From Candidatus Latescibacterota bacterium (lineage in GTDB: Bacteria; Latescibacterota; UBA2968; GCA-2709665): a DNA stretch of 64,000 nucleotides. The translations under genes were made by a program, and so were the position numbers. The notes below the pieces were generated by a model. That model was not told the DNA's origin. It did no database searches and saw nothing but the letters and a program-made list of their open reading frames with translations. Where the stretch lies: NCBI GenBank assembly GCA_965222075.1, contig OZ244937.1, positions 1,504,001-1,568,000 of the forward strand, read 5' to 3'. Shown here piece by piece: positions 1 to 64,000 of this stretch (its first letter is position 1; each line of letters opens with the position of its first letter).

Positions 1-711
1 CTGCTTGTCTTTCAACATCTTGAGGTTGAACATCCCGGTCTCTTTCGTGAGTTTTTTGCCGAGGACGGTATTGAATGGGATGTTGTGGAACTGGATGCGG
101 GTGAGCGCATCCCGAATTTGGACACCTATGACGCGCTATGGGTGATGGGCGGGCCCATGGATGTGTGGCAGGAAGAGGCGTACCCCTGGTTGATTGAGGA
201 GAAAGCGGCCATTCGATATGCGGTGACCGAGGTAAAGATGCCGTTTGTCGGCATCTGTCTGGGGCACCAGTTGCTGGCTGCAGCCCTGGGCGGCAAGGTG
301 GGTTTGAACGCGCAGCCTGAGGTGGGGGTGATGGATATAACGCTGACGCGGGCGGGTAAGAAGAGTGGGTTTTACAGAGGATTTCCCGACAGGTTGCCCT
401 GTTTGCAGTGGCATAGCGCGGCGGTGAAGTCCGTGCCCGATGATCTGGAGGTTCTTGCGACGTCCGGGCTGTGCCCGGTTCAATCCCTGAGCAGGGGCAA
501 ACGCGTGATTACCACCCAGTTTCATATTGAGATTACGGAGGAGACCATCAAAGAATGGGATGCGGTGCCGGCTTATCACAGGGCCTTGCTGGATACGCTG
601 GGCGAAGATGCGATACTGGATTTCGAGCAGGCTGTGATGGATTATCTGGACGTTTTTCGGGGTTACGCGAGGCAGTTTTATGAGAATTGGAAGCGGAGTG
701 TTGAAGGGTGA
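1..711 (+). CDS. Type 1 glutamine amidotransferase (GATase1-like), 5'-truncated by window edge
   Basis: Frame is open from base 1 (LLVFQHLEVEHPG...). Motifs: MGGPM, GICLGHQ (nucleophile Cys), QWH, QFHIE (His-Glu). Confidence 0.88.
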   Translation: MLVFQHLEVEHPGLFREFFAEDGIEWDVVELDAGERIPNLDTYDALWVMGGPMDVWQEEAYPWLIEEKAAIRYAVTEVKMPFVGICLGHQLLAAALGGKVGLNAQPEVGVMDITLTRAGKKSGFYRGFPDRLPCLQWHSAAVKSVPDDLEVLATSGLCPVQSLSRGKRVITTQFHIEITEETIKEWDAVPAYHRALLDTLGEDAILDFEQAVMDYLDVFRGYARQFYENWKRSVEG

Positions 712-742
712 GGCCGCCGGGCCTGAGTGGGGACGTGCGACG

Positions 743-804
743 TATTTGATGTGACAAATATGCACTGAACTGCAAAAATATCAAGACAATTTTGCAACTT
801 GATA
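743..804. promoter_or_regulatory. AT-rich intergenic region with short inverted repeats, possible operator sites
   Basis: TATTTG-N6-CAAATA (743-760), TGCAAAA/TTTTGCA (771-796), TATCAAG-N12-CTTGATA (779-804), upstream of SD AGGAGG (824-829). Confidence 0.35.
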
Positions 805-837
805 CAAAAATGTCGAACAGAAAAGGAGGCATGATCG

Positions 838-2100
838 GTGCCTGAAAGTCTCAAATTCGATGTGCTCGTCTGTGGCGCTGGAAGTGCGGGCGTAGTGGCT
901 GCACTCGCAGCTGCCAGGTGTGGCGCGAAGACCCTGGTGGTCGAACGAGCGCCATTTGCAGGCGGCATCGTAACTGCGGCGGGTCTGCCTTACTTTGACG
1001 GCATCGCACACGCGGAGTCAGAGAAAATCGTGGTCAAAGGCATCCCGCTCGAAATCGCTATTGCGATGAACCTCTGTCGCAAAGGGGATACACACCTGAG
1101 ACCGCACAACCCGCGCATCCGAAATGTGGAGCAATTCAAGCGCTTGACGGACGACCTTCTGACTTCGCACGAAAACCTGCAGGTGCTTTTTCATACATCG
1201 GTCTGCCATGTCGAATCGGAGGGTGGTCGGATCAAACGGGTCATGATCGCAAACAAGGACGGCCTTGTGTCGGTTGAAGCCAGACAGGTCATCGACACAA
1301 CAGGTGACGGAGACATCGCCGCCTGGGCGGGTGCCGAGGTCCAAAAAAACGACCCATTGATGCCAATGACCATGCACTTCCGCGTCGGCCATGTGCAGTG
1401 CAACCAGCCAGGGATCGGCGGGCGTGCGCGGGAACATCTGATCCGCGCCCAGGAGAAAGGCGATCTGCCCATGTTCTACGGCCCCGGTATCAATTTCGCC
1501 TTTGCCGACGACGAGGCTTATTTCCATGCGGTTCGCGTCAGGGGCGATGCCACAGACGCTGCTGACCTGACGCGCGCGGAAATACAGGGACGCAAAGACG
1601 CCTGGACCATATTCCGAATCTTAAAAAACAATCTACCCGAATTTAAAGAGGCCTACTTCATCAGCAGCGGCCCCTATATCGGCATTCGAGAAACCCGCCG
1701 ACTGGTCGGCCAGATCGTTCTCACAGAAGATGACATCACACGGGGAAGAACATTCGACGATGCGATTGCCACAGGCTGCTGGTATCTCGACGTACACCCA
1801 AACAAAACAACCCTGGGTTCGGCAAATGAAGCGGCGCACGTGCAACCCGACCCCTATGACATTCCGTATCGGGCACTGTTGCCGAAGGAAATTTCAAACC
1901 TGATCGTAGCAGGACGATGTCACTCGGCAACTGCCGGCGCTGCGAGTTCCACGCGTGTGAACGTAACGGCAATGGCAATGGGCCAGGCTGCAGGAACGGC
2001 GGCTGCACGTGCGGTTAAAAAAGCGGATGACGTGGGATTGCTCAATGGGATAGAAGTCCGGTCCCTTCTCGAAACGCAAGGAGCCGGTCCCGTACCGTGA
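838..2100 (+). CDS. FAD-dependent oxidoreductase (FAD_oxidored/PF12831-like)
   Basis: DVLVCGAGSAG dinucleotide-binding motif, IDTTGDGD, GIRETRR, YDIPYRALLP...NLIVAGRC. GTG start 8 nt after AGGAGG. Confidence 0.9.
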   Translation: MPESLKFDVLVCGAGSAGVVAALAAARCGAKTLVVERAPFAGGIVTAAGLPYFDGIAHAESEKIVVKGIPLEIAIAMNLCRKGDTHLRPHNPRIRNVEQFKRLTDDLLTSHENLQVLFHTSVCHVESEGGRIKRVMIANKDGLVSVEARQVIDTTGDGDIAAWAGAEVQKNDPLMPMTMHFRVGHVQCNQPGIGGRAREHLIRAQEKGDLPMFYGPGINFAFADDEAYFHAVRVRGDATDAADLTRAEIQGRKDAWTIFRILKNNLPEFKEAYFISSGPYIGIRETRRLVGQIVLTEDDITRGRTFDDAIATGCWYLDVHPNKTTLGSANEAAHVQPDPYDIPYRALLPKEISNLIVAGRCHSATAGAASSTRVNVTAMAMGQAAGTAAARAVKKADDVGLLNGIEVRSLLETQGAGPVP

Positions 2101-2117
2101 TGATCGCCGATTTCGGT

Positions 2118-3326
2118 TCATAAATACCGCTCGGCCGTAAACTCGACCTTGAGCTGTCGGCCGTCCATCTCACCCATCGGCAGGCCGGGAACCAGGTGCA
2201 GCGTCTCAAGAGGCAGAATTTCCTGAACCGCCGCCTTGAAGCCCTCTGCAGCGGCCCGATTGCCCGCATATGCGACAACCGAACAAACGTCCGCTGAGGT
2301 CAGCCCCTGCTCGGCCATCACCCCCCCGATACGCTCGACCACCTGGCGGGCCTCTTGTTCGGGCGTTGTCCCAACACGCCCTCGAATTTCACCCGCCTGG
2401 ACGAGCTCCCTATCCCGACTCCGGGCCCTCCGCACAACCAGCGCGTCGTCCATGCCCGCCTTCGGAGGGGGAAGCTGCTCGTGTGTCACCTCTAAATCGC
2501 CGTCGCCAACCATCCCCATCACCTGAATCTCCGTAAACAGCCCCTCCTCCCCCCAGAAATCCACCCCATCGGCAATCAGCATCGTCGGCGGTATGCAGTC
2601 CTCCCAGAACCGCTCCACCTCTTCCCGGACAATTCCGGCGACCTCGGCATTCAGCGTGAACGGACGAAGCCGGACCACGTCTTCCCGCGAGCCGCCGAGT
2701 TCCTCAAAAACCGCCCCGATCATCTCGAACACCCGCCGGACCTGCGCGCGTGGATCGTCCATAAACAGCAACTTGATCTCATCGGTCCATGCCACAACGC
2801 CGGACAGATAAACCACGCGGGCCCCGCCAAAACGGCTGATCACAGCCGGCGCCAGTCCCAGAAACTCCGTATCGTAAAGCGTTTCGGGTTGCACCGCAAC
2901 CTGCTCAAAACTCAACCCGGGTGCTCTGGGGATATATGCTGTCGCCTGAACCCGCGCGCTCCACCGGCTCTCCGAATCGATCCAGGGAAGCGTCGTAATC
3001 GCAGACCGGTACCCCTCGCCGAAGCGGGCAAGCCGCTTGACCCGGATATCGGCCAAATCGTACCCCGCCCCGTGGACCACCGTCCACTCGCCAAACGAGC
3101 GGAAATCCCCGCCGTATCCGGACGCGACCTCCGCAAGCGTCTCACAGATCGCCACGCTCTGCGCGCCGGACCAGGCCTGGGGAACATCCTCAGCATCCAC
3201 ATCCGGAGGCAACCGGGCGCCAAGCCCGTTGACATCGATCCGGACCACCTCGCCCAGATGCGTCTTCTTAACCGCCATCTGTTCTCGAACGTCGGGTGCA
3301 GCAGGTGCTTCATCCGCAACTGTCAA
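2118..3326 (-). CDS. RidA/YjgF-like repeat protein
   Basis: Rid-like segments VYLSGVV...QVRRVFE...GGSREDVVRL...EIQV and a second degenerate copy (QEARQVVERI...GLTSADV...KVEFTA). Confidence 0.6.
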   Translation of the reverse strand: MTVADEAPAAPDVREQMAVKKTHLGEVVRIDVNGLGARLPPDVDAEDVPQAWSGAQSVAICETLAEVASGYGGDFRSFGEWTVVHGAGYDLADIRVKRLARFGEGYRSAITTLPWIDSESRWSARVQATAYIPRAPGLSFEQVAVQPETLYDTEFLGLAPAVISRFGGARVVYLSGVVAWTDEIKLLFMDDPRAQVRRVFEMIGAVFEELGGSREDVVRLRPFTLNAEVAGIVREEVERFWEDCIPPTMLIADGVDFWGEEGLFTEIQVMGMVGDGDLEVTHEQLPPPKAGMDDALVVRRARSRDRELVQAGEIRGRVGTTPEQEARQVVERIGGVMAEQGLTSADVCSVVAYAGNRAAAEGFKAAVQEILPLETLHLVPGLPMGEMDGRQLKVEFTAERYL

Positions 3327-3400
3327 AACAGATTCTCCTCAAGAAAAGCATCAGCTGACACATCAGCGCCAAATCGCACGTCCGGGTCACGCGCGACTTT

Positions 3401-5413
3401 TTAATAAAACTTATGCACCCGATGTCCCTGGTACGGAAACCAGATCGCGTCCACCGCCACCCCCGCAGCCACCGCGAGAACATATCCCACCAGCATGCCG
3501 ATGAAAAACGGCATCGACTTCCGGTAGAACGCCGCTCCGCCGGCTTTGAGCATAACGAGCTTGATCAGCCAGGCTACGAAAAACGCGGAACTCGTCCGCC
3601 TCACCAGCCCCGTGCCCGAAAGCGCGAATCCGATTGGATGAATCGGCCACCGGGTGAAGCGATAGCGCAACAGGTTCAGGAGGACCATCACAGCGGCCCC
3701 GGCCAGGAAAAACCAGGTGTTGCCTGTCTCCATCGGCTTGGGAGAGATGATATCGCTCACAGTCCACCGATACTCCCGCGCCCCCGAAATGATGATGATA
3801 TAGTTGGGCCGGAAGTTATAGCCCCCGATCGTGTAGCCCAGCCAGACCGTGTAGAGCGTGGAGAGAACCACCCCCACGGCGAACGCCATCCCCAGCCCCC
3901 AGAAGAGCCGCCGTTTATCCCCGTGCACGAAATCGCCCAGCCGGTTGACGTGGGCCATTGCCACCAGGCCGAACCCCTTATGGTGGCTGAGCGCAAATGC
4001 CGACAGCCTCAGGGCCACGTGCGAAGACGCGTTTAGATTCTTCCCACCGCCCAGGATGGCCGTGGCCAGGGATGATGCGGTGAATCCCCCTGCCGAGGCC
4101 GGCAGGCTGGCATAGATAAATCCTGAATCCGCCACAATCTTCGCCAGACCGGTATAAACCAGGAGCATCGCAGGAACCAGCAGAAAAATCAGCTGTGTCT
4201 CCGCGCCCAGTTGCCAGAGCCAGGCGATAATGTAGAAACAACTGACAGCCAGACCGATAAATGCCCCTCGGTAAGACAGCAGCTCCCGGCTGTCGTCAAC
4301 GGGCGAACGGTCCGGATGCAGGGCCTTTCTGAAGGCGTCGCGAAGGTGGTGCCGGGCCACCCAGAGTCCCCAGAGCACGAGGGCCACAAAGGCGCCCGTC
4401 GTCTGCCACATAAAACGCCCTGCTCCCCAGTAAGGGGTACTCACCGGGATCCCGATCCGGTTCAGCGCACCCCCTTCGAGGATAAACAGCACATCGGACA
4501 GCCAGAGACTGAAGAGAACCTCTAAGCTGGCGAAATAGGAAAAGCAGATCACAACCGTGCTCACAAAGACCCACAGGGGCGGGTAGGCCCTGGGGAGCTT
4601 GATCCACACCCCACCCGCCGTTGGAAACTTTGGAAACGTCGGGTAGAACCAGGCGATCATATTCCACCAGAAAATGAACGAGATCAGCGCAAACCCCGTC
4701 CAGAACGCCCTCCCCTTCATAAACCCCGGCAGCCCGCGCCTCCCGGTTCCCACCTGCGTGGTCATCTCCACGATCGGAATCATCGCCGGATAGACCAGCC
4801 GCTCGTTCGCCGACCACTGCCGGTGCAGCAGAATCGAGACACACGCGCATGCCAGCCCCGCGGCAAAGGCCAACGTGAACCACCAGATCAGCGGCACGGC
4901 CCACACGTCCCAGGGAATCGAAACCCCCTGTGGAAGTCCCTCATAGAACCAGGTCATCGCCCTGGTTTCGTCTGAGGGAACCATCCAGCCCGGCAGGTGG
5001 GAGTGCAGGTACTCCGCCCACTGGTTCTCCGGCGTCGCAAAGTAGTAAGGGGCCACCATCAGACTGACAATGTACCCGCTTACCCCGTAGGTTGGCCCCA
5101 GCGCGCTGATAAATCCCATGCTGAAGATCGTAACCCACTCGGACGGAGAGAAAAGCAACCGCCTGCCGAACCGCCGGGCCAGCGCAGTGCATCCCAGGAT
5201 TGAAAGCAGAAAGAGAATCAGGTTCGCCATCGGCACGTGGCTGTAGGCCATAAACGACCCGTGCGGTACGTAGAGCACCGTATTGGCCAGCAGGTTCACC
5301 GCGATGGCGAGACAGAGCCCGAAGCCGATCGACCGCAGCGTCACGCCCCGCTCCCGCACACCCTCTTCTCCGGGAACCGGGCCAATTTGCATTTTGCAAT
5401 TTGCAATTCCCAT
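3401..5413 (-). CDS. Polytopic membrane protein, DUF6785/DUF6784-like (putative transporter)
   Basis: Many TM helices. Motifs GVTLRSI, PYYFATPENQW, RQWSANERLVYP, WPIHPIG, PFFIG. Start uncertain (5419/5413). Confidence 0.8.
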   Translation of the reverse strand: MGIANCKMQIGPVPGEEGVRERGVTLRSIGFGLCLAIAVNLLANTVLYVPHGSFMAYSHVPMANLILFLLSILGCTALARRFGRRLLFSPSEWVTIFSMGFISALGPTYGVSGYIVSLMVAPYYFATPENQWAEYLHSHLPGWMVPSDETRAMTWFYEGLPQGVSIPWDVWAVPLIWWFTLAFAAGLACACVSILLHRQWSANERLVYPAMIPIVEMTTQVGTGRRGLPGFMKGRAFWTGFALISFIFWWNMIAWFYPTFPKFPTAGGVWIKLPRAYPPLWVFVSTVVICFSYFASLEVLFSLWLSDVLFILEGGALNRIGIPVSTPYWGAGRFMWQTTGAFVALVLWGLWVARHHLRDAFRKALHPDRSPVDDSRELLSYRGAFIGLAVSCFYIIAWLWQLGAETQLIFLLVPAMLLVYTGLAKIVADSGFIYASLPASAGGFTASSLATAILGGGKNLNASSHVALRLSAFALSHHKGFGLVAMAHVNRLGDFVHGDKRRLFWGLGMAFAVGVVLSTLYTVWLGYTIGGYNFRPNYIIIISGAREYRWTVSDIISPKPMETGNTWFFLAGAAVMVLLNLLRYRFTRWPIHPIGFALSGTGLVRRTSSAFFVAWLIKLVMLKAGGAAFYRKSMPFFIGMLVGYVLAVAAGVAVDAIWFPYQGHRVHKFY
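5385..5408. repeat. Short heptamer tandem repeat (TTTGCAA/TTTGCAT x3)
   Basis: aatttgcattttgcaatttgcaatt at the 5' end of the DUF6785-like gene. Confidence 0.5.
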
Positions 5414-5511
5414 CCACACACCTGCTCAGAAGTGACTCCTGACGTCCAGTCCCGGCTCACAGCCCCGTGCCCCTGGGGAGGGGTTCCGTGTCTTTCCGTG
5501 ATAAAAAGAAT

Positions 5512-5557
5512 GGCGGCGGGCCGCCTTCCCACCTGCGAGAAGACGGCCGATGCCGCC
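5512..5557 (-). terminator. GC-rich stem-loop downstream of porV-like gene
   Basis: GGCGGC..GGCCGCCTTC / GAAGACGGCC..GCCGCC arms; AAAAAG just before it reads as a T-run on the minus strand. Confidence 0.4.
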
Positions 5558-5586
5558 AGTGCTGTAAACGCCTATACGGAAAAGCC

Positions 5587-6576
5587 TCAGAAGCTGCCGC
5601 TCACCGTAAGCCGCAGCGGGTTGTTCAGCAGATCCCCAAACTGCGTCCAGGCAATGTCGATGCCAAGCGATCGTCCCTCCTGCATGGGAACCCTCACCCC
5701 TGCGCCCACACTGAAGGTCTCTTCGGAGTAGTTGAACTTGTAGCCTCCGCGCAGCGCCAGGTGCTCTCCCATCACCAGCTCACTTCCCACATGCCACCGT
5801 GCGGCGAAATCGACGGCATAGGCAGTCTCAAAAGAGACCGTCAGGTAGGTCGGATCTCCCTCCTCCTGGTTGCCGTAGAGCTCCCCCGCCCCGCCGACCG
5901 TGAAGTAGAGCGGCATATAGGCATGGTCAAACGAATAGTTCACATCCTTGCCCAGGTTCTTGAGCGACATGGAGAGCCGGACGCTCTTGAAGCCCGTGGA
6001 AAAATGCGTGCCCACGTCAAAGATGGGGGTCGTCGTGCTCTCTGTGAAGATCGTCTGCTGCGCAAAGCGCAACCTCACGCCTACACTCAGCTTGTTCGTC
6101 GGCCGGGCCGCGTAGGTCAAACCCGCCACAAAGGCGTTGCCCTCCACCATCCGGCCGGTCCCCTGCGGCCGAAAGATCGTCCGCTCCTCCACCGTGCCCG
6201 TGCGGAAGGACCGCACGCTGATGCCGATCACGCCCTTCGCCGTGTCATACGTGATGGCCGCCGCGTAAACCGACGTGTCCACCAGCCATCGGTTGTAGGA
6301 CATCATGTAATGCGTACCCTTGAGATTCCCGATTCCGGCCGGGTTCCAGAAGATGCTGCTGATGTCGTTGCCCACTGCCGTGTAAGCATCGCCCATCGCC
6401 ACCCCCCGGGCACCCACGCCGATCTTCAGGAAGGCGAACGTCGAGGCCCCGACCTTATTGCCGTCTTTATTCAAGTCAGCGGCGTAATAGAACCTCTCCC
6501 GGGCATCGGCAGATGAACCAATGCCCAAGAGCACGATCACGAGGACCGATACAGCGATCCGAAATCCGCTTTTCAT
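5587..6576 (-). CDS. PorV/PorQ-family outer-membrane beta-barrel
   Basis: Signal peptide; FLKIGVGARGVAMGDAY...SIFWNPAG signature; C-terminal Phe. Confidence 0.88.
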   Translation of the reverse strand: MKSGFRIAVSVLVIVLLGIGSSADARERFYYAADLNKDGNKVGASTFAFLKIGVGARGVAMGDAYTAVGNDISSIFWNPAGIGNLKGTHYMMSYNRWLVDTSVYAAAITYDTAKGVIGISVRSFRTGTVEERTIFRPQGTGRMVEGNAFVAGLTYAARPTNKLSVGVRLRFAQQTIFTESTTTPIFDVGTHFSTGFKSVRLSMSLKNLGKDVNYSFDHAYMPLYFTVGGAGELYGNQEEGDPTYLTVSFETAYAVDFAARWHVGSELVMGEHLALRGGYKFNYSEETFSVGAGVRVPMQEGRSLGIDIAWTQFGDLLNNPLRLTVSGSF

Positions 6577-6636
6577 ATCCCTCGCTCCTTATGCAAGTAT
6601 AACAGAATGGCTTCAGTCTTCTCTCAACAGGCTGAA

Positions 6637-9054
6637 CTACTTGATAACGAAAAACTTCCCGGTCTGTATCTTCCCCATGCTCGACTCCATCAGGGACTTG
6701 ACTACAAAGAAGTAGACCCCGCTGGAGACCTCACCCGTCATCGACGTGGCCATCTGCGCCCACTTCACCTCCCCCAACTGCCCCGATGTCTTATCCGTGT
6801 CGTCGTGTTCAAAATGGGCCACCATGTCGCCCGAAGACGAGAAGACAAAGATCTCGCAATGGGTCGGAACGTTAACAAAGCGAAGCTCCACCTTCCCCGG
6901 GTACATGTGAACGCCGTCGTCCCAGAACGGATTCGGCACCACATAGACCTCCCGGCTCAGGTTGTCCGTTTCGGAAATCGCGGGCTGGCTTGGGCTGGCA
7001 GGGATCGGCGCCTTCTGTTCTGCCGCCGACAACCCGCTCTCCAACCCCGCCTGCACGTGCGCGGCGACCTTTCCCGGCAGCGTGGCCATCGAGCCCACAC
7101 TCCCCTGCCAGTCCGCATGGCCCGTATCGTAGCTTCGCACCGAGTACCAGTAGTTGAACCCCGCCACGGACTTCACGTCCTCGTAAGTGTAGGTCCCTGC
7201 TGCCCCATCGTGCGAAAAGTTCGCCGCCAGCGCACCCTTGGGCGTCTGCGCGACAAGTGTCCACGGGCCGTCAGGGGTCCACGTAGCCTGATAGATCCGG
7301 TACCCCGCCACATCGGCCGCCTCCCCGCCCGTATAGTCCGGGTCTGTCGCGTTGTCCGCGCCGTCCCCCCAAAGGATCAGGTTAGTGGCGTTGGAGCTAT
7401 CCACGATGCGGGCATACACATCGGGCGGCGCATCGGGCACATCGTACTCGTTCTGGTACGCCCAAATCGCACGCTCTGCGAACTCGACCATCCACTCCTC
7501 TCCCTTGGCCAACTCCGACAAGCTGCGCGGGTTATTCCGCGTCCAGGTGAAGATGTCCCCCTCGCCCGCGCCGCTGCCGATTGCAAATACCATCACGATC
7601 TTGCCCTTCTCACCCGGTGCAAGCGTATAAGGCCCGTAGGTCTGCCCACCGAACCAGGCCGCCACCTGGCTCATGGGCGGATCCGGATCAATACCCGGCG
7701 TGGTGACCATATCGAACATCTGCTTACGGGAGTGCACCGCCGCTCTCGGGTCAGCGAAGACGGTCTGCCCCTCGCACGGCCACCAGCGCACGGCGCGGGG
7801 CTGATCGCCCACTGGCTCCACATATTCTTTGGCCGCATCCCGGCCGTTGAACGGCTTGTCCAACCCGTAGGCCACCGGGGCCATGCCCACAAACTGATAG
7901 GAATTGAACTCCCCGTCAATGCGGCCCGTATTACAGTTGATATTCTGAATTGTGGACTCGATCGGATCGCCCGTATCCTCTAAGAGCGTCGTCGGATTGT
8001 CCCCGTCAAAATGGTAGCCGATCTTCAGGTTTTTCCCGGCCGCAGGGCCACTGTAGTTCGGCGACTCCGAGTACCTCACGTGGTCGTCAATCGACCAGTC
8101 GTGGAAGATGTACCACCGGTCTGCGTAGCGCCAGGCCGTGCCCGCGCCGCTTACCGCCATGGCGTTGATGAACGAAAGGTAGACCTCCTCGAGCGTCTCC
8201 TCGGGCAGATCCCGTTCCCCGTCGCCATCCGAGTCACCGGTATTTTCGAACTCCACCTCTACGATCATAAAATCGTCCCAGTCCCGGTAGCTCCATTCCA
8301 ATGCCTTCCGGCTAAACGTGACGCCCGCAAGCGTCGTCCATTTGGTGACGACAACCTCCTCGGGCCAGTTGTCGTCCGGGATGTACCGGTAGAAATCGAA
8401 GTTCTCGATCTTCGGCGGAATGCGCGAGATGTCTGCGCGTGCCTTCTCGTCCTCAACAAAGGTAGACCCAGGATAATATCTGCCCGTACGCCAATCATTA
8501 CCGGCCAGATCCGCAGGCACGGGAACCTTTTTCACAACACCCAGACCAGCGAGTTCGGAATCTTCTGCCGGGTCGTACAGCATCGGGAAGATCTCGTCTA
8601 ACAAGTCCCCCCTCGGGTTCGTGTACACGACGTAGTGGCCGTCCACCGAGGCGTTGCCGACCGGATGGCCGGAAAAGCTCGCCGGTACCTTCGTACTCAG
8701 CCAGATCCCCTCCCCGTGCGACGAACGTTCCTGGTTCGCCTCGGAGTTGCAGTCGTGCCGGTGCGTAATGAGACTTTTTGTCCAGCTACCGCCCGCCACC
8801 ACGTCCCCCCCTGCCTGTCTGGGGTAAGAAAGTCCGATGCTGTACCCGCGGACCTGGTCAATCGTTGCTCCCTGGGTACCCAAGTTCGTGAACCGGCTGC
8901 CAATCAACCCGCGTGTTGTGCCGGTCGACGAAGCGCTCGCCGCATCGTTGGCCATGGCATTTCCCGACCAGAACAGACCCAGACCAACTGAGATCAGCAA
9001 AACGCCGGACAGCGTCCAGTTCTTGTTCCCAATCATGGATAAACTCCTTTTCAA
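6637..9054 (-). CDS. Secreted protein with FN3-like region and T9SS-type C-terminal sorting domain
   Basis: Signal peptide; GYRIYQ/YWYSVRSYD FN3-like region; C-terminus VYVVPNPF...SSGVYF...GKFFVIK. Confidence 0.75.
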   Translation of the reverse strand: MKRSLSMIGNKNWTLSGVLLISVGLGLFWSGNAMANDAASASSTGTTRGLIGSRFTNLGTQGATIDQVRGYSIGLSYPRQAGGDVVAGGSWTKSLITHRHDCNSEANQERSSHGEGIWLSTKVPASFSGHPVGNASVDGHYVVYTNPRGDLLDEIFPMLYDPAEDSELAGLGVVKKVPVPADLAGNDWRTGRYYPGSTFVEDEKARADISRIPPKIENFDFYRYIPDDNWPEEVVVTKWTTLAGVTFSRKALEWSYRDWDDFMIVEVEFENTGDSDGDGERDLPEETLEEVYLSFINAMAVSGAGTAWRYADRWYIFHDWSIDDHVRYSESPNYSGPAAGKNLKIGYHFDGDNPTTLLEDTGDPIESTIQNINCNTGRIDGEFNSYQFVGMAPVAYGLDKPFNGRDAAKEYVEPVGDQPRAVRWWPCEGQTVFADPRAAVHSRKQMFDMVTTPGIDPDPPMSQVAAWFGGQTYGPYTLAPGEKGKIVMVFAIGSGAGEGDIFTWTRNNPRSLSELAKGEEWMVEFAERAIWAYQNEYDVPDAPPDVYARIVDSSNATNLILWGDGADNATDPDYTGGEAADVAGYRIYQATWTPDGPWTLVAQTPKGALAANFSHDGAAGTYTYEDVKSVAGFNYWYSVRSYDTGHADWQGSVGSMATLPGKVAAHVQAGLESGLSAAEQKAPIPASPSQPAISETDNLSREVYVVPNPFWDDGVHMYPGKVELRFVNVPTHCEIFVFSSSGDMVAHFEHDDTDKTSGQLGEVKWAQMATSMTGEVSSGVYFFVVKSLMESSMGKIQTGKFFVIK

Positions 9055-9142
9055 GATAGAACCCCCCGCTTCCTGACCGTTCGGTCTTCAGCGGCCGGCT
9101 TTTCGCCGGGGGCCGATCGCCGGCCGCCGAACGCGTTCCTCC

Positions 9143-12100
9143 TTAGAAGTTCGCACGAATGCCGAACACCATCTCCCTCGGGTTCCCGTAATACCGCGAC
9201 CGATCGCTGAGATCGCCGTACTTCAGGTAGTCGGGATCGTTAGGTCGAGGCGCCTGCAGCCCCCACTGAATGTAGTCGAATCCGCTTGACACCGAGTCCT
9301 TCTGATTGAATACATTGAAAGCCTCAAGATAAAGGGAAAACTCACCCCTGGCGAACGGGAAGCTCTTCTCCACGTGCATATCCGTCCAGGTGCGGATTGC
9401 CCGGTGCCGGACCTCCCGCCTGCCCGTCGGGGGATTGTAGTTGAAATTGCTGCCCGTGTAGATCCGGTAGATCAGATTCACCCGCCAGTTGGCAAACACA
9501 GGACTGCCGAACAACCTCACGTTTGGACCATAATCCGGCGATGTGGCGTAGAGAAACTGCGCACTCCCCGAGTTCCGGACGTCGCTCCTTGGGCTGATGC
9601 CTCCCGAATAGGCCCTGGGCATCATCCAGAGGTGGTTCTCATCGATGTCATCAAACCCGGTGTACCCCCACTCCTTCATCGGAGCCAAAGTCCCATAGTA
9701 GTACCTGCCGCTTATGGACTGGTTCCTGTTGTTTCTATGGTTCTGCAGATATCTGTTCAGATAACTCCCCGCCCCGGCCAACTCCTCCTCCGCCAGGTAC
9801 ACGGGCACCTCCCGGCCGCCTTCCACCTTGAAATCCGACCAGTAGCGCGGCGTTCCATCGGCGTAGGGCGTCGATATCCAAATCGAATCCGGTACTATGT
9901 CGTTCCGATAATTCCCGTTCCGCCCGTCGGTAAACCACCGCAGGTTGTAGGCCACCCGGAACGAGAAGTTCCCGCTGAACCGCTTCTTGAGCGACATCTC
10001 CAATCCCCGGATGTCCTCGAAGTGCTGGTTGCCCAGGCTGAGGATGTACCTCCGCACCCACCGCCTCTTATCCCCCTGAAGCGTGGACGACCCGGGCCTC
10101 CGGTACTGGTTCGACTGGCTCTTGTAGAAAATCGAGGACGCCAGGACGAAGTCGGACACAAAGTTCCAGTCTACCCCGACCTCGAAGCTGACGTTCTTCT
10201 CAACCTTGAACTTCGAGCTGCCCTGACCGCCTCGCACTGGATAGGAGACGATTCCCGTATTGAAGAATTCGGATGCATCGATCACCCCGTTGTTGTCCCA
10301 GTCCTGGTCCTGGCTCGACGTCAGCCAGTCCTGGTTGTACAGGTAGTAGAGGCTCGGCCACTGCGCAAACTGTCCGATAAAAAAGTGCACCGTTGACCGG
10401 TCCGTGATCGGGTGAGACACCCCCAGACGCGGACTCAGCTTGAAACGCGGCGGCTGGTCTTTAAGCGGCACGTTCTGGAAGCGTGTATAGGTGAGGTACA
10501 TCGGCATCTTGGCAGCGTGCGGCAAGAACGGCACGTGGTCCCACGGATCTAACCAGTCGAAACGCACACCGGCATTGATGATCAGGCCTTCGAACTCCAT
10601 CTTGTCCTGGAGGTACAAGGCGCCGATAATCGGTCCTGCGGGCTGGCCCAGGAACACGCCGTTCTTGCCCGAAAGTTCGAGCCGCCGGCGCACGGCCGTA
10701 TCCCGGGTGACCCTGGTGGTCCAGATACTGTGCTTCACAAGGTCCAGGCCCGCCTTGACAAAGTGCCCCCGCGTCACCTGGCTGGAAAAGTCCGCCTTCA
10801 ACTGCCAGCTCGTCCGGCTCTTCTGCTCGAACTGCCGGACGTGACGGTACACGGTAAACCACCCATCCCTGTCCCTCTGAGGATCGAGCGTGGCCTTCTG
10901 GCCGCCCGGCACCTGGCTCGTGTCCTGCATCGACGAAGACCGCGCGATCCGCACCTCGTAGAACGTCCGCGGCGACAGCGTATGCGTGAGCGTCACGTAT
11001 TCCGTGTGGTCCGTATTCCTGTTCTTGCCCGAGCCAGACCACTCCATGGGCAGGAAGATATTCCTCCCGCTATCACCCAGCCCCTTCACAATCCCCCCGC
11101 TTACCCAGTACGAAACGTCTTGCTCAACGTAGCGGGAGAACCTCCGGAACATACCGCCGACCTTCAGCTTCAAGTTCTGGGACGGCCGAAAGGTCCCGTT
11201 ATAACTCATGTTAGTGTACCCGACAGACGGAATCAGCGCCCCGTTGGGCAGCTCAAACCCACTCTTCAGAGGCGCCGGCAGAGGACTGGCCAGCCGGCTG
11301 ATGTCTGCGGCAACCATAAAGCTCGAATTGTCCGTAAGCGGGCCCGAAACGTTCACGTCAAAAGCGTGCCCCCCAACCTCCGTGTAGTCAATACGCTCGT
11401 GGGCCAGACCCTGCACGTCATCCTCCGTGCCGAGTACCCCGTCCGGACCCACCGCGGCGTAGGTCTCATTCTCCCACGCGGCATTTCCCCACTTCATCTT
11501 GTCCTTGTGAATTGGGGCCTCGTAGACATTGGCTCCCCAGTGCTTCTTGCCCGCAGGCGTGTAGCGGTACTCCCCCCAGGCGTGGTAATCCGGTGCGCCT
11601 TCCCGGGTCACCACGCTGATCACGCCGCCCTGGGCGTTTCCGTACTCGGCCTCCATACCTCCCGTCACCAGCGCGATCTCCTGCGCCGCCGTCTTGCTCA
11701 ACCCGGCGAAGATCTGCCGGCCCACCCCCCTCTGATAGCCGGCCTGGGTGCTGTGCGACACCTGCACGCCGTCTACATAGTAGATAATGTCATTTCCGTC
11801 CCCACGGGAACCGGACGTCCCTATTTCCGAAGAGCGTACCGATTCCTCACCCCCGACGTCTGCGCCCGGCTGGAGGGCAACCACCTCGCTGGCCGTCCGC
11901 ACGATGGGCACCTCCGCAATCTCCGCCTCACCCACCACATATTTGCTCGACGTCTTGTCCACCTCCACGAGCGGACGCTCCACGGTCACCACGATCTCCG
12001 CCGCCTCAATCGCGGTCTCGGTTAATTTGAAATTCACCTCCGACGTAAAATCCGCCCGAACATCCACATCCGTCTTCGTCTGGTTGTTGTACCCGACCAT

Positions 12101-12355
12101 AGACGCCGTCAGGCTGTATATACCCGGCTCCACTGTCAGGATTACGTAGTAGCCTTCCGCATCTGTGGTCGTACCCCGCCGCGTACCCACAATCACCACA
12201 CTCGCCCCCGGCAGGGGCTGGCCCATCTCATCTAAGACGGTCCCGGTGATCTTCCCCGTCGTCCCGGCAGCAGCCAGCGACGGCAACACCAACAAGAGGC
12301 AGAGGGCACCAAAGGCCCATCCTGCCTTGCCAAATACCCTGCTGTTAATTCCCAT
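9143..12355 (-). CDS. TonB-dependent receptor with N-terminal carboxypeptidase-regulatory-like domain
   Basis: Signal peptide; GTTGKITG...PLPGASV; plug motif GGMEAEYGNAQGGVI; SPRLGVSHPIT; C-terminal PRE...F. Confidence 0.9.
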   Translation of the reverse strand: MGINSRVFGKAGWAFGALCLLLVLPSLAAAGTTGKITGTVLDEMGQPLPGASVVIVGTRRGTTTDAEGYYVILTVEPGIYSLTASMVGYNNQTKTDVDVRADFTSEVNFKLTETAIEAAEIVVTVERPLVEVDKTSSKYVVGEAEIAEVPIVRTASEVVALQPGADVGGEESVRSSEIGTSGSRGDGNDIIYYVDGVQVSHSTQAGYQRGVGRQIFAGLSKTAAQEIALVTGGMEAEYGNAQGGVISVVTREGAPDYHAWGEYRYTPAGKKHWGANVYEAPIHKDKMKWGNAAWENETYAAVGPDGVLGTEDDVQGLAHERIDYTEVGGHAFDVNVSGPLTDNSSFMVAADISRLASPLPAPLKSGFELPNGALIPSVGYTNMSYNGTFRPSQNLKLKVGGMFRRFSRYVEQDVSYWVSGGIVKGLGDSGRNIFLPMEWSGSGKNRNTDHTEYVTLTHTLSPRTFYEVRIARSSSMQDTSQVPGGQKATLDPQRDRDGWFTVYRHVRQFEQKSRTSWQLKADFSSQVTRGHFVKAGLDLVKHSIWTTRVTRDTAVRRRLELSGKNGVFLGQPAGPIIGALYLQDKMEFEGLIINAGVRFDWLDPWDHVPFLPHAAKMPMYLTYTRFQNVPLKDQPPRFKLSPRLGVSHPITDRSTVHFFIGQFAQWPSLYYLYNQDWLTSSQDQDWDNNGVIDASEFFNTGIVSYPVRGGQGSSKFKVEKNVSFEVGVDWNFVSDFVLASSIFYKSQSNQYRRPGSSTLQGDKRRWVRRYILSLGNQHFEDIRGLEMSLKKRFSGNFSFRVAYNLRWFTDGRNGNYRNDIVPDSIWISTPYADGTPRYWSDFKVEGGREVPVYLAEEELAGAGSYLNRYLQNHRNNRNQSISGRYYYGTLAPMKEWGYTGFDDIDENHLWMMPRAYSGGISPRSDVRNSGSAQFLYATSPDYGPNVRLFGSPVFANWRVNLIYRIYTGSNFNYNPPTGRREVRHRAIRTWTDMHVEKSFPFARGEFSLYLEAFNVFNQKDSVSSGFDYIQWGLQAPRPNDPDYLKYGDLSDRSRYYGNPREMVFGIRANF

Positions 12356-12380
12356 ATTTCTATACCCCCCTTACTTGAGG

Positions 12381-13100
12381 TTACCGGCCCGATTCGTAGA
12401 ACCTCACCGCTATCCCAAAATCGAGCATCTGCAGCGGCCACGCCTCCTTCACCTCCCAGGCCTCCCGGGAATTGAGCTGCCCGAGGATGAAGTTGTAGCG
12501 TATCCGAAAGTCGAGGGCCAGGTTCTTCGTCAAAAACCGCTCCGCCCCCAACCCCCAATTCATCCCCAACGCTGTTCGCGTATCCTGCTGGGGTTCCAAA
12601 AGCAAACTCATATCCAGCGGTTCGGCCGACTGGGCCGGAAAGATCAACCCGGAAAGGGTGTTGTTGTAATCGTAAAACCCACCTCCTACAGTAACATAAG
12701 GCGACGTCTTCTGCGCCTGGAACAGGTCCGATTGATCCCCCAGGCGGACCAGGAAATTGATCACCACGGTGTTGATCTCCATGTCGGCCGCCGCCCGTGG
12801 GCTCTTGTACTGCTTGCCATCCACGGCCCACAGGAACGTCCGATCTTCGATCTTCCCATTGTGGTAGTTCGCACGGTGGTACTCAAACTCCATCGTCACC
12901 CTGGAGTCCATCGAATGGAGGAGGGTCGCTCCCCACTTCGCCGATTTCGTATACCACCCGTCACGCAGTGCAAACAAGGGCATGTTGTAATTGATAAACA
13001 CGCCGCCGCCGAACCGCCTGTAGTCCTGCGCATCAGCCAAGGTTGGCAAAAACAGAAGCAAGAAGCCAACGAACCCCAGGAATCTCCATCTGTTTTTCAA
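12381..13100 (-). CDS. Small outer-membrane beta-barrel protein
   Basis: Signal peptide (ADA-Q); alternating amphipathic strands, PYVTVGGG; SD GGAGG. Confidence 0.75.
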   Translation of the reverse strand: MKNRWRFLGFVGFLLLFLPTLADAQDYRRFGGGVFINYNMPLFALRDGWYTKSAKWGATLLHSMDSRVTMEFEYHRANYHNGKIEDRTFLWAVDGKQYKSPRAAADMEINTVVINFLVRLGDQSDLFQAQKTSPYVTVGGGFYDYNNTLSGLIFPAQSAEPLDMSLLLEPQQDTRTALGMNWGLGAERFLTKNLALDFRIRYNFILGQLNSREAWEVKEAWPLQMLDFGIAVRFYESGR

Positions 13101-13189
13101 AACCGAACCTCCTTATCTTCTGCATGCTGTCGAACCGAAACAACTCGACTGCTACCCTTCAACACTCACGTTCTGCGCATCCCCTCCTT

Positions 13190-13536
13190 TCTCTAATTTA
13201 ATCCGATTCAATGGCTAACTGCATATAGTCTCAGCAGCCAGTCCTTCATAACCCCTCTTCCCAAATCTTATAATTGTCACTAATCAAAAAACATAAAATA
13301 TAAGAAATTATAATAAATTTCCTCATTAATCCTTATCCAATGCCAATTATAATTAGGAGACACGTCTTTTGTCAAGTGTTTTTTTGAAAGATCATGAGAT
13401 TGAAAACAAACACAAAGAACCGACTATGGTGGGAAGAAGACGATCCAGTGATGAAACCTATTGATAAAAACCGCATGAATCCATATATTTAAAAAGACAA
13501 TCGGATCATAAAACCGATTTAAATTCGGAGATTTAT
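13190..13536. promoter_or_regulatory. Very AT-rich divergent promoter region
   Basis: Sharp AT-rich stretch between divergent genes; palindromes AATTATAATT (~13345) and CCGATTTAAATTCGG (~13514). Confidence 0.5.
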
Positions 13537-16089
13537 GTGATGAAAAACACGTCTACACACTTTCCGAATACGCGCTTCCGCCTCTGTTTGCTCTTCTGGA
13601 TGATTCCGCTGGGGCCTGCACTCCCCGTCTCGGCCCAGGAGGTTCAAGAGGCGTCAGAAATTGTGCTTTCTCAAGCCGAACGGGACACCCTGATCGCCCT
13701 GGGAGAGCGACAGATGCGCGCAGGCGAACTCAGCGGGGCAGTCGACACCTTCACCCGCCTCGTTCAGGTCTACCCCCGGGATGCCCGTTTGCTCACCCGG
13801 CTCGGCCAGGCCCTCCTCAAAAACAGGGACTTCGATGCGGCCGCGGAGACCTTCAAGGCGGCCAAAAAGCTGGACAAAACCCGTCCCGACGCCTATGTGG
13901 GCCTCGGGCTGGTCTATGCGGAGAAACCCGCCAAGGGAATGGGCGCCTTCTACAACTTCCGCCGCGCCTTGGGGGAAGCCAAGCGGGCGACCAAGATCGA
14001 CTCGACCTACGGACCGGCTTACCGGCTCCTGGGAGAGGTCTACCAGCGCTTTCGGGAGGACTACGAAAAGGCGATCAACTACTACTCAAAATACGTTGAA
14101 CTGGAGCCCGACAACCTGGACGGCCTCTACTACTTCGGGCTGGCCTGCGTACAGGCCAGGAATTATGAAAAGATCAACCGGCACATCGCCCCCTACATGA
14201 AGAAAAACCCCCGGGAGGTAAGACTGCTGCCCCTGGTGGCCCAGGGATATTTCTTCCGGGAGGAGTTCGAGCTGGCCCTGGAGCACTTCGAGCGCTATCT
14301 TCAGCACCTGGACGAGCAGGAGTACGGGCTTCATACCGACATCACCCTTGTCGCTTCCAAAAAGGAGCTTGAGGACTACCGCTCCACCCCCGAGGATGAA
14401 CGCATCGCCTATCTGGAACAGTTCTGGAAGCGGCGGGACCCGGACATTCTGACCAGCATCAACGAGCGCATTATCGAGCACTACCGCCGGGTCTGGTATG
14501 CCCGGACCTTTTTTGCGGATAAGGTCCACCCCTGGGACAGGCGGGGGGAAGTCTACATCCGCTACGGAGAGCCGGATTACCGGTCCCGCTCCATTCAGAG
14601 GAAGTTCACTCAGAGCCCCGCAGTCGAGGCCCTGCGCACCCGCAAGGCCGTGGAGATGTACGGGCACGAGGCCGCCTATCTCTCCTTTTCCGGTCCGGTC
14701 TTTCCCATACGAACGCACAGCGAGGCCTACGGCGTTGACCAGTTTGACCTCCTGGCTGATGCCGATGCGGGGCCCGGCTCCAACCCCGACGGGACATCCC
14801 TCCCCGACCCGGGCGAATCCCCTGCTGTGGAGGACGCCCTTGTGAGTGGGGATGACGTCACTGCCTCAGTCGTGCAGGACCTTATCGGAGGCTTTGGCGG
14901 TCAAGAGATGGAGACGGAAGCATTCGGCGGCGAAATGCCCGATATAACCCACTTTGACGAATCGATGGGCCTGAATCTCCAGCTCAATTTCGACGGCTAC
15001 GCCCCCGTCACCATGCGCAACACGGGTGCCCTGGTGCCCTGGGAGACGTGGGTCTACACTCAGATCAAAGGGGGAATGGAAATCACCTTCACCGACGAGA
15101 CGGGCAACGGACAGTTCGACTTCGCCCCCGTTCCTCCGCTTCTCAACGCCGGGAAAAGAACGGTCCGCCGCGCCGCGCACATCCTCCAGCACGCGCCCGA
15201 AGTGATCTATCGGAAGGCCGCCGCCGACATCCCCGACTACTACCGTCCAGGCATCCAGGGCGAGCCGCTCAACTTCTACTACGATCTGGCCAACTTCCGC
15301 GGCCCGGCCGGACAATCCACCCTCGAGGTCTACTACGGCATTCCGCCCGCCCAGGTCGAAACCGTCCGGGAGGCCGACACCTCCTTTATCCGCGTGAAGT
15401 GCTTCCTGGCCTTAGCCGATGAGGGCCACACCCAGATCTACCGGGACGCAAAAGAGTTGCTCTATCACGGGGCCGATTCCCTCAGCCAGTCCAGAGGTAC
15501 CTTCGTCCCCGAAATCCTGAAACTTGAGGTGCCCCCCGGAAAATACGAACTCCAGGTCCAGCTCAAGGACCAGGTTTCGGGGCACGTCGGCCTCTACAAA
15601 CAGGCCGTGGAAGTCAGGGACTACTGGCAGGACGCCCTGCAGATCAGCGACATCCAGCTCGCTTCGAGCATCAGCGAGGAAGGGCATCTCGACCAGTTCA
15701 AGAAGGGCGACATCTGGATCATCCCCATGCCCTCCCGGGTCTACGGCAAAGCGCAGAAGGTCTACATCTATTACGAGATCTACAACCTGACAAAGAACAG
15801 CTTCGGCCAGACGCGCTACAAGACGCGGTACGCAGTCCGGTCCAGCTTCCAGTCCGGTTCGGGCGCCCTCCAGACCGTCGCCAGGGGGTTTCGCTTCCTC
15901 TTCAAACGGCGAAAGCCCCAGGTCTCGGTCACCCACACGCAGACCGGGACCGAGCCGACGCAGCAGGAATACTTCGAACTCGACCTGACCAAGGTAAAGC
16001 GGGGGGTCAACACCCTGGAGGTCACCATCACCGACGAGGTCAGCGGCCAATCCGCCACCCATGAAATCCGCTTCCGGCTGGGAACTTAG
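13537..16089 (+). CDS. TPR-repeat + GWxTD-domain protein
   Basis: Signal peptide; several TPR-like helical repeats; FWKRRDPD...NERIIEHYRR...WDRRGEVYIRYGEPD; LQISDIQLA. Confidence 0.85.
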   Translation: MMKNTSTHFPNTRFRLCLLFWMIPLGPALPVSAQEVQEASEIVLSQAERDTLIALGERQMRAGELSGAVDTFTRLVQVYPRDARLLTRLGQALLKNRDFDAAAETFKAAKKLDKTRPDAYVGLGLVYAEKPAKGMGAFYNFRRALGEAKRATKIDSTYGPAYRLLGEVYQRFREDYEKAINYYSKYVELEPDNLDGLYYFGLACVQARNYEKINRHIAPYMKKNPREVRLLPLVAQGYFFREEFELALEHFERYLQHLDEQEYGLHTDITLVASKKELEDYRSTPEDERIAYLEQFWKRRDPDILTSINERIIEHYRRVWYARTFFADKVHPWDRRGEVYIRYGEPDYRSRSIQRKFTQSPAVEALRTRKAVEMYGHEAAYLSFSGPVFPIRTHSEAYGVDQFDLLADADAGPGSNPDGTSLPDPGESPAVEDALVSGDDVTASVVQDLIGGFGGQEMETEAFGGEMPDITHFDESMGLNLQLNFDGYAPVTMRNTGALVPWETWVYTQIKGGMEITFTDETGNGQFDFAPVPPLLNAGKRTVRRAAHILQHAPEVIYRKAAADIPDYYRPGIQGEPLNFYYDLANFRGPAGQSTLEVYYGIPPAQVETVREADTSFIRVKCFLALADEGHTQIYRDAKELLYHGADSLSQSRGTFVPEILKLEVPPGKYELQVQLKDQVSGHVGLYKQAVEVRDYWQDALQISDIQLASSISEEGHLDQFKKGDIWIIPMPSRVYGKAQKVYIYYEIYNLTKNSFGQTRYKTRYAVRSSFQSGSGALQTVARGFRFLFKRRKPQVSVTHTQTGTEPTQQEYFELDLTKVKRGVNTLEVTITDEVSGQSATHEIRFRLGT

Positions 16090-16150
16090 GAAACCCTCAG
16101 GCGATTTGGGGCCCAGCCCCCGACCCATCTCGATTTCGAAATCACCCGGA

Positions 16151-19100
16151 TCATACCCGACTCAGCGCCGTCACAACGCCCGCGTCTGTACCCACCAGCA
16201 GGCCGGACGCCTCGGGCAGCGCCAGGCGGGTCAACACCGTCACGCCCCCATCCAGCCGGTGGCTCCCGATAACCTCCCCCCCAAGGGACAGGAACACAAT
16301 CCATCCTTCGGAAGTCCCCGCAACGATCACCTCTTCTTCACCGGCCTCAAAAAGGACCAGTCCGGTCACCGCCCCGTTCAGATCCCGGCGCCAGCGCTTC
16401 TCTCCCCGGCCGCTCAACAGCGCCACATGCCCGCTCTCGCTCCCCGCTACAAATCCGGTCCCGCCTACCACCACGCCGTGCCGAACATCGTCCCCCAGGT
16501 TCGCTGTCCAGAGGATCTCTCCGGAGATCGAATCAACCACGTAGACATTCCCATCCATCGCCCCGTAAACCGATTCCTTCACCCCGTCTCCATTCAGATC
16601 CACAAGCGCCAGCGCCGTAAAACAGGGGCCCCCTCGAACCGTCCACCGGATCCCCCCATCGGCCTCTAACAGATTCGACGTATAATACTCCGCGCCCACC
16701 AGGATCTCCTGTTTTCCGTCTCCCTCCACATCTCCAATCACCAGCGTCCGTGCCGCGTGGTGTTCGATCTGCCGCTGCCAGATCTCCTCGCCATCCGGCG
16801 TCAGCGCCCACACCAGCCACCCGTCCGTAGCCGTCAGGATCACCTTCTCTCCGTCTCCTGTCAGATCCGCCGTCGTCACCGCGTTCACATTCTGATCCAC
16901 CCCGTGCGACTCGGCAAACGCCCGCCTCCAGCAAACCCTTCCGGCAGAATCGAACAGCGTCAGCGCACAGTCCCGCCCCCCGGCCAGAAGCCCCCCCTCC
17001 TCCAGATCCGTCAGGTGCACGGCGCGCACTTCCGCGCCCGTCTCGTGCGCCCACAGGACCTGCCCGTCCCGGTCCAGCAGGAGAACCTGCCCGCCGGACG
17101 TCCCCACCGCGGTGGATTTACCCCTCGTATCCGCGCATCGAACCGGGGCCTCTACCTGCGCCTCCCAGATTGGCCTGAGCGGCAGTGTATCCTTCGGCAC
17201 AAAACCGTGCGCTTTAGGCACCCGCCGATGCGTGTAGGGCGCGCCGGACCGAACAGCTCCGCTCAGCGCATCCAGAAATCCGGGCTCGAAAGCCATTTTG
17301 TGCGTTCCAGCCGAAAGCCTGTCCAGTGCAGGCGCTACCTCCCCGTCAAAGCAAATACCCGGCATATTGCGCACCCTCACCCGGGTCTCCTCTTTCACCC
17401 GCACCTCACCCCGTCCCTCACCCGGATATACCACCAGATGCACCGGCGCCTCACTCTCAAATAACGCCTCGCCCGCCCACAGTCCTCTCCCGTTGAGCAG
17501 CACGATGGACGCTTCGGTCAACGCAAAAGCCTCCGCAGCAATACGGAACCCGCCCACCTGCGCCTCACCTTCCGCCACCCCGAAAACCGTCGAGCCGTCC
17601 GGGTGCTCCACCCTCACCAGGCCCTCGCCGATCCGCTCAATTCGGCACGCATCGACCTCCGCCTCCGACCCGGCCGCCATCAGGTTGAAATACCGCTCCA
17701 CATCTCCGGACTGACCATGCAGCGCCTTGTGCTGATTGAAAATCCGGATCAGACCGTCTGCATACGCGTATGCTTCATAGGGGTCGGTTCCCGCAACACG
17801 GGGCGCTTCCGTCACGAGGGACTTATCCGAATCATCCGCATTTCGAATCCGGAAAAACACCCCCTCCTGCTCCACGGTCAGCTCACTCCCCTCCTGACGC
17901 ACCTCCCCAAGCGTCCGCCACAGGCACCGCAGATCGTAATCCGCGTCCTTCAGGAGCTTGAGCGAGTCTGCAACCAGCAGGAACTTCCCCTTCACCCAGA
18001 AAATATCCCGCGTCCAGTCCACCCCGTCGTATTCCGGCACAGCCGTCCTTGTGAAAGCGGCCTCTCCGAAGTCTTCCGCCCACTTCAACCCCACCAGCGG
18101 CGGCACCTCCACACTTTCTCCATCGCAGATCGACACAACCGACGAGTGGTGCCGAGGACGTTTCCAGATGTAATCCAACTCCGCCAGCCACATCCGCCCT
18201 TTCCACGTCAGTCGCTCGATCGAATTGCCGTCCTCGTGCCCGTGCGCAAACGTCGAGGTCCCGTCCAGCAGGAGATAGAGGTCCTCCTCCTCGAAGCCCT
18301 CCCGCAGCGTCAGCTTATCAAACGCCTCTTCGAAGGGCACGTTCGCCCCACCCGGGCCGTGCCGCTCCACCCAATCGTAAAGCGACCGATTGAACGGCGC
18401 AATCGCAACCCCTGTCATCCGGTCGGGCGCCCGTTTTGGGAGCGCCCGGTAAAAACAGCCGGGATACGGTGTTCCGCCCATCCAGTCCAGCGCCCACAGA
18501 TAGCTCCCGTCCTCATAATACCAGGCCGCCGTACAGAGCGCCATCGCTAATTCGAGCGAAACCTTCTTGTGCTTGACCGCCACCTCATATCGGCCCGGCT
18601 GGATGTATGACCACATATCCCCAAAGCACACCTGTACGCCCAGGTTATCCGTAACAAGAATGCCGTAATCGGCAAAGGCCCGGAGCTGGCCGTTCTCCAG
18701 AAAGCGGAAATCGTCCCGCTTCAAATCGTAAATTACCTGGTGATACGGCGCCAGCCAGCAGTACCCCCACCACCCGCCCCCGGCATCGTCGTTCGGCTTG
18801 TAGCTCTCCGCCTGCCCGTCGAAAACCGCCCGGCAAAACCGGAGCTGTTTCTCAAATCCCTCTATCCCATAATACGTCTTGAAATATTCCGCACAGAACG
18901 ACCCGCTCAGCCCCGCAAACGTCCAGTGGTTCTGCCGGACCTCCAGGGGCGGCGGCTCCTCCCCCTTGAAATAGCTCAGGTCTGACACGTAGTTCGCCAG
19001 CCCCCACAGCACATTTGTGATCCGGAGGCGCTCCGCATCCGTAAACGCGTCGCTCTCCTCGATCAGGTCCCAGACCATGAATAGCCGCCACGCCCAGGAA

Positions 19101-19795
19101 TAAATGAACAGCATATGCTCAAACAGCCAGTTCCCACCGTAGCGGTTCCTCACCAGGTCCTCGTAGATAAACAGGGCATCCCGAAACATCCGTGCGCAGT
19201 TGAAATCGTGTGTCAGGTGGTGGACCAGCCCCAGGAAACTCCCCTGATCAACCGGGTAGTAACTGAGGTTGTTCTGAAACATCTCCGCCACCCACGCCCG
19301 GAACGCCTCCGGCGTCATCTCCGGCAGCAGCGCCTCGTGCACCTCCGACCGGGACAGATTCGTATACCCAAAGCGCCCCCCGGTCCCCTCTAAAACCCCC
19401 TCCAGCACCTCCAGCGCCGCAGCCGCACCCTCCACCCGGCTCGCGCCCACCAGCAGCATGTTGTACCCGCAGTTCTCCGGATTGTGCACCGTCCGAATCA
19501 CATACCCATCCCCACCAGGGTAAAAATCGTCCACAAACGCGTATCTTCGACGGTACAGCGCCATCAGTGCCGGGTTATTCATCGCGCTGCCCAAAAGCAC
19601 CCGGTGCCGCTCCTTAAGGGCCGAAGACCCCTTAACAATCGGCAGATCCACACCCGCATGCGCCCGGATCATCTCTTGCAGCCGCTGAGTCAGGGGCATC
19701 CAGGCCGGGTCTGCGGGCGCCACGATCTCCGCCCCTTTCCGGAGGTCTGTGATCAGGTGCATCTCCTTCAGCGTCTCAATCCGCCTCTCAGCCAT
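16151..19795 (-). CDS. Heparinase II/III-like polysaccharide lyase fused to C-terminal PQQ/FG-GAP beta-propeller (paralog A1)
   Basis: RQNH helical motif, FDKLTLR...YLLLDG...HGHEDGNSI, HHSSV; DLTGDG/DVEGDG/DLNGDG repeats; no signal peptide. Confidence 0.7.
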   Translation of the reverse strand: MAERRIETLKEMHLITDLRKGAEIVAPADPAWMPLTQRLQEMIRAHAGVDLPIVKGSSALKERHRVLLGSAMNNPALMALYRRRYAFVDDFYPGGDGYVIRTVHNPENCGYNMLLVGASRVEGAAAALEVLEGVLEGTGGRFGYTNLSRSEVHEALLPEMTPEAFRAWVAEMFQNNLSYYPVDQGSFLGLVHHLTHDFNCARMFRDALFIYEDLVRNRYGGNWLFEHMLFIYSWAWRLFMVWDLIEESDAFTDAERLRITNVLWGLANYVSDLSYFKGEEPPPLEVRQNHWTFAGLSGSFCAEYFKTYYGIEGFEKQLRFCRAVFDGQAESYKPNDDAGGGWWGYCWLAPYHQVIYDLKRDDFRFLENGQLRAFADYGILVTDNLGVQVCFGDMWSYIQPGRYEVAVKHKKVSLELAMALCTAAWYYEDGSYLWALDWMGGTPYPGCFYRALPKRAPDRMTGVAIAPFNRSLYDWVERHGPGGANVPFEEAFDKLTLREGFEEEDLYLLLDGTSTFAHGHEDGNSIERLTWKGRMWLAELDYIWKRPRHHSSVVSICDGESVEVPPLVGLKWAEDFGEAAFTRTAVPEYDGVDWTRDIFWVKGKFLLVADSLKLLKDADYDLRCLWRTLGEVRQEGSELTVEQEGVFFRIRNADDSDKSLVTEAPRVAGTDPYEAYAYADGLIRIFNQHKALHGQSGDVERYFNLMAAGSEAEVDACRIERIGEGLVRVEHPDGSTVFGVAEGEAQVGGFRIAAEAFALTEASIVLLNGRGLWAGEALFESEAPVHLVVYPGEGRGEVRVKEETRVRVRNMPGICFDGEVAPALDRLSAGTHKMAFEPGFLDALSGAVRSGAPYTHRRVPKAHGFVPKDTLPLRPIWEAQVEAPVRCADTRGKSTAVGTSGGQVLLLDRDGQVLWAHETGAEVRAVHLTDLEEGGLLAGGRDCALTLFDSAGRVCWRRAFAESHGVDQNVNAVTTADLTGDGEKVILTATDGWLVWALTPDGEEIWQRQIEHHAARTLVIGDVEGDGKQEILVGAEYYTSNLLEADGGIRWTVRGGPCFTALALVDLNGDGVKESVYGAMDGNVYVVDSISGEILWTANLGDDVRHGVVVGGTGFVAGSESGHVALLSGRGEKRWRRDLNGAVTGLVLFEAGEEEVIVAGTSEGWIVFLSLGGEVIGSHRLDGGVTVLTRLALPEASGLLVGTDAGVVTALSRV

Positions 19796-19819
19796 CGCTC
19801 ATCCTTTCTGGCATCCCTT

Positions 19820-19861
19820 CCCCAGCCCCTCTCCGATACGATACGGGGAAGGGGCCGGGGG
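19820..19861. repeat. REP-like GC hairpin (CCCCTCTCC...GGGGAAGGGG type)
   Basis: ccccagcccctctccg-atacgata-cggggaaggggccgggg, intergenic. Confidence 0.55.
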
Positions 19862-19916
19862 TCAGGTCCTGATCCCAATCAAAGGCCCTGCCCTTACATG
19901 GCATTGCTTCCATCAC

Positions 19917-22574
19917 TTATTCCACCGGCACCTCCACCCGAACGCTCACTGCCTCATCCGACGTGAAGAGGCGCCTCCCCTCCCACTCAACAAATGTCCC
20001 GCCGTGTAAAACAACCGACCCGCCGCCGTCCTTCCCTCTTCGCATCAAACAGGCGTGGGCGTCTGTAGTCAGCCCGCCTGCGCTGACCGATCCATCCCCT
20101 GTCCTGAAGACCGCCAGCGCCGTCCCGTCCGGGCCGTTCACTCGAATGCCGATCCCGTCCCTCCCCTTTACCCGCTCCGCCCAAACCGGCTCACCCGAAT
20201 CGGACCGCAGGGGCTGAAGCAGGTGGAGGTAGTGTACCCGTTGTACCGGCCCCGGCGCTGGAAACCGCAGATAGGGCAGCCGGTCCGCCTCCCGGGGCGC
20301 GGGCGTGGAATCGATCCTCACCGTCGACGCCTCCGGCCAGAGGTGCGTCACGTGCACCTCGGCCGAGGTCCCCTCAATCCGGAAAGCGCCGCCCGCGCCT
20401 GTCACCTTCCCGCACGGGCTCAGCAGGCGCCACTCGACCTCCCGTGGCGTCCCGTCGGCGGTCTCGATCTCATCGAACAACACCAGGTAGCGCAGGTCCG
20501 GATCGCCGGGCGGCTTCAGAAACATCAGGTGGCGCCGGTAGGTCTCCAGCATCGGCCGGTACGCGTGCGCCGCCTCTCCACGGACGTAGTCGTACCCCGG
20601 GGAGAAAAAGGCCTCCTCGATCCGGCCGCTCTTCGCCACCTCCTCTCCCCCCAGCCACTGCAGGTCGTACTCGCGCGGCACCGGGCTTTCTTCGTGCACC
20701 GTCGGCTGTCCCCGTCCATCCACCAGGATGGTGTTTCGCCCCGGCGTGCCCTCGTACCAGGCCGTCAGATCGTACTGCGCCTGGGTCAGCACCGCCTCTC
20801 CCGTCTTCGGCGTCCGCAAAAGCGTCAACAGTTCCTCCCCAAACGCCTTGAGCGTAAACGCATTCTTATCCCCCTGCTCCTTACTCACCTCCGGCCCGGA
20901 CGTGAAAGCGACGTGCACCCCCTCTGGGTGCAGCGTATCGTGCAACTTCACCAGCCCTAAGTCCCGGAAGTGGAACGCGGTCACATCCCTCTCCGGGGCC
21001 TCCGGTGCCAGCCTCTCGTCGTAGAACAGGAACTCCCAGGGCCCATGGAAATAAAGCCCCTTCGCCGCCACAACGCCTAACGTATACGTCCCATCCATCC
21101 CCTCAACCGCCTTGGCGACCTCGTGCTCACCGGTAAACGCAACGCCCCGCACGTGCCGTCCTCCGGACATCAGCATCATCAAGGCCCGCCCGGCGTCCGA
21201 TCGGTCCTTTCGCAGGGACGCCCGCACCTCGCCGGCGCTCAGGGGAGCAAACGTCAGGGCCGCCTCCCCTCCGTCACCCGCCAGCACCACCGGTCCGTCC
21301 AGGCGGTCCACGACCTCCCCGGCCCCGTCTAAGGCCTCTAAAGAGGCGACTTCAACCCGGTCGCCCTCAACCTGGAGCGTAACCCGGTCGATCCTCTCCA
21401 CGCTTTCAATTCCCTGCCGATCCTGCACGGCGCCGTTCACCCGGACCTCCATCCGGCCGGCCTCTGCATCCCACCGGAGGGAAACCGCGTACAGGGTCTC
21501 CGGCTTATAAAGCACCTTATCCCGGTTGTACCAGTACGCCGGATATCCCTCCATATCGGGCTCCAGATCGTGCTTCAGGGCCAGCCATTGAAGCGCCGGG
21601 TCCCACAGCCTCCTGGCGTGCACCAGCAGACCCGCCCGATCGTCATAATGCCCGCGTGACCGGTACATTTCCATCCCGAAAATCAGAAAGTGCGACAGCC
21701 GGCGCAGCGGCGCGGTATCGAACAGGTCCGGCCCTCCGTTTTGGGCCAGCGCCTCCATAAACCGCCCTCCGTCGCTCAGGCAGACCCCCAGCCATCCCCG
21801 TCCCTCCATCCGCTCCCCGTCCCGCCCGTAGGCCGCCGGCAGCAGGTATTCCCGCGTGAGCACCAGCCCCATATCCAGCCAGTCCCGCGCCTCTTCAACC
21901 TCGTAGAGCAACCCCAGCCCGGCCAGTCCCTCCAGCGGTATGCTCCGCCACCGGTGGTTATTCGCCAGCCCCCCGCGCCGCGCTTCCGGGTCCTGTGTCA
22001 GCCAGTACGCGTCCTTCTCACACAGCTTCTGCCCCTTCTCTCGCAGTCCCGCAAGCAGCCGCTCCCGTTCCGCATCGGAGAACCGTTCCGGAATCCAATC
22101 GTAGACAATCACCGCCCCCGACAGGATCATGGCCGCCTCCATATCCCAGGGATCGGCCGCCGGCCCCCAGTTCTCCCAGCCCGCAAACGCCAACGCCCAC
22201 GCCTTTGCCCGCTCTGCAAAGGCCTCCTCCTCCGTCAGGAGGTAGGCAAACGCATACAGCGGACCGTAGTATTCCATCGCGTACGCGTAGGACAGAAAAT
22301 CGTAGGTCGCCTTCAGAAACGACTCGTCGTAGCTTCCATCGGGCAACCGGCTCTCGGCCGCCCCGGCCGGAGGTTCTGCCGGAATCGGGTTCTGAAGCGT
22401 CAGCCGGGCCGCCCGGACGATCCCCTCTGCGCACGTCCGATACGGTTCCCGCATTGCCATCTCGCGCAAACGGGGCACATCTTCGGCCGAAAAGAAAAGG
22501 TAGGGATGCGCGCGTTCGGCCTTCAACAGCGCCGCGCTGATCCCCCGGTCTCGCAGCAAATTCCGGATGTTCAT
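19917..22574 (-). CDS. DUF4962/heparinase II/III-like lyase
   Basis: HPYLFFS, AFAYLLT, NNHRW, RNTILVDGRGQ, DYVRGEA...AY. The likely start is MNIRNLL at 22574; the ORF-track extension is a duplicated 3' flank. Confidence 0.72.
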   Translation of the reverse strand: MNIRNLLRDRGISAALLKAERAHPYLFFSAEDVPRLREMAMREPYRTCAEGIVRAARLTLQNPIPAEPPAGAAESRLPDGSYDESFLKATYDFLSYAYAMEYYGPLYAFAYLLTEEEAFAERAKAWALAFAGWENWGPAADPWDMEAAMILSGAVIVYDWIPERFSDAERERLLAGLREKGQKLCEKDAYWLTQDPEARRGGLANNHRWRSIPLEGLAGLGLLYEVEEARDWLDMGLVLTREYLLPAAYGRDGERMEGRGWLGVCLSDGGRFMEALAQNGGPDLFDTAPLRRLSHFLIFGMEMYRSRGHYDDRAGLLVHARRLWDPALQWLALKHDLEPDMEGYPAYWYNRDKVLYKPETLYAVSLRWDAEAGRMEVRVNGAVQDRQGIESVERIDRVTLQVEGDRVEVASLEALDGAGEVVDRLDGPVVLAGDGGEAALTFAPLSAGEVRASLRKDRSDAGRALMMLMSGGRHVRGVAFTGEHEVAKAVEGMDGTYTLGVVAAKGLYFHGPWEFLFYDERLAPEAPERDVTAFHFRDLGLVKLHDTLHPEGVHVAFTSGPEVSKEQGDKNAFTLKAFGEELLTLLRTPKTGEAVLTQAQYDLTAWYEGTPGRNTILVDGRGQPTVHEESPVPREYDLQWLGGEEVAKSGRIEEAFFSPGYDYVRGEAAHAYRPMLETYRRHLMFLKPPGDPDLRYLVLFDEIETADGTPREVEWRLLSPCGKVTGAGGAFRIEGTSAEVHVTHLWPEASTVRIDSTPAPREADRLPYLRFPAPGPVQRVHYLHLLQPLRSDSGEPVWAERVKGRDGIGIRVNGPDGTALAVFRTGDGSVSAGGLTTDAHACLMRRGKDGGGSVVLHGGTFVEWEGRRLFTSDEAVSVRVEVPVE

Positions 22575-22666
22575 ATTCTCACTCTCCGAATTCGATCCCC
22601 ATGTAAACGCCATTGCAGCAGCGAGGGCCCAGCCCCCGGCCCATCTCGATTTCGAAATCACCCGGG

Positions 22667-25600
22667 TCATACCCGACTCAGCGCCGTCACAACGCCCGTA
22701 TCCGTGCCCACCAGAAGGCCTGATCCATCCGCAAGATCCAGGCCAGCCAGCGCTGTCATCCCCCCATCCAGCCGGTGACTCCCAACGATTTCTCCCTCAA
22801 GGGACAGGAACACAATCCATCCTTCGGAAGTCCCCGCAACGATCACCTCCTCTTCACCGGCCTCAAAAAGGACCAGTCCGGTCACCGCCCCGTTCAGATC
22901 CCGACGCCACCGCCGCTCCCCCTCAGCGCTCAACAGCGCCACATTCCCGCTCTCGCTCCCCGCTACAAATCCGGTCCCGCTTACCACCACGCCGTACCGA
23001 ACATCATCTCCCAGGTTCACCGTCCAGAGGATCTCTCCGGAGGTCGAATCAACCACGTAGACATTCCCATCCATCGCCCCGTAGACCGACTCCCTGACCC
23101 CGTCTCCATTCAGATCCGCAAGGGCCAGCGCCGTAAAACAGGGGCCCCCTCGTACCGTCCACCGGACCCTGCCGTCGGCCTCCAGCATATTCGACGTGTG
23201 GTACTCCGTACCCACCAGGATCTCCTGCTTTCCGTCTCCTTCCACATCCCCGATCGCCAGCGTCTGCGCCGCGTGGTGTTCGATCTGCCGCTGCCAGATC
23301 TCCTCGCCATCCGGCGTCAGCGCCCACACCAGCCACCCATCTGTGGCGACCACGACCTCCGTCTGCCCATCTCCCGTCAGATCCGCCGTCGTCACCGCGT
23401 TCACGATCTGGTCCCGCCCGTGGGACACGATAAACTCCCGCTTCCAGCAGACCGTGCCTGCTGCGTCGAACAGGGTCAGCGCACAGTCCCGACCTCCCGC
23501 CAGCAGCTTCCCCTCCCCCAGGTCCGCCAGATGCACCGTGCGCACCTCCCCGCCCGTCTCCTGCCTCCACCCCACCTGCCCGTCCCGGTCCAGCAGGACG
23601 ACCTGCCCTCCGGCCGTCCCCACGGCAATCGCCCCACCCCGTGCATCCATGCACCGCACCTCGCCATCTGCATCCGCCTCCCAGACCACCCTGAGCGCCG
23701 GTTCCTCCTTCGGAACGAAAGCGTTCGCTCTGGGCGCCCGCCGGTGTATATACGGAGACCCGGAGCCAACAGTTTCGTTCAGAGCATCCAGAAGCCCGGG
23801 GTCGAACCTGATTTCGTCACTTCCCACCCACGCATCAATCCCTAACCCGCCCACCAGCACCTCAGCTTCTGCCACCCCGAAAACCGTCGGGCCGTCCGGA
23901 CCTTCTATCCGCACCATGCCCTCTCCAATCCGCTCAATCCGAAAAGCATCCACCTCCGTCCCTGCAGCCAGCAGGTTGAAATACCGCTCCACATCTCCGG
24001 GCTGCCCGTGAAATGCCTTGCGCTGCTTGAAGATCCGGATCGGTCCGTCCGCATACGCGTATCCCTCATACGGGTCCTGGCCTGCAATCCGCGATTCCTC
24101 CGTCTCCAGGGACTTATCCGAGTCATCCGCATTTCGAATCCGGAAAAAGGCTCCCTCCTGCTCCACGGTCAGCTCACTCCCCTCCTGCCGCACCTCCCCA
24201 AGCGTCCGCCACAGACACCGCAAATCGTAATCCGCATCCCTCAAGAGCTTGAGCGAGTCGACAACCAGCAGGTATTTCCCCTTCACCCAGAAGATATCCC
24301 GTGTCCAGTCCACCCCGTTATAATCCGGCACAACCGTCCGGGTAAACGCGGCTTCCCCGAAGTCTTCCGCCCACTTCACCCCCACCAGCGACGGCATCTC
24401 CAGGCTTTCTCCGTCGCAGATCGACACGACCGACGAGTGGTGTCTCGGCCGCTTCCAGATATAATCCGTCTCCGCCAGCCACATCCGTCCCTTCCACGTC
24501 AGCCGCTCGATCGAGTTGCCGTCCTCGTGCCCGTGCGCAAACGTCGAGGTCCCGTCCAGCAGCAGGTAGAGGTCCTCCTCCTCGAAGCCCTCCCGCAGCG
24601 TCAGCTTATCAAACGCCACCTCCAGGGGCACGTTCGCCCCGCCCGGGCCGTGCTGTTCCACCCACTCGTAGAGCGGCCGGTTGAACGGGGCGGTCGCGAT
24701 ACCCGCCATGTGGTCGGGAACCTGCTTTGGGACTGCCTTGTAGAAACAGTCGTGCTGCGGCGATCCTCCCATCCAGTCCAGCGCCCACAGGTAGCGCCCG
24801 TCCTCGCAGTACCAGGCCGCCTTGCACAGCGTGCTCGTCACCCCGGGCGAAGCGCTTCGGCGCACGCCATAAGCCCCCACGTCTCCGAAACCCACCGGCG
24901 ATCCCAGGTTGTCCGTAATCAGAATCGCGTAGTCTGCGATCTCCCGCAGGTGCCCGCCCTTTAAGAAGCGAAAATTATCCCGCTTCAGATCGTAAATCAT
25001 CTGGTGGTTCGGCACCAGCCAGCAGTACCCCCCGCCTCCGCCGTCGTCGTTGGGCTTGTAACAATCGGCCTGCCCGTCGAAAATCGCCTGGCAGAAGCGG
25101 AGTTCTTTTTCAAAATCCTCGACCCCGTAATACGTCTTGAAATATCCCGCGCTGAACGACATACTCAATCCGGCGAACGTCGGATGGTTCTGCCGGATCT
25201 CCAGGGGCGGCGGCTCCTCCCCCTCAAAATAACGCAGCCCCGCCACGTAATGCGTCAACCCCCAAAGCAAATTCGTCATCCGGAGGCGCTCCGCATCCGT
25301 AAACGCATCGCTCTCCTCGATCAGGTCCCAGATGTAGAACAACCGCCAGGCCCAGGCGTAGATGAACAGCATATGCTCGAAGCACCACTCCCCCCCGTAG
25401 CGGTTCTTTACCAGATCCTCGTAGGTAAACAGGACATCCCGGAACATCCGGGCGCAGTCGAGTTCGTGCGTGAAGTGGTGGACCAGCCCCAGCGTCACCC
25501 CCCGTTCGATCGGCCCGCGGCCTGCGTTGCCCTGAAACGCTGCCTCCGTCTGCTCCCGAAACGCCTCCGGCGTCATCTCCGGCAGCAGCGCCTCGTGCAC

Positions 25601-26053
25601 CGCCGACCGGGACAGATTCGTATACGCAAAGCGCCCCCCGGTCCCCTCTAAAACCCCCTCCAGCACCTCCAGCGCCGCAGCCGCACCCTCCAGCGTGCTC
25701 CCCCCCACAAGCAGCACGTTGTACCCGCAGTTCTCCGGATTGTGCACCGTCCGAATCACATACCCGTCCCCACCCGGATAAAAATCGTCCACAAACACAT
25801 ATTTCCGCCGGTAAAGCGCCATCAGCGCCGGGTTATTCATCGCGCTGCCCAAAAGCACCCGGTGCCGCTCCCTAAGGGCCGAAGCCCCCTCAACAATCGG
25901 CAGATCCACACCCGCATGCGCCCGGATCAGATCCCGCAACCGCTCCGCCGTGGGCCTCCAATCCGCTCCGGACGGCGCCACGATCTCCGCCCCCTCCCTG
26001 AGATCCGTGATCAGGTGCATCTCTTTCAACGTCTCAATCCGTGTCCCGGCCAA
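22667..26053 (-). CDS. Heparinase II/III-like lyase + beta-propeller (paralog A2)
   Basis: Same motifs as 16151-19795, with long near-identical blocks; lacks a ~73-aa linker segment. Confidence 0.7.
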   Translation of the reverse strand: MAGTRIETLKEMHLITDLREGAEIVAPSGADWRPTAERLRDLIRAHAGVDLPIVEGASALRERHRVLLGSAMNNPALMALYRRKYVFVDDFYPGGDGYVIRTVHNPENCGYNVLLVGGSTLEGAAAALEVLEGVLEGTGGRFAYTNLSRSAVHEALLPEMTPEAFREQTEAAFQGNAGRGPIERGVTLGLVHHFTHELDCARMFRDVLFTYEDLVKNRYGGEWCFEHMLFIYAWAWRLFYIWDLIEESDAFTDAERLRMTNLLWGLTHYVAGLRYFEGEEPPPLEIRQNHPTFAGLSMSFSAGYFKTYYGVEDFEKELRFCQAIFDGQADCYKPNDDGGGGGYCWLVPNHQMIYDLKRDNFRFLKGGHLREIADYAILITDNLGSPVGFGDVGAYGVRRSASPGVTSTLCKAAWYCEDGRYLWALDWMGGSPQHDCFYKAVPKQVPDHMAGIATAPFNRPLYEWVEQHGPGGANVPLEVAFDKLTLREGFEEEDLYLLLDGTSTFAHGHEDGNSIERLTWKGRMWLAETDYIWKRPRHHSSVVSICDGESLEMPSLVGVKWAEDFGEAAFTRTVVPDYNGVDWTRDIFWVKGKYLLVVDSLKLLRDADYDLRCLWRTLGEVRQEGSELTVEQEGAFFRIRNADDSDKSLETEESRIAGQDPYEGYAYADGPIRIFKQRKAFHGQPGDVERYFNLLAAGTEVDAFRIERIGEGMVRIEGPDGPTVFGVAEAEVLVGGLGIDAWVGSDEIRFDPGLLDALNETVGSGSPYIHRRAPRANAFVPKEEPALRVVWEADADGEVRCMDARGGAIAVGTAGGQVVLLDRDGQVGWRQETGGEVRTVHLADLGEGKLLAGGRDCALTLFDAAGTVCWKREFIVSHGRDQIVNAVTTADLTGDGQTEVVVATDGWLVWALTPDGEEIWQRQIEHHAAQTLAIGDVEGDGKQEILVGTEYHTSNMLEADGRVRWTVRGGPCFTALALADLNGDGVRESVYGAMDGNVYVVDSTSGEILWTVNLGDDVRYGVVVSGTGFVAGSESGNVALLSAEGERRWRRDLNGAVTGLVLFEAGEEEVIVAGTSEGWIVFLSLEGEIVGSHRLDGGMTALAGLDLADGSGLLVGTDTGVVTALSRV

Positions 26054-26068
26054 TGGAATACCCTCCTT

Positions 26069-28039
26069 TCAATACGCATGCACCCCATGTCCCTGCCCTC
26101 CGAAATACGTCACATCCAGCAAAAACGAAATTCCCACATTCAGCGCATAACCGATCATCAGCCCCAGAAAAAACGGGATCGACCGCCGGTACAGAAAAAC
26201 GCCCCCGGCCTTCAAGACAATCCCCTTGATCGACCAGGTAATAAACACCGACAGAACCGAATGCACCGTCATACCCGACCACGTAATCGCCATCCCCAGC
26301 GGGTGCAGCGGCCACCAGGGCAGCCGGTACCTCAGCAGCGTCAGCACGAGCATCACCGCACAGCCGGTTCCGAAATAGCCGAACACCTCCGTCTTCACCG
26401 GGTCCGGGCTCGTCATCATCCCTACGAAAGAATTGAACGTGGGCACCGTCCGCCGGAAAAGCGCAACACTCCCGAAATTGTAGGCCCCCACCGTATACCC
26501 CCAGTAAAGCGTCAGCCCCACCGATGTCGCCACCCCCACAACCAGGCCCAGCCCCACCGCAAGCCCCAGATGCCGCCGGCCCCGCCTGATCAGATCGCCG
26601 ATCTTAACCACGTGCGCCAGGGCGGGCATAAACAGCCCCCGGCCGTCGTTGCGCAGGGCGTAAGAAAACACCAGCGCCGTCATACCCGACCCCGGAATCG
26701 CCGCCGGTCCGAGGGCGCCTAAGATCACGCTCTGGGGGAACATGGGCGAACTCACGTACAGCAGACCCGATTGCGCCACAACGCGCGCCACGCCCAGATA
26801 GGTCACAAAAAAGAGGACCACAAGCGTCACCGAGAGCGCCCCCCCCATCCCCACAGCCTGGAACCAGGCCACGATGAAGACAAGGCTCAACACCGCGCCG
26901 ACCACGCCAGTACGGCAGGACAGAATCTCATCGCTGTCTTTGACCTGGGCCGACGGATTCCACGCCTTTCGGAAGACATCGCGGAGGTGCCCGCGCGCCG
27001 TCCAGAACCCCCATCCCACCAGAGCGCACAGCGCCCCGAAGCTCTGCCACTGAACGGCCGCCCCCCCGGAGATCCCACCGACCCCCAGCCGCCTGAAGGC
27101 GTAAATTTGACACATGGCCAGCAGGTGGAAGAACCAGATGCTGAACAGCACATCCAGGTTGGCCAGATAGGCGAAGCCGATCGTATAAAAATTGATGGTC
27201 GTATGCAGGCGGGGGAAGTCCTTGATAAACAGGGTCCAGCGGGACGGGATGCCCAGGGGAATCTCCGGAAACGTAGGAAAAAAGTGCTCCAGCATATTCC
27301 AGGTCATCATCAGCGTGGAGACCCCAAAGCCGATCTTGAACGCCCGCGTCCGCATAAACGGCGGAAAAAATCCGCCATCCCGCGACGCCTCCCCCATGTC
27401 GACCGCGATCTGGGCCAGTGGATACACCAGCCGCTCGTGTTCCGCCCACTGCCGCCGCAGAATCACCATCAAACACAGCGACCCGAATGCAAACGCCCCC
27501 ACCAGCGCCATCCACCAGCTCAACGACCCCGCCCACGCCCCCCACGGGATCGACATATCCTCTGACGGCAGCCCCTCAAACAGCATCCGCATGGCGCCCG
27601 TATCGTCCGACGGCGCGATCCACTCCGGCATGTGGATATGAAAAAAGGCGCCCCACTTGTTCTCCGGAGTCGCCTGGTAGTAGGGAACAGAGACCGTCCC
27701 CAGCAGCGTCGTCATCAGGCTGAAACCGGGCACCACCGCCCCGCTCAACCCCATCGCGGCCACCACCAGGATCTCCGACCTGGACAGACCGAGGTCCTTC
27801 CGCACCGCCCTGAGGACTGGATTGACCAGCAGCGCCAGGAGCATAAACGGCACAAAAAGCCCCATGGGAAAGTGGGTCACCTGGAGCCACGACGCCCGGA
27901 TCAGATAGAGCGAATACAGGATCCAGAAATTGACAAAAATCACAATCAGCAGACCGATGCCCACCGACCGAAGGGTGACCCCTTCCCTCAATTTCGAGGG
28001 CTGCTTCTCCGACAGCGATTTCACCGCCTGTTGATCCAT
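26069..28039 (-). CDS. Polytopic membrane protein, DUF6785/DUF6784-like
   Basis: GVTLRSV, PYYQATPENKW, RRQWAEHERLVYP, WWPLHPLG, PFFLG; paralog of 3401-5413. Confidence 0.8.
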   Translation of the reverse strand: MDQQAVKSLSEKQPSKLREGVTLRSVGIGLLIVIFVNFWILYSLYLIRASWLQVTHFPMGLFVPFMLLALLVNPVLRAVRKDLGLSRSEILVVAAMGLSGAVVPGFSLMTTLLGTVSVPYYQATPENKWGAFFHIHMPEWIAPSDDTGAMRMLFEGLPSEDMSIPWGAWAGSLSWWMALVGAFAFGSLCLMVILRRQWAEHERLVYPLAQIAVDMGEASRDGGFFPPFMRTRAFKIGFGVSTLMMTWNMLEHFFPTFPEIPLGIPSRWTLFIKDFPRLHTTINFYTIGFAYLANLDVLFSIWFFHLLAMCQIYAFRRLGVGGISGGAAVQWQSFGALCALVGWGFWTARGHLRDVFRKAWNPSAQVKDSDEILSCRTGVVGAVLSLVFIVAWFQAVGMGGALSVTLVVLFFVTYLGVARVVAQSGLLYVSSPMFPQSVILGALGPAAIPGSGMTALVFSYALRNDGRGLFMPALAHVVKIGDLIRRGRRHLGLAVGLGLVVGVATSVGLTLYWGYTVGAYNFGSVALFRRTVPTFNSFVGMMTSPDPVKTEVFGYFGTGCAVMLVLTLLRYRLPWWPLHPLGMAITWSGMTVHSVLSVFITWSIKGIVLKAGGVFLYRRSIPFFLGLMIGYALNVGISFLLDVTYFGGQGHGVHAY

Positions 28040-28046
28040 ATCCGTA

Positions 28047-30389
28047 TCATTCCGGTAAAATCGCAAACTCGTCGAACCAGAACTGCTGTCCTTCTTTCAC
28101 GTTCTGGTGTGTATAGAAACGAAACCGGCGCAAATATCGGACCTCCTTGAGCTGCTCGCGTATCGTCCGTGCATCCAGCGTCGTATTGTGCCAGTGGCCG
28201 TCGTCCAGCAAGGTGTAGGTGCCCGTGTCCGGGTATGGCCCGCAATCGCGTGATGGCGTGCCCCCCACAACCACGACCCCCTCTCCGTACGCTTCCGCCG
28301 GAAATGCCTGAAGCCACAGCCCCACCGGCACCCCCTCCGGGATCCGGTAGGCAAAGCGGATGAACGGATAAGTGTCGATATCCCATTCCCCGGGAGCGAG
28401 ACTACAGCCCAGGTCAGAACCGTCTGCCTCCGCAAAGAGCCGCACGCACTTCCCCCCCCCAAAGCCGCCGGTAACGAACGCGTGCCCGGTCCCTCGATTT
28501 CCGCGGTAGATCTTGAACAGGTACCCCCAATCCAGCGTCGTCTCTTCTTCAAAATCGACCGCCAGCATCGGCGTATCGGGATCAACCGGCCGCTCCACCT
28601 TCACAAATATCACATCCGCGTCCTCATCCCCATCCTTATACCGCACCCGCGCCCGCGCGCCGTAGTGCCCGGAATCCGAATAAACGTGGACCGCTTCGGG
28701 CGCCTGCAGGGTCTCCCCATCGCCAAAATCCCACCGGACAGACTCGATGTCCCTCCCCGTGGGCTCAACACAAAACCTCACCTCCTGCCCGGGTTCGGCG
28801 TCGACCGGCTTGGCCTTCGCAATCACCCGCTGGGAACCCTGCAGCCCATGCTCGTATGCGCCGATATCCGGAGCCTCCCCAAACCAGGGCATGCTCACCG
28901 GCGCGCCCGCCTCCCATTCCACCTCGCGGTCCAGAACGAGCAGGTCCGGCTGATAATAGTTGAGCACGACTTTCCGGATGCGGGCAGTCCGACCTCCCTT
29001 CCCAATGGCTATCCGGTCTCCCACTTCACCCTCAATTCCGAACCCATCGTAGAAGTACCTGCCGTCATCCACCAGAACCTCCCGTCCCCTTCCGGCCCGC
29101 GTCGTCCACGTCAGCGCACGTCCCGCATCAATACACGGACTGTCCGGACGCAGCCGGAAATCGTGGTTTGCCGAATCCACAAAGCCGGGATCCACATCAA
29201 CGTTATCCTCGAACTCCCGCCAGTGCCCCCGGACCACCGCCTTCTTGTTGGCCTCATCCACCGTCCAGAACCGCTCTCCGTGCCGCACCACCCGCTGCCC
29301 GGCCTCTGTGCCCCGAAACACATTGTTCAAAAACAGGTTGTCTCCTGCAATCCCTGTCCCCCTCACAATCTGAACACTGCCCCCGTACTTATCGTTTTGA
29401 AAAAAGATATTGTTCACAAATACATTCGAGCTCACGTTGATCCCGGTAAGTTCCCACCCGTACCCCAGGTTGTCCGCAATCGTATTGTGGTACACCCTCG
29501 AATTGACAAAGCGGAACGGATCGCGCACCTGGTAGTTCACCGGCACATAACTCGACGAGTTGAGCGGCGTATGCCGATTGCGAAACACCCGGTTGAAGCG
29601 GATGATACTGTCGATCACCAGATTCTTCGCCCGGCTGTCGGCCGAATGCGCGCTGTCGAGCGCTTCGGTAACAATATTCCCCTCGACCAGCGCCCTGCCC
29701 GAAGCCCAGAATTCATAGTTGCGCCCCCACGGATTGTGGAAGCAATTCGACCGTACCACCAGATAATTCGTCATCGAAATCTGCAGCGGGCAGTGCCCCA
29801 CGCGCGCAAACGCGTTTCCCTCGATCACCACGTACGTGCATCCGATCACCTGGCACATATTGCCGCCCACCTGGTCCTTGCGGAACACGTTGTCGATGAG
29901 CCGAACATGCTCGCACTCGGTCAACACCAGCGGCGTCGAAGGCCCGGACTTCTCCATATAACACCCCAGGACGGCAAGGTGATCGCACCCATCGGCGCGC
30001 AGCCAGCGCCCATCCCCGGGCGCAATCCGAAAGTCCTCGAAACTGATATTATGCTTCCCCTGAAGATCCACGGCCAGCCCGTGTGCGCCCCCACCCACCA
30101 GCACCGCCCCGTGCCTGACTTCCGACCGGTAGCGGATGGGCGCATCCCCTCCCTGGTCGGGCGCAATCGTGCCCTCGTATGTCCCCGGCAGAAAAATCAG
30201 GGTATCGCCCGGTCTCAAAGCGGCGTTCGCCCGCTTGATGCTTCTCCAGGGAGACGCGCGCCCGCCCGTCCCCCTGTCCTCTCCATCCGGCGCCAGGTAG
30301 AACACCGCACCCAGGCAGGGCACGGCGAGTGCCACCATCAGAATGAACATGCCCGCAGACGTGACGTATGGATCAAAAACAATATGCAT
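28047..30389 (-). CDS. Secreted right-handed beta-helix protein with PKD domain (lyase/glycosidase-like)
   Basis: Hydrophobic leader; FYLAPDGED...PWRSI...PGDT...GTY; Asn-rich coils; DFRLRPDSPCIDAG; PKD WDFGDG. Start MHIV follows GGGAGG. Confidence 0.75.
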   Translation of the reverse strand: MHIVFDPYVTSAGMFILMVALAVPCLGAVFYLAPDGEDRGTGGRASPWRSIKRANAALRPGDTLIFLPGTYEGTIAPDQGGDAPIRYRSEVRHGAVLVGGGAHGLAVDLQGKHNISFEDFRIAPGDGRWLRADGCDHLAVLGCYMEKSGPSTPLVLTECEHVRLIDNVFRKDQVGGNMCQVIGCTYVVIEGNAFARVGHCPLQISMTNYLVVRSNCFHNPWGRNYEFWASGRALVEGNIVTEALDSAHSADSRAKNLVIDSIIRFNRVFRNRHTPLNSSSYVPVNYQVRDPFRFVNSRVYHNTIADNLGYGWELTGINVSSNVFVNNIFFQNDKYGGSVQIVRGTGIAGDNLFLNNVFRGTEAGQRVVRHGERFWTVDEANKKAVVRGHWREFEDNVDVDPGFVDSANHDFRLRPDSPCIDAGRALTWTTRAGRGREVLVDDGRYFYDGFGIEGEVGDRIAIGKGGRTARIRKVVLNYYQPDLLVLDREVEWEAGAPVSMPWFGEAPDIGAYEHGLQGSQRVIAKAKPVDAEPGQEVRFCVEPTGRDIESVRWDFGDGETLQAPEAVHVYSDSGHYGARARVRYKDGDEDADVIFVKVERPVDPDTPMLAVDFEEETTLDWGYLFKIYRGNRGTGHAFVTGGFGGGKCVRLFAEADGSDLGCSLAPGEWDIDTYPFIRFAYRIPEGVPVGLWLQAFPAEAYGEGVVVVGGTPSRDCGPYPDTGTYTLLDDGHWHNTTLDARTIREQLKEVRYLRRFRFYTHQNVKEGQQFWFDEFAILPE

Positions 30390-30420
30390 ACCGACCTCCC
30401 TATAAGGTCCAGCGGGCGCC

Positions 30421-31305
30421 TCAGGCCTCCCCGGCAGGCGTGCCTCCCCGGCGTTCTTCTTCCTCCTCCAGAAGGGGGACAAGGCTGGGACGTCTGCTGG
30501 CGTAGGGCGGCTCCATCAGGGCGCGCTGGAGCGGTGTCAGCTCCTCTTTGAACGACTCGTAGCCTTCCGGGTGGATACTCGGACCGGACCCGTACACCAT
30601 GTACCCCGTCCCATACCGGTACAGCAGCGTCCTGCGCTCGTGGGACCCTTTCCAGGGCAGCGTGCCGTGGGTGAGCGCCTCGGTAAAAATCAGCGCCGAC
30701 CCGGCCCCCATCGGCAGATGCTTGATCCACTCCGGGTGGGCCTCCAGGCGGCGCACATCCTCCGGGCAGGGGTAGTTCGCCCTGTGGCTGCCGGGAATAC
30801 ACGCGAATCCCCCATCGCCCGGATGGGTATCGGTAAGCTGGTAGCAGACCGCCATCAGCCCGTTCCACATCCGGCCGTCCTGAAAATGGTGAAAATAGGG
30901 ACCCCTCGGGCTTCCCCCACCGTGAAACAAAAATCCCTCGGCGCCGGCCGTCATGCTAATCCCATTCGCATTTCCATAGCGAAACCCGTCGCCAATCAGC
31001 TCCAGCATATATCGCATCGTCCTGGGGTGCGTGAGCAGGTCCCTGAACGGCTGGCACCAGGGCTTCGGCCAGTTCAAAATGCCCATAATATCGCCCCGGC
31101 CGTGCGTACCCTTCAAAGCCGACGCAGCCTGTCCCCCGTGCTGTTTGGCCGCACCGGACAATAACGCCTCTCCCTCCCTGATATGGACCTGGTCCCGGTT
31201 GTGATCGATCGCCTCATTCAGCGCCGCCACCTCCTCGGGCTTCAGCATATCCTCAACCACCAGGTAACCGTTAACGTCAAAACAATATTTCTCATAGGCG
31301 TCCAT
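30421..31305 (-). CDS. Phytanoyl-CoA dioxygenase (PhyH) family Fe(II)/2OG enzyme, HGG variant
   Basis: FDVNGYLVV, GGFACIPGSH, FTEALTHG, RRT. Start MDAYEKY follows AGGAGG. Confidence 0.88.
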   Translation of the reverse strand: MDAYEKYCFDVNGYLVVEDMLKPEEVAALNEAIDHNRDQVHIREGEALLSGAAKQHGGQAASALKGTHGRGDIMGILNWPKPWCQPFRDLLTHPRTMRYMLELIGDGFRYGNANGISMTAGAEGFLFHGGGSPRGPYFHHFQDGRMWNGLMAVCYQLTDTHPGDGGFACIPGSHRANYPCPEDVRRLEAHPEWIKHLPMGAGSALIFTEALTHGTLPWKGSHERRTLLYRYGTGYMVYGSGPSIHPEGYESFKEELTPLQRALMEPPYASRRPSLVPLLEEEEERRGGTPAGEA

Positions 31306-31348
31306 ACTACCCTCCTGGGTCAAACCACCACCGCGAACAATGAAAAGT

Positions 31349-32469
31349 TCAGATACGCCAGACTTCCTTCCCGCACACAAGATACGCCCCCGCGCCATCC
31401 GTTTCCACAATCGAACAGGGCCCCGGCATCCCTGCCTGCGCCGATGGCTCGGCAGGCAGGCGGCCCAGCGCTCGACCATCCCCCGACGGGCGCATGGCTC
31501 TGAGTTCCCCCTGATTGTCAATCACAAGCGTCTCGTCCCCCCGCGTCATCGTACGAGTGGCTGCCCCCGCCCAGCCCAGCCCATCGATCAGCAGAAAATC
31601 CTCTTCCGGCCTCCAGCCTGTACGCACGGACAGCTTGTCGAAACAACGCTCGATCGACGCGAAAGGAGGCGTCGTAACAGCTCCCGGCGCCCCATGCGCA
31701 TCCCGTTCCCACGCGTGGTACAGGTAACAGCTCCCGGCGCCCCCGGGTCCACCGGCACAACGGTCACCCCCACCCTATCTTCCGGCGCCCTCGGCGCCAC
31801 GCCCGCGTCGAACGCCCGGGGCAGCGAAGTCAAACTGACCAGCCGCCGGTCCGGGGGCGCCAGGTCGTGTACGAACCTGTAGCGCCCGTCGTTAAAATAC
31901 GCTGCCGCGGCCCGCAGGCTCGGCCCGGGAAACTGCCGCTTCAGATCGCTGTCTCCCGCGGACGGCAGCCATCCCTCGTTGTTCACAACGGCCATCGCAG
32001 CCTCCGCGGCCTGCCTCGCCCCGCCCTGCTCGAAGTATCCGTGTTCCGGATCGTTGAGCCCGTACTCCACCATCACCGGTTGCGACATCCACCAGCCGTG
32101 GCACAGACCGTCGCACAGCGGCTTCCAGGACGGGCCGTAGGGCGCATACGCCCGCCTGGCGGCCTTCACCCACTGCTCCGGCCCCGGCAGATCCGGAAAA
32201 TACATCCGGAAATACGCCGCCGCGTACGTCAGCGCCAGAGCCGGGATCAGCTCGTGGTTCTGCCGGGGAATGTGCATGCTCACCACGCGGGGGCAGTGCC
32301 ACACATGATGCCAGCCCTCCGCGCTCTCCGCCCACCCGTAAATGAACCGGGTAATCGCAAGCCGCTCCGCCTCACTGAACAGATTCATAGGCTCAACCAG
32401 CCGCCAGGGCTGCAGCCGGTTCAAGCTGTTGGGAATCGTTTCGGAACGCGCTCCGATGCCGCCGTACAT
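31349..32469 (-). pseudogene. Collapsed heparinase II/III-like paralog (5' and internal deletions, two frameshifts)
   Basis: Homologous blocks lie in three frames: WRLVE..FSEAERL..RQNH..KPLCD; CFDKLSVRTGW..DFLLIDGLG; GGSHSYDD. A 20-bp duplication (31674/31724) and a 5-bp duplication (~31570) shift the frame. Confidence 0.8.
31431..31460. repeat. CCTGCCTG...CAGGCAGG hairpin element, 30 bp
   Basis: cctgcctgcgccgatggctcggcaggcagg. Confidence 0.75.
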
Positions 32470-32470
32470 C

Positions 32471-35400
32471 CTATACAAAGCATTCCACCACCCCGTCCCG
32501 CCGGCCCACCACCAGTCCACCCTCGGACCACGCCGCCGCTGCCGTCGCCTCCACCCGCTCACCGCCCGACGACCGGATCTCTCCCCCTGCTCCCAGAGCC
32601 ACCACCCTCCCATCCCCAAGCGCCACCAGACACCCTCCAGAATCGTCCGGAGACAATCCCACCACAGGCTCCACCAGAAACCGGCTCCACAAACGCCTGC
32701 CATCCGACTCGAAACACTGCACATACCCATTCGACGCGCCCGCATACACCCGTCCGCCGGACGCCTCAACCGACAGCACCGCACCCCCAAAATCCGCATC
32801 CCACAACACCTCGCCATCCCCACCATACACAATCAACTGCCGGTGGTTCGTATCCACACCACTGAGCACCTCTTCCCATCCATCCCCATCCACATCCCCC
32901 ACACAAAGACACTTCGACCACGACGGAATCGACCAGCTCATAATATCCGGTCGCGACAACGTCTGCACACACGTCCCGTCCGACCCATACACCCGAACAC
33001 AACCGTGAATCGAAGGGTCCGCCAGACCCGCCAGCACACGCGCCCCCTCCTTTAGTCGCGCCACCTCCAAACACGTCGGCGGACCCCACTGGCAGGCCGA
33101 ACGCCAGATCAGCTCGCCCCCCTCGCCAAACACATAAACGTGACGGTCCGCACATCCCGCCAGAATCTCCTCCTTCCCATCCCCATCAATATCTCCCGCC
33201 GCCAGACTCAGCACCTGACAGTTCAGCCACGTCCAGTAATCCCAGTTCATCGGCTGCCACTCCAACTGATGGGACCACACCTCCTTGCCCGACCCATCCA
33301 GCCGATGTACCACCTCAGCCTCTCCACCGGCAACCACCCCTCCGTCCGCCAGAGCCAGGACCGTCCGGATCGCTCCGGAAGCCCGATAGGTCCACCGTAT
33401 CTTGCCCTCTCGATCAAATGCCGTGATCCCTCCCCGGTCATCGCCTGCGCAGCATCCCCCTTCCCACACATCCATCGCCGTGACGGCTGACCCGCACGAA
33501 CTGCGCCACACAGGCTTCGCGTCTCCTTGCACAGGTGCAAACGGCCCTGCGTCTGACGCGTCCAATGCGCTGCCTGCGGTGGGAAGGATCGCTGCATCCC
33601 CCTGTACCTCAACCGCGCCACCGCCCTCCGCAAACGAGATCACCACCTCTGTCCCTTCACCTTCAACCCGGTAGCCCGATGCTTCCGGAACCAGCGCATA
33701 CTCCCGGGGATGCTCCCGATCGTCACTCCAGAACAGGGTGGCAAATCTCACCCCCTCACCCACATCGAGCCGAACCAGAGAACGCTGGACCCACCGCAAC
33801 CCCTCCTTTGCCAAAGCAGAAGCCACCGGAATCAACGCTTGAGATCCGCTTCCCACATGCTGCATCGTCAACCGCGCATCCCCCTGAACCGAACGCAGCA
33901 CCCCATCCGACAGCGCCACCTCGCCAAGCACGTGCCAGCGACCCTCAACCAGAAACTCCCCTTCCACCTGCGCCCAAATCTCGTCAACCACCAGGAACCA
34001 CCCCGCCTTGCCGTGCACAACATGACGATACCAGTCGCCCTGGCCCGGATACCCCATCGACGTGCCCGCCACCGAAAGGCGCTCTCCTTCCTGGAGATAC
34101 CGCAGCGACGCATACCTGGACTCACAGCCCGGACCGGCCCCATCCACCGCGATGTTCACCCCGTTGTGATCCCGCACCGACGCGGGTCCCACACGCCCCC
34201 CGAACCAGTTCTGTCCCCGGCCGGTATACCGCACAATACAGTTGCCGTCCTGATAGGAATGGGACCCGCCCGAAATCCCGCACAGCAGCAGATAGTCGTC
34301 TTCATCCGTCCAGCCCGAACGGAAAAACACCTTATCGAACGCCTGCTCAAACAGCACGTCGCGCAGGTACACGCCCTCGGGCGCGAAACCGCTAAACCCC
34401 TCAAGCGAATCGTAGAACAGTCGCGAGAGCGGAGCCACGCCCACTCGTCCCAGCCTCTCCGGCGCCACGGCCGCACGTCCCGTCACCCACGTCCGGAACG
34501 GCTCCACCTGATGCCGCACCGCCTGCCCGGCCAGGGCGTCTTCATCCGATACCCCGCAAAGCTGGAGGTACTCGTCGTTCCCCGTCACCGCCGCAGCCAT
34601 CAACAAATACTGCTGCGGCCCTCCTTCCAGGTTGCTGTGCGCAATCAGCGCCCGGTCCACTCCCTCCAGGTAAGGCTTGCTGGAGAAATAGTCCATCTTC
34701 CCCGAAGCCAGCGCATAATCCGCCGTATTGAACAGCGAAAACGCCCACTGGTGTCCCCACGAGTCACACACGGGCTTGTTCGACGTCATCTGGGGCGCGA
34801 AAAACACGTCGGCCAGCTTCATCCACCCCAGCCCCTCGGCAAGCCCATGTACCTGGTGGAAATACCGCCCTCCGTAAAAGAGATCCAGTCCCGACATCGT
34901 CTGGTGATTCTGCCGCACCTGGTCTACACCCACGTAATTTAGAAAACCGGGGTTGCCCGCGCCCTCCGTGGACCGGTAAAGCCCCAGGAAGGCCTCCAGC
35001 GTCTCCTCCCGCTGTTCTTTCGAAAGCCCCGGATGATTTTCCAGAATGGTGAACGGCAGCAGCATTGTCCTCAAAAAACCGTGGATCTGCGGCGGGTCCG
35101 GCAGGTGTCGCTCAAACCACCGCGTGCGGGCGAAATGGCAGACCTGTCGGCAGAACATCGCCATCAGCTCCTCCATACCGGTCTGCACCCCCAGCATCCC
35201 AATCTCGGAGATCGCCCACATATAGGTCCAGTCTCCCGGCCCGCTTGTAAACTCCCGTTCCAGCGCCTCATCGCCTTTGTTCAGCCGCTCTTGCGCCGGC
35301 TTCAGAGACAGGTCCGCCCACTTCCCCAGCTTCACCCGATACTGAAACGGAAGCACGGCTCCCTCCGCCTCGATCGTACGGGACAGCGCCTCCGCCGCCT

Positions 35401-35761
35401 CAGACACATCCTCCGCCCGGCTCACGCCCACCACAACCACGTGCCCCACGCCGTCTAAGGAATGAGGCGCCGTCCGGATCGCCCACCCTCCCGGACCCGG
35501 CCACACCCGGTCGGTCAGATCGTAGGCCCGGAAATAGAGCGTTCTCAAAAACGCGCTGTCCATCATATTCCCCAGCGCAATCACATGGCGTCCATCCGCG
35601 TCAAGCCTCTCGTCCGGCAAAATCTCTACCCTGTGCGAAAGCACCCCTTCCAGGGCGGATTGCAGGCGATGCGCTGCTGCCTGATAAGGCTCGGCCTCAG
35701 GCGCCGAAATACAGACGCCCGAAGTTAGATCCGTTTTGTGAATCGGTTTGGAGAACATCAT
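32471..35761 (-). CDS. Heparinase II/III-like lyase + beta-propeller (paralog B1)
   Basis: RQNH, FDKVFFRSGW..DYLLL..SHSYQDGN, DIDGDG/DVDGDG repeats; no signal peptide. Confidence 0.68.
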   Translation of the reverse strand: MMFSKPIHKTDLTSGVCISAPEAEPYQAAAHRLQSALEGVLSHRVEILPDERLDADGRHVIALGNMMDSAFLRTLYFRAYDLTDRVWPGPGGWAIRTAPHSLDGVGHVVVVGVSRAEDVSEAAEALSRTIEAEGAVLPFQYRVKLGKWADLSLKPAQERLNKGDEALEREFTSGPGDWTYMWAISEIGMLGVQTGMEELMAMFCRQVCHFARTRWFERHLPDPPQIHGFLRTMLLPFTILENHPGLSKEQREETLEAFLGLYRSTEGAGNPGFLNYVGVDQVRQNHQTMSGLDLFYGGRYFHQVHGLAEGLGWMKLADVFFAPQMTSNKPVCDSWGHQWAFSLFNTADYALASGKMDYFSSKPYLEGVDRALIAHSNLEGGPQQYLLMAAAVTGNDEYLQLCGVSDEDALAGQAVRHQVEPFRTWVTGRAAVAPERLGRVGVAPLSRLFYDSLEGFSGFAPEGVYLRDVLFEQAFDKVFFRSGWTDEDDYLLLCGISGGSHSYQDGNCIVRYTGRGQNWFGGRVGPASVRDHNGVNIAVDGAGPGCESRYASLRYLQEGERLSVAGTSMGYPGQGDWYRHVVHGKAGWFLVVDEIWAQVEGEFLVEGRWHVLGEVALSDGVLRSVQGDARLTMQHVGSGSQALIPVASALAKEGLRWVQRSLVRLDVGEGVRFATLFWSDDREHPREYALVPEASGYRVEGEGTEVVISFAEGGGAVEVQGDAAILPTAGSALDASDAGPFAPVQGDAKPVWRSSCGSAVTAMDVWEGGCCAGDDRGGITAFDREGKIRWTYRASGAIRTVLALADGGVVAGGEAEVVHRLDGSGKEVWSHQLEWQPMNWDYWTWLNCQVLSLAAGDIDGDGKEEILAGCADRHVYVFGEGGELIWRSACQWGPPTCLEVARLKEGARVLAGLADPSIHGCVRVYGSDGTCVQTLSRPDIMSWSIPSWSKCLCVGDVDGDGWEEVLSGVDTNHRQLIVYGGDGEVLWDADFGGAVLSVEASGGRVYAGASNGYVQCFESDGRRLWSRFLVEPVVGLSPDDSGGCLVALGDGRVVALGAGGEIRSSGGERVEATAAAAWSEGGLVVGRRDGVVECFV

Positions 35762-35883
35762 ATCACAATCCTTTCTACGGGCCTCAAGCCCTCCGAACAG
35801 ACCCCATCCTCATTGCCCGGAACAGGCCTGCCGTTTCATTTTTCTCCCTTTGAGGGCACCCCCCCGAAGCGCCTTGAAGACGC

Positions 35884-38800
35884 CTACCGGTACAGTTCAA
35901 ACGTACCATCCTTCCGTCCCACGAGCAGCCCCCCTTCCGGCGACGCCCACGCCGCTGCGGTCGCTTCCGATGTCCCTGCGTCTGTCGTCTTGATCTTTCC
36001 CGAGCCGTCCAGACTGACGACCGTTCCACCTCGCAAAGCCACCAGACACCCTTGATGTACATCCGGGGCCAAGCCGACCACCGGCTCGGCCAGAAACCGG
36101 CGCCACAGTCGGTTGCCCCCTGTGCCAAAACACTGCACAAATCCGTTCGATGCACCGGCATACACCCGTCCCTCAAAGGCCTCAACCGCCAGCACCGCGC
36201 CTCCCAGGTCCGCATCCCAGATCACCCCGCCATCCCGCCGGTACAGGATCAACTGACGGTGGTTGGTATCCACTCCGCTGATCACCTCTTCCCGGCCGTC
36301 CCCGTCCACATCCGCTGCCCGCAGACATCTGGACCAGGAGGGAATGGACCAGCTCACGATATCCGGACGCGAAAGGGTCTGCACAAGCGTCCCGTCCCTC
36401 CCGTAAACCAGGGTGTGTGCGTGGATGGCGGGGTCTGCCAGCCCGGCGAGCGTCTGCTGCTCCGGTCCCTCCATCAACCGCGCCGTGACCAGACACACCG
36501 GCGGCCCCCATTGACAGGCCGACCGCCACAGCAGGTTGCCCCCATCGTCGAACGCATAAACGTGACGGTCTGCGCACCCCGCCAGAATCTCCTCCCGGCC
36601 ATCCCCGTTGATATCACCGGTCGCCAGGCTCAGAACCACGCAGTTCTTCTGCGTCCAGCTATCCCAGTTCATCCGCTGCCACTCAATCCGATAGGACCAG
36701 ACCGCGTCTCCGGAAGCATCCAGCCGGTACACGGTTTCCCGGTCACCTCCCACCGCCACGCCCCCATCTTCCAGGACCGCAAGCGCCCGGACGCCGCCTC
36801 CTACCTCTCGCTTCCAGAGCACATCACCTTCCGGACTGAACGACGTAACCCCGCCGCCAACATCGCCCGCAACCCCCCACTCCTCCCCGATGTCAAGCGC
36901 CGTCACATGTTCTGCACACGTCGCACGCCATACCGGCCTCGCTTCACCGCCCGCGATTCGGAAGGGCGCCGCATCGGACGCATCGGTGTTGCGGCCGGCG
37001 GCCTGTCTGCCTGCTTGCGCGCTGCGCGCAGGCAAGTGTGCGTGAGACAGCACGCACAGGCAGGTCGGCAGCGTCGCTCCGGCCGCCGTGACCTCCGGCG
37101 TCTCACCCCTCTCCGTGAATACAACCCTTACGGGTTCCCCTTCCCCTTCGATCCGAAAACCCGTATCCTCCTCAAGCAGACTGTAATCCCGGCCACCGTC
37201 AACCCGATCCGTCCAGAAGAGCGTCCCAAACCGGGTCCCCGTGCCAGGCTCAAGCTGCGCCACGGACCGCTGGACCCACCGCGAGTAGTCCTCCACACAC
37301 GCATCATCCGACGCAACCAGTTCATGCTGCCCACTCCCCACGTGCCGCATCCTCAACTGCGCCTCACCCTGAACCGAACACAACAGACCCTCGGCAAGCG
37401 TCACCTCCCCAAGCAGATGCCAGCGACACTCAACCAGAAACTCCCCTGTCACGTGTGGCCAGACCTCGTCGACGACCAGAAACCACCCTTCGCGGCTGTA
37501 CACGATATGCCGATACCAGTCCCCCTGCTCCGGATAGGTCATCGATGTCCCCGCTACGGACAGCGTCTCTCCTTCCTGAAGATACCGCAGGGCCGCATAC
37601 CTGGACTCGCAGCCCGGCCCGGAGCCGTCTACCGCAAGACTCACCCCCGTGTAACCCCGAACCGATGCGGGAGCGTTACCCCCGGAGCCTTTGAACCAGG
37701 ACGCTCCCCGGCTCGTGTATCGCACAATACAGTTGCCATCCTGATAGGAGTGCGAACCTCCCGAGATCCCGTCCAGCAGCAGATAATCGTCTTCTTCCGT
37801 CCATCCGGACCGGAAAAACACCTTGTCAAACGTCTGGTCGTAGGGCAAATTGCGCAAATACACGCCATTCTCGGGCGCAAACGTGGTATAGCTCTCAATC
37901 GAATCGTAAAACAATCGGGACAGGGGGGCCGCGCCCACCCGACCCAGCCTTTCCGGCACCACCGCCTGCCTTCCCGTCACCCACGTCCGCAGGGGCTCTT
38001 CAAACACCCTCACCGCCCGTTCTACCACCGCGTCCTCATCGGACGTTTCACACAGCTGCAGGTACTCATCGTTCCCCGTCACTGCTGCAGCCATCCGGCA
38101 ATACTGTTCCGGTGCGCCTTCCAGGCTGCTATGCGCAATAAGCGCCCGGTCCACACCCTCCAGGTAGGGCCGGCTTGAAAAGTAGCCCATCTTCCCCGAG
38201 GCCAGCGCATAGTCTGCCGTGTTGAAAAGCGAGGCGGCCCACTGATGCCCCCAGGAGTCGCACACGGGCTTGTTCGAAGCCATCTGGGGCGCAAAGAACA
38301 CCTCGGCCAACTTCATCCATGCCAGCCCCTCCGCAAGTCCGTGCACCTGGTGGAAATACCGTCCCCCGTAAAAGAGGTCCAGCGCGGATCGGGTCTGATG
38401 ATTCTGGCGAACCTGGTCAACACCCACCTGGGCCAGCAGTCCCCTGTTTCCCGCCCCCTCCGCGGATCTGAAGAGACCCAGCAACGCGTCCAGCGTCTCC
38501 TCCCGCTGTGCGTTTGGGAGACCGGGATGGTTTTCCAGAATCGAAAATGGCAGCAACAGAATCCGGATGAACCCGTGGATCAATGTCGGGTCCGTCAGCT
38601 CCCGCTCAAACCAGCGGGTGCGGGCAAAGTGACAGACCTGCTGGCAGAACATCCCCATCAACCCCTCCATCCCGGTCTGCACCGCCAGCATCCCGATATC
38701 GGCCACAACCATCATATAGGTCCAGTCTCCCGATCCCCCACCAATAGATTCTTGCTCCAGATCCCGATCTCTCCTGGCCAGCATCTCGCGCGCCGGCGTC

Positions 38801-39258
38801 AGATACAGATCCGACCATCTCCCCAGCTGCACCCGATACTGAAAGGGCAACACAGGCCCACTTGCCTCGATCACCCCCCCCAGCGCCTCCGCCGCCCCGG
38901 ACACATCCTCCGCCTGGCTCACACCCACCACAACCACGTGTCCCACGCCGTCTAAGGAATGAGGCGCCGTCCGGATCGCCCACCCTCCGGGACCCGGCCA
39001 CACCCGGTCGGCCAGATCGTAGGCCCGGAAATAGAGTGTCCGCAAAAACGCACTGTCCATCATATTCCCCAGCGCAATCACATGGCGTCCATCCGCGTCA
39101 AGCCTCTCGTCCGGCAGAACCTCTACACGCCCTGAGAGCGTATCCTCCAGAGCCGCCTTCAGGCGCCCGGCTGCTTCCTGATAAGGACCTGTCGCAGGTG
39201 CGGAAATACAGACCCCTTCCGCCAGATCCGTCTCGTGAACCGCAGGTGAAAACACCAT
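35884..39258 (-). CDS. Heparinase II/III-like lyase + beta-propeller (paralog B2) with 21-aa repeat-derived insertion
   Basis: Colinear with 32471-35761; extra peptide CLCVLSHAHLPARSAQAGRQA. Confidence 0.68.
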   Translation of the reverse strand: MVFSPAVHETDLAEGVCISAPATGPYQEAAGRLKAALEDTLSGRVEVLPDERLDADGRHVIALGNMMDSAFLRTLYFRAYDLADRVWPGPGGWAIRTAPHSLDGVGHVVVVGVSQAEDVSGAAEALGGVIEASGPVLPFQYRVQLGRWSDLYLTPAREMLARRDRDLEQESIGGGSGDWTYMMVVADIGMLAVQTGMEGLMGMFCQQVCHFARTRWFERELTDPTLIHGFIRILLLPFSILENHPGLPNAQREETLDALLGLFRSAEGAGNRGLLAQVGVDQVRQNHQTRSALDLFYGGRYFHQVHGLAEGLAWMKLAEVFFAPQMASNKPVCDSWGHQWAASLFNTADYALASGKMGYFSSRPYLEGVDRALIAHSSLEGAPEQYCRMAAAVTGNDEYLQLCETSDEDAVVERAVRVFEEPLRTWVTGRQAVVPERLGRVGAAPLSRLFYDSIESYTTFAPENGVYLRNLPYDQTFDKVFFRSGWTEEDDYLLLDGISGGSHSYQDGNCIVRYTSRGASWFKGSGGNAPASVRGYTGVSLAVDGSGPGCESRYAALRYLQEGETLSVAGTSMTYPEQGDWYRHIVYSREGWFLVVDEVWPHVTGEFLVECRWHLLGEVTLAEGLLCSVQGEAQLRMRHVGSGQHELVASDDACVEDYSRWVQRSVAQLEPGTGTRFGTLFWTDRVDGGRDYSLLEEDTGFRIEGEGEPVRVVFTERGETPEVTAAGATLPTCLCVLSHAHLPARSAQAGRQAAGRNTDASDAAPFRIAGGEARPVWRATCAEHVTALDIGEEWGVAGDVGGGVTSFSPEGDVLWKREVGGGVRALAVLEDGGVAVGGDRETVYRLDASGDAVWSYRIEWQRMNWDSWTQKNCVVLSLATGDINGDGREEILAGCADRHVYAFDDGGNLLWRSACQWGPPVCLVTARLMEGPEQQTLAGLADPAIHAHTLVYGRDGTLVQTLSRPDIVSWSIPSWSRCLRAADVDGDGREEVISGVDTNHRQLILYRRDGGVIWDADLGGAVLAVEAFEGRVYAGASNGFVQCFGTGGNRLWRRFLAEPVVGLAPDVHQGCLVALRGGTVVSLDGSGKIKTTDAGTSEATAAAWASPEGGLLVGRKDGTFELYR
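37002..37064. repeat. Nested palindromic element inserted in frame (63 bp)
   Basis: cctgtctg[cctgcttgcgcgctgcgcgcaggcaag]tgtgcgtgagacagcacgcacaggcagg. Removing it restores LPTAG as in the paralog. Confidence 0.9.
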
Positions 39259-39261
39259 CGT

Positions 39262-39378
39262 TCAGCCCCTTTCGTATGACTCGCTAACCTCGTAGCGCAC
39301 AACAATCAGACGCCCGGGACCGTGCACGCCAGGCGTCAACGTAAATTCAATATCGGCCGTTTTGCCCGGACCACTGAT
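39262..39378 (-). pseudogene. lutC: Displaced 3' end of lutC (direct repeat of 49909-50002)
   Basis: Encodes ISGPGKTADIEFTLTPGVHGPGRLIVVRYEVSESYERG*. Positions 39285-39378 match 49909-50002 at 89 of 94 bp. Confidence 0.9.
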
Positions 39379-39475
39379 CATGATAAACCGGAGAGGAGAT
39401 GACCACTGTCGGTCGGCGTTTGATGCCCCTCACGCCAGGGGAGTCAAGCACCACCATGTCGCCCAGATTAAACAA
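39378..39475 (-). pseudogene. N-terminal fragment of PemK/MazF-type toxin
   Basis: GGAG, then TTG start: LFNLGDMVVLDSPGVRGIKRRPTVVISSPVYHD (GD-V...KRRP-VVIS signature); cut at the lutC repeat. Confidence 0.7.
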
Positions 39476-39839
39476 GATTCTCCCCCTATGGGTAGAGTGC
39501 CGCCGCGTACTGTAAGGCGAGATCCTCGATCTCCTTTGTTGGTTGCAATTGCCTTTAGTCGCTTAGCCGCTCCGTTGGCTAAAGTCCAGTTGGAAGGAGC
39601 GCTCAAATTGGTCTTGACAATGGGGGCCACTTTAGCAAACATTGCTTTGGCAAAACCCCAATGCAGACCTTCCTCGACTCAAAGCACTTGAGTCAGGAGA
39701 AAATGTTGGATAACTTACAGCACAAACGTCAGCCCTTGGCTGCTGTCGGATAACTCGCCACTGTCAGATCAAGTTTTAGCGAGTACACTTCACAAAGAGC
39801 GCCGATAAATCTGACCGAATTGATGTCGAGAGAAGAAAT

Positions 39840-41672
39840 ATGTCCAGCCTCTGGAGATCCGTAAAGCAAGTCTTAGAGTATTATCCAAGATGTATAAAGC
39901 TGACTTGGCAGGCGAACCACCGTTATGCACTCTTAGCATTTATCTTTAGCATCTTCAGTTCTGTTGTACCAGCCGCTCAAGTGTGGATCTCCAAAATTGT
40001 CATTGATACGGTGGTTCAATTCCTTAGCAACACCACGGCAGATATCACAGTAGACTGGTTCAAGCTTCTGTCACCGATTGGAGGCGTCTTAGTCATCTGG
40101 ATGATCGGTGGTATCTGCCAATCTGTGTCAAACACTCTAAACGAACAAATCGGGTTCTACACACGAAATTACTCTCAATACCTGATTTTAAGCAAGGCTT
40201 CTCGATTGGATCTAGCCTTCTTCGAAACACCCAAGTTCTTCGATGAAATGGAAAAGGCCAGGAGTGAGGGATATCGGGCCAACAATCTTGCTGTTCTTTC
40301 CGTGAGAATCATTTCGTCAGCTGTTTCAGTGATATTAATGATTGTCCTTCTTCTCGAAGTTCATTGGGCAACAGCCATCATTCTTCTGGTCACTACCACG
40401 CCTCAAGTGATTGTTGGTGGTTATTACGCGGGAAAGCGTTTCGGTCTTGTAGGTGCTGTGACCAGAGAACGACGGGTGGCGGATTATTTGTCGAGGCTCC
40501 TGGGATCCCGAGATGCCGTAAAGGAAATCCGCCTTTTCGGCCTTCACAGTGAGTTCCTGAGGCGGTTCAATGACTATTGGAGAAAGTTCTCAAAACAGAC
40601 GATCCATCTTCGCTTCGCCCAAGAGCGATCAGCTTTCCTTTTCGGCCTTCTTTCAATGGTAGGTACAGCCTCGATCTGGGCATACGCTGTAATCCGAGCT
40701 GTAGGTGGACATATAACGGTTGGCGACGTTGCACTCGCCTTTCAGGCGGCGGAGCGTGGCAGGTCAGGACTCGATACCCTTTTCCGGAATCTGGGTCAAT
40801 TCTACGAACATACTATCTTTGCGGGGAATCTCTTGCGGTTCCTCGACCTTGACCCTCGTGCCATTCAAGGATCTCTCGCACCGCCACCCGAATCTCCCCG
40901 GCCAATGCCCAAGAAGCTTATCGAAGGAATAGAATTTCGAAATGTGTCATTCCGCTATCCACACTCCGAGCGTGTCGTGCTCAAGAACCTGTCTTTTACC
41001 ATCAGAGCTGGCGAGTCTGTAGCCATTGTTGGGGAAAACGGTGCAGGAAAGACAACGCTCGTAAAACTCCTGGCCCGTTTCTACGATCCTACAGAAGGAA
41101 CCATCTACCTGGATGGCTGTGATCTACGCGAGTATGACTCAGAAGAACTGCGGCGTCATATCGGTATCATCTTCCAGGATTTTGTCCACTACGACTTTTC
41201 TGTCCGTGAAAACATCGGCTTCGGCCAGGTAGAGTTCATCGAAGACCAGAAGCGGATCGCTCGTGCAGCCGACAAGGGAGGTGCAGCCGAACTCGTGCAT
41301 TCTCTTCCTAACGGTTTTGATACCATACTTGGCAGGACATTCGACAAAGGAGTCGACCTTTCGGGCGGAGAGTGGCAAAAGATAGCGCTTAGCAGGGCCT
41401 TTATGCGAGAAGCACAGATATTGATTCTAGATGAACCAACTGCTGCTTTAGATGCGTTAGCTGAATATGAGATTTATGAACGTTTTGCAGATCTGACTGC
41501 CGGTAAGACGACAATATTTATCTCACACAGATTCTCAACAGTTAAAGTAGCCCATCATATTTTGGTTTTACAGGAGGGACGGTTAATCGAAAAAGGTACT
41601 CATGATGAATTAATGCTTTTCGATGGACAATATAAAAAAATGTTCAACGCTCAAGCTGAAAGATATAAGTGA
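39840..41672 (+). CDS. ABC exporter, fused permease + ATPase
   Basis: N-terminal TM helices; GENGAGKT, LSGGEWQ, LILDEPT, ISHR; visibly lower GC than flanks. Confidence 0.93.
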   Translation: MSSLWRSVKQVLEYYPRCIKLTWQANHRYALLAFIFSIFSSVVPAAQVWISKIVIDTVVQFLSNTTADITVDWFKLLSPIGGVLVIWMIGGICQSVSNTLNEQIGFYTRNYSQYLILSKASRLDLAFFETPKFFDEMEKARSEGYRANNLAVLSVRIISSAVSVILMIVLLLEVHWATAIILLVTTTPQVIVGGYYAGKRFGLVGAVTRERRVADYLSRLLGSRDAVKEIRLFGLHSEFLRRFNDYWRKFSKQTIHLRFAQERSAFLFGLLSMVGTASIWAYAVIRAVGGHITVGDVALAFQAAERGRSGLDTLFRNLGQFYEHTIFAGNLLRFLDLDPRAIQGSLAPPPESPRPMPKKLIEGIEFRNVSFRYPHSERVVLKNLSFTIRAGESVAIVGENGAGKTTLVKLLARFYDPTEGTIYLDGCDLREYDSEELRRHIGIIFQDFVHYDFSVRENIGFGQVEFIEDQKRIARAADKGGAAELVHSLPNGFDTILGRTFDKGVDLSGGEWQKIALSRAFMREAQILILDEPTAALDALAEYEIYERFADLTAGKTTIFISHRFSTVKVAHHILVLQEGRLIEKGTHDELMLFDGQYKKMFNAQAERYK

Positions 41673-41754
41673 GGTTAGACCTCAATGGTTAAAGAAATCT
41701 ACAGTTCAGTTAATCATCCCTTTGTAGAACGACTAAAGTTTGGACAGGAATCGG

Positions 41755-41980
41755 CCTATCCAGCCGCGTGCCGCCGCACAACACGTTGTAAGCAATGTTA
41801 AGCACCTGTCTGCCTGCTTGCGCGCTGCGCGCAGGCAAGCGTGCAACGCACAGGCAGGCGTGATCCGACTCATGATAGGACAGATGCACCTTCAACAAGG
41901 ATACCAACGCGTCGATGGTCTTGGCCGGACCCAACTTGGTGACCAGTCGATGCTCCGCCCCCATGCCTCCATAGCTCATC
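41755..41980 (-). mobile_element. IS1380-family transposase remnant
   Basis: YGGMGAEHRLVTKLG..IDA..LLKVHLSYHESDH|VLNIAYNVLCGGTRLD resembles IS1380-type N-terminal region; interrupted by a 54-bp hairpin element. Confidence 0.7.
41805..41858. repeat. Nested palindromic element inserted in frame (54 bp)
   Basis: cctgtctg[same 27-mer]cgtgcaacgcacaggcagg. Removing it restores D-H-V-L. Confidence 0.9.
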
Positions 41981-41983
41981 GTG

Positions 41984-42027
41984 CCTGCCGGCAAGGCAGG
42001 GGCAGGACGCAGGCAGGCGCAGGCAGG
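41984..42027. repeat. Pile-up of CAGGCAGG element arms
   Basis: cctgccggcaaggcagg-ggcagg-acgcaggcagg-cgcaggcagg. Confidence 0.6.
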
Positions 42028-42259
42028 TTGGAGTAGCGAATTCCGTCAGAATCCTGCTATCTCCAACAACGGTAAGCCTTTCCGGTCTTTTAGAACAGAG
42101 AAATCTCATCAATCACGCTTGTTTATGGGCTAGTGCAACTCGGCGAAAATAAACTACCAGTTTGGCCGCAAGTCATTCACCCGGAATTAAGCGATTTCGG
42201 TTCCGGATAACTGATGGGAAACTTCCGCCGAGCACCACTAGTTGATGTCTCCAGCGTTG

Positions 42260-42408
42260 GTGTGCCGGGTACACCCTCCGCTCCAATCTGATAAAAGGCT
42301 CCTTTATCCGCTTCCTCTTCGGTAGGCCGTTCCCAATAGCCGGCTTGAGATCCGGATAACTGATGGGTTTAAGCATCACATGATGTCAAGCGCTATCCCA
42401 ACACGTAC
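42260..42408. repeat. Bipartite dispersed repeat, copy 1 (box A 42260-42286, box B 42380-42408)
   Basis: Box A matches 53684-53710 with 2 mismatches; box B (29 bp) is identical to 53734-53762. Confidence 0.8.
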
Positions 42409-42493
42409 AGCTCATACGCGCCCAGCGTGCTGGCCGAAATGGGCCTGTGGAGTTTCGGCCTGCCCTTTGCCGCGGCCCTGCCCGACGGCGACG

Positions 42494-42559
42494 CTCGAGC
42501 TCCAAGGTCGTTTCCTCACCGAGCCGGATGCGCCGTGCCAACTCATCGTACTCCATCAT
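42494..42559 (-). pseudogene. N-terminal stub of AlbA_2/Schlafen-like ATP-binding protein
   Basis: ATGA overlap with the PHP-ATPase stop; MMEYDELARRIRLGEETTLELE resembles the 'I..GE...LEFK' start of this family. Confidence 0.55.
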
Positions 42560-45282
42560 GGTTCCGATCTCTGCGGGGGCATAATCCGCTGGTAGCGACT
42601 CTCGAATGCCTCACGGCCGCCCTCCATCACGCGACAGATTTCTTCTCGAACCTTCTGTTCCTGAAGGCTGCCCTGACAGGCGATGCGACTTTGGCCCCCG
42701 GCCGACTCAAGCGAGAACACGAGTTCGGCGTCGCCGTGGACGACGATATTGGGATTGTGGGTGACGACGATCACCTGGCGATTGAGCTTCGTTTCCCGCA
42801 GCCGGTGGACCAACAGTTGGTAGATGAGGGTATTGTCCAGATCGTCTTCGGGCTGGTCCAGGATGATCGGCTCGGAACCATAACCCAGAACGAAGGCCAG
42901 GAGCGCGGCGGTTTGCTGCCCCGGCGATCCCTGGGTGAGAGGCCTCCAGTCACTGGCTGAACGCTCTTTGAAACTCACTTCAACATCGTCTTCCGGGAGG
43001 TACAGAGCGAGACGATCGATCCTCTCTGGCGGGACTTTTTTCAGGGCTGTCTCGAAGCGTTGGTCTTTCGTCGGCCAGGAATCCAGCTCTTCCGAAAGAA
43101 GCTGGCGCATCTCTGCAACCACACCATCAAGCTCCTCCCAGCTCCATGACCGATCCTGTTTGGGCTGAATCCTCCGGGCGAGCGCCTGACGGTCGCCTTC
43201 AAAGCGCTCGATGCCGAGAATCCCGATCAAGTCTTTCGCGAGATTCTTGCAGTTCGCGTATTCATCTATTTCAACGCGGATGCTCTCGCCCGATGTCCCC
43301 TTCGAGAAGCTTTTGCGCCTGTCGCTCAGCTCACGGCGTCGCTTGCGGTATTCGGCAAGAATCGCGACGGCCTTGTCCTCCAGTTTCTCCGCTCGCTCTC
43401 TTTCTTTCTCCAGGGCCTCAATTTCTTGCCCGAGCGTGTCCGCCTGTTCCAGCAGATCGCCGTACTCGTTTGGATCGGAAATGCCTTCTTCGGCGAGTTG
43501 GGCGGATGCTTCTTCAAATTCGCGCTTGCTGGCGTCCACTACTGCATGCCATTGGTCGGCATCCGCGCTCGCCTCTATTCCTCCGATATCTCGCCGCGCT
43601 CGCTCGACACTCTCGCGCACGCCTTGCTCAAGGTGTTCCACAGTCAGCCTCAGTGCTTTGTGCGCACGCCTGAGACTCGCCTGGGCCGGATCGTCCTCGA
43701 CCTCAGCCCCGAGGTCGAGATCGGCGACCGAAAGCTTTTCCGCGCTGCGTCCCACCGACTCCACCGCTTGCGACGCCGCCTTTAGAATCGCTCGCCAGGT
43801 ATCGTCCTGCTGACGCCGCTTCCGGTACTTGTTCAGCACCTGCGCTTGTCCGCCTCCTTCGAGAACCTCCAGCTTGCGTCGAACGTCCGCGAGCAACGCT
43901 TTGCGGGCCGGCAACTCGCTTGCCTGAGTAGACGCCGCACGAGACTGGGCGCGCAAAGACAGGTAGCGGTCCCCCATTTGCTCGATAACGCGATTTTGCT
44001 CCGTACCGCGGACAGTTTGGCTATCGTCGATGACGGTGAGCAGAGCGTTCGGATCCTGGGCGAGCGCAAAGAGCTGTTTCTGGCTGTAGATGCGCACCGG
44101 GAAACGCTCGCGGATATTGCCCTCCTGGAGAATCCGTTGCTCTCCATCCAGGCGAGCGATCGGGAGCGCCTCTCCGTCCTGACTCCAGGAGAGAACGAAG
44201 CGCTCGCCGTCCTTGCGGTACACCACTTCGATGCACGTCTCATTCGTCAGCAGTCCTTCCTCCTGGGGCGATGTGGGAACACGCATGCGGCGGTCGAACA
44301 AACTTCGCAACGAGCCTTCTTCGCTGCGGTCGCTGCCGTCGAGTTCCGCTTCCCGGCGGAGCGTCTTACGGCAGAAGTCAATGAGCGTGGATTTGCCGGT
44401 GCCGCGTCCGCCGATGATCGCATTCAGCCACGGGTTGAACGAAACCGTGGTTGGCGACGGCCGACCGATGAATTTGCCCTTGTGAACGGTAATGCTCTCA
44501 ATAGCCAGGGCGGCGTGGGCATTCGGATTGCCTGGCTCTTCCCGGGCAGCCGGCTTGAGGGAAGCCGCGCCATCCAGCAGCGCCAGGCGCAGACCCTCCA
44601 GGTTCGGGCGCGTCATCTTCACCCAGGTGAAGCGCCGGCCCAACTCGTCGGAGTTGTGACCGTCGGAGGCGTGCACCTGCGAGATTCTACGCCTGATCTC
44701 GCCCTTGCTTCCATCAAGCCAGCTTTCGTCGATGCTCCTGTCCGGATCAACCTCGACCGCGGCCAGGTTCCGGTGTCGCAGCACTGCAAGCCGCTGTTGG
44801 CCGCCGTACTGGAGCAGTCCATCGGGTGCGTTGACGTGGGCACCAACGATCAGGGCATTGTCCTCGCACGCGTCTAGAATCTGCTCGATGCCTAACGGGG
44901 AACGAGCAGTCTCGCCACCCCGTTTATCTACGGGAATCTCCACGCTGGAGAGAAGATCGTCGATGTGTTGCTGCGTGCAATCCGGGTCCATCAGCAAGAG
45001 CAGGTGGATGCCGTCACTGGCGGTGATCTCTACCCCGGGGAAGAGACCCGGGGCGTCCTCCACGCCTTTGGCGGCCCGCTGCAGCTCGGAGATGCCCGCG
45101 GCCGTGTTGTGATCGGTGACCGCAGCGGCATTGAGGCCCGCCGTGCGAACCGTCCTCACCCATTGGGTCCAATCGGGGTTCGCCCGATCGTCCTCGGTCC
45201 CAAAATCATGCGACGCCGGGGAATGCGTATGAAGATCAACGCGCCACCAGCGCGCGCCGGGCCAATTCCACGATATGCTCAT
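42556..45282 (-). CDS. PHP phosphoesterase + coiled-coil ABC/SMC-like ATPase (TrlF/Ppl-like)
   Basis: PHP motifs DLHTHS, TDHN, GVE, AHV, SDGH; Walker A GGRGTGKS; SPGQ; IILDQPEDDLD; VTH. Start MSIS follows AGGAGG. Confidence 0.85.
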   Translation of the reverse strand: MSISWNWPGARWWRVDLHTHSPASHDFGTEDDRANPDWTQWVRTVRTAGLNAAAVTDHNTAAGISELQRAAKGVEDAPGLFPGVEITASDGIHLLLLMDPDCTQQHIDDLLSSVEIPVDKRGGETARSPLGIEQILDACEDNALIVGAHVNAPDGLLQYGGQQRLAVLRHRNLAAVEVDPDRSIDESWLDGSKGEIRRRISQVHASDGHNSDELGRRFTWVKMTRPNLEGLRLALLDGAASLKPAAREEPGNPNAHAALAIESITVHKGKFIGRPSPTTVSFNPWLNAIIGGRGTGKSTLIDFCRKTLRREAELDGSDRSEEGSLRSLFDRRMRVPTSPQEEGLLTNETCIEVVYRKDGERFVLSWSQDGEALPIARLDGEQRILQEGNIRERFPVRIYSQKQLFALAQDPNALLTVIDDSQTVRGTEQNRVIEQMGDRYLSLRAQSRAASTQASELPARKALLADVRRKLEVLEGGGQAQVLNKYRKRRQQDDTWRAILKAASQAVESVGRSAEKLSVADLDLGAEVEDDPAQASLRRAHKALRLTVEHLEQGVRESVERARRDIGGIEASADADQWHAVVDASKREFEEASAQLAEEGISDPNEYGDLLEQADTLGQEIEALEKERERAEKLEDKAVAILAEYRKRRRELSDRRKSFSKGTSGESIRVEIDEYANCKNLAKDLIGILGIERFEGDRQALARRIQPKQDRSWSWEELDGVVAEMRQLLSEELDSWPTKDQRFETALKKVPPERIDRLALYLPEDDVEVSFKERSASDWRPLTQGSPGQQTAALLAFVLGYGSEPIILDQPEDDLDNTLIYQLLVHRLRETKLNRQVIVVTHNPNIVVHGDAELVFSLESAGGQSRIACQGSLQEQKVREEICRVMEGGREAFESRYQRIMPPQRSEP

Positions 45283-45415
45283 GTTGTACCTCCTATATCT
45301 CCATCGCCGAACAGCCCACCATTCGTCAGCCACCCGGGCAAGAATCACCCCCAAGGGTGCATCCAGGTGGACAGCGCTTGCCTCAATCCTGTTGTGTCGC
45401 TCGCGTCCAACAAAC

Positions 45416-45508
45416 TTATACAGCGTTTGTACGCCGCTCAAACTCGGCCGCTACCGAGTTGTAAACCCCTCGTGCCTGCGACACCGCCCGTTCGGCGTCG
45501 GCCGCTGT
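45416..45508 (-). pseudogene. Possible C-terminal helix of HEPN-domain protein
   Basis: TAADAERAVSQARGVYNSVAAEFERRTNAV*; no upstream portion present. Confidence 0.35.
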
Positions 45509-45531
45509 GGAACCACATTGGCAATCTTGGG

Positions 45532-45758
45532 CTAACTACCAAACAGTTTTTGACGAACTTCATCTTGAGGCAGTCCAAAATGTTCAGCGACATCGGACAC
45601 TATCGAACTTAGTGTGCCTACATTTACTTGACGATGACACGGGATAGTCACGTTATGCTTCGTCCCTTGAATGGCGGTGGTTAGCGTCATGGTGACTGCC
45701 ACGCTGCCGAATGAGCTGGTTCCGGGACAGTCTCATACCGCGATCACCTCATCCTTTT
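45532..45758 (-). pseudogene. hicA: HicA-type toxin pseudogene preceded by antitoxin tail
   Basis: KDEVIAV* overlaps ATG; MRLSRN[deletion]QLIRQRGSH, +1 frameshift, then MTLTT..HNVTIPCH..VGTLSSIVSDVAEHF..KLFGS*. Confidence 0.75.
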
Positions 45759-45795
45759 CGTTGGGGTGTCGTGGATTCCAACACGTACAGCTCCG

Positions 45796-46578
45796 CTACG
45801 TCCAGGCCTCGCACCCGTCAAAGGGCATGTGCTCACCTTCCACATATCGCGGCCGGGGCACGTACCTGTTCCCCAATTCGGGCACCACTTCGCCCCGGCA
45901 CATGATGCAAGGGCTGCGATCGACCGTAACCCTGGTGCTGGTTGGAATATAGCGCAGGGTGAGCCCCACCCGCCACTGGTTCGACGTATTGGTGTTGGAG
46001 CCGTGGACGATATTGGGGTGATGGATGGAAATATCCCCTGCCCTGAGTTCCACGTCCACGGCGTCGGCCTCGTCGATTTGATCGGGACGCATCCCCACGC
46101 CGAGCACGTACCTGTCGGGATCCAGATCCACCATCTCCGAGCGCTTCAACAGTCGCCGGGTATGCGTCCCCGGCAAGACGCGCATGCAACCGTTCTCCAC
46201 GGTGGAGTCCGTGCCCGCGACCCACAACGTCGTGACCTCCATAGGCTCCAGGGGCCAGTACGAGCCATCCTGATGCCACTGCACGGCCTGCCCGGTGCCG
46301 GGTTTTTTTGCGATATAATGCGCCGCGAACATGGCCACGTTGGGCCCGATGAACTGCGCCGCGATATCAACCAGCCGGTCGTCACAGACCAGGCGGTGCA
46401 TAAACGGATCGTCCACAAGAAGCCCGTGGTGCAATCGCTCGGGCCGTGTTCCCGGATGCTTTTTGACCAGCCAGTGTACGTGCTCGACCGTTTCGGCCGC
46501 CAGCCCCGCGTCAATGGCCCTGCGGGCAATGCAAATGCCTTTCTTGTCGTATTCCTGCCGCAGTAGTGTCGTTTCCAT
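45796..46578 (-). CDS. Phytanoyl-CoA dioxygenase (PhyH) family enzyme, canonical
   Basis: WHQD, ENGCMRVLPGTH, VHGS..N.S..R. Confidence 0.92.
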   Translation of the reverse strand: METTLLRQEYDKKGICIARRAIDAGLAAETVEHVHWLVKKHPGTRPERLHHGLLVDDPFMHRLVCDDRLVDIAAQFIGPNVAMFAAHYIAKKPGTGQAVQWHQDGSYWPLEPMEVTTLWVAGTDSTVENGCMRVLPGTHTRRLLKRSEMVDLDPDRYVLGVGMRPDQIDEADAVDVELRAGDISIHHPNIVHGSNTNTSNQWRVGLTLRYIPTSTRVTVDRSPCIMCRGEVVPELGNRYVPRPRYVEGEHMPFDGCEAWT

Positions 46579-46657
46579 CCGCTCTCTCCAGCTGCGATTT
46601 CATCTTCCCGAAATTTGGGACGCGCAAGAGCGTTCAGGCGCCCTGGTCTGCGTTTCG

Positions 46658-46733
46658 CCTGCCTGTGCCGCTTGCCTGCGCGCAGCGCGCAAGCAGGCAG
46701 ACAGGCAAGCAGGTGCCCGTCACGGCAGACAGG
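46658..46733. repeat. Multiply nested palindromic element (reverse orientation)
   Basis: Contains the reverse complement of the same 27-mer (46671-46697) plus successive cagacagg/caagcagg/cagacagg arms. Confidence 0.85.
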
Positions 46734-46755
46734 CCTCCCCCGCCTTCGGGGCGGG

Positions 46756-46780
46756 GCGGGCGAGACGCCCGCGCTCCCAG
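46756..46780. repeat. REP-like element GGAG-CGCGGGCGTCTCGCCCGC (minus strand)
   Basis: gcgggcgagacgcccgcgctcccag: hairpin plus GGAG tetranucleotide, the layout of RAYT-associated REPs. Confidence 0.6.
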
Positions 46781-46813
46781 GGGGGGTCAAGGTCGCTACG
46801 CAGACGATTTTCC

Positions 46814-46843
46814 TTGACTTTTAACCTGGTAGAAAGATATTAT
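46814..46843 (+). promoter_or_regulatory. Putative sigma70 promoter
   Basis: TTGACT-N18-TATTAT upstream of the mscS-like gene. Confidence 0.4.
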
Positions 46844-46884
46844 GGTGCAATTTTGAGCAACAGGGACCTTTTTTTCAAGAAAGG

Positions 46885-47706
46885 TTGAAACCTGTGTCTT
46901 ACCAACAGCTGATAGCCGAATTAAACGCGCTCGTCCACAATTTAACCCAGCATCTGATAGCGGTCGCGCCCCGGCTGGCGGGCGCTGTGGCCCTGGTGGT
47001 GCTGGGCCTGGTGCTGGCCTATTTGGTCCGTGCTCTGAACCGCCGGCTGATCGCCGGACTGGGCCGCCTCATCCCCAGCCTGCGGCTGCACCGCGGGCGC
47101 TGGGCGGACTTTCAGCACACGGCCGGCCGGGCCGTCGGCCGCGTGCTCTTCTGGATGGTTCTGCTCTTTTTTCTCGCTGCGGCCATCGAAACCCTGGGCA
47201 TGCCCGTGGTCTCGGTGTGGCTCAACGGCATCGTCCTCTACTTGCCCCGACTCCTCGCAGCTGTCCTGATCCTGTTCGCCGGCCTGTTGGGCGCCCATTT
47301 TCTCAAGGACCTTATCGCCTCGACGGGGATCACTTACGCGGCCGCCCTGGGACGTTTGGGGCAGATGGCAGTCCTGATAGTGACCGCTCTCATCGCCGTG
47401 GACCAGGCGGGGTTGAGCGTCGACATTCTGACCAGTGTGCTCCTCCTCTTCCTCGGCAGCTGCCTGCTGGGCAGCGCCCTGACCTTTGCCCTCGGCGCCC
47501 GGACGACCGTGTCCAATATCCTGGCCTCCTACTACCTGCAGAAGACCTACAGAGTAGGCCACCGGGTTCGCGTCGGGGATTTCCGGGGCGAGATCGTCCA
47601 GATAACCGCCACCGCGGTGGTACTGGAGGCCGAGGAGGGTCGGGTCTTGGTGCCGGCGTCGGTCTTTGGCGAACAGACGTCGATTCTGCTGGTAGAGAGG
47701 AAGTGA
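46885..47706 (+). CDS. Small-conductance mechanosensitive channel family protein (TM-helix repeat type)
   Basis: TM helices, YLPRLLAA, SNILA, YRVGHRVRVGDFRGEIVQI. Confidence 0.82.
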   Translation: MKPVSYQQLIAELNALVHNLTQHLIAVAPRLAGAVALVVLGLVLAYLVRALNRRLIAGLGRLIPSLRLHRGRWADFQHTAGRAVGRVLFWMVLLFFLAAAIETLGMPVVSVWLNGIVLYLPRLLAAVLILFAGLLGAHFLKDLIASTGITYAAALGRLGQMAVLIVTALIAVDQAGLSVDILTSVLLLFLGSCLLGSALTFALGARTTVSNILASYYLQKTYRVGHRVRVGDFRGEIVQITATAVVLEAEEGRVLVPASVFGEQTSILLVERK

Positions 47707-47710
47707 ACCG

Positions 47711-48553
47711 ATGGACAATGCCTCGAACCTGATCCAGTGCTTCATCCGCAGCCACGCCTCCGAGGCAGCCCGCGTACTGGAAAACTGTTCAACAGACGAA
47801 CTGGTCCCCTTCTTCGCCCGCACCCCGCCCGAGCTGGCTGCCGCCCTTTTCAACACGATGGAGACGAGTACCTCGGTGGCCTGCCTGGAGCGCATGGCGG
47901 CAGCCCAGGCCGCCGCGGCCCTGGCCCAGGTGCCGTTGGAGCGGGCCGCCATGCTCGTGCGCCGTCTGCAGCCGGAGGCACGGGAGGCCGTCCTGCCCCT
48001 GTTGCCGCCCGACTTCAACAAGCATCTCGAACTCCTGCTGCGCTACCCAGAGGAAACCGCCGGGGCGTTGATGGAGCCCCGGGTCTTCACACTCCCGCCC
48101 GAAATATCGGTCAAAGAGGCGCTCGCCCGTGTGCAGGCCAATCCGGACTACGCTTTGTACTACCTGTATGTGGTGGAGCGGGACCAGACCCTGGCCGGCG
48201 TCCTCAACCTGCGGGAGTTGCTGGCCGGGGGGGAAGGGGCCTCTGTGGCCGCGCTCATGCACCGGGACGTGGTGTGCCTGCGGATGGGCGATTCGCTGGC
48301 TTCGGTGCTGGCCCATCCCGCCTGGCTGGAATTCCATACGCTGCCCGTGCTCGACGAACAGGCTCTGTTTGCCGGGGCTTTGCGCCACAGAACCCTGCGT
48401 CAACTGGCCAGCCGAGCGGACCTCATGGCCCATCCCGGCCAGGCCGGGACGGCCCTGGGAGAACTCTATCGCATTGGCCTGTCGGCGCTGGTCAAAAGCA
48501 CCCTTGGGGTGGACCGCCTCCCATCGCCGATTGCCGATCATGCTGATCAATAG
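47711..48553 (+). CDS. MgtE N-terminal + CBS-pair soluble protein
   Basis: LRYPEETAGALM, YLYVV, LPVLD; no transporter TM domain. Confidence 0.8.
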   Translation: MDNASNLIQCFIRSHASEAARVLENCSTDELVPFFARTPPELAAALFNTMETSTSVACLERMAAAQAAAALAQVPLERAAMLVRRLQPEAREAVLPLLPPDFNKHLELLLRYPEETAGALMEPRVFTLPPEISVKEALARVQANPDYALYYLYVVERDQTLAGVLNLRELLAGGEGASVAALMHRDVVCLRMGDSLASVLAHPAWLEFHTLPVLDEQALFAGALRHRTLRQLASRADLMAHPGQAGTALGELYRIGLSALVKSTLGVDRLPSPIADHADQ

Positions 48554-48594
48554 GCCACCCCCCGGAGCGCATCCAAAAGAATAAGGAGTGAGGA

Positions 48595-49911
48595 ATGGCA
48601 GATAACGCCAGGGCCTCGCAAGCCCTCATCCACGCCTTTTTTCGCCTCCACCCCGGCGAGGCCGCCCGTGCGCTGGCCTCCTCGTCCATCCCCGAGGCCC
48701 TGCGTCTGCTGGAGGCCGGGGACGACTCCACGGCGGCTCAGGTCTTCAAGCGTCTGGACCCGGATCGGGCCGTCCAGCTCGTCGAGGCCATGGACGCGGC
48801 GTTGTTCCGGCGGCTCTGGACGGCGATGGACTATGGCATTGCAGCGACGCTCCTGGCCCGGCTGACCCCGGAGAGCCGGTCTGCTCGCCTGGCCGCCCTG
48901 CCCCGGGAGTTGGCCGCTGAAATGGAGGAACTGATGCGCTATCCGGCCGGATCGGCCGGCCTGCTCATGGACAGGTCGGTGACCGTCTTCGGCGCCGACG
49001 AGACCGCGGAAGAGGCCCTCGCCCGCATCCGCTCCTTTCCCAAGCGGCGCATCCACGACCTGTGCGTGGTCGACTCCGACGGGCGGCTGACTGCCGTGCT
49101 GCCGCTCCAGGAAGTGGCCGTGGCCCAGCCCGGGGAGCGGCTGGGCCGGCTGGCACAGGGGCCGCCGGTCTGCGTGCAGGACATGTCCTCGCGCGAGGAG
49201 GTGGTGGAACTGCTGGAAACCCACAAATTGGCCTCCCTGCCCGTGGTCAGTTTCGAGGGCCGGCTCACAGGGATCATCCGGCACAATACTCTGGTGGAGG
49301 CCGCCCAGCACGAGGCCAGCGGGAACCTGCAGACCATGGTCGGGGCGGGCCGGGAGGAGCATGCCTTGTCGGGCCCCTCGCTGGCCGTGCGCAAACGGCT
49401 GCCCTGGCTGCAGGTCAATCTGGCCACGGCCCTTCTGGCCGCTTCGGTGGTGGCCCTGTTCGAGGATACCATAGCCCGGTTCACCATCCTGGCCGTCTTT
49501 CTGCCGGTGGTGGCCGGCCAGGCGGGCAATACCGGGGCCCAGGCTATGGCCGTAGCCATGCGTGGGCTGGCCCTGCGCGAGTTCAGGCCGCGCAGTTGGT
49601 TCCGCGTGGCCCGCAAGGAACTGCTGGCCGGGCTGATCAACGGGCTAGCCATAGCCCTGACCACCTCCCTGATGGTCTACTTCTGGTCCGGAACGATAGG
49701 GCTGCCCCTCGTGCTGGGTGTGGCCATCGTCTTTTCGATGGCCATGGCCGGTCTGGCCGGGACGCTCATCCCCATCGTTCTCACGGTCCTGGGCAAGGAT
49801 CCGGCCCAGTCGGCTTCCATTGTTCTGACCACAGTGACCGACGTAGTGGGGTTCCTCAGTTTTCTGGGGCTGGCCACCCTGATGGCCGGCGCTTTCGGTC
49901 TGGCTCTTTAA
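48595..49911 (+). CDS. mgtE: Magnesium transporter MgtE
   Basis: YP..SAGLLM, CBS pair, RLPWL, GNTGAQ, DPAQSA..LTTVTDV. Confidence 0.92.
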   Translation: MADNARASQALIHAFFRLHPGEAARALASSSIPEALRLLEAGDDSTAAQVFKRLDPDRAVQLVEAMDAALFRRLWTAMDYGIAATLLARLTPESRSARLAALPRELAAEMEELMRYPAGSAGLLMDRSVTVFGADETAEEALARIRSFPKRRIHDLCVVDSDGRLTAVLPLQEVAVAQPGERLGRLAQGPPVCVQDMSSREEVVELLETHKLASLPVVSFEGRLTGIIRHNTLVEAAQHEASGNLQTMVGAGREEHALSGPSLAVRKRLPWLQVNLATALLAASVVALFEDTIARFTILAVFLPVVAGQAGNTGAQAMAVAMRGLALREFRPRSWFRVARKELLAGLINGLAIALTTSLMVYFWSGTIGLPLVLGVAIVFSMAMAGLAGTLIPIVLTVLGKDPAQSASIVLTTVTDVVGFLSFLGLATLMAGAFGLAL

Positions 49912-50530
49912 CCTCGTAGAGCACAACAATCAGACGCCCGGGACCGTGCACGCCAAGCGTCAACGTAAATTCAATATCGGCTGTTTTGCTCGGACCGCTG
50001 ATAAGGACCACATTGGCGGGCATGTCGCCGGCACGCCCGGACACCCAGGTAAAAAGATCCGGCGTGAGACACGAAACGGCAACCATCGCCACATGCACCG
50101 GCGGCAGCAGCGTCGCCAGACGGGACTTTTCAGAACCACTGTGGACGATAATACTGCCCGTCTCCGCCAGCCCCGCCTCAGCTCCGCTCAACCCCACATC
50201 CGCCCGCGCACAAAACTCACGTAAATCTCCCGCCGTCTGCCCCACCACATGCCATTCGCAGTCCGGCCACCGCTGTTTCAAATCCACCAGCGGAGGTTCA
50301 TTATTGGCCACCACTGCCTGCGCCCCCACTTCACGCAATATCCCATCTACCTCTCTCCATGCCAACTCCAAACTCGATGTCCGGCGCACCTCTCCCTTAG
50401 CCGCCCGCAACGACGCCGTAAAACGAGCCGCCAGGTCCGAAAACTTCCGCTCTGACCGCCACGCAGGAGGCGGATTCTCCTCACGCGCTTTGGAACGCAG
50501 GCGATTCAGGATCTCCTCACGCGCGCTCAT
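49856..50530 (-). CDS. lutC: Lactate utilisation protein C (LUD domain)
   Basis: AETGS, LLPPVH, ISGPSKTADIE..GVHGP; its tail reads into antisense mgtE. Confidence 0.88.
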   Translation of the reverse strand: MSAREEILNRLRSKAREENPPPAWRSERKFSDLAARFTASLRAAKGEVRRTSSLELAWREVDGILREVGAQAVVANNEPPLVDLKQRWPDCEWHVVGQTAGDLREFCARADVGLSGAEAGLAETGSIIVHSGSEKSRLATLLPPVHVAMVAVSCLTPDLFTWVSGRAGDMPANVVLISGPSKTADIEFTLTLGVHGPGRLIVVLYEVKEPDRKRRPSGWPAPEN

Positions 50531-51936
50531 TGCTTATCCTCCAACTCGCCCGACGCCCACATCTCACGAAAAGAGCGCCCGGACAAACCGGGCAGCTGGC
50601 GCTCCAGGGCCGGATTGAGAAAGCCGGGGAGGTTGAGCCTTCCCTCGCGGACAAACGGCCGCTGCACCAGCCGTACCGCACCGGCCACAAAGCGCATCAA
50701 CTTCTCACGCCCCAGCACAAACGCCACCGCCTCTTCCGCCTTTCGCTCCCGCCAGGGCAGCACCCGATCCGCCACCTCATCCGCGCGTAACTCCAGCAGC
50801 ATACGCGGCAAATCGATCCTTGCGGGGCAAACATCCTTGCACGCGCCGCACAGCGAACTGGCATGCGGCAGCGCGGCATAATCTTCCAGCCCGAACAACA
50901 GGGGCGTCACCACCGCTCCGATGGGACCGCTATAAGGACTGCCATACGAATGCCCCCCCGCCTCGCGGTACACCGGACACACATTGAGACAGGCCCCGCA
51001 GCGGATACACTGCAAAACCTCTTCATACTTCGTACCCACCAGGTCGCTGCGGCCGTTATCCAGCAAAACAATATGTACCGCTTCGGGACCATCGGCATCC
51101 CCGGCGCGGGCAGGGCCTGTGATGATGCTGGTGTAAATCGAAAGGGGTTGTCCCGCAGAACTCCGCGCCAGAAGCGAAAGCCACACGGCCGCGTCGTCCC
51201 AGGTAGGCGCGACCTTTTCGATGCCGATGACGGCGACGTGGATAGGCGGCGCGGAAGTGACCAGGCGGCCGTTGCCCTCATTCGTCACCAGCACAACGCT
51301 GCCCGTTTCGGCAACGGCAATATTGCCGCCGGAAATCCCCATCCCGGCCTCTAAAAAACAGGTGCGCAAGATGCGCCGCGCCTCGGCGGTGAGAGCGGGA
51401 ATATCATCTGCCAACGGCCGTCCCGCTTCCCGGCTCACAAGCGCCGCCACATCCTGCCGCGTCTTGTGAATCGCAGGCGCGATGATATGGAAAGGCGGCT
51501 CCTGAGCCAGCTGGATCAGCCACTCTCCCAGATCCGTCTCTACCGCTTCCACGCCCGCAGCCTCAAGCGCCCGGCCCAGGTGGATCTCCTCCGTCGCCAT
51601 CGACTTGCTCTTCGTGGCCAGCTTTACCCCGTGCCGACGGGCGATCTCCACCACGATTTCACACGCCTCCGCCCCATTTCCGGCCCAGTGCACCTGGGCG
51701 CCTGCTGCCGTGGCATTCTGTTCAAACGTCTCCAGGTGCCGGGCCAGTTGGCCCAGGGTAGCCGAGCGGATCGCCTTGAAATGGTCGCGCAGGCTTTCGG
51801 CGTTCGGAAATTCGGCCAGGGCACGACAGCGCGCCTCCCAGAAGTTGGTCGTCCCCTTATCCACCGCCTCCTGCAGCTGCCCATCCCCAATCGCAGCGGC
51901 TGCCCGTCGGCGAAACTCGGCAAAGGTTGTCGTCAT
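50527..51936 (-). CDS. lutB: Lactate utilisation protein B (Fe-S)
   Basis: KSKSM..EE, ETDLGE, CIRCGACLNVCP, LCGACKDVCP. Confidence 0.93.
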   Translation of the reverse strand: MTTTFAEFRRRAAAAIGDGQLQEAVDKGTTNFWEARCRALAEFPNAESLRDHFKAIRSATLGQLARHLETFEQNATAAGAQVHWAGNGAEACEIVVEIARRHGVKLATKSKSMATEEIHLGRALEAAGVEAVETDLGEWLIQLAQEPPFHIIAPAIHKTRQDVAALVSREAGRPLADDIPALTAEARRILRTCFLEAGMGISGGNIAVAETGSVVLVTNEGNGRLVTSAPPIHVAVIGIEKVAPTWDDAAVWLSLLARSSAGQPLSIYTSIITGPARAGDADGPEAVHIVLLDNGRSDLVGTKYEEVLQCIRCGACLNVCPVYREAGGHSYGSPYSGPIGAVVTPLLFGLEDYAALPHASSLCGACKDVCPARIDLPRMLLELRADEVADRVLPWRERKAEEAVAFVLGREKLMRFVAGAVRLVQRPFVREGRLNLPGFLNPALERQLPGLSGRSFREMWASGELEDKQ

Positions 51937-52661
51937 CGCGTCAGTTCCTCCAGCAGCGTGGCAAAGTGTTCCACGCGCAGCGAACTCCCCTGCGCCAATC
52001 CCCGCATCTGCACAAGACAACCAGGGTCAACCGTAACCAGCATATCGGCCCCCGTATCCGCTGCCTGGCGCACCTTCTCGGCCGTCATCGCGTTGGAAAC
52101 CTCCGGCATACGCATCGAAAACAGTCCGCCAAAACCGCAGCACCGGTCCGATTCCGTCATTTCAAAAACCCTGCACCCGGCCTTTTCCAGCAACCGGCGC
52201 GGCTCCTCTCGCAGATTGAGCGTGCGGCATATATGGCAGGAATCGTGGTAGGTAACGCCGGGCGCGGCAGCAACGGCTGTTGGCTCCCATTGGGCCTGGT
52301 GCGTCAGAAATTGGCTCAACTCATAGGTTTTGGCGGCCAGCCTTTGAGCGCGGCGGTGCCACTCCGGCCATGCCTCAAGCAGGTGGGGATACTCCGCCCG
52401 GGCCATCACCGTGCAGGAACCGCCTGGCAGAACCACCGCCTCATAGTCCTCAAAGATCTCCACCGTTCGTTTGGCCAAATCGATTGCCTCCTGTCGAAAG
52501 CCGCTATTGAAAAAGGGCTGTCCACAGCACGTCTGCGCCTCCGGAAAATCCACCGTATATCCGGCCCGTCGCAACAACTGCACCGCTGCGATCCCGACTT
52601 CCGGCAAGATTTGATCGACCACACAGGTAACACACAGGGCCACCCGTTTCGATTGCGTCAT
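51933..52661 (-). CDS. lutA: Lactate utilisation protein A (CCG domains)
   Basis: QTCCGQP, YHDSCH, CCGFGG. Confidence 0.93.
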   Translation of the reverse strand: MTQSKRVALCVTCVVDQILPEVGIAAVQLLRRAGYTVDFPEAQTCCGQPFFNSGFRQEAIDLAKRTVEIFEDYEAVVLPGGSCTVMARAEYPHLLEAWPEWHRRAQRLAAKTYELSQFLTHQAQWEPTAVAAAPGVTYHDSCHICRTLNLREEPRRLLEKAGCRVFEMTESDRCCGFGGLFSMRMPEVSNAMTAEKVRQAADTGADMLVTVDPGCLVQMRGLAQGSSLRVEHFATLLEELTR

Positions 52662-53629
52662 CGTGTAGAACCTTCACCTCCAACGCGCGGAGGCAGCGTC
52701 AGTCTCCAGGCATCGTTCACAACAGGCCACGTATTGCCGGCCACCACCCACAGGCTGTTGTCGTACACATAACAGGTCGGCTCGTGCCGGTCCGCGAACC
52801 TGGTTTCGGAGACGAATTCCTGCCAGGTCACGCCATCCACCGAATGCCAGACATCGCCGAAATTCTTGTGATTCGCATTGTCGTACCCCCCGATAATCCA
52901 CATCTTTTCATCGTACACTTTGGAAATGAACCACATCCTGGGCGCCCACGGCGCATGCTCCAGAACGCGTGTCCAGCTTGCCCCGTCCTCTGAACACCAG
53001 ACATCGTTGAACGTCGTATATTCCGGGTACCCATTTTCAGGAGGCGTATTGACCTCGGACACGCGCCCGCCCATCAGCCACAGCTTGTCCGCAAAAACCA
53101 CAACCGCCGACGCCGCCCGATCTCCAAACGGCGCGTCGTCCGTCGCCAGCATCCAGTTCACACCGTCGCCCGAATGCCACACATCCCTGCCGCTGCCCAG
53201 TTGCCACATCCTGCCCTTGTGAACAACCAGCTCTCCATACCCCCGGGACCCGAAAGGTGTGGACTCTGCCGCCCGGGTCCAGTTCACACCGTCGGTCGAA
53301 TACCAGGCGCTGCCTTTAATCGCCCACATTTTCCCGTCGTAGGCCACCATCTCACTGTACCCGTCATAGGGCGTATCCGGGTTGATCAGCGTCCACGTTA
53401 CCCCATCGGTGGACGACCAGAGGTCTCTTGTGAGCACCCCGTCGTGGTAGTATCCATTGCTCAACCACATCCTGCCATCGTAAACCACATCCTCCGCCGT
53501 ATCCCGGGGGCTGAAAGCAGCCTCGTCCGTCACCTTTACCCAGGAACCCTGCTGATGCACAGCGCCTGAACCTCCTCCGGATGGATGGTGCCGGACCCCA
53601 AATCCGCCTGAGATCTTGTGTAATCCCAT
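52658..53629 (-). CDS. Kelch-like beta-propeller protein
   Basis: Repeats of (K)MW.xGG...DVW.S.DG.TW; ATGA-coupled to lutA. Confidence 0.8.
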   Translation of the reverse strand: MGLHKISGGFGVRHHPSGGGSGAVHQQGSWVKVTDEAAFSPRDTAEDVVYDGRMWLSNGYYHDGVLTRDLWSSTDGVTWTLINPDTPYDGYSEMVAYDGKMWAIKGSAWYSTDGVNWTRAAESTPFGSRGYGELVVHKGRMWQLGSGRDVWHSGDGVNWMLATDDAPFGDRAASAVVVFADKLWLMGGRVSEVNTPPENGYPEYTTFNDVWCSEDGASWTRVLEHAPWAPRMWFISKVYDEKMWIIGGYDNANHKNFGDVWHSVDGVTWQEFVSETRFADRHEPTCYVYDNSLWVVAGNTWPVVNDAWRLTLPPRVGGEGSTR

Positions 53630-53683
53630 TCGAACCTCCGTTCTCGCTCTGCGGTTTCCGGATCGAACAGCTGCGGCTCATAA

Positions 53684-53762
53684 GTGTGCCGGGCACACCC
53701 TCCGCGCCAACCCAACTATGTTTAAAATCCTGTATGATGTCAAGCGCTATCCCAACACGTAC
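53684..53762 (-). promoter_or_regulatory. Bipartite repeat copy 2, supplying a putative sigma70 promoter for kelch-lutABC
   Basis: Minus strand TTGACA (53743-53738)-N17-CATAGT (53720-53715), then a GTGTGC-CCG-GCACAC hairpin. Confidence 0.55.
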
Positions 53763-53831
53763 GGACCGTTCCGCAGATTCCGTTAAGAGGGAGGTCGGTG
53801 TACGAAAAAGCGAACCTGCTGATCCGTCGTA

Positions 53832-53857
53832 GAACTTTTTAGCTCCTTCCGTCGTCT
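53832..53857 (+). promoter_or_regulatory. Putative autoregulatory ECF-sigma promoter
   Basis: GAACTT...CGTCT with AAC-N17-CGT spacing, ~50 bp before the ECF gene. Confidence 0.55.
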
Positions 53858-53906
53858 CACGAACACAAGCCTCCAGGAACCCATGATTTTTTCCACCGGA
53901 GGATAG

Positions 53907-54497
53907 ATGACGGATGCCGAGCTGATCAGGCGTTTCCGCGACGGCGAGTCGCATGCCTTCAATGGGCTGGTAGGGCGCTGGCACAGGCGCCTTTACAACT
54001 TCATCCTGCGCCATGTGGGAGACCGCGAGGAAGCGCAGGATCTGTGCCAGCAGGCCTTCATCAGGGCCTACCGCAACATCCGCCGGCTGCGGGACCCCGA
54101 GAAGTTCTCCTCCTGGCTCTACCAGATTGCGGTCAATACCTGTCGGGACGAGTTGAGGAGGCGACAGCGTCACCCCACGGTCTCTCTGGAAAGCCTGGAG
54201 CAAGGGACCAATGGGCAGCCGTACGGGGGCCTGAAGTCTTCGGTAAGAGCAGATGTCCGGGCCCACGAGCGCGACCTGCGCGATCTGCTCAACCGGGCGT
54301 TGCAATCCATTCCGGAGGAACAACGGGTTGTGGTCGTCATGAAAGAATACCAGCACTTGAAGTTCACCGAAATCGCCGCCGCCCTGGAGTTGTCGGTCAA
54401 CACGGTTAAATCCCGGCTGTATTATGGCCTGAACAACCTCAGGAAGCTACTGGATCAGTGGAATATCACCCAGGAGACGATCGATGATGAAGTGTGA
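53907..54497 (+). CDS. ECF RNA polymerase sigma factor
   Basis: AQDLCQQAF, FSSWLYQIAVN, EIA..L..SVNTVKSRL. Confidence 0.93.
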   Translation: MTDAELIRRFRDGESHAFNGLVGRWHRRLYNFILRHVGDREEAQDLCQQAFIRAYRNIRRLRDPEKFSSWLYQIAVNTCRDELRRRQRHPTVSLESLEQGTNGQPYGGLKSSVRADVRAHERDLRDLLNRALQSIPEEQRVVVVMKEYQHLKFTEIAAALELSVNTVKSRLYYGLNNLRKLLDQWNITQETIDDEV

Positions 54498-55197
54498 GCT
54501 GCCCAGAGAGAAGCTTGTTGGCTACCTCTACGACGAGGTGGATGCGGAAGGAAGGGCCGGTATCGAGGCCCACATCAAGACCTGTCCTTCCTGTACGCAA
54601 GCGCTGGAGAAACTGGGGCGGACCACGAACCTGATGCGTGCCTGGGCGGATGAAGATCCGCCTGCGAGCCTGGTCTTCGCTCCGGAAAAACTCCCCTGGT
54701 GGAAAGCCCTCTTTCCCGACTGGCTGTCCACGGGGAACCGGCGCTGGTTGGCGCCGGGCCTGTCTTTGGGACTGGCCGGGGTCATCCTGATCCTGGCCCT
54801 GTTGAACTTCGAGGCGGAGTACGACGGGCAGGGAGGTTTCCACCTGAAGCTGAGGCTGCCTGTGAAGGCAGAGCCCGACCCGGCCGCAGCGGTTCTCGAG
54901 GCGCCGCTCACGCGGGCGGAGTTGATCCAGGTGCAACAACAGTCCCTGGTCCTGATCCAGGAGTTGATCCGCGAGGGACACGACCAGCAACGCGTGGAAC
55001 TCGGTCTGATCCTGGACCGGTTCGCCCGGGATCTGGAGGCCCAGCGCCGCCGGGATTTGCAGCTGGTAGGCCAGGGCTTGCAGGAAATCGACGGGGCGAC
55101 GGAGAGCCGCTTCATGCAGACGGAAGGCCTTTTGCGCCACTTGCTGGCGGTCTCATACGCGCAGGCGGATCCGTACACACGTTCCACCACTGAATGA
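54484..55197 (+). CDS. Zinc-finger (zf-HC2) membrane anti-sigma factor
   Basis: HIKTCPSC (HxxxCxxC) plus one TM helix; overlaps the sigma gene. Confidence 0.85.
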   Translation: MMKCELPREKLVGYLYDEVDAEGRAGIEAHIKTCPSCTQALEKLGRTTNLMRAWADEDPPASLVFAPEKLPWWKALFPDWLSTGNRRWLAPGLSLGLAGVILILALLNFEAEYDGQGGFHLKLRLPVKAEPDPAAAVLEAPLTRAELIQVQQQSLVLIQELIREGHDQQRVELGLILDRFARDLEAQRRRDLQLVGQGLQEIDGATESRFMQTEGLLRHLLAVSYAQADPYTRSTTE

Positions 55198-55217
55198 TCT
55201 GCACAGGGAGATAGAAA

Positions 55218-56430
55218 ATGAAAGCCTGTCATCTTATCGCCTTCATCACGGCCTGCTGCCTTTCTCTTCCGGCTTCCGCCGGCGAAGTCGAGATCGACCG
55301 GGAGCGCATGCAGCAGGATCTGAACATCATGGAAGGCATCCTGCAAAACCTGCACGCCCAGAACACCCCCTTCATAACCGGTATCCATCGAGAACCGCAC
55401 GTGCGGGGATTGTACTTTGAAAACTACGGGGTAATCTTTCTGATAGAAGAACGCCGTCCAGCAGGAATCAGATTCACCCTCACCCTGGGATCTTTTGAGT
55501 CGGCCGCAGAGGCGTCCAAGAAGCATGAGGGAGGCGATGTCGTAAAGGACATCAGGGCGCAACGGGAGAAAAGACGCGTTGCCTTCCAGGATCGGCTCGG
55601 CGAATTTTTGGGCACGTACGCGGATGCGATCCGCCAGTTGAAAGACGAAGACCGCATCACGATCCTGGTCCATTACCAACCTCTTTCTCCTATCTCCAAA
55701 GAAGCTTTAGACCATATACCGGAACTCCAGGCAGTCGCTAAACAGCTGGATAGTCTCAAATCTCCCCGAAAGGGGCGGAAGATCCAAAAAAAACACCTCT
55801 ACCGCGTGTTGTCGGAACCGGTTTACTCAGAGGTTACGGCAAAAAAGCGCGATATCGTAGCCTACCGCCGCGAGCGCATCAGCGAGGCGGAGTTTCGCAA
55901 GCGGATCGTCTCTCGCGAGCACAAGCCGGATGCTTCCACGATAAAAAAGATCGGTGTCCTGGCCACCATCCTGGACAAGGCCCTGAAGCGGCCCGACCAT
56001 CTGGCCCGGGATTTCAACAAGACCCTGGGCATATACCAGGAAGGGTTGGGGGCCCTCTTCTTCGTGAACGCGGGAAGCGGGTACCGTACGGACCATCCTG
56101 TGTTCAAAAACAAAACAAAAGAGCTCAGGTTGCCGATCCATCGTCGTAGACAGGGGCAAGGAAGAAAGTCAAATCCAGGATCGGTTCAAGGAAGACCTGG
56201 TCAATGTGGTGGGAGATTACGGCTATTCCCTGCGCACCCTCAAACCCCAGGAATACATCGTGGTCGAAGTTCGCTTTCCGGAAGCGTTGTGGAGCGGCTG
56301 GTCGGACCCGCCCTGGTCGGACCCGCGGGGGCTTGTGCTGAAGGTGCGGAAGAAGGATGTGGATGCCTATACCCGGGAGGACCTCGACCTGGCAGCGTTT
56401 CGCCAGAAAGTGGATATCCAGGAATTTTAA
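55218..56430 (+). pseudogene. Exported hypothetical protein of the ECF operon, split by one frameshift near 56080-56150
   Basis: Signal peptide; internal two-fold repeat (GLYFENYGVIF / GIYQEGLGALF; LGTYADAIRQLK / VGDYGYSLRTLK). The second repeat finishes in a different frame. Confidence 0.7.
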
Positions 56431-57038
56431 GCCCCTCACGCATCTCGCCTCCCCCGCCTTCGGGTCGCCTTTTCAGCGTGTCCGGTTCCCCGGACCAAAT
56501 CTCCGTCAACCAAACCCTATTGGGAGCCCAAACGAAGTTCCGGCAAACGATCATAAGGTAGCTTGCCCGACCCTGGCGTGCGTAAATTGCCTTGACAGAG
56601 ACTCCAAAAGGGGCTTTATTAAACCTAAACTTGGGGAACCTTCGCCTACCTGTTAGCGTCGGACGGGTAGGACCAGAAGAATTCGCCGTTTCTGCGCGTG
56701 GAGACAAGCATATCTGTGTTCGGAACGGACGTTCCTTGCAAAGGTCACGATCGGGTTTACTCGGGGAGTTCGACTATTTGGTGTCTTGTCCCCTCAGGAG
56801 TTCACCAGAGTGCACTCGTCGAATTTACGGTGCAAGGATGGGCCGAGGGCCGGAATTCTCCTGCGGCTACTGCGAGCAAGATTGAGCGCCCGCCTCGCCT
56901 TTATCAGTCGGCTATATATTTGTACAGAACAGCAATCTTGACTTGGAGCAAATCAGTGACATCTTCAACTGAATCGCCCAGTGATCCTTGTAGCGCTAAC
57001 CGCCAACCATCGCACGATCTTCATCTCGTTCAGATACA

Positions 57039-57793
57039 ATGAAGAGATACCCCAAGGCACCAGTATCCGAGGTTATCTTTGGCGTGACCTTTTCAGAGAA
57101 ACGCCTATCAATAAGGGACCTGTTTGACGGCCAGCAGGCCCTATCGGACAAATACCCGCGAGTGGAGATCCGTCCCCCCTTGTCGACGAATGGATGTCAG
57201 GATTCCAGATCACCCAGGACCTGAATCCTGACAGGACGGGGGCTGTCCTTATTCGTCTGCGCAGCGACGACGACAATTGGATGTGCCAAATACAAGCGAA
57301 TAAAGTCTACCTCAACTGGATTCGCCCAGACCATGAACCAGTCGGCAACTATCCTGGTTACACCGCCGTTTATCGTAAATTCGGTGACTTACTTAATGCC
57401 CTGAGCCTTGGTTTCTCAGAATTCACCTCGGATTCAGTCAAATACTACGACCTCACCTATCACGATCGTCTCGAGTGGCAGGAGTACATTGACAGCCTGA
57501 GTGATGCCTACAAGATCATGCGGTTCAGGCCTCCGGAGATCGAGACTCCGGAGGGGCTCAACAACTCATTCTCACGTTATACCTACAGCTATGATTCCCT
57601 GGGCGGATATGGCATTTTTGCCGTGAACACGGCCACTGCCGCCACGGGAAAACAGGTTCTGCAGCTCGAGAGCACCCTTCGTGGTATCACCCCACATCAG
57701 TCGAGTGACGCCTGGTTCAACGCGGCACACATGGTCCAGTACGATCATTTCAGCAGAATTTTCACACCGGAGATTCTTGAACAATGGGCCTAG
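57039..57793 (+). CDS. TIGR04255-like protein, frameshifted at a C6 run (57174-57179)
   Basis: YPKAPVSEVIFGVTF start, QIQANKVYLNW, NYPGY, LTYHDRL, WFNAAH..F. One extra C joins the two ORFs (RPPLVDEWM). Confidence 0.7.
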
Positions 57794-58380
57794 ACATAGT
57801 CCAAGTCCCCTACGTGAAAGAGTCGCCATCAGTGTTCAACGATGACAAGGTGGGAGCATTTAATACACCGGAGGCGACTCCTGTTTCGGGTTTCGTGGAG
57901 GAGGTCCGCACCCCCGACACCTCGGATATTTCCTCTTTCGGCGCTGTTAATTATCTTAGTCGTGGCCGGTCAGACGACTGGAAGGAAACCGGACTTCAGA
58001 GTTTCGCCTCTCTCGTGTCCAACAGATTCAGCTATCTCGGGGGGTTGCGGAATCTCGAACGAGATTGGGTTTCCGGAGGTGCCGTCAAGCCATCATCCTC
58101 GGCGATTAGCCTCTCCCAAGAATTGCTTCTCTACATCAGAAAGAAGGTGTCTAGCGAAGAATTCAAACTCATTCCGAGGATAGTTATGGGCCCTATCCCA
58201 AGCGGAGGAATAATCGTTGAACTTCATGCGGATGACGATAATGCAATTAACGTGACTATAACGAACGATGATCGCGTGTACCTGGAGGTTCTATCCGGCG
58301 GCTGCTATTTCGAAGTCAACATATCGGGAAACGAGTTGATCGGCATGGTAACCTCTCAATATGCCTCCATCTCCCGGTAG
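57784..58380 (+). CDS. Hypothetical protein, putative antitoxin
   Basis: Overlaps both neighbours; S/T/P/E-rich N-terminus, then L..L..DW..GA..PS..AI...P.PSGGI..E domain. Confidence 0.6.
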   Translation: MGLDIVQVPYVKESPSVFNDDKVGAFNTPEATPVSGFVEEVRTPDTSDISSFGAVNYLSRGRSDDWKETGLQSFASLVSNRFSYLGGLRNLERDWVSGGAVKPSSSAISLSQELLLYIRKKVSSEEFKLIPRIVMGPIPSGGIIVELHADDDNAINVTITNDDRVYLEVLSGGCYFEVNISGNELIGMVTSQYASISR

Positions 58381-58768
58381 TGTGATTCCGAACGGAGAGG
58401 TGTTATACAGGTGGTGTCGCAGCGATGCCTTTCCGAAAAACCAGGTGGAGATACCCGCCTCGCTGTTTAGTGATATCGAGCTCTCCTGTGACTGGGCGAG
58501 ATTCCGTCCAGATCCTTCGACATCCTTCCACATGGTGGAAGGAAAGACACGAGTGATTGAAATTTCGGTTTGTGACGAGATCAAGAATCCTCGCAATCCC
58601 AAACGAGAGGGCGAGATAGTTGAGGCCTGGAAGCAGCAAGTCATATACGATCCGATTGAGGATCCTGTTCATGGCCCAAACGATGCCCATTCCCTGATAA
58701 AGGGACGCAAGAAAATGGCAGTCCGCGACGCTATCGTCGCGAATTCCAACTGGTGGGATATCGAATAG
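58361..58768 (+). CDS. Small hypothetical protein, possible ADP-ribosyltransferase-fold toxin
   Basis: LYR...F...LSCDW...DP..N.AH..I pattern; overlaps the upstream gene. Confidence 0.55.
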   Translation: MPPSPGSVIPNGEVLYRWCRSDAFPKNQVEIPASLFSDIELSCDWARFRPDPSTSFHMVEGKTRVIEISVCDEIKNPRNPKREGEIVEAWKQQVIYDPIEDPVHGPNDAHSLIKGRKKMAVRDAIVANSNWWDIE

Positions 58769-58984
58769 GAGGCCTTGGCCCCTAACGGTCCTCCAAAGGC
58801 CGCTAATCCCGCGACCTCAAGCATCAGCCTACCTGCAGCAGCTCCAGCCAGTTGCGGGAGCTCGATCGGTTATGCCGCCAGGTGACCTTTCCGAAAGCAG
58901 AGACATCGTCGTATTTCTACCGCAGTTTCGAGTTCATACAAGCACTCCTGTCGCCATTTCATCTCGCCGGTTTTTCTTCCGAAC

Positions 58985-59991
58985 CTACCGCGTCTCCGCC
59001 AGTGAGACAGTCCTTTGTTCCCGCGCTGAGATGGAGACAGCCTCGGCAATCTCGACATCCAGCAGCGCATCCCCGGGGGAATTCCGGGCCTCACCGCGGT
59101 CCTCTATCGCATCCAGAAAGGCCTCTGCCTGCCGGACAAAAGGGGACGGCTCGTTCTCAAAAGCGCGAACCCCGGACCCACCCTCGTGGAAAACGGTAAT
59201 GGAGACGGTGCCGGGCGCAGCCTCCGCATTGGGCACAACCCCTCCCTCCGTGCAGACGAACCGGGTCTGGGCGTCACCCATCCCCTCCGGACCGACATAG
59301 CTTGCCGTTGCCGAAGCGAACGCGCCGTTATCAAACCGATCAGGGCCGCGCAGGTCTCCTCCATTACGTGACCGGGATCCGTATTTCGCTTCCGATTGGC
59401 CATTGCGGACACAGCCGTGGGCCTGCCCAGAATCCAGCGGACAGCATTCAGGTAGCAGTAGCTCAGGTGGGTCAGCGGCATCCCCCCGCTGGCCTCCTGG
59501 TCATAATACCAGGCACAGGGATCCGGGTTCCACAGCGCCATGCTCACGGCCATCACCGGCTCTCCCAGAACGCGGTCCCTCACCAGCCGGTGGATCTCCG
59601 CCCAGGCCGGATCGTACCGGCGCTGGTACCCGGCCTCCACAACCCGCCCGTATCGCCCCGCCAGTTCCACAATCCGGCGTCCATTCTCCACACTGGACGC
59701 CAGACTGCCTCCGATCAGAAGGTCGAACCCGGTTTCCAGGGCCCACAGTGCAATCTCGTCCTGCACCCTGTGAGGGGTCTCGATCAGGACCGCATCCGGC
59801 CCCGCCTCGGCCAGACGGCGGAAGTCATCGCAGGAGACATCACACCCCAGCTCCGCCGCACAGCATCGGGCGCTCTCCACATGCCGGGCGGCCACAGCGC
59901 AGATCTCCGCCCGGCCGGTATCCAGAAACGCCCTGCCCCGAACCCGGGCCATATTTCCCGCCCCGGCAATTGCGATTCGCTTTTTCGGCAT
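58985..59991 (-). pseudogene. Gfo/Idh/MocA oxidoreductase with one frameshift (~59333)
   Basis: IAIAGAG, GYQRRY; one extra T restores LIGFDNGAFASATASY and joins the C-terminal ORF. Confidence 0.82.
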
Positions 59992-60132
59992 GCGATACCC
60001 CCTTGAACAATGCCCCCGCGTATCTTATCTCGTCCTATCTCGGAATACCCACATAAGCCCCGGCAAACCCCAGGCCCCCCAGCAGTGCCAGATTCCAGAA
60101 AAGTGCACCCTTTGACTACGGTGAGATTTTGT

Positions 60133-60161
60133 TTGACATCCGGTCAATCCAAGTGCATAAT
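60133..60161 (+). promoter_or_regulatory. Putative sigma70 promoter
   Basis: TTGACA-N17-CATAAT, ~45 bp before ATG 60205. Confidence 0.6.
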
Positions 60162-60204
60162 TTTGCGTCTGCCTGTCCATCTGTCAGACGAATGTGAGAA
60201 GGCC

Positions 60205-61449
60205 ATGACAAGATACTTCTCCAGGCTTACCGTGCTCACCCTTCTGTTGCTCCTGCTACCCGCAGCTGCCCGACCCGACGGCGGGGACGCAATAGGCAAA
60301 GCTCGGCCATCGGCCTACATTGGCGCTCAGGCCTGCGGGGAGTGTCACCGGGACAGATTTGAAGCGTTTCGCCAGACAGCGCACCACCTCACCTCCCGCC
60401 TGCCCGATCCCGAGGCAATCCTGGGCAGCTTCTCTCCCGAACACGCCATCCTCCGAACCCGGAAGGCCAACCTCCGGTTCGAGATAACCGCCGGAGACGA
60501 TGGGTTCTTTCAGACGGCCATTATCGGGAAAGGGGAGGGCACCTACCGACGGACCGAGCGCATCGACATCGTGACCGGCTCCGGAAAAATCGGTCAGACC
60601 TACCTCTTCTGGCAGGGCAACCGCCTCTACCAGTTGCCCATCTCCTACTTCGCCCAGCAGCGAAGGTGGGTCAACAGCCCGGGCTATCCCGACGGCGAGG
60701 TGAACTTCTCCCGTCCGGTTGTCCCCCGCTGCCTGGAGTGCCACGCCACCTATTTTGAATCCGCATCCTATTCGAGCAACACCTACAACAGGGATCACTT
60801 TGTCCTTGGCATCTCCTGCGAGCGGTGCCACGGTCCTGGCGCAGACCACGCAGCCTATCAACGCGCCCATCCCAATACAAACGATATGCCTTACATCTTG
60901 CACCCCGGCAGGCTCGAACCGCAGCGATTGATCGATCTCTGTGCCCAGTGCCATTCCGGCGTAGGCATCCCGCGCCAGCAGCCTTTTTCCTTCCGCCCCG
61001 GCGCACCCCTGAACGAATACCTCGAACTCGACGCCCCCGAAGAACAGAACAAAATCGGCGTTCACAGCACCAACCAGCTCCCCCGGCTCACCAAATCCAG
61101 GTGCTTCCAGCTAAGCCAAACCATGACCTGTATCAGTTGCCACAACCCACATGCCTCAGAGCGGGGAAACCTCTCCTTGTTCTCCAAACGGTGCGTCGCC
61201 TGTCACAGCACCCACACCTGCGGCATGGCCGCTGAACTTGGGGATGCGATCCGGACCAACTGTATTGACTGCCACATGCCCCGGAAACAGGATCTGGGCA
61301 CCGAAATCGAAACCGCCGAAGCATTTCAGTTCCCTACCATGCGGGACCACTTCATCACCATCTATCCGGAAATCAGCCGACGCTTGACCGCACAGTTTCT
61401 ACAGACGGAAAACCCACCCCACCCTCAACCTCATCACGGGAGACCCTGA
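60205..61449 (+). CDS. Periplasmic multiheme cytochrome c (7 CxxCH)
   Basis: Signal peptide; CGECH, CLECH, CERCH, CAQCH, CISCH, CVACH, CIDCH. Confidence 0.9.
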   Translation: MTRYFSRLTVLTLLLLLLPAAARPDGGDAIGKARPSAYIGAQACGECHRDRFEAFRQTAHHLTSRLPDPEAILGSFSPEHAILRTRKANLRFEITAGDDGFFQTAIIGKGEGTYRRTERIDIVTGSGKIGQTYLFWQGNRLYQLPISYFAQQRRWVNSPGYPDGEVNFSRPVVPRCLECHATYFESASYSSNTYNRDHFVLGISCERCHGPGADHAAYQRAHPNTNDMPYILHPGRLEPQRLIDLCAQCHSGVGIPRQQPFSFRPGAPLNEYLELDAPEEQNKIGVHSTNQLPRLTKSRCFQLSQTMTCISCHNPHASERGNLSLFSKRCVACHSTHTCGMAAELGDAIRTNCIDCHMPRKQDLGTEIETAEAFQFPTMRDHFITIYPEISRRLTAQFLQTENPPHPQPHHGRP

Positions 61450-61450
61450 T

Positions 61451-63265
61451 ATGCCCCAATACAGAACGTTCACCCTATCGGACAGAGGCCAGCCCCGAAC
61501 CGCCATTATCCTGCCCGAAGGCGCCGGAGAAATCCTTCGGGATGCGGCCGCCGATCTGCAATCCGTCCTTGAAAAAATCACCGGCATGGCCCCCCCGATG
61601 GGCGTGGACAGCGGAAAGCCCGCGCCCCGGGGGCGGACGGCGGTCCACGTGGGAGAAACCGCATACGCCCGGTCTCTGGCCCTGAACGCCGGAGATGCAG
61701 GCGTGGAGGGATACCGCATCGTCACCTCCGGCAGGGACCTCTTCATCCTGGGCGGAAGCGACAGCGGCACGTCCTACGGCGTCTACGGCCTGCTGGAAGA
61801 CCACCTCGGCGCCCGCTGGTTTATGCCCGGGGAACTCTTTGAAGACATCCCGATGCAGACCACCCTGAAAATCACGCCGGTTGACGAAACAAAAACCCCC
61901 CACTTCCTCCACCGCGTCTTCAGCGGCATCGCCGGACTGGAGGGCCATCGCTGGGAGCACCGCAACCGCGTCTCCCGCCGCCGGGCTGAACTGCCCTACG
62001 CCGGCTTCCACCACGCCCTCTACAGAGTCTTCCCCGTTGCCCAATACGGCAAAACGCACCCCGAATACTATGCCTTCATCAACGGCGAGCGCCTCATCCC
62101 CGGAAGTGACACCGTCAGCAACGGCCTGTTCGGTCAACCCTGCACCAGCAACCCCGAAGTCGTGGACATCACCATCCAGGCCACGCGCGCCTACTTCGAC
62201 GAGCACCCGGAGGCCCACTGCTTCTCTCTGGGCATGAACGACAATGGAAACTTTTGCCTGTGCGACAACTGCCGTGCGCTCGACATCCCCGGTCTGGAAT
62301 TCCGGGGGCGTCCGATCTACTCCGACCGGTGGTTTACGTACTTCAACGCCGTAGCCCGTGCCCTGCAGGAATCCCATCCGGGAAAATTCGTGGGATGCCT
62401 GGCTTACCACAACGTGGAGGAGCCCCCCAAACGCATCGAGCGCTTAGAGCCTAACGCCGCCATCTACCTCACCCAGGACACCGCCCAGCACCTCGACCCT
62501 GAATACCGGGACAAAGACCGGGAATTCATCCTCGCCTGGCTCAAACAGTGCGACCACGTCTGCAAATACGACTACTATGGCCTGGGCTGGGTGCTCCCCC
62601 GTCACTTCCCCCGCCTCCTGGCCGACGACATCAAATTCCAGCACAGCGCGGGCGTCAAAGGCTTCTATGCCGAAGCCTACCCCCACTGGCCCGGCTTCGG
62701 CCCCCAGATCTGGCTGGCCTCCAAACTCTGGTGGAACTCGGACCAGGACACGGAAAAGCTCCTCGACGAATTCTTCCAGCGCCTGTTCCGGGGCGCAGCC
62801 GGCGAGGTCCGGGCCTTCTACGACCGCCTCGAAACCATCTGGCGCCGCCCCCGTCAGGGCCGCTGGTTCCAGGGCCTGCGCGGGCTTCACGACCAGGTCA
62901 CCTGCTACACAATAGACGACGTGGACGACCTCGAAGCCATCCTCGCCCGCGCCTACAAAGCCACGCGGGACCCGCTCGTACGCCTCAGAATCGACTACAT
63001 CCGCCGCTGGTTCTCCTTCCCCGCAACCCTCATCCGGGGCTGGCACGCAGCCGATGAGATCCTGGCCCTGCCCCCCGGACCGGAAGCCCGGCAAAAAGCA
63101 GCGGACCTCCGCAAACTCAGACCCCGCCTCAAAAGGTCCCACCGCCAGGCCATCCTGGAAGACCGCTGCATGCCCAAAGCCGCCTACTTCAGCGACAGCA
63201 GATACCAGACCCGCGTGGCAGACCCCTGGCTCGAAAAGGTCGACCAGGCCCTGGCGCATGGCTAA
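61451..63265 (+). CDS. DUF4838-like glycoside-hydrolase-fold protein
   Basis: EGY.I..GTSYGVY.LLEDHLG.RWF.PG, HPEYYA, QPCTSNPEV, SLGMND..FCLC..C, LAY. Confidence 0.8.
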   Translation: MPQYRTFTLSDRGQPRTAIILPEGAGEILRDAAADLQSVLEKITGMAPPMGVDSGKPAPRGRTAVHVGETAYARSLALNAGDAGVEGYRIVTSGRDLFILGGSDSGTSYGVYGLLEDHLGARWFMPGELFEDIPMQTTLKITPVDETKTPHFLHRVFSGIAGLEGHRWEHRNRVSRRRAELPYAGFHHALYRVFPVAQYGKTHPEYYAFINGERLIPGSDTVSNGLFGQPCTSNPEVVDITIQATRAYFDEHPEAHCFSLGMNDNGNFCLCDNCRALDIPGLEFRGRPIYSDRWFTYFNAVARALQESHPGKFVGCLAYHNVEEPPKRIERLEPNAAIYLTQDTAQHLDPEYRDKDREFILAWLKQCDHVCKYDYYGLGWVLPRHFPRLLADDIKFQHSAGVKGFYAEAYPHWPGFGPQIWLASKLWWNSDQDTEKLLDEFFQRLFRGAAGEVRAFYDRLETIWRRPRQGRWFQGLRGLHDQVTCYTIDDVDDLEAILARAYKATRDPLVRLRIDYIRRWFSFPATLIRGWHAADEILALPPGPEARQKAADLRKLRPRLKRSHRQAILEDRCMPKAAYFSDSRYQTRVADPWLEKVDQALAHG

Positions 63266-63280
63266 CCGCCAAACACCTGT

Positions 63281-63330
63281 TTCGGAATGCGGATTGCGGA
63301 TTGAAAGGCCTTTATTCCGCAATTCGCAAT
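63281..63330. repeat. Inverted heptamer repeats between convergent genes (possible terminator)
   Basis: ttcggaa-tgcggat-tgcggat-tg...ttccgca-attcgca-at. Confidence 0.55.
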
Positions 63331-63409
63331 GCTTACCCTGCCTTCACCACCACGACCTCCCCCCTCTCCGTCGCTGCGACCACCTCCGTCCGCAGCGCCC
63401 TCACCGCAC

Positions 63410-64000
63410 TTACCACACCGGCCGGAACGCCGTCACCGTCCCCGCCGACGTGGCGCATACCACTCGATCTCCCTCCCCCCCCTCCACCGCCCGAAGGTGT
63501 GTCACCTCTCCCTCGACCTGACACCCCGCGACAAGCTCCCCTTCTCCGTTGTAGACCCGGATCTCTCCCGTATCAAACCCCACCACAACCTTCGGCTTCC
63601 CATCCCCGTCTACCGTCGTCAGCCACGTGATCTTGTCCCCCAGGTCCCGCCGCCAGATCACCGCGCCGTCCCCACCGATGCAGGCGAGCTGCCCCACGTC
63701 GCTACCCACGATCACCTCCGGCCTTCCGTCACCGTTCACGTCCGCAACCGCGATATCTTCCACCTCACCCCCCATATTCACCCGCCAGATCATCCCGCCT
63801 CCCCTGTCCGGCCGGCCGCTGTAAGTGCCCGGCCCGCTGAACAGCTCTCCGCTCCGAACGGCGTTCACCGCCCGCCAGTCGCCATAGATCACCTCCAGCG
63901 CCCCATCGCCGTTCAAATCGGCCGACAGAATCGTCGGCGATACGCAGCCGGTGCTCCGCCGCCAGCGCGCGGTCCCGTCCGGATTCAAACAATTGATCGT
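63410..64000 (-). CDS. FG-GAP/PQQ beta-propeller C-terminus of a gene that starts outside the window
   Basis: DLNGDG, DVNGDG, DGDG repeats like those of the lyase paralogs. Confidence 0.75.
   Translation of the reverse strand, partial: TINCLNPDGTARWRRSTGCVSPTILSADLNGDGALEVIYGDWRAVNAVRSGELFSGPGTYSGRPDRGGGMIWRVNMGGEVEDIAVADVNGDGRPEVIVGSDVGQLACIGGDGAVIWRRDLGDKITWLTTVDGDGKPKVVVGFDTGEIRVYNGEGELVAGCQVEGEVTHLRAVEGGEGDRVVCATSAGTVTAFRPVW

Follow-up and report, generated by a model that had tools for sequence, protein, structure and literature searches.

Experiments have established Panacea as an antitoxin domain, and in multidomain PanA proteins neutralization is carried out by domains other than Panacea, according to the portions of two studies used here (PMC8832971; PMC10440598). 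The same portion of the second study argues that Panacea is not the transcriptional regulator within PanA. In the survey of Kurata et al. 2022 (PMC8832971, Dataset S1), PanT cluster T88 is a predicted toxin cluster marked "notest," with HHpred given as NoHit for one listed pair and NoTest for the other; the rows that we found belong to Marinomonas communis DSM 5604 and Neptunomonas antarctica, with the antitoxin ahead of the toxin (order A/T) and gaps of -1 and 2. CmdTAC, a toxin-antitoxin-chaperone system, acts through chaperone release and antitoxin degradation, as described in the part of Vassallo et al. 2024 (PMC11618068) used here. PDC-M32 is an uncharacterized PADLOC phage-defense candidate for which we found one mention (PMC12429752).

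Here we describe a three-gene cassette in a 64,000-nucleotide stretch of a Latescibacterota genome (the window). The best explanation, which we regard as probable, is that the locus is a tripartite toxin-antitoxin (TA)-like cassette that probably serves in abortive infection or as an addiction module and comprises an ADP-ribosyltransferase (ART)-fold effector, an antitoxin, and an accessory protein of the TIGR04255 family.

The cassette and its genomic setting

Three overlapping genes lie in a GC-poorer patch of the window (Table 1), with overlaps of 10 nt between genes 1 and 2 and 20 nt between genes 2 and 3. GC content is 0.48 to 0.54 over 56800-58750 versus 0.57 to 0.67 on either side. The open reading frame coordinates and GC profile thus bear out the preliminary description, which had reported three overlapping genes in a low-GC patch, and its proposed C-A-T order of accessory, antitoxin, and toxin also holds, the roles of the components being predicted.

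Table 1. Positions of the cassette genes and their parts within the window
Feature	Coordinates	Strand	Description
Gene 1	57039..57793	+	TIGR04255-family; two frames in window; predicted accessory/hub component
Gene 1 frame pieces	57039-57224 (61 aa) and 57194-57793 (199 aa)	+	Different frames
C6 homopolymer in gene 1	57174..57179	+	Real sequence C7; source of apparent frameshift
Gene 2	57784-58380	+	198 aa; putative antitoxin
Gene 2 N-terminal tail	57784..57990	+	About residues 1-69; variable, low-complexity, S-x-F motifs
Gene 2 C-terminal domain	57991..58380	+	About residues 70-198; putative toxin-neutralizing domain
Gene 3	58361-58768	+	135 aa, ART-fold model; putative toxin, family of predicted PanT T88

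Immediately beside the window cassette are genes of housekeeping type, which encode ECF sigma and anti-sigma factors, an oxidoreductase, and a cytochrome; this setting is not a defense island and counts against the reading favored here. The cassette is vertically conserved and syntenic across four related genomes and has been inherited in the present Latescibacterota lineage. The same genome contains a second TIGR04255 three-gene cassette, which adjoins a fragment of a type I restriction-modification specificity domain. Contigs from an RNA library contain segments of all three genes and span the junction of genes 2 and 3, which is not proof of transcription. A search of 56000-59500 against Rfam gave no match at an E value of ≤0.1, no sigma-70-like promoter was matched in the cassette region, and terminator-like sites in this region showed no excess over shuffled sequences.

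An assembly error accounts for the reading-frame break in gene 1

The C6 homopolymer of gene 1 aligns with C7 in the intact orthologs from loci L001 and L002. Every contig covering this site in four public runs has an extra C behind position 57173, with support of 25.9/25.9 in X1, 41.4/41.4 in X3, 9.75/9.75 in X5, and 3.4/3.4 in X10, the RNA library. Since all covering contigs of the four runs carry C7, gene 1 is intact in nature; the break is an assembly error at a homopolymer, which explains the apparent pseudogene. The natural gene encodes 251 aa, as does its near-identical counterpart P0097, and intact orthologs range from 251 to 253 aa. The earlier view that gene 1 would have to be repaired does not hold, as no repair is required. 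Both genes that flank the cassette are likewise frameshifted relative to their orthologs.

A conserved domain of gene 2 is joined to either a disordered tail or Panacea

We compared 16 loci from five phyla, with Latescibacterota, Sericytochromatia, Spirochaetes, and Gamma- and Betaproteobacteria listed. The C-terminal domain of gene 2 was found upstream of gene 3 at 15 of the 16 loci by tblastn, and at the 16th (L006) it aligns with all invariant residues; it is thus the immediate upstream neighbor of a gene 3 relative, on the same strand, at every locus. At five loci, the SocA_Panacea domain (PF13274; E values of 1e-14 to 8e-18) is N-terminal to this domain, and proteobacterial relatives of gene 2 have Panacea in place of the N-terminal tail. 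At the other 11, i.e., all non-Panacea loci, a TIGR04255 gene precedes the pair of gene 2 and gene 3, and TIGR04255 is absent from all five Panacea-form genomes. Gene 1 thus accompanies the pair as a conserved third component at 11 of the 16 loci, and the uniform adjacency to gene 3 relatives together with the Panacea fusions supports the earlier proposal that gene 2 is an antitoxin.

Gene 2 itself matched no Pfam family at an E value of ≤1 and so has no recognized Panacea domain, and a search of PDB sequences returned only Tctex dynein light chains (E value of 0.01). Alignment substantiates the low-complexity N-terminal stretch noted in the preliminary description as variable, about 65 to 70 aa long, and located ahead of the conserved domain. 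This tail contains three S-x-F motifs versus 0.47 expected, and such motifs recur in the antitoxin tail in some lineages. The disordered tail is confined to versions having gene 1.

Gene 1 is a TIGR04255 protein with weak matches to known folds

Both pieces of gene 1 matched the NCBIfam family TIGR04255, the 61-aa piece over positions 1-49 (E value of 2.8e-5, 24 bits) and the 199-aa piece over positions 65-251 (E value of 6.6e-10, 39.2 bits). The longer piece and the intact ortholog from L001 (70.7 bits) both score above the curated cutoff of 30 bits. Gene 1 clusters in the ESM Atlas were only hypothetical or TIGR04255, a PDB sequence search with the TIGR04255 profile gave no credible match, and a full-text literature search gave no paper mentioning the family. 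The AF2 model of P0097, which stands in for gene 1, has a pLDDT of 92.5 and an alpha+beta fold with two lobes. McsB and guanidino kinases are nearest to this model, with TATA-box binding protein (TBP) and AdoMetDC also matched, but as fold assignments all of these model-based matches are weak (Z of at most 7.5, TM-scores of 0.24 to 0.37).

The predicted fold bears on what the third gene does in the cassette. It is unlikely, in our judgment, that genes 2 and 3 are an ordinary type II TA pair and that TIGR04255 is a DNA-binding autoregulator or foreign-DNA sensor with a TBP-like saddle, comparable to the third-gene regulators in some TA operons. In Foldseek, the gene 1 model had 34 PDB matches at an E value of ≤1e-3, mostly TBPs at a probability of 0.97 to 0.99, and VIA-align, in which a Z score below 8 may mean merely a common arrangement, matched TBP at a Z of 5.3 over 147 to 160 residues. 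A separate regulator would make sense because gene 2 and its relatives have no DNA-binding domain recognizable in Pfam. However, TM-scores against TBP are only 0.24 to 0.40 with rmsd values of 9 to 12 Å, and McsB and the guanidino kinases outscore TBP in VIA-align. Furthermore, Panacea, which replaces TIGR04255, is argued not to be a transcriptional regulator (the portion of PMC10440598 cited above).

The VIA-align ranking also raises the idea, which we consider quite improbable, that TIGR04255 is an ATP-using enzyme with a guanidino-kinase or glutamine-synthetase-like fold that covalently modifies either member of the TA pair or a phage protein, so that control would be enzymatic as in type VII TA systems. 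The best row was the McsB protein arginine kinase domain (Z of 7.5, 181 residues), accompanied by taurocyamine/arginine kinases (Z of 7.0, 5.9, and 5.1) and then by GCL, glutamine synthetase, PafA, and Dop. Ten polar residues are invariant or nearly so among 37 family members (E11, R73, Q84, Q86, N88, N93, R96, D98, D143, and R144). Against an enzymatic role, the kinase-type matches all have a Z below 8 with rmsd values of 4.2 to 5.2 Å, and neither gene 1 piece nor the intact ortholog matched any Pfam family, including kinases, ligases, and SecB.

The last of these results also weighs on the model of the preliminary description, in which gene 1 was a SecB-like chaperone of a CmdTAC-like toxin-antitoxin-chaperone system and to which we give only a slim chance. 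Such a system would fit the three genes, the predicted ART fold of the toxin, and the restriction of the disordered antitoxin tail, with its recurring S-x-F motifs, to versions with gene 1, given how CmdTAC is described to work (PMC11618068, in the part cited above). Nevertheless, SecB kinship of gene 1 found no support in Pfam, and SecB was not among the best 50 rows of either fold search (Foldseek or VIA-align), an absence that is not evidence in itself. Kinship with CmdTAC was likewise not upheld by PADLOC-DB, in which no model matched gene 1 or gene 3 at an E value of ≤1 in a version that may lack CmdTAC models. Complex prediction for gene 1 with gene 2 gave a score of 0.11, short of the 0.32 mark, and, run without controls, speaks neither for nor against binding.

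Gene 3 has a predicted minimal ART fold

Gene 3 belongs to a small, unnamed family of 57 homolog clusters, and the residue pattern noticed earlier (LYR, LF, LSCDW, DP, and NDAH) is present and mostly conserved. Across 31 relatives, S42, P98, H110, G115, and K117 are invariant, D44, Q92, and N107 are nearly invariant, and R17 is mostly conserved. Pfam gave no meaningful family for 30 distant relatives, all clusters obtained for gene 3 from the ESM Atlas were hypothetical, and a PDB sequence search with gene 3 gave no match. Gene 3 had zero matches among 72,556 plasmids and 50,697 phages, and its one match in IMG/VR is the Neptunomonas pair, which also counts against the module that we favor.

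The AF2 model of gene 3 (pLDDT of 95) points to an ART fold. In VIA-align, its best match was the NAD lobe of Tpt1/KptA (Z of 7.2, again below 8; 87 residues, rmsd of 2.8), and 14 Tpt1/KptA entries were matched at a Z of 5.8 to 7.2 over 87 to 92 residues with rmsd values of 2.8 to 3.8. All 48 rows with a Z of ≥2 are ART-fold proteins, and nearly all of the best 50 rows in the wide search independent of Foldseek are proteins that we take to have the ART fold. These results lend moderate support to the ART-like fold suggested in the preliminary description. Against this, the Z scores are middling, Foldseek returned nothing for the model in the PDB or BFVD at an E value of ≤1e-3, the top BFVD row being a mycobacteriophage ADP-ribosyltransferase at an E value of 0.05, and hhalign of the family profile against a KptA alignment gave a probability of 0.1, i.e., no sequence-level link. 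ART catalytic triads are R-S-E or H-Y-E/D. In gene 3, R17 and S42 fit the first two positions and are followed by Q92, N107, H110, and K117; the canonical catalytic Glu of these enzymes is not conserved in gene 3 or its relatives.

It is extremely improbable that gene 3 has no part in conflict and instead works with two partner proteins as a housekeeping enzyme that, like Tpt1, modifies RNA or nucleotides in an NAD-dependent manner. Its nearest structures are indeed tRNA 2'-phosphotransferases, and the cassette is syntenic in the four related genomes, but gene 3 lacks the Tpt1 N-terminal RNA lobe, the host genome encodes a separate full-length KptA (G000 C1:1077723-1078187), distribution over phyla is sporadic, and the Panacea antitoxin fusion and third-gene swaps for HEPN suggest a toxin role.

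A proposed mechanism and a possible wider role for TIGR04255

In the tripartite TA-like cassette that we favor, gene 3 would be the effector, a minimal ART-fold enzyme nearest to the NAD-binding lobe of Tpt1/KptA, and may use NAD+ either by transferring ADP-ribose to a target in the cell or the phage, nucleic acid being one possibility, or by breaking NAD+ down. Gene 2 would be the antitoxin, with its C-terminal domain binding and neutralizing gene 3 directly in a type II "linear neutralization." Gene 1 would be an accessory subunit in trans, in the position that Panacea holds in cis in the proteobacterial versions, and could act on the disordered N-terminal tail of the antitoxin as a sensor or regulator that times toxin release.

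TIGR04255 is present in 45 of 168 genomes of the phylum, and at 29 of 30 loci examined in the phylum two open reading frames that overlap or abut come after it on the same strand. The middle and third genes of these cassettes vary together as pairs, and the third genes of 31 cassettes form 11 BLAST clusters, including HEPN (E value of 1.3e-5), DUF7689, and unknowns. We tentatively propose, as a reading with somewhat less than an even chance of being correct, that TIGR04255 is an unrecognized hub of a large modular three-gene TA/defense class, in which it would do in trans the job that Panacea does in cis, sensing a trigger and controlling the antitoxin, with the window cassette as one member that has a minimal noncanonical ART-fold toxin. 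If so, it would be partnered with many antitoxin/toxin couples of unrelated kinds, whose toxins are ART-like, HEPN, DUF7689, or one of several unknowns, and the trigger sensed might be, for example, phage infection. Confirmation would give TIGR04255, a curated family without a function, a concrete genomic role. Nature has in effect run an experiment by combining one antitoxin domain with either Panacea in cis or TIGR04255 in trans, and this swap bears on the question of Ernits et al. 2023 concerning the function of Panacea-type accessory modules.

Comparison with known systems

The C-terminal NAD+ (ART-like) lobe of the RNA 2'-phosphotransferase Tpt1/KptA is the best structural match for the whole of gene 3. 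In contrast to Tpt1/KptA, gene 3 has no N-terminal RNA-binding lobe, with only residues about 84-181 of the enzyme aligned, and its conserved residues differ without profile similarity. The cassette resembles CmdTAC in its three genes, its predicted ART-fold effector, and the additional tail of its antitoxin, which may depend on the third protein. The gene order of CmdTAC is opposite to that of the window cassette, its tail is not N-terminal as it is here, and gene 1 is not recognizably SecB-like.

The sole PADLOC-DB match of gene 2 was PDC-M32A (E value of 2.6e-4, 17.9 bits, C-terminal 75 positions). For the C-terminal domain of gene 2 together with its relatives, similarity to the C-terminal part of PDC-M32A has E values of 2.6e-4 to 2.9e-8, and PDC-M32B is matched at 1.8e-6 by L031, a distant relative of gene 3. 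However, the similarity covers only about 75 to 105 of the 375 positions of PDC-M32A, PDC-M32B gave no match with gene 3 itself, so that only one of the two proteins is represented, and PDC-M32 has two genes with no TIGR04255 component.

The T88 pairs of M. communis and N. antarctica match loci L015 and L013 by strain, order, and gaps, and gene 3 is 48 to 50% identical to both T88 toxins (E values of 1e-38 to 1e-39), which places it in a listed PanT cluster. The arrangement had been thought unnamed, which is half right: the three-gene form has no name that we found, but its toxin family is already listed as T88 and has distant relatives in PDC-M32. As in the window, T88 pairs have the antitoxin first and overlapping genes, and the C-terminal domain of their PanA is homologous to that of gene 2; unlike PanA, the window antitoxin has a disordered tail instead of Panacea and a separate TIGR04255 gene upstream. 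The predicted ART fold is newly assigned here to the T88 toxin family and, if confirmed, would give this orphan family, related to PDC-M32B, a fold and NAD-dependent modification as a testable chemistry.

A three-gene cassette in a low-GC patch

The cassette consists of a TIGR04255-family gene (gene 1), a putative antitoxin gene (gene 2), and a putative toxin gene (gene 3). The ORF coordinates confirm the three overlapping genes of the preliminary description, all on the same strand, and its lower-GC patch is also borne out, with a GC content of 0.48-0.54 for the cassette versus 0.57-0.67 around it. Four related genomes carry the cassette in a syntenic position, where its DNA identity is 81-87% versus 71-79% for the flanks. 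We conclude that the three-gene cassette is real and that its components are well defined.

Coordinates and reading frames of the cassette ORFs and flanking genes (window positions)
Feature	Position	Strand	Description
Upstream flanking gene	55218-56427	+	frame 3 to 1 near 56117-56173 relative to intact orthologues
Gene 1, piece a	57039-57224	+	61 aa ORF
Gene 1, piece b	57194-57793	+	199 aa ORF, different frame from the 61-aa piece
Gene 2	57784-58380	+	198 aa ORF
Gene 3	58361-58768	+	135 aa ORF
Downstream flanking gene (Gfo/Idh/MocA)	58994-59991	-	frame -2 to -1 near 59335 relative to intact orthologues

Genes for ECF sigma and anti-sigma factors, an oxidoreductase, and a multihaem cytochrome neighbor the cassette in the window. 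Two of the relatives' loci (L001, 5434-9080; L004, 5436-8971) hold about 3.5 kb of additional DNA that separates the cassette from the oxidoreductase gene and includes a minus-strand ORF of 959-1170 aa that the window does not have. Contigs of an RNA library covered parts of all three genes, one of them spanning the gene 2/gene 3 junction, which is compatible with expression of the cassette. Pfam returned no family for any of the three genes, and NCBIfam returned no match for gene 2 or gene 3.

The break in gene 1

Gene 1 orthologues in the four related Latescibacterota genomes are intact (251-253 aa), and in DNA alignments a run of six C residues at 57174-57179 of the window stands against seven in L001 and L002. 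We placed Logan contigs of four public sequencing runs on 56900-58900 and observed an extra C behind 57173 in every covering contig, at depths of 25.9/25.9 (X1), 41.4/41.4 (X3), 9.75/9.75 (X5), and 3.4/3.4 in the RNA library (X10). The genes on either side of the cassette are likewise frameshifted relative to intact orthologues, probably through further assembly indels, and the window's genome is a single 5.36-Mb contig. We take the frameshift in gene 1 to be a homopolymer assembly error and the real protein to resemble its 251-aa relative P0097. With seven C residues in every covering contig of the four runs, the earlier view that gene 1 needs repair does not hold. Gene 1 relatives from other assemblies (P0113 and P0116) are called at 197-199 aa and begin at the start Met of the window's shortened piece; the same homopolymer may have been miscalled there too.

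Gene 3 as a noncanonical ART-fold protein

A word-indexed search yielded 57 clusters of gene 3 homologues, none of them named, and an exhaustive search with a profile against 1.84 billion representatives yielded 80 clusters at E<=1e-3, 31 of them at E<=1e-10. None of 30 distant relatives matched a meaningful Pfam family. Across 31 diverse members, S42, P98, H110, G115, and K117 are invariant, with I9, D44, Q92, and N107 close to invariant and R17 found in most.

The AlphaFold2 model of gene 3 (pLDDT 95, pTM 0.88) had no Foldseek match in the PDB at E<=1e-3; the weak top rows were RhsP2, Tne2, Tpt1, a RES toxin, and PARPs. VIA-align, a Foldseek-independent search of 48,161 chains, returned KptA (Z 6.9), mouse Tpt1 (Z 6.2), Tse2 (Z 5.6), and AvrPphF (Z 5.2), and we recognize nearly all of its best 50 rows as ART-fold proteins. 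In a second structural comparison, all 48 listed rows were ART-fold proteins, including 14 Tpt1/KptA entries (Z 5.8-7.2), and the whole of gene 3 aligned to Tpt1/KptA residues of about 84-181, which we take to be the NAD lobe of these enzymes. Since the Z values are middling (<=7.2), the evidence for the ART fold proposed earlier lies in the consistency of the match lists. Considering this consistency, together with a profile-profile comparison that found no sequence relation of the family to KptA and the lack of a conserved Glu at the position canonical for ART enzymes, we call gene 3 a modeled ART-fold protein of a new, noncanonical family, which would use NAD. We read the cassette as a toxin-antitoxin module, with the toxin fold newly assigned here.

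TIGR04255 as the constant first gene of varied cassettes

The two gene 1 pieces each hit NCBIfam TIGR04255, and the score of the second exceeds the cutoff. The model of P0097 (pLDDT 92.5) is a two-lobed alpha+beta protein, for which Foldseek at E<=1e-3 listed AdoMetDC/prozyme, many TBPs, and McsB, with TM scores of merely 0.24-0.37. VIA-align placed the McsB kinase domain first (Z 7.5), followed by taurocyamine and arginine kinases (Z 7.0-5.1) and then by AdoMetDC, TBP, Mediator Med18/20, GCL/GS, and PafA/Dop. SecB was not among the matches listed by either search, leaving the proposed SecB-like chaperone without support.

In the window's phylum, 45 of 168 genomes had TIGR04255 genes; the same search gave 0 of 14 control genomes and 0 of the 5 genomes with a Panacea-fused form of gene 2. 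We examined 30 TIGR04255 genes of the phylum in ORF lists produced by a script of our own rather than by a gene caller; behind 29 of them lie two ORFs on the same strand that overlap or abut (the remaining locus, L030, shows one). A second such cassette in the window's genome (L048; G000:C1:952500-958500, 2088-3854, minus strand) encodes proteins of 272, 188, and 127 aa, its third gene belonging to a family unlike that of the window, and next to it lies a fragment of a type I R-M specificity domain (Methylase_S, E 1.5e-5). Over all 31 cassettes, this one included, the third genes formed 11 BLAST clusters: gene 3's own family accounted for 4 cassettes, plus 3 distant members by HMM, and among the others were several unknown families as well as HEPN (Pfam E 1.3e-5) and DUF7689. 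Middle-gene clusters paralleled the third-gene clusters. Given this layout, the varied third genes, and the parallel middle genes, TIGR04255 is thus the constant first gene before swapping antitoxin/toxin-like pairs, and this family of accessory proteins seems to serve as a hub for cassettes of this kind in general.

Some cassettes adjoin DNA methylase (L027, L032), Fic (L038), PIN (L039), and AAA_14/DUF4143 (L041) genes; others are flanked by housekeeping genes. Two genes upstream of the cassette in L005 (Sericytochromatia), a HipA-like kinase gene (1910-2689; PF20613, E 9.2e-8) is another toxin-antitoxin-type neighbor. Full-text searches of the main text of open papers for TIGR04255, IPR026349, CHP04255, or sporadTIGR04255 found no paper.

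Pairing of gene 2 with gene 3 and relation to known systems

Searching one genome per species, we found 16 loci from five phyla that encode gene 3 relatives. In 15 of these, tblastn placed the C-terminal domain of gene 2 (residues of about 70-190) directly upstream; the 16th (L006) has a 172-aa ORF at the same place, whose alignment keeps every invariant residue. A TIGR04255 gene stands ahead of the pair in 11 of the 16 loci (L001-L009, L011, and L016). In the other five (L010 and L012-L015), the gene 2 domain is fused behind SocA_Panacea (PF13274, E 1e-14 to 8e-18), the two making up the C- and N-terminal halves, respectively, of one protein of 280-295 aa. The low-complexity N-terminal stretch noted previously was evident in the alignment of the TIGR04255-bearing versions, as a variable tail located where the other versions have Panacea. 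S-x-F motifs repeat in the window's tail (57784-57990, gene 2 residues 1-65; 3 versus 0.47 expected, p 0.003) and occur three times in L009 and six times in L007, there inside a tandem repeat, ISFFEDNLxPIYQN; the tails of L005, L006, L008, L011, and L016 showed no enrichment. S-x-F may be a docking motif.

Our preferred reading is a tripartite module whose architecture, conservation, domain exchange, and folds are shown here and whose toxicity, binding, and chemistry we infer. The C-terminal domain of gene 2 would keep the ART-fold toxin inactive, and TIGR04255, standing in for Panacea, would act on the gene 2 tail and sense a trigger or control antitoxin function.

In Dataset S1 of Kurata et al. 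2022 (PMC8832971), predicted PanT cluster T88 includes the pairs of Marinomonas communis DSM 5604 and Neptunomonas antarctica. Their entries read "hypothetical protein", in the order A|T with gaps of -1 and 2, and are marked not tested, with HHpred fields of NoHit (Neptunomonas) and NoTest (Marinomonas). The gaps are the same as those in L015 and L013, our loci from these species. The Neptunomonas pair also lies on a 14-kb contig (L049) filed as viral in IMG/VR, and in L013 a fragment resembling a tyrosine recombinase was noted upstream by eye. As described in the relevant passages of Ernits et al. 2023 (PMC10440598), other domains perform neutralization in multidomain PanA proteins, and Panacea is proposed as a sensor. 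In full-text literature, "PDC-M32", an uncharacterized PADLOC phage-defense candidate, surfaced in one paper (PMC12429752), whose text names it merely as a PADLOC detection. Adjacency across loci, fusion to Panacea in five of them, the T88 listing, the PanA domain roles, and the distant kinship of the pair with PDC-M32 support gene 2 and gene 3 as a predicted antitoxin/toxin pair, in keeping with the antitoxin role first proposed for gene 2.
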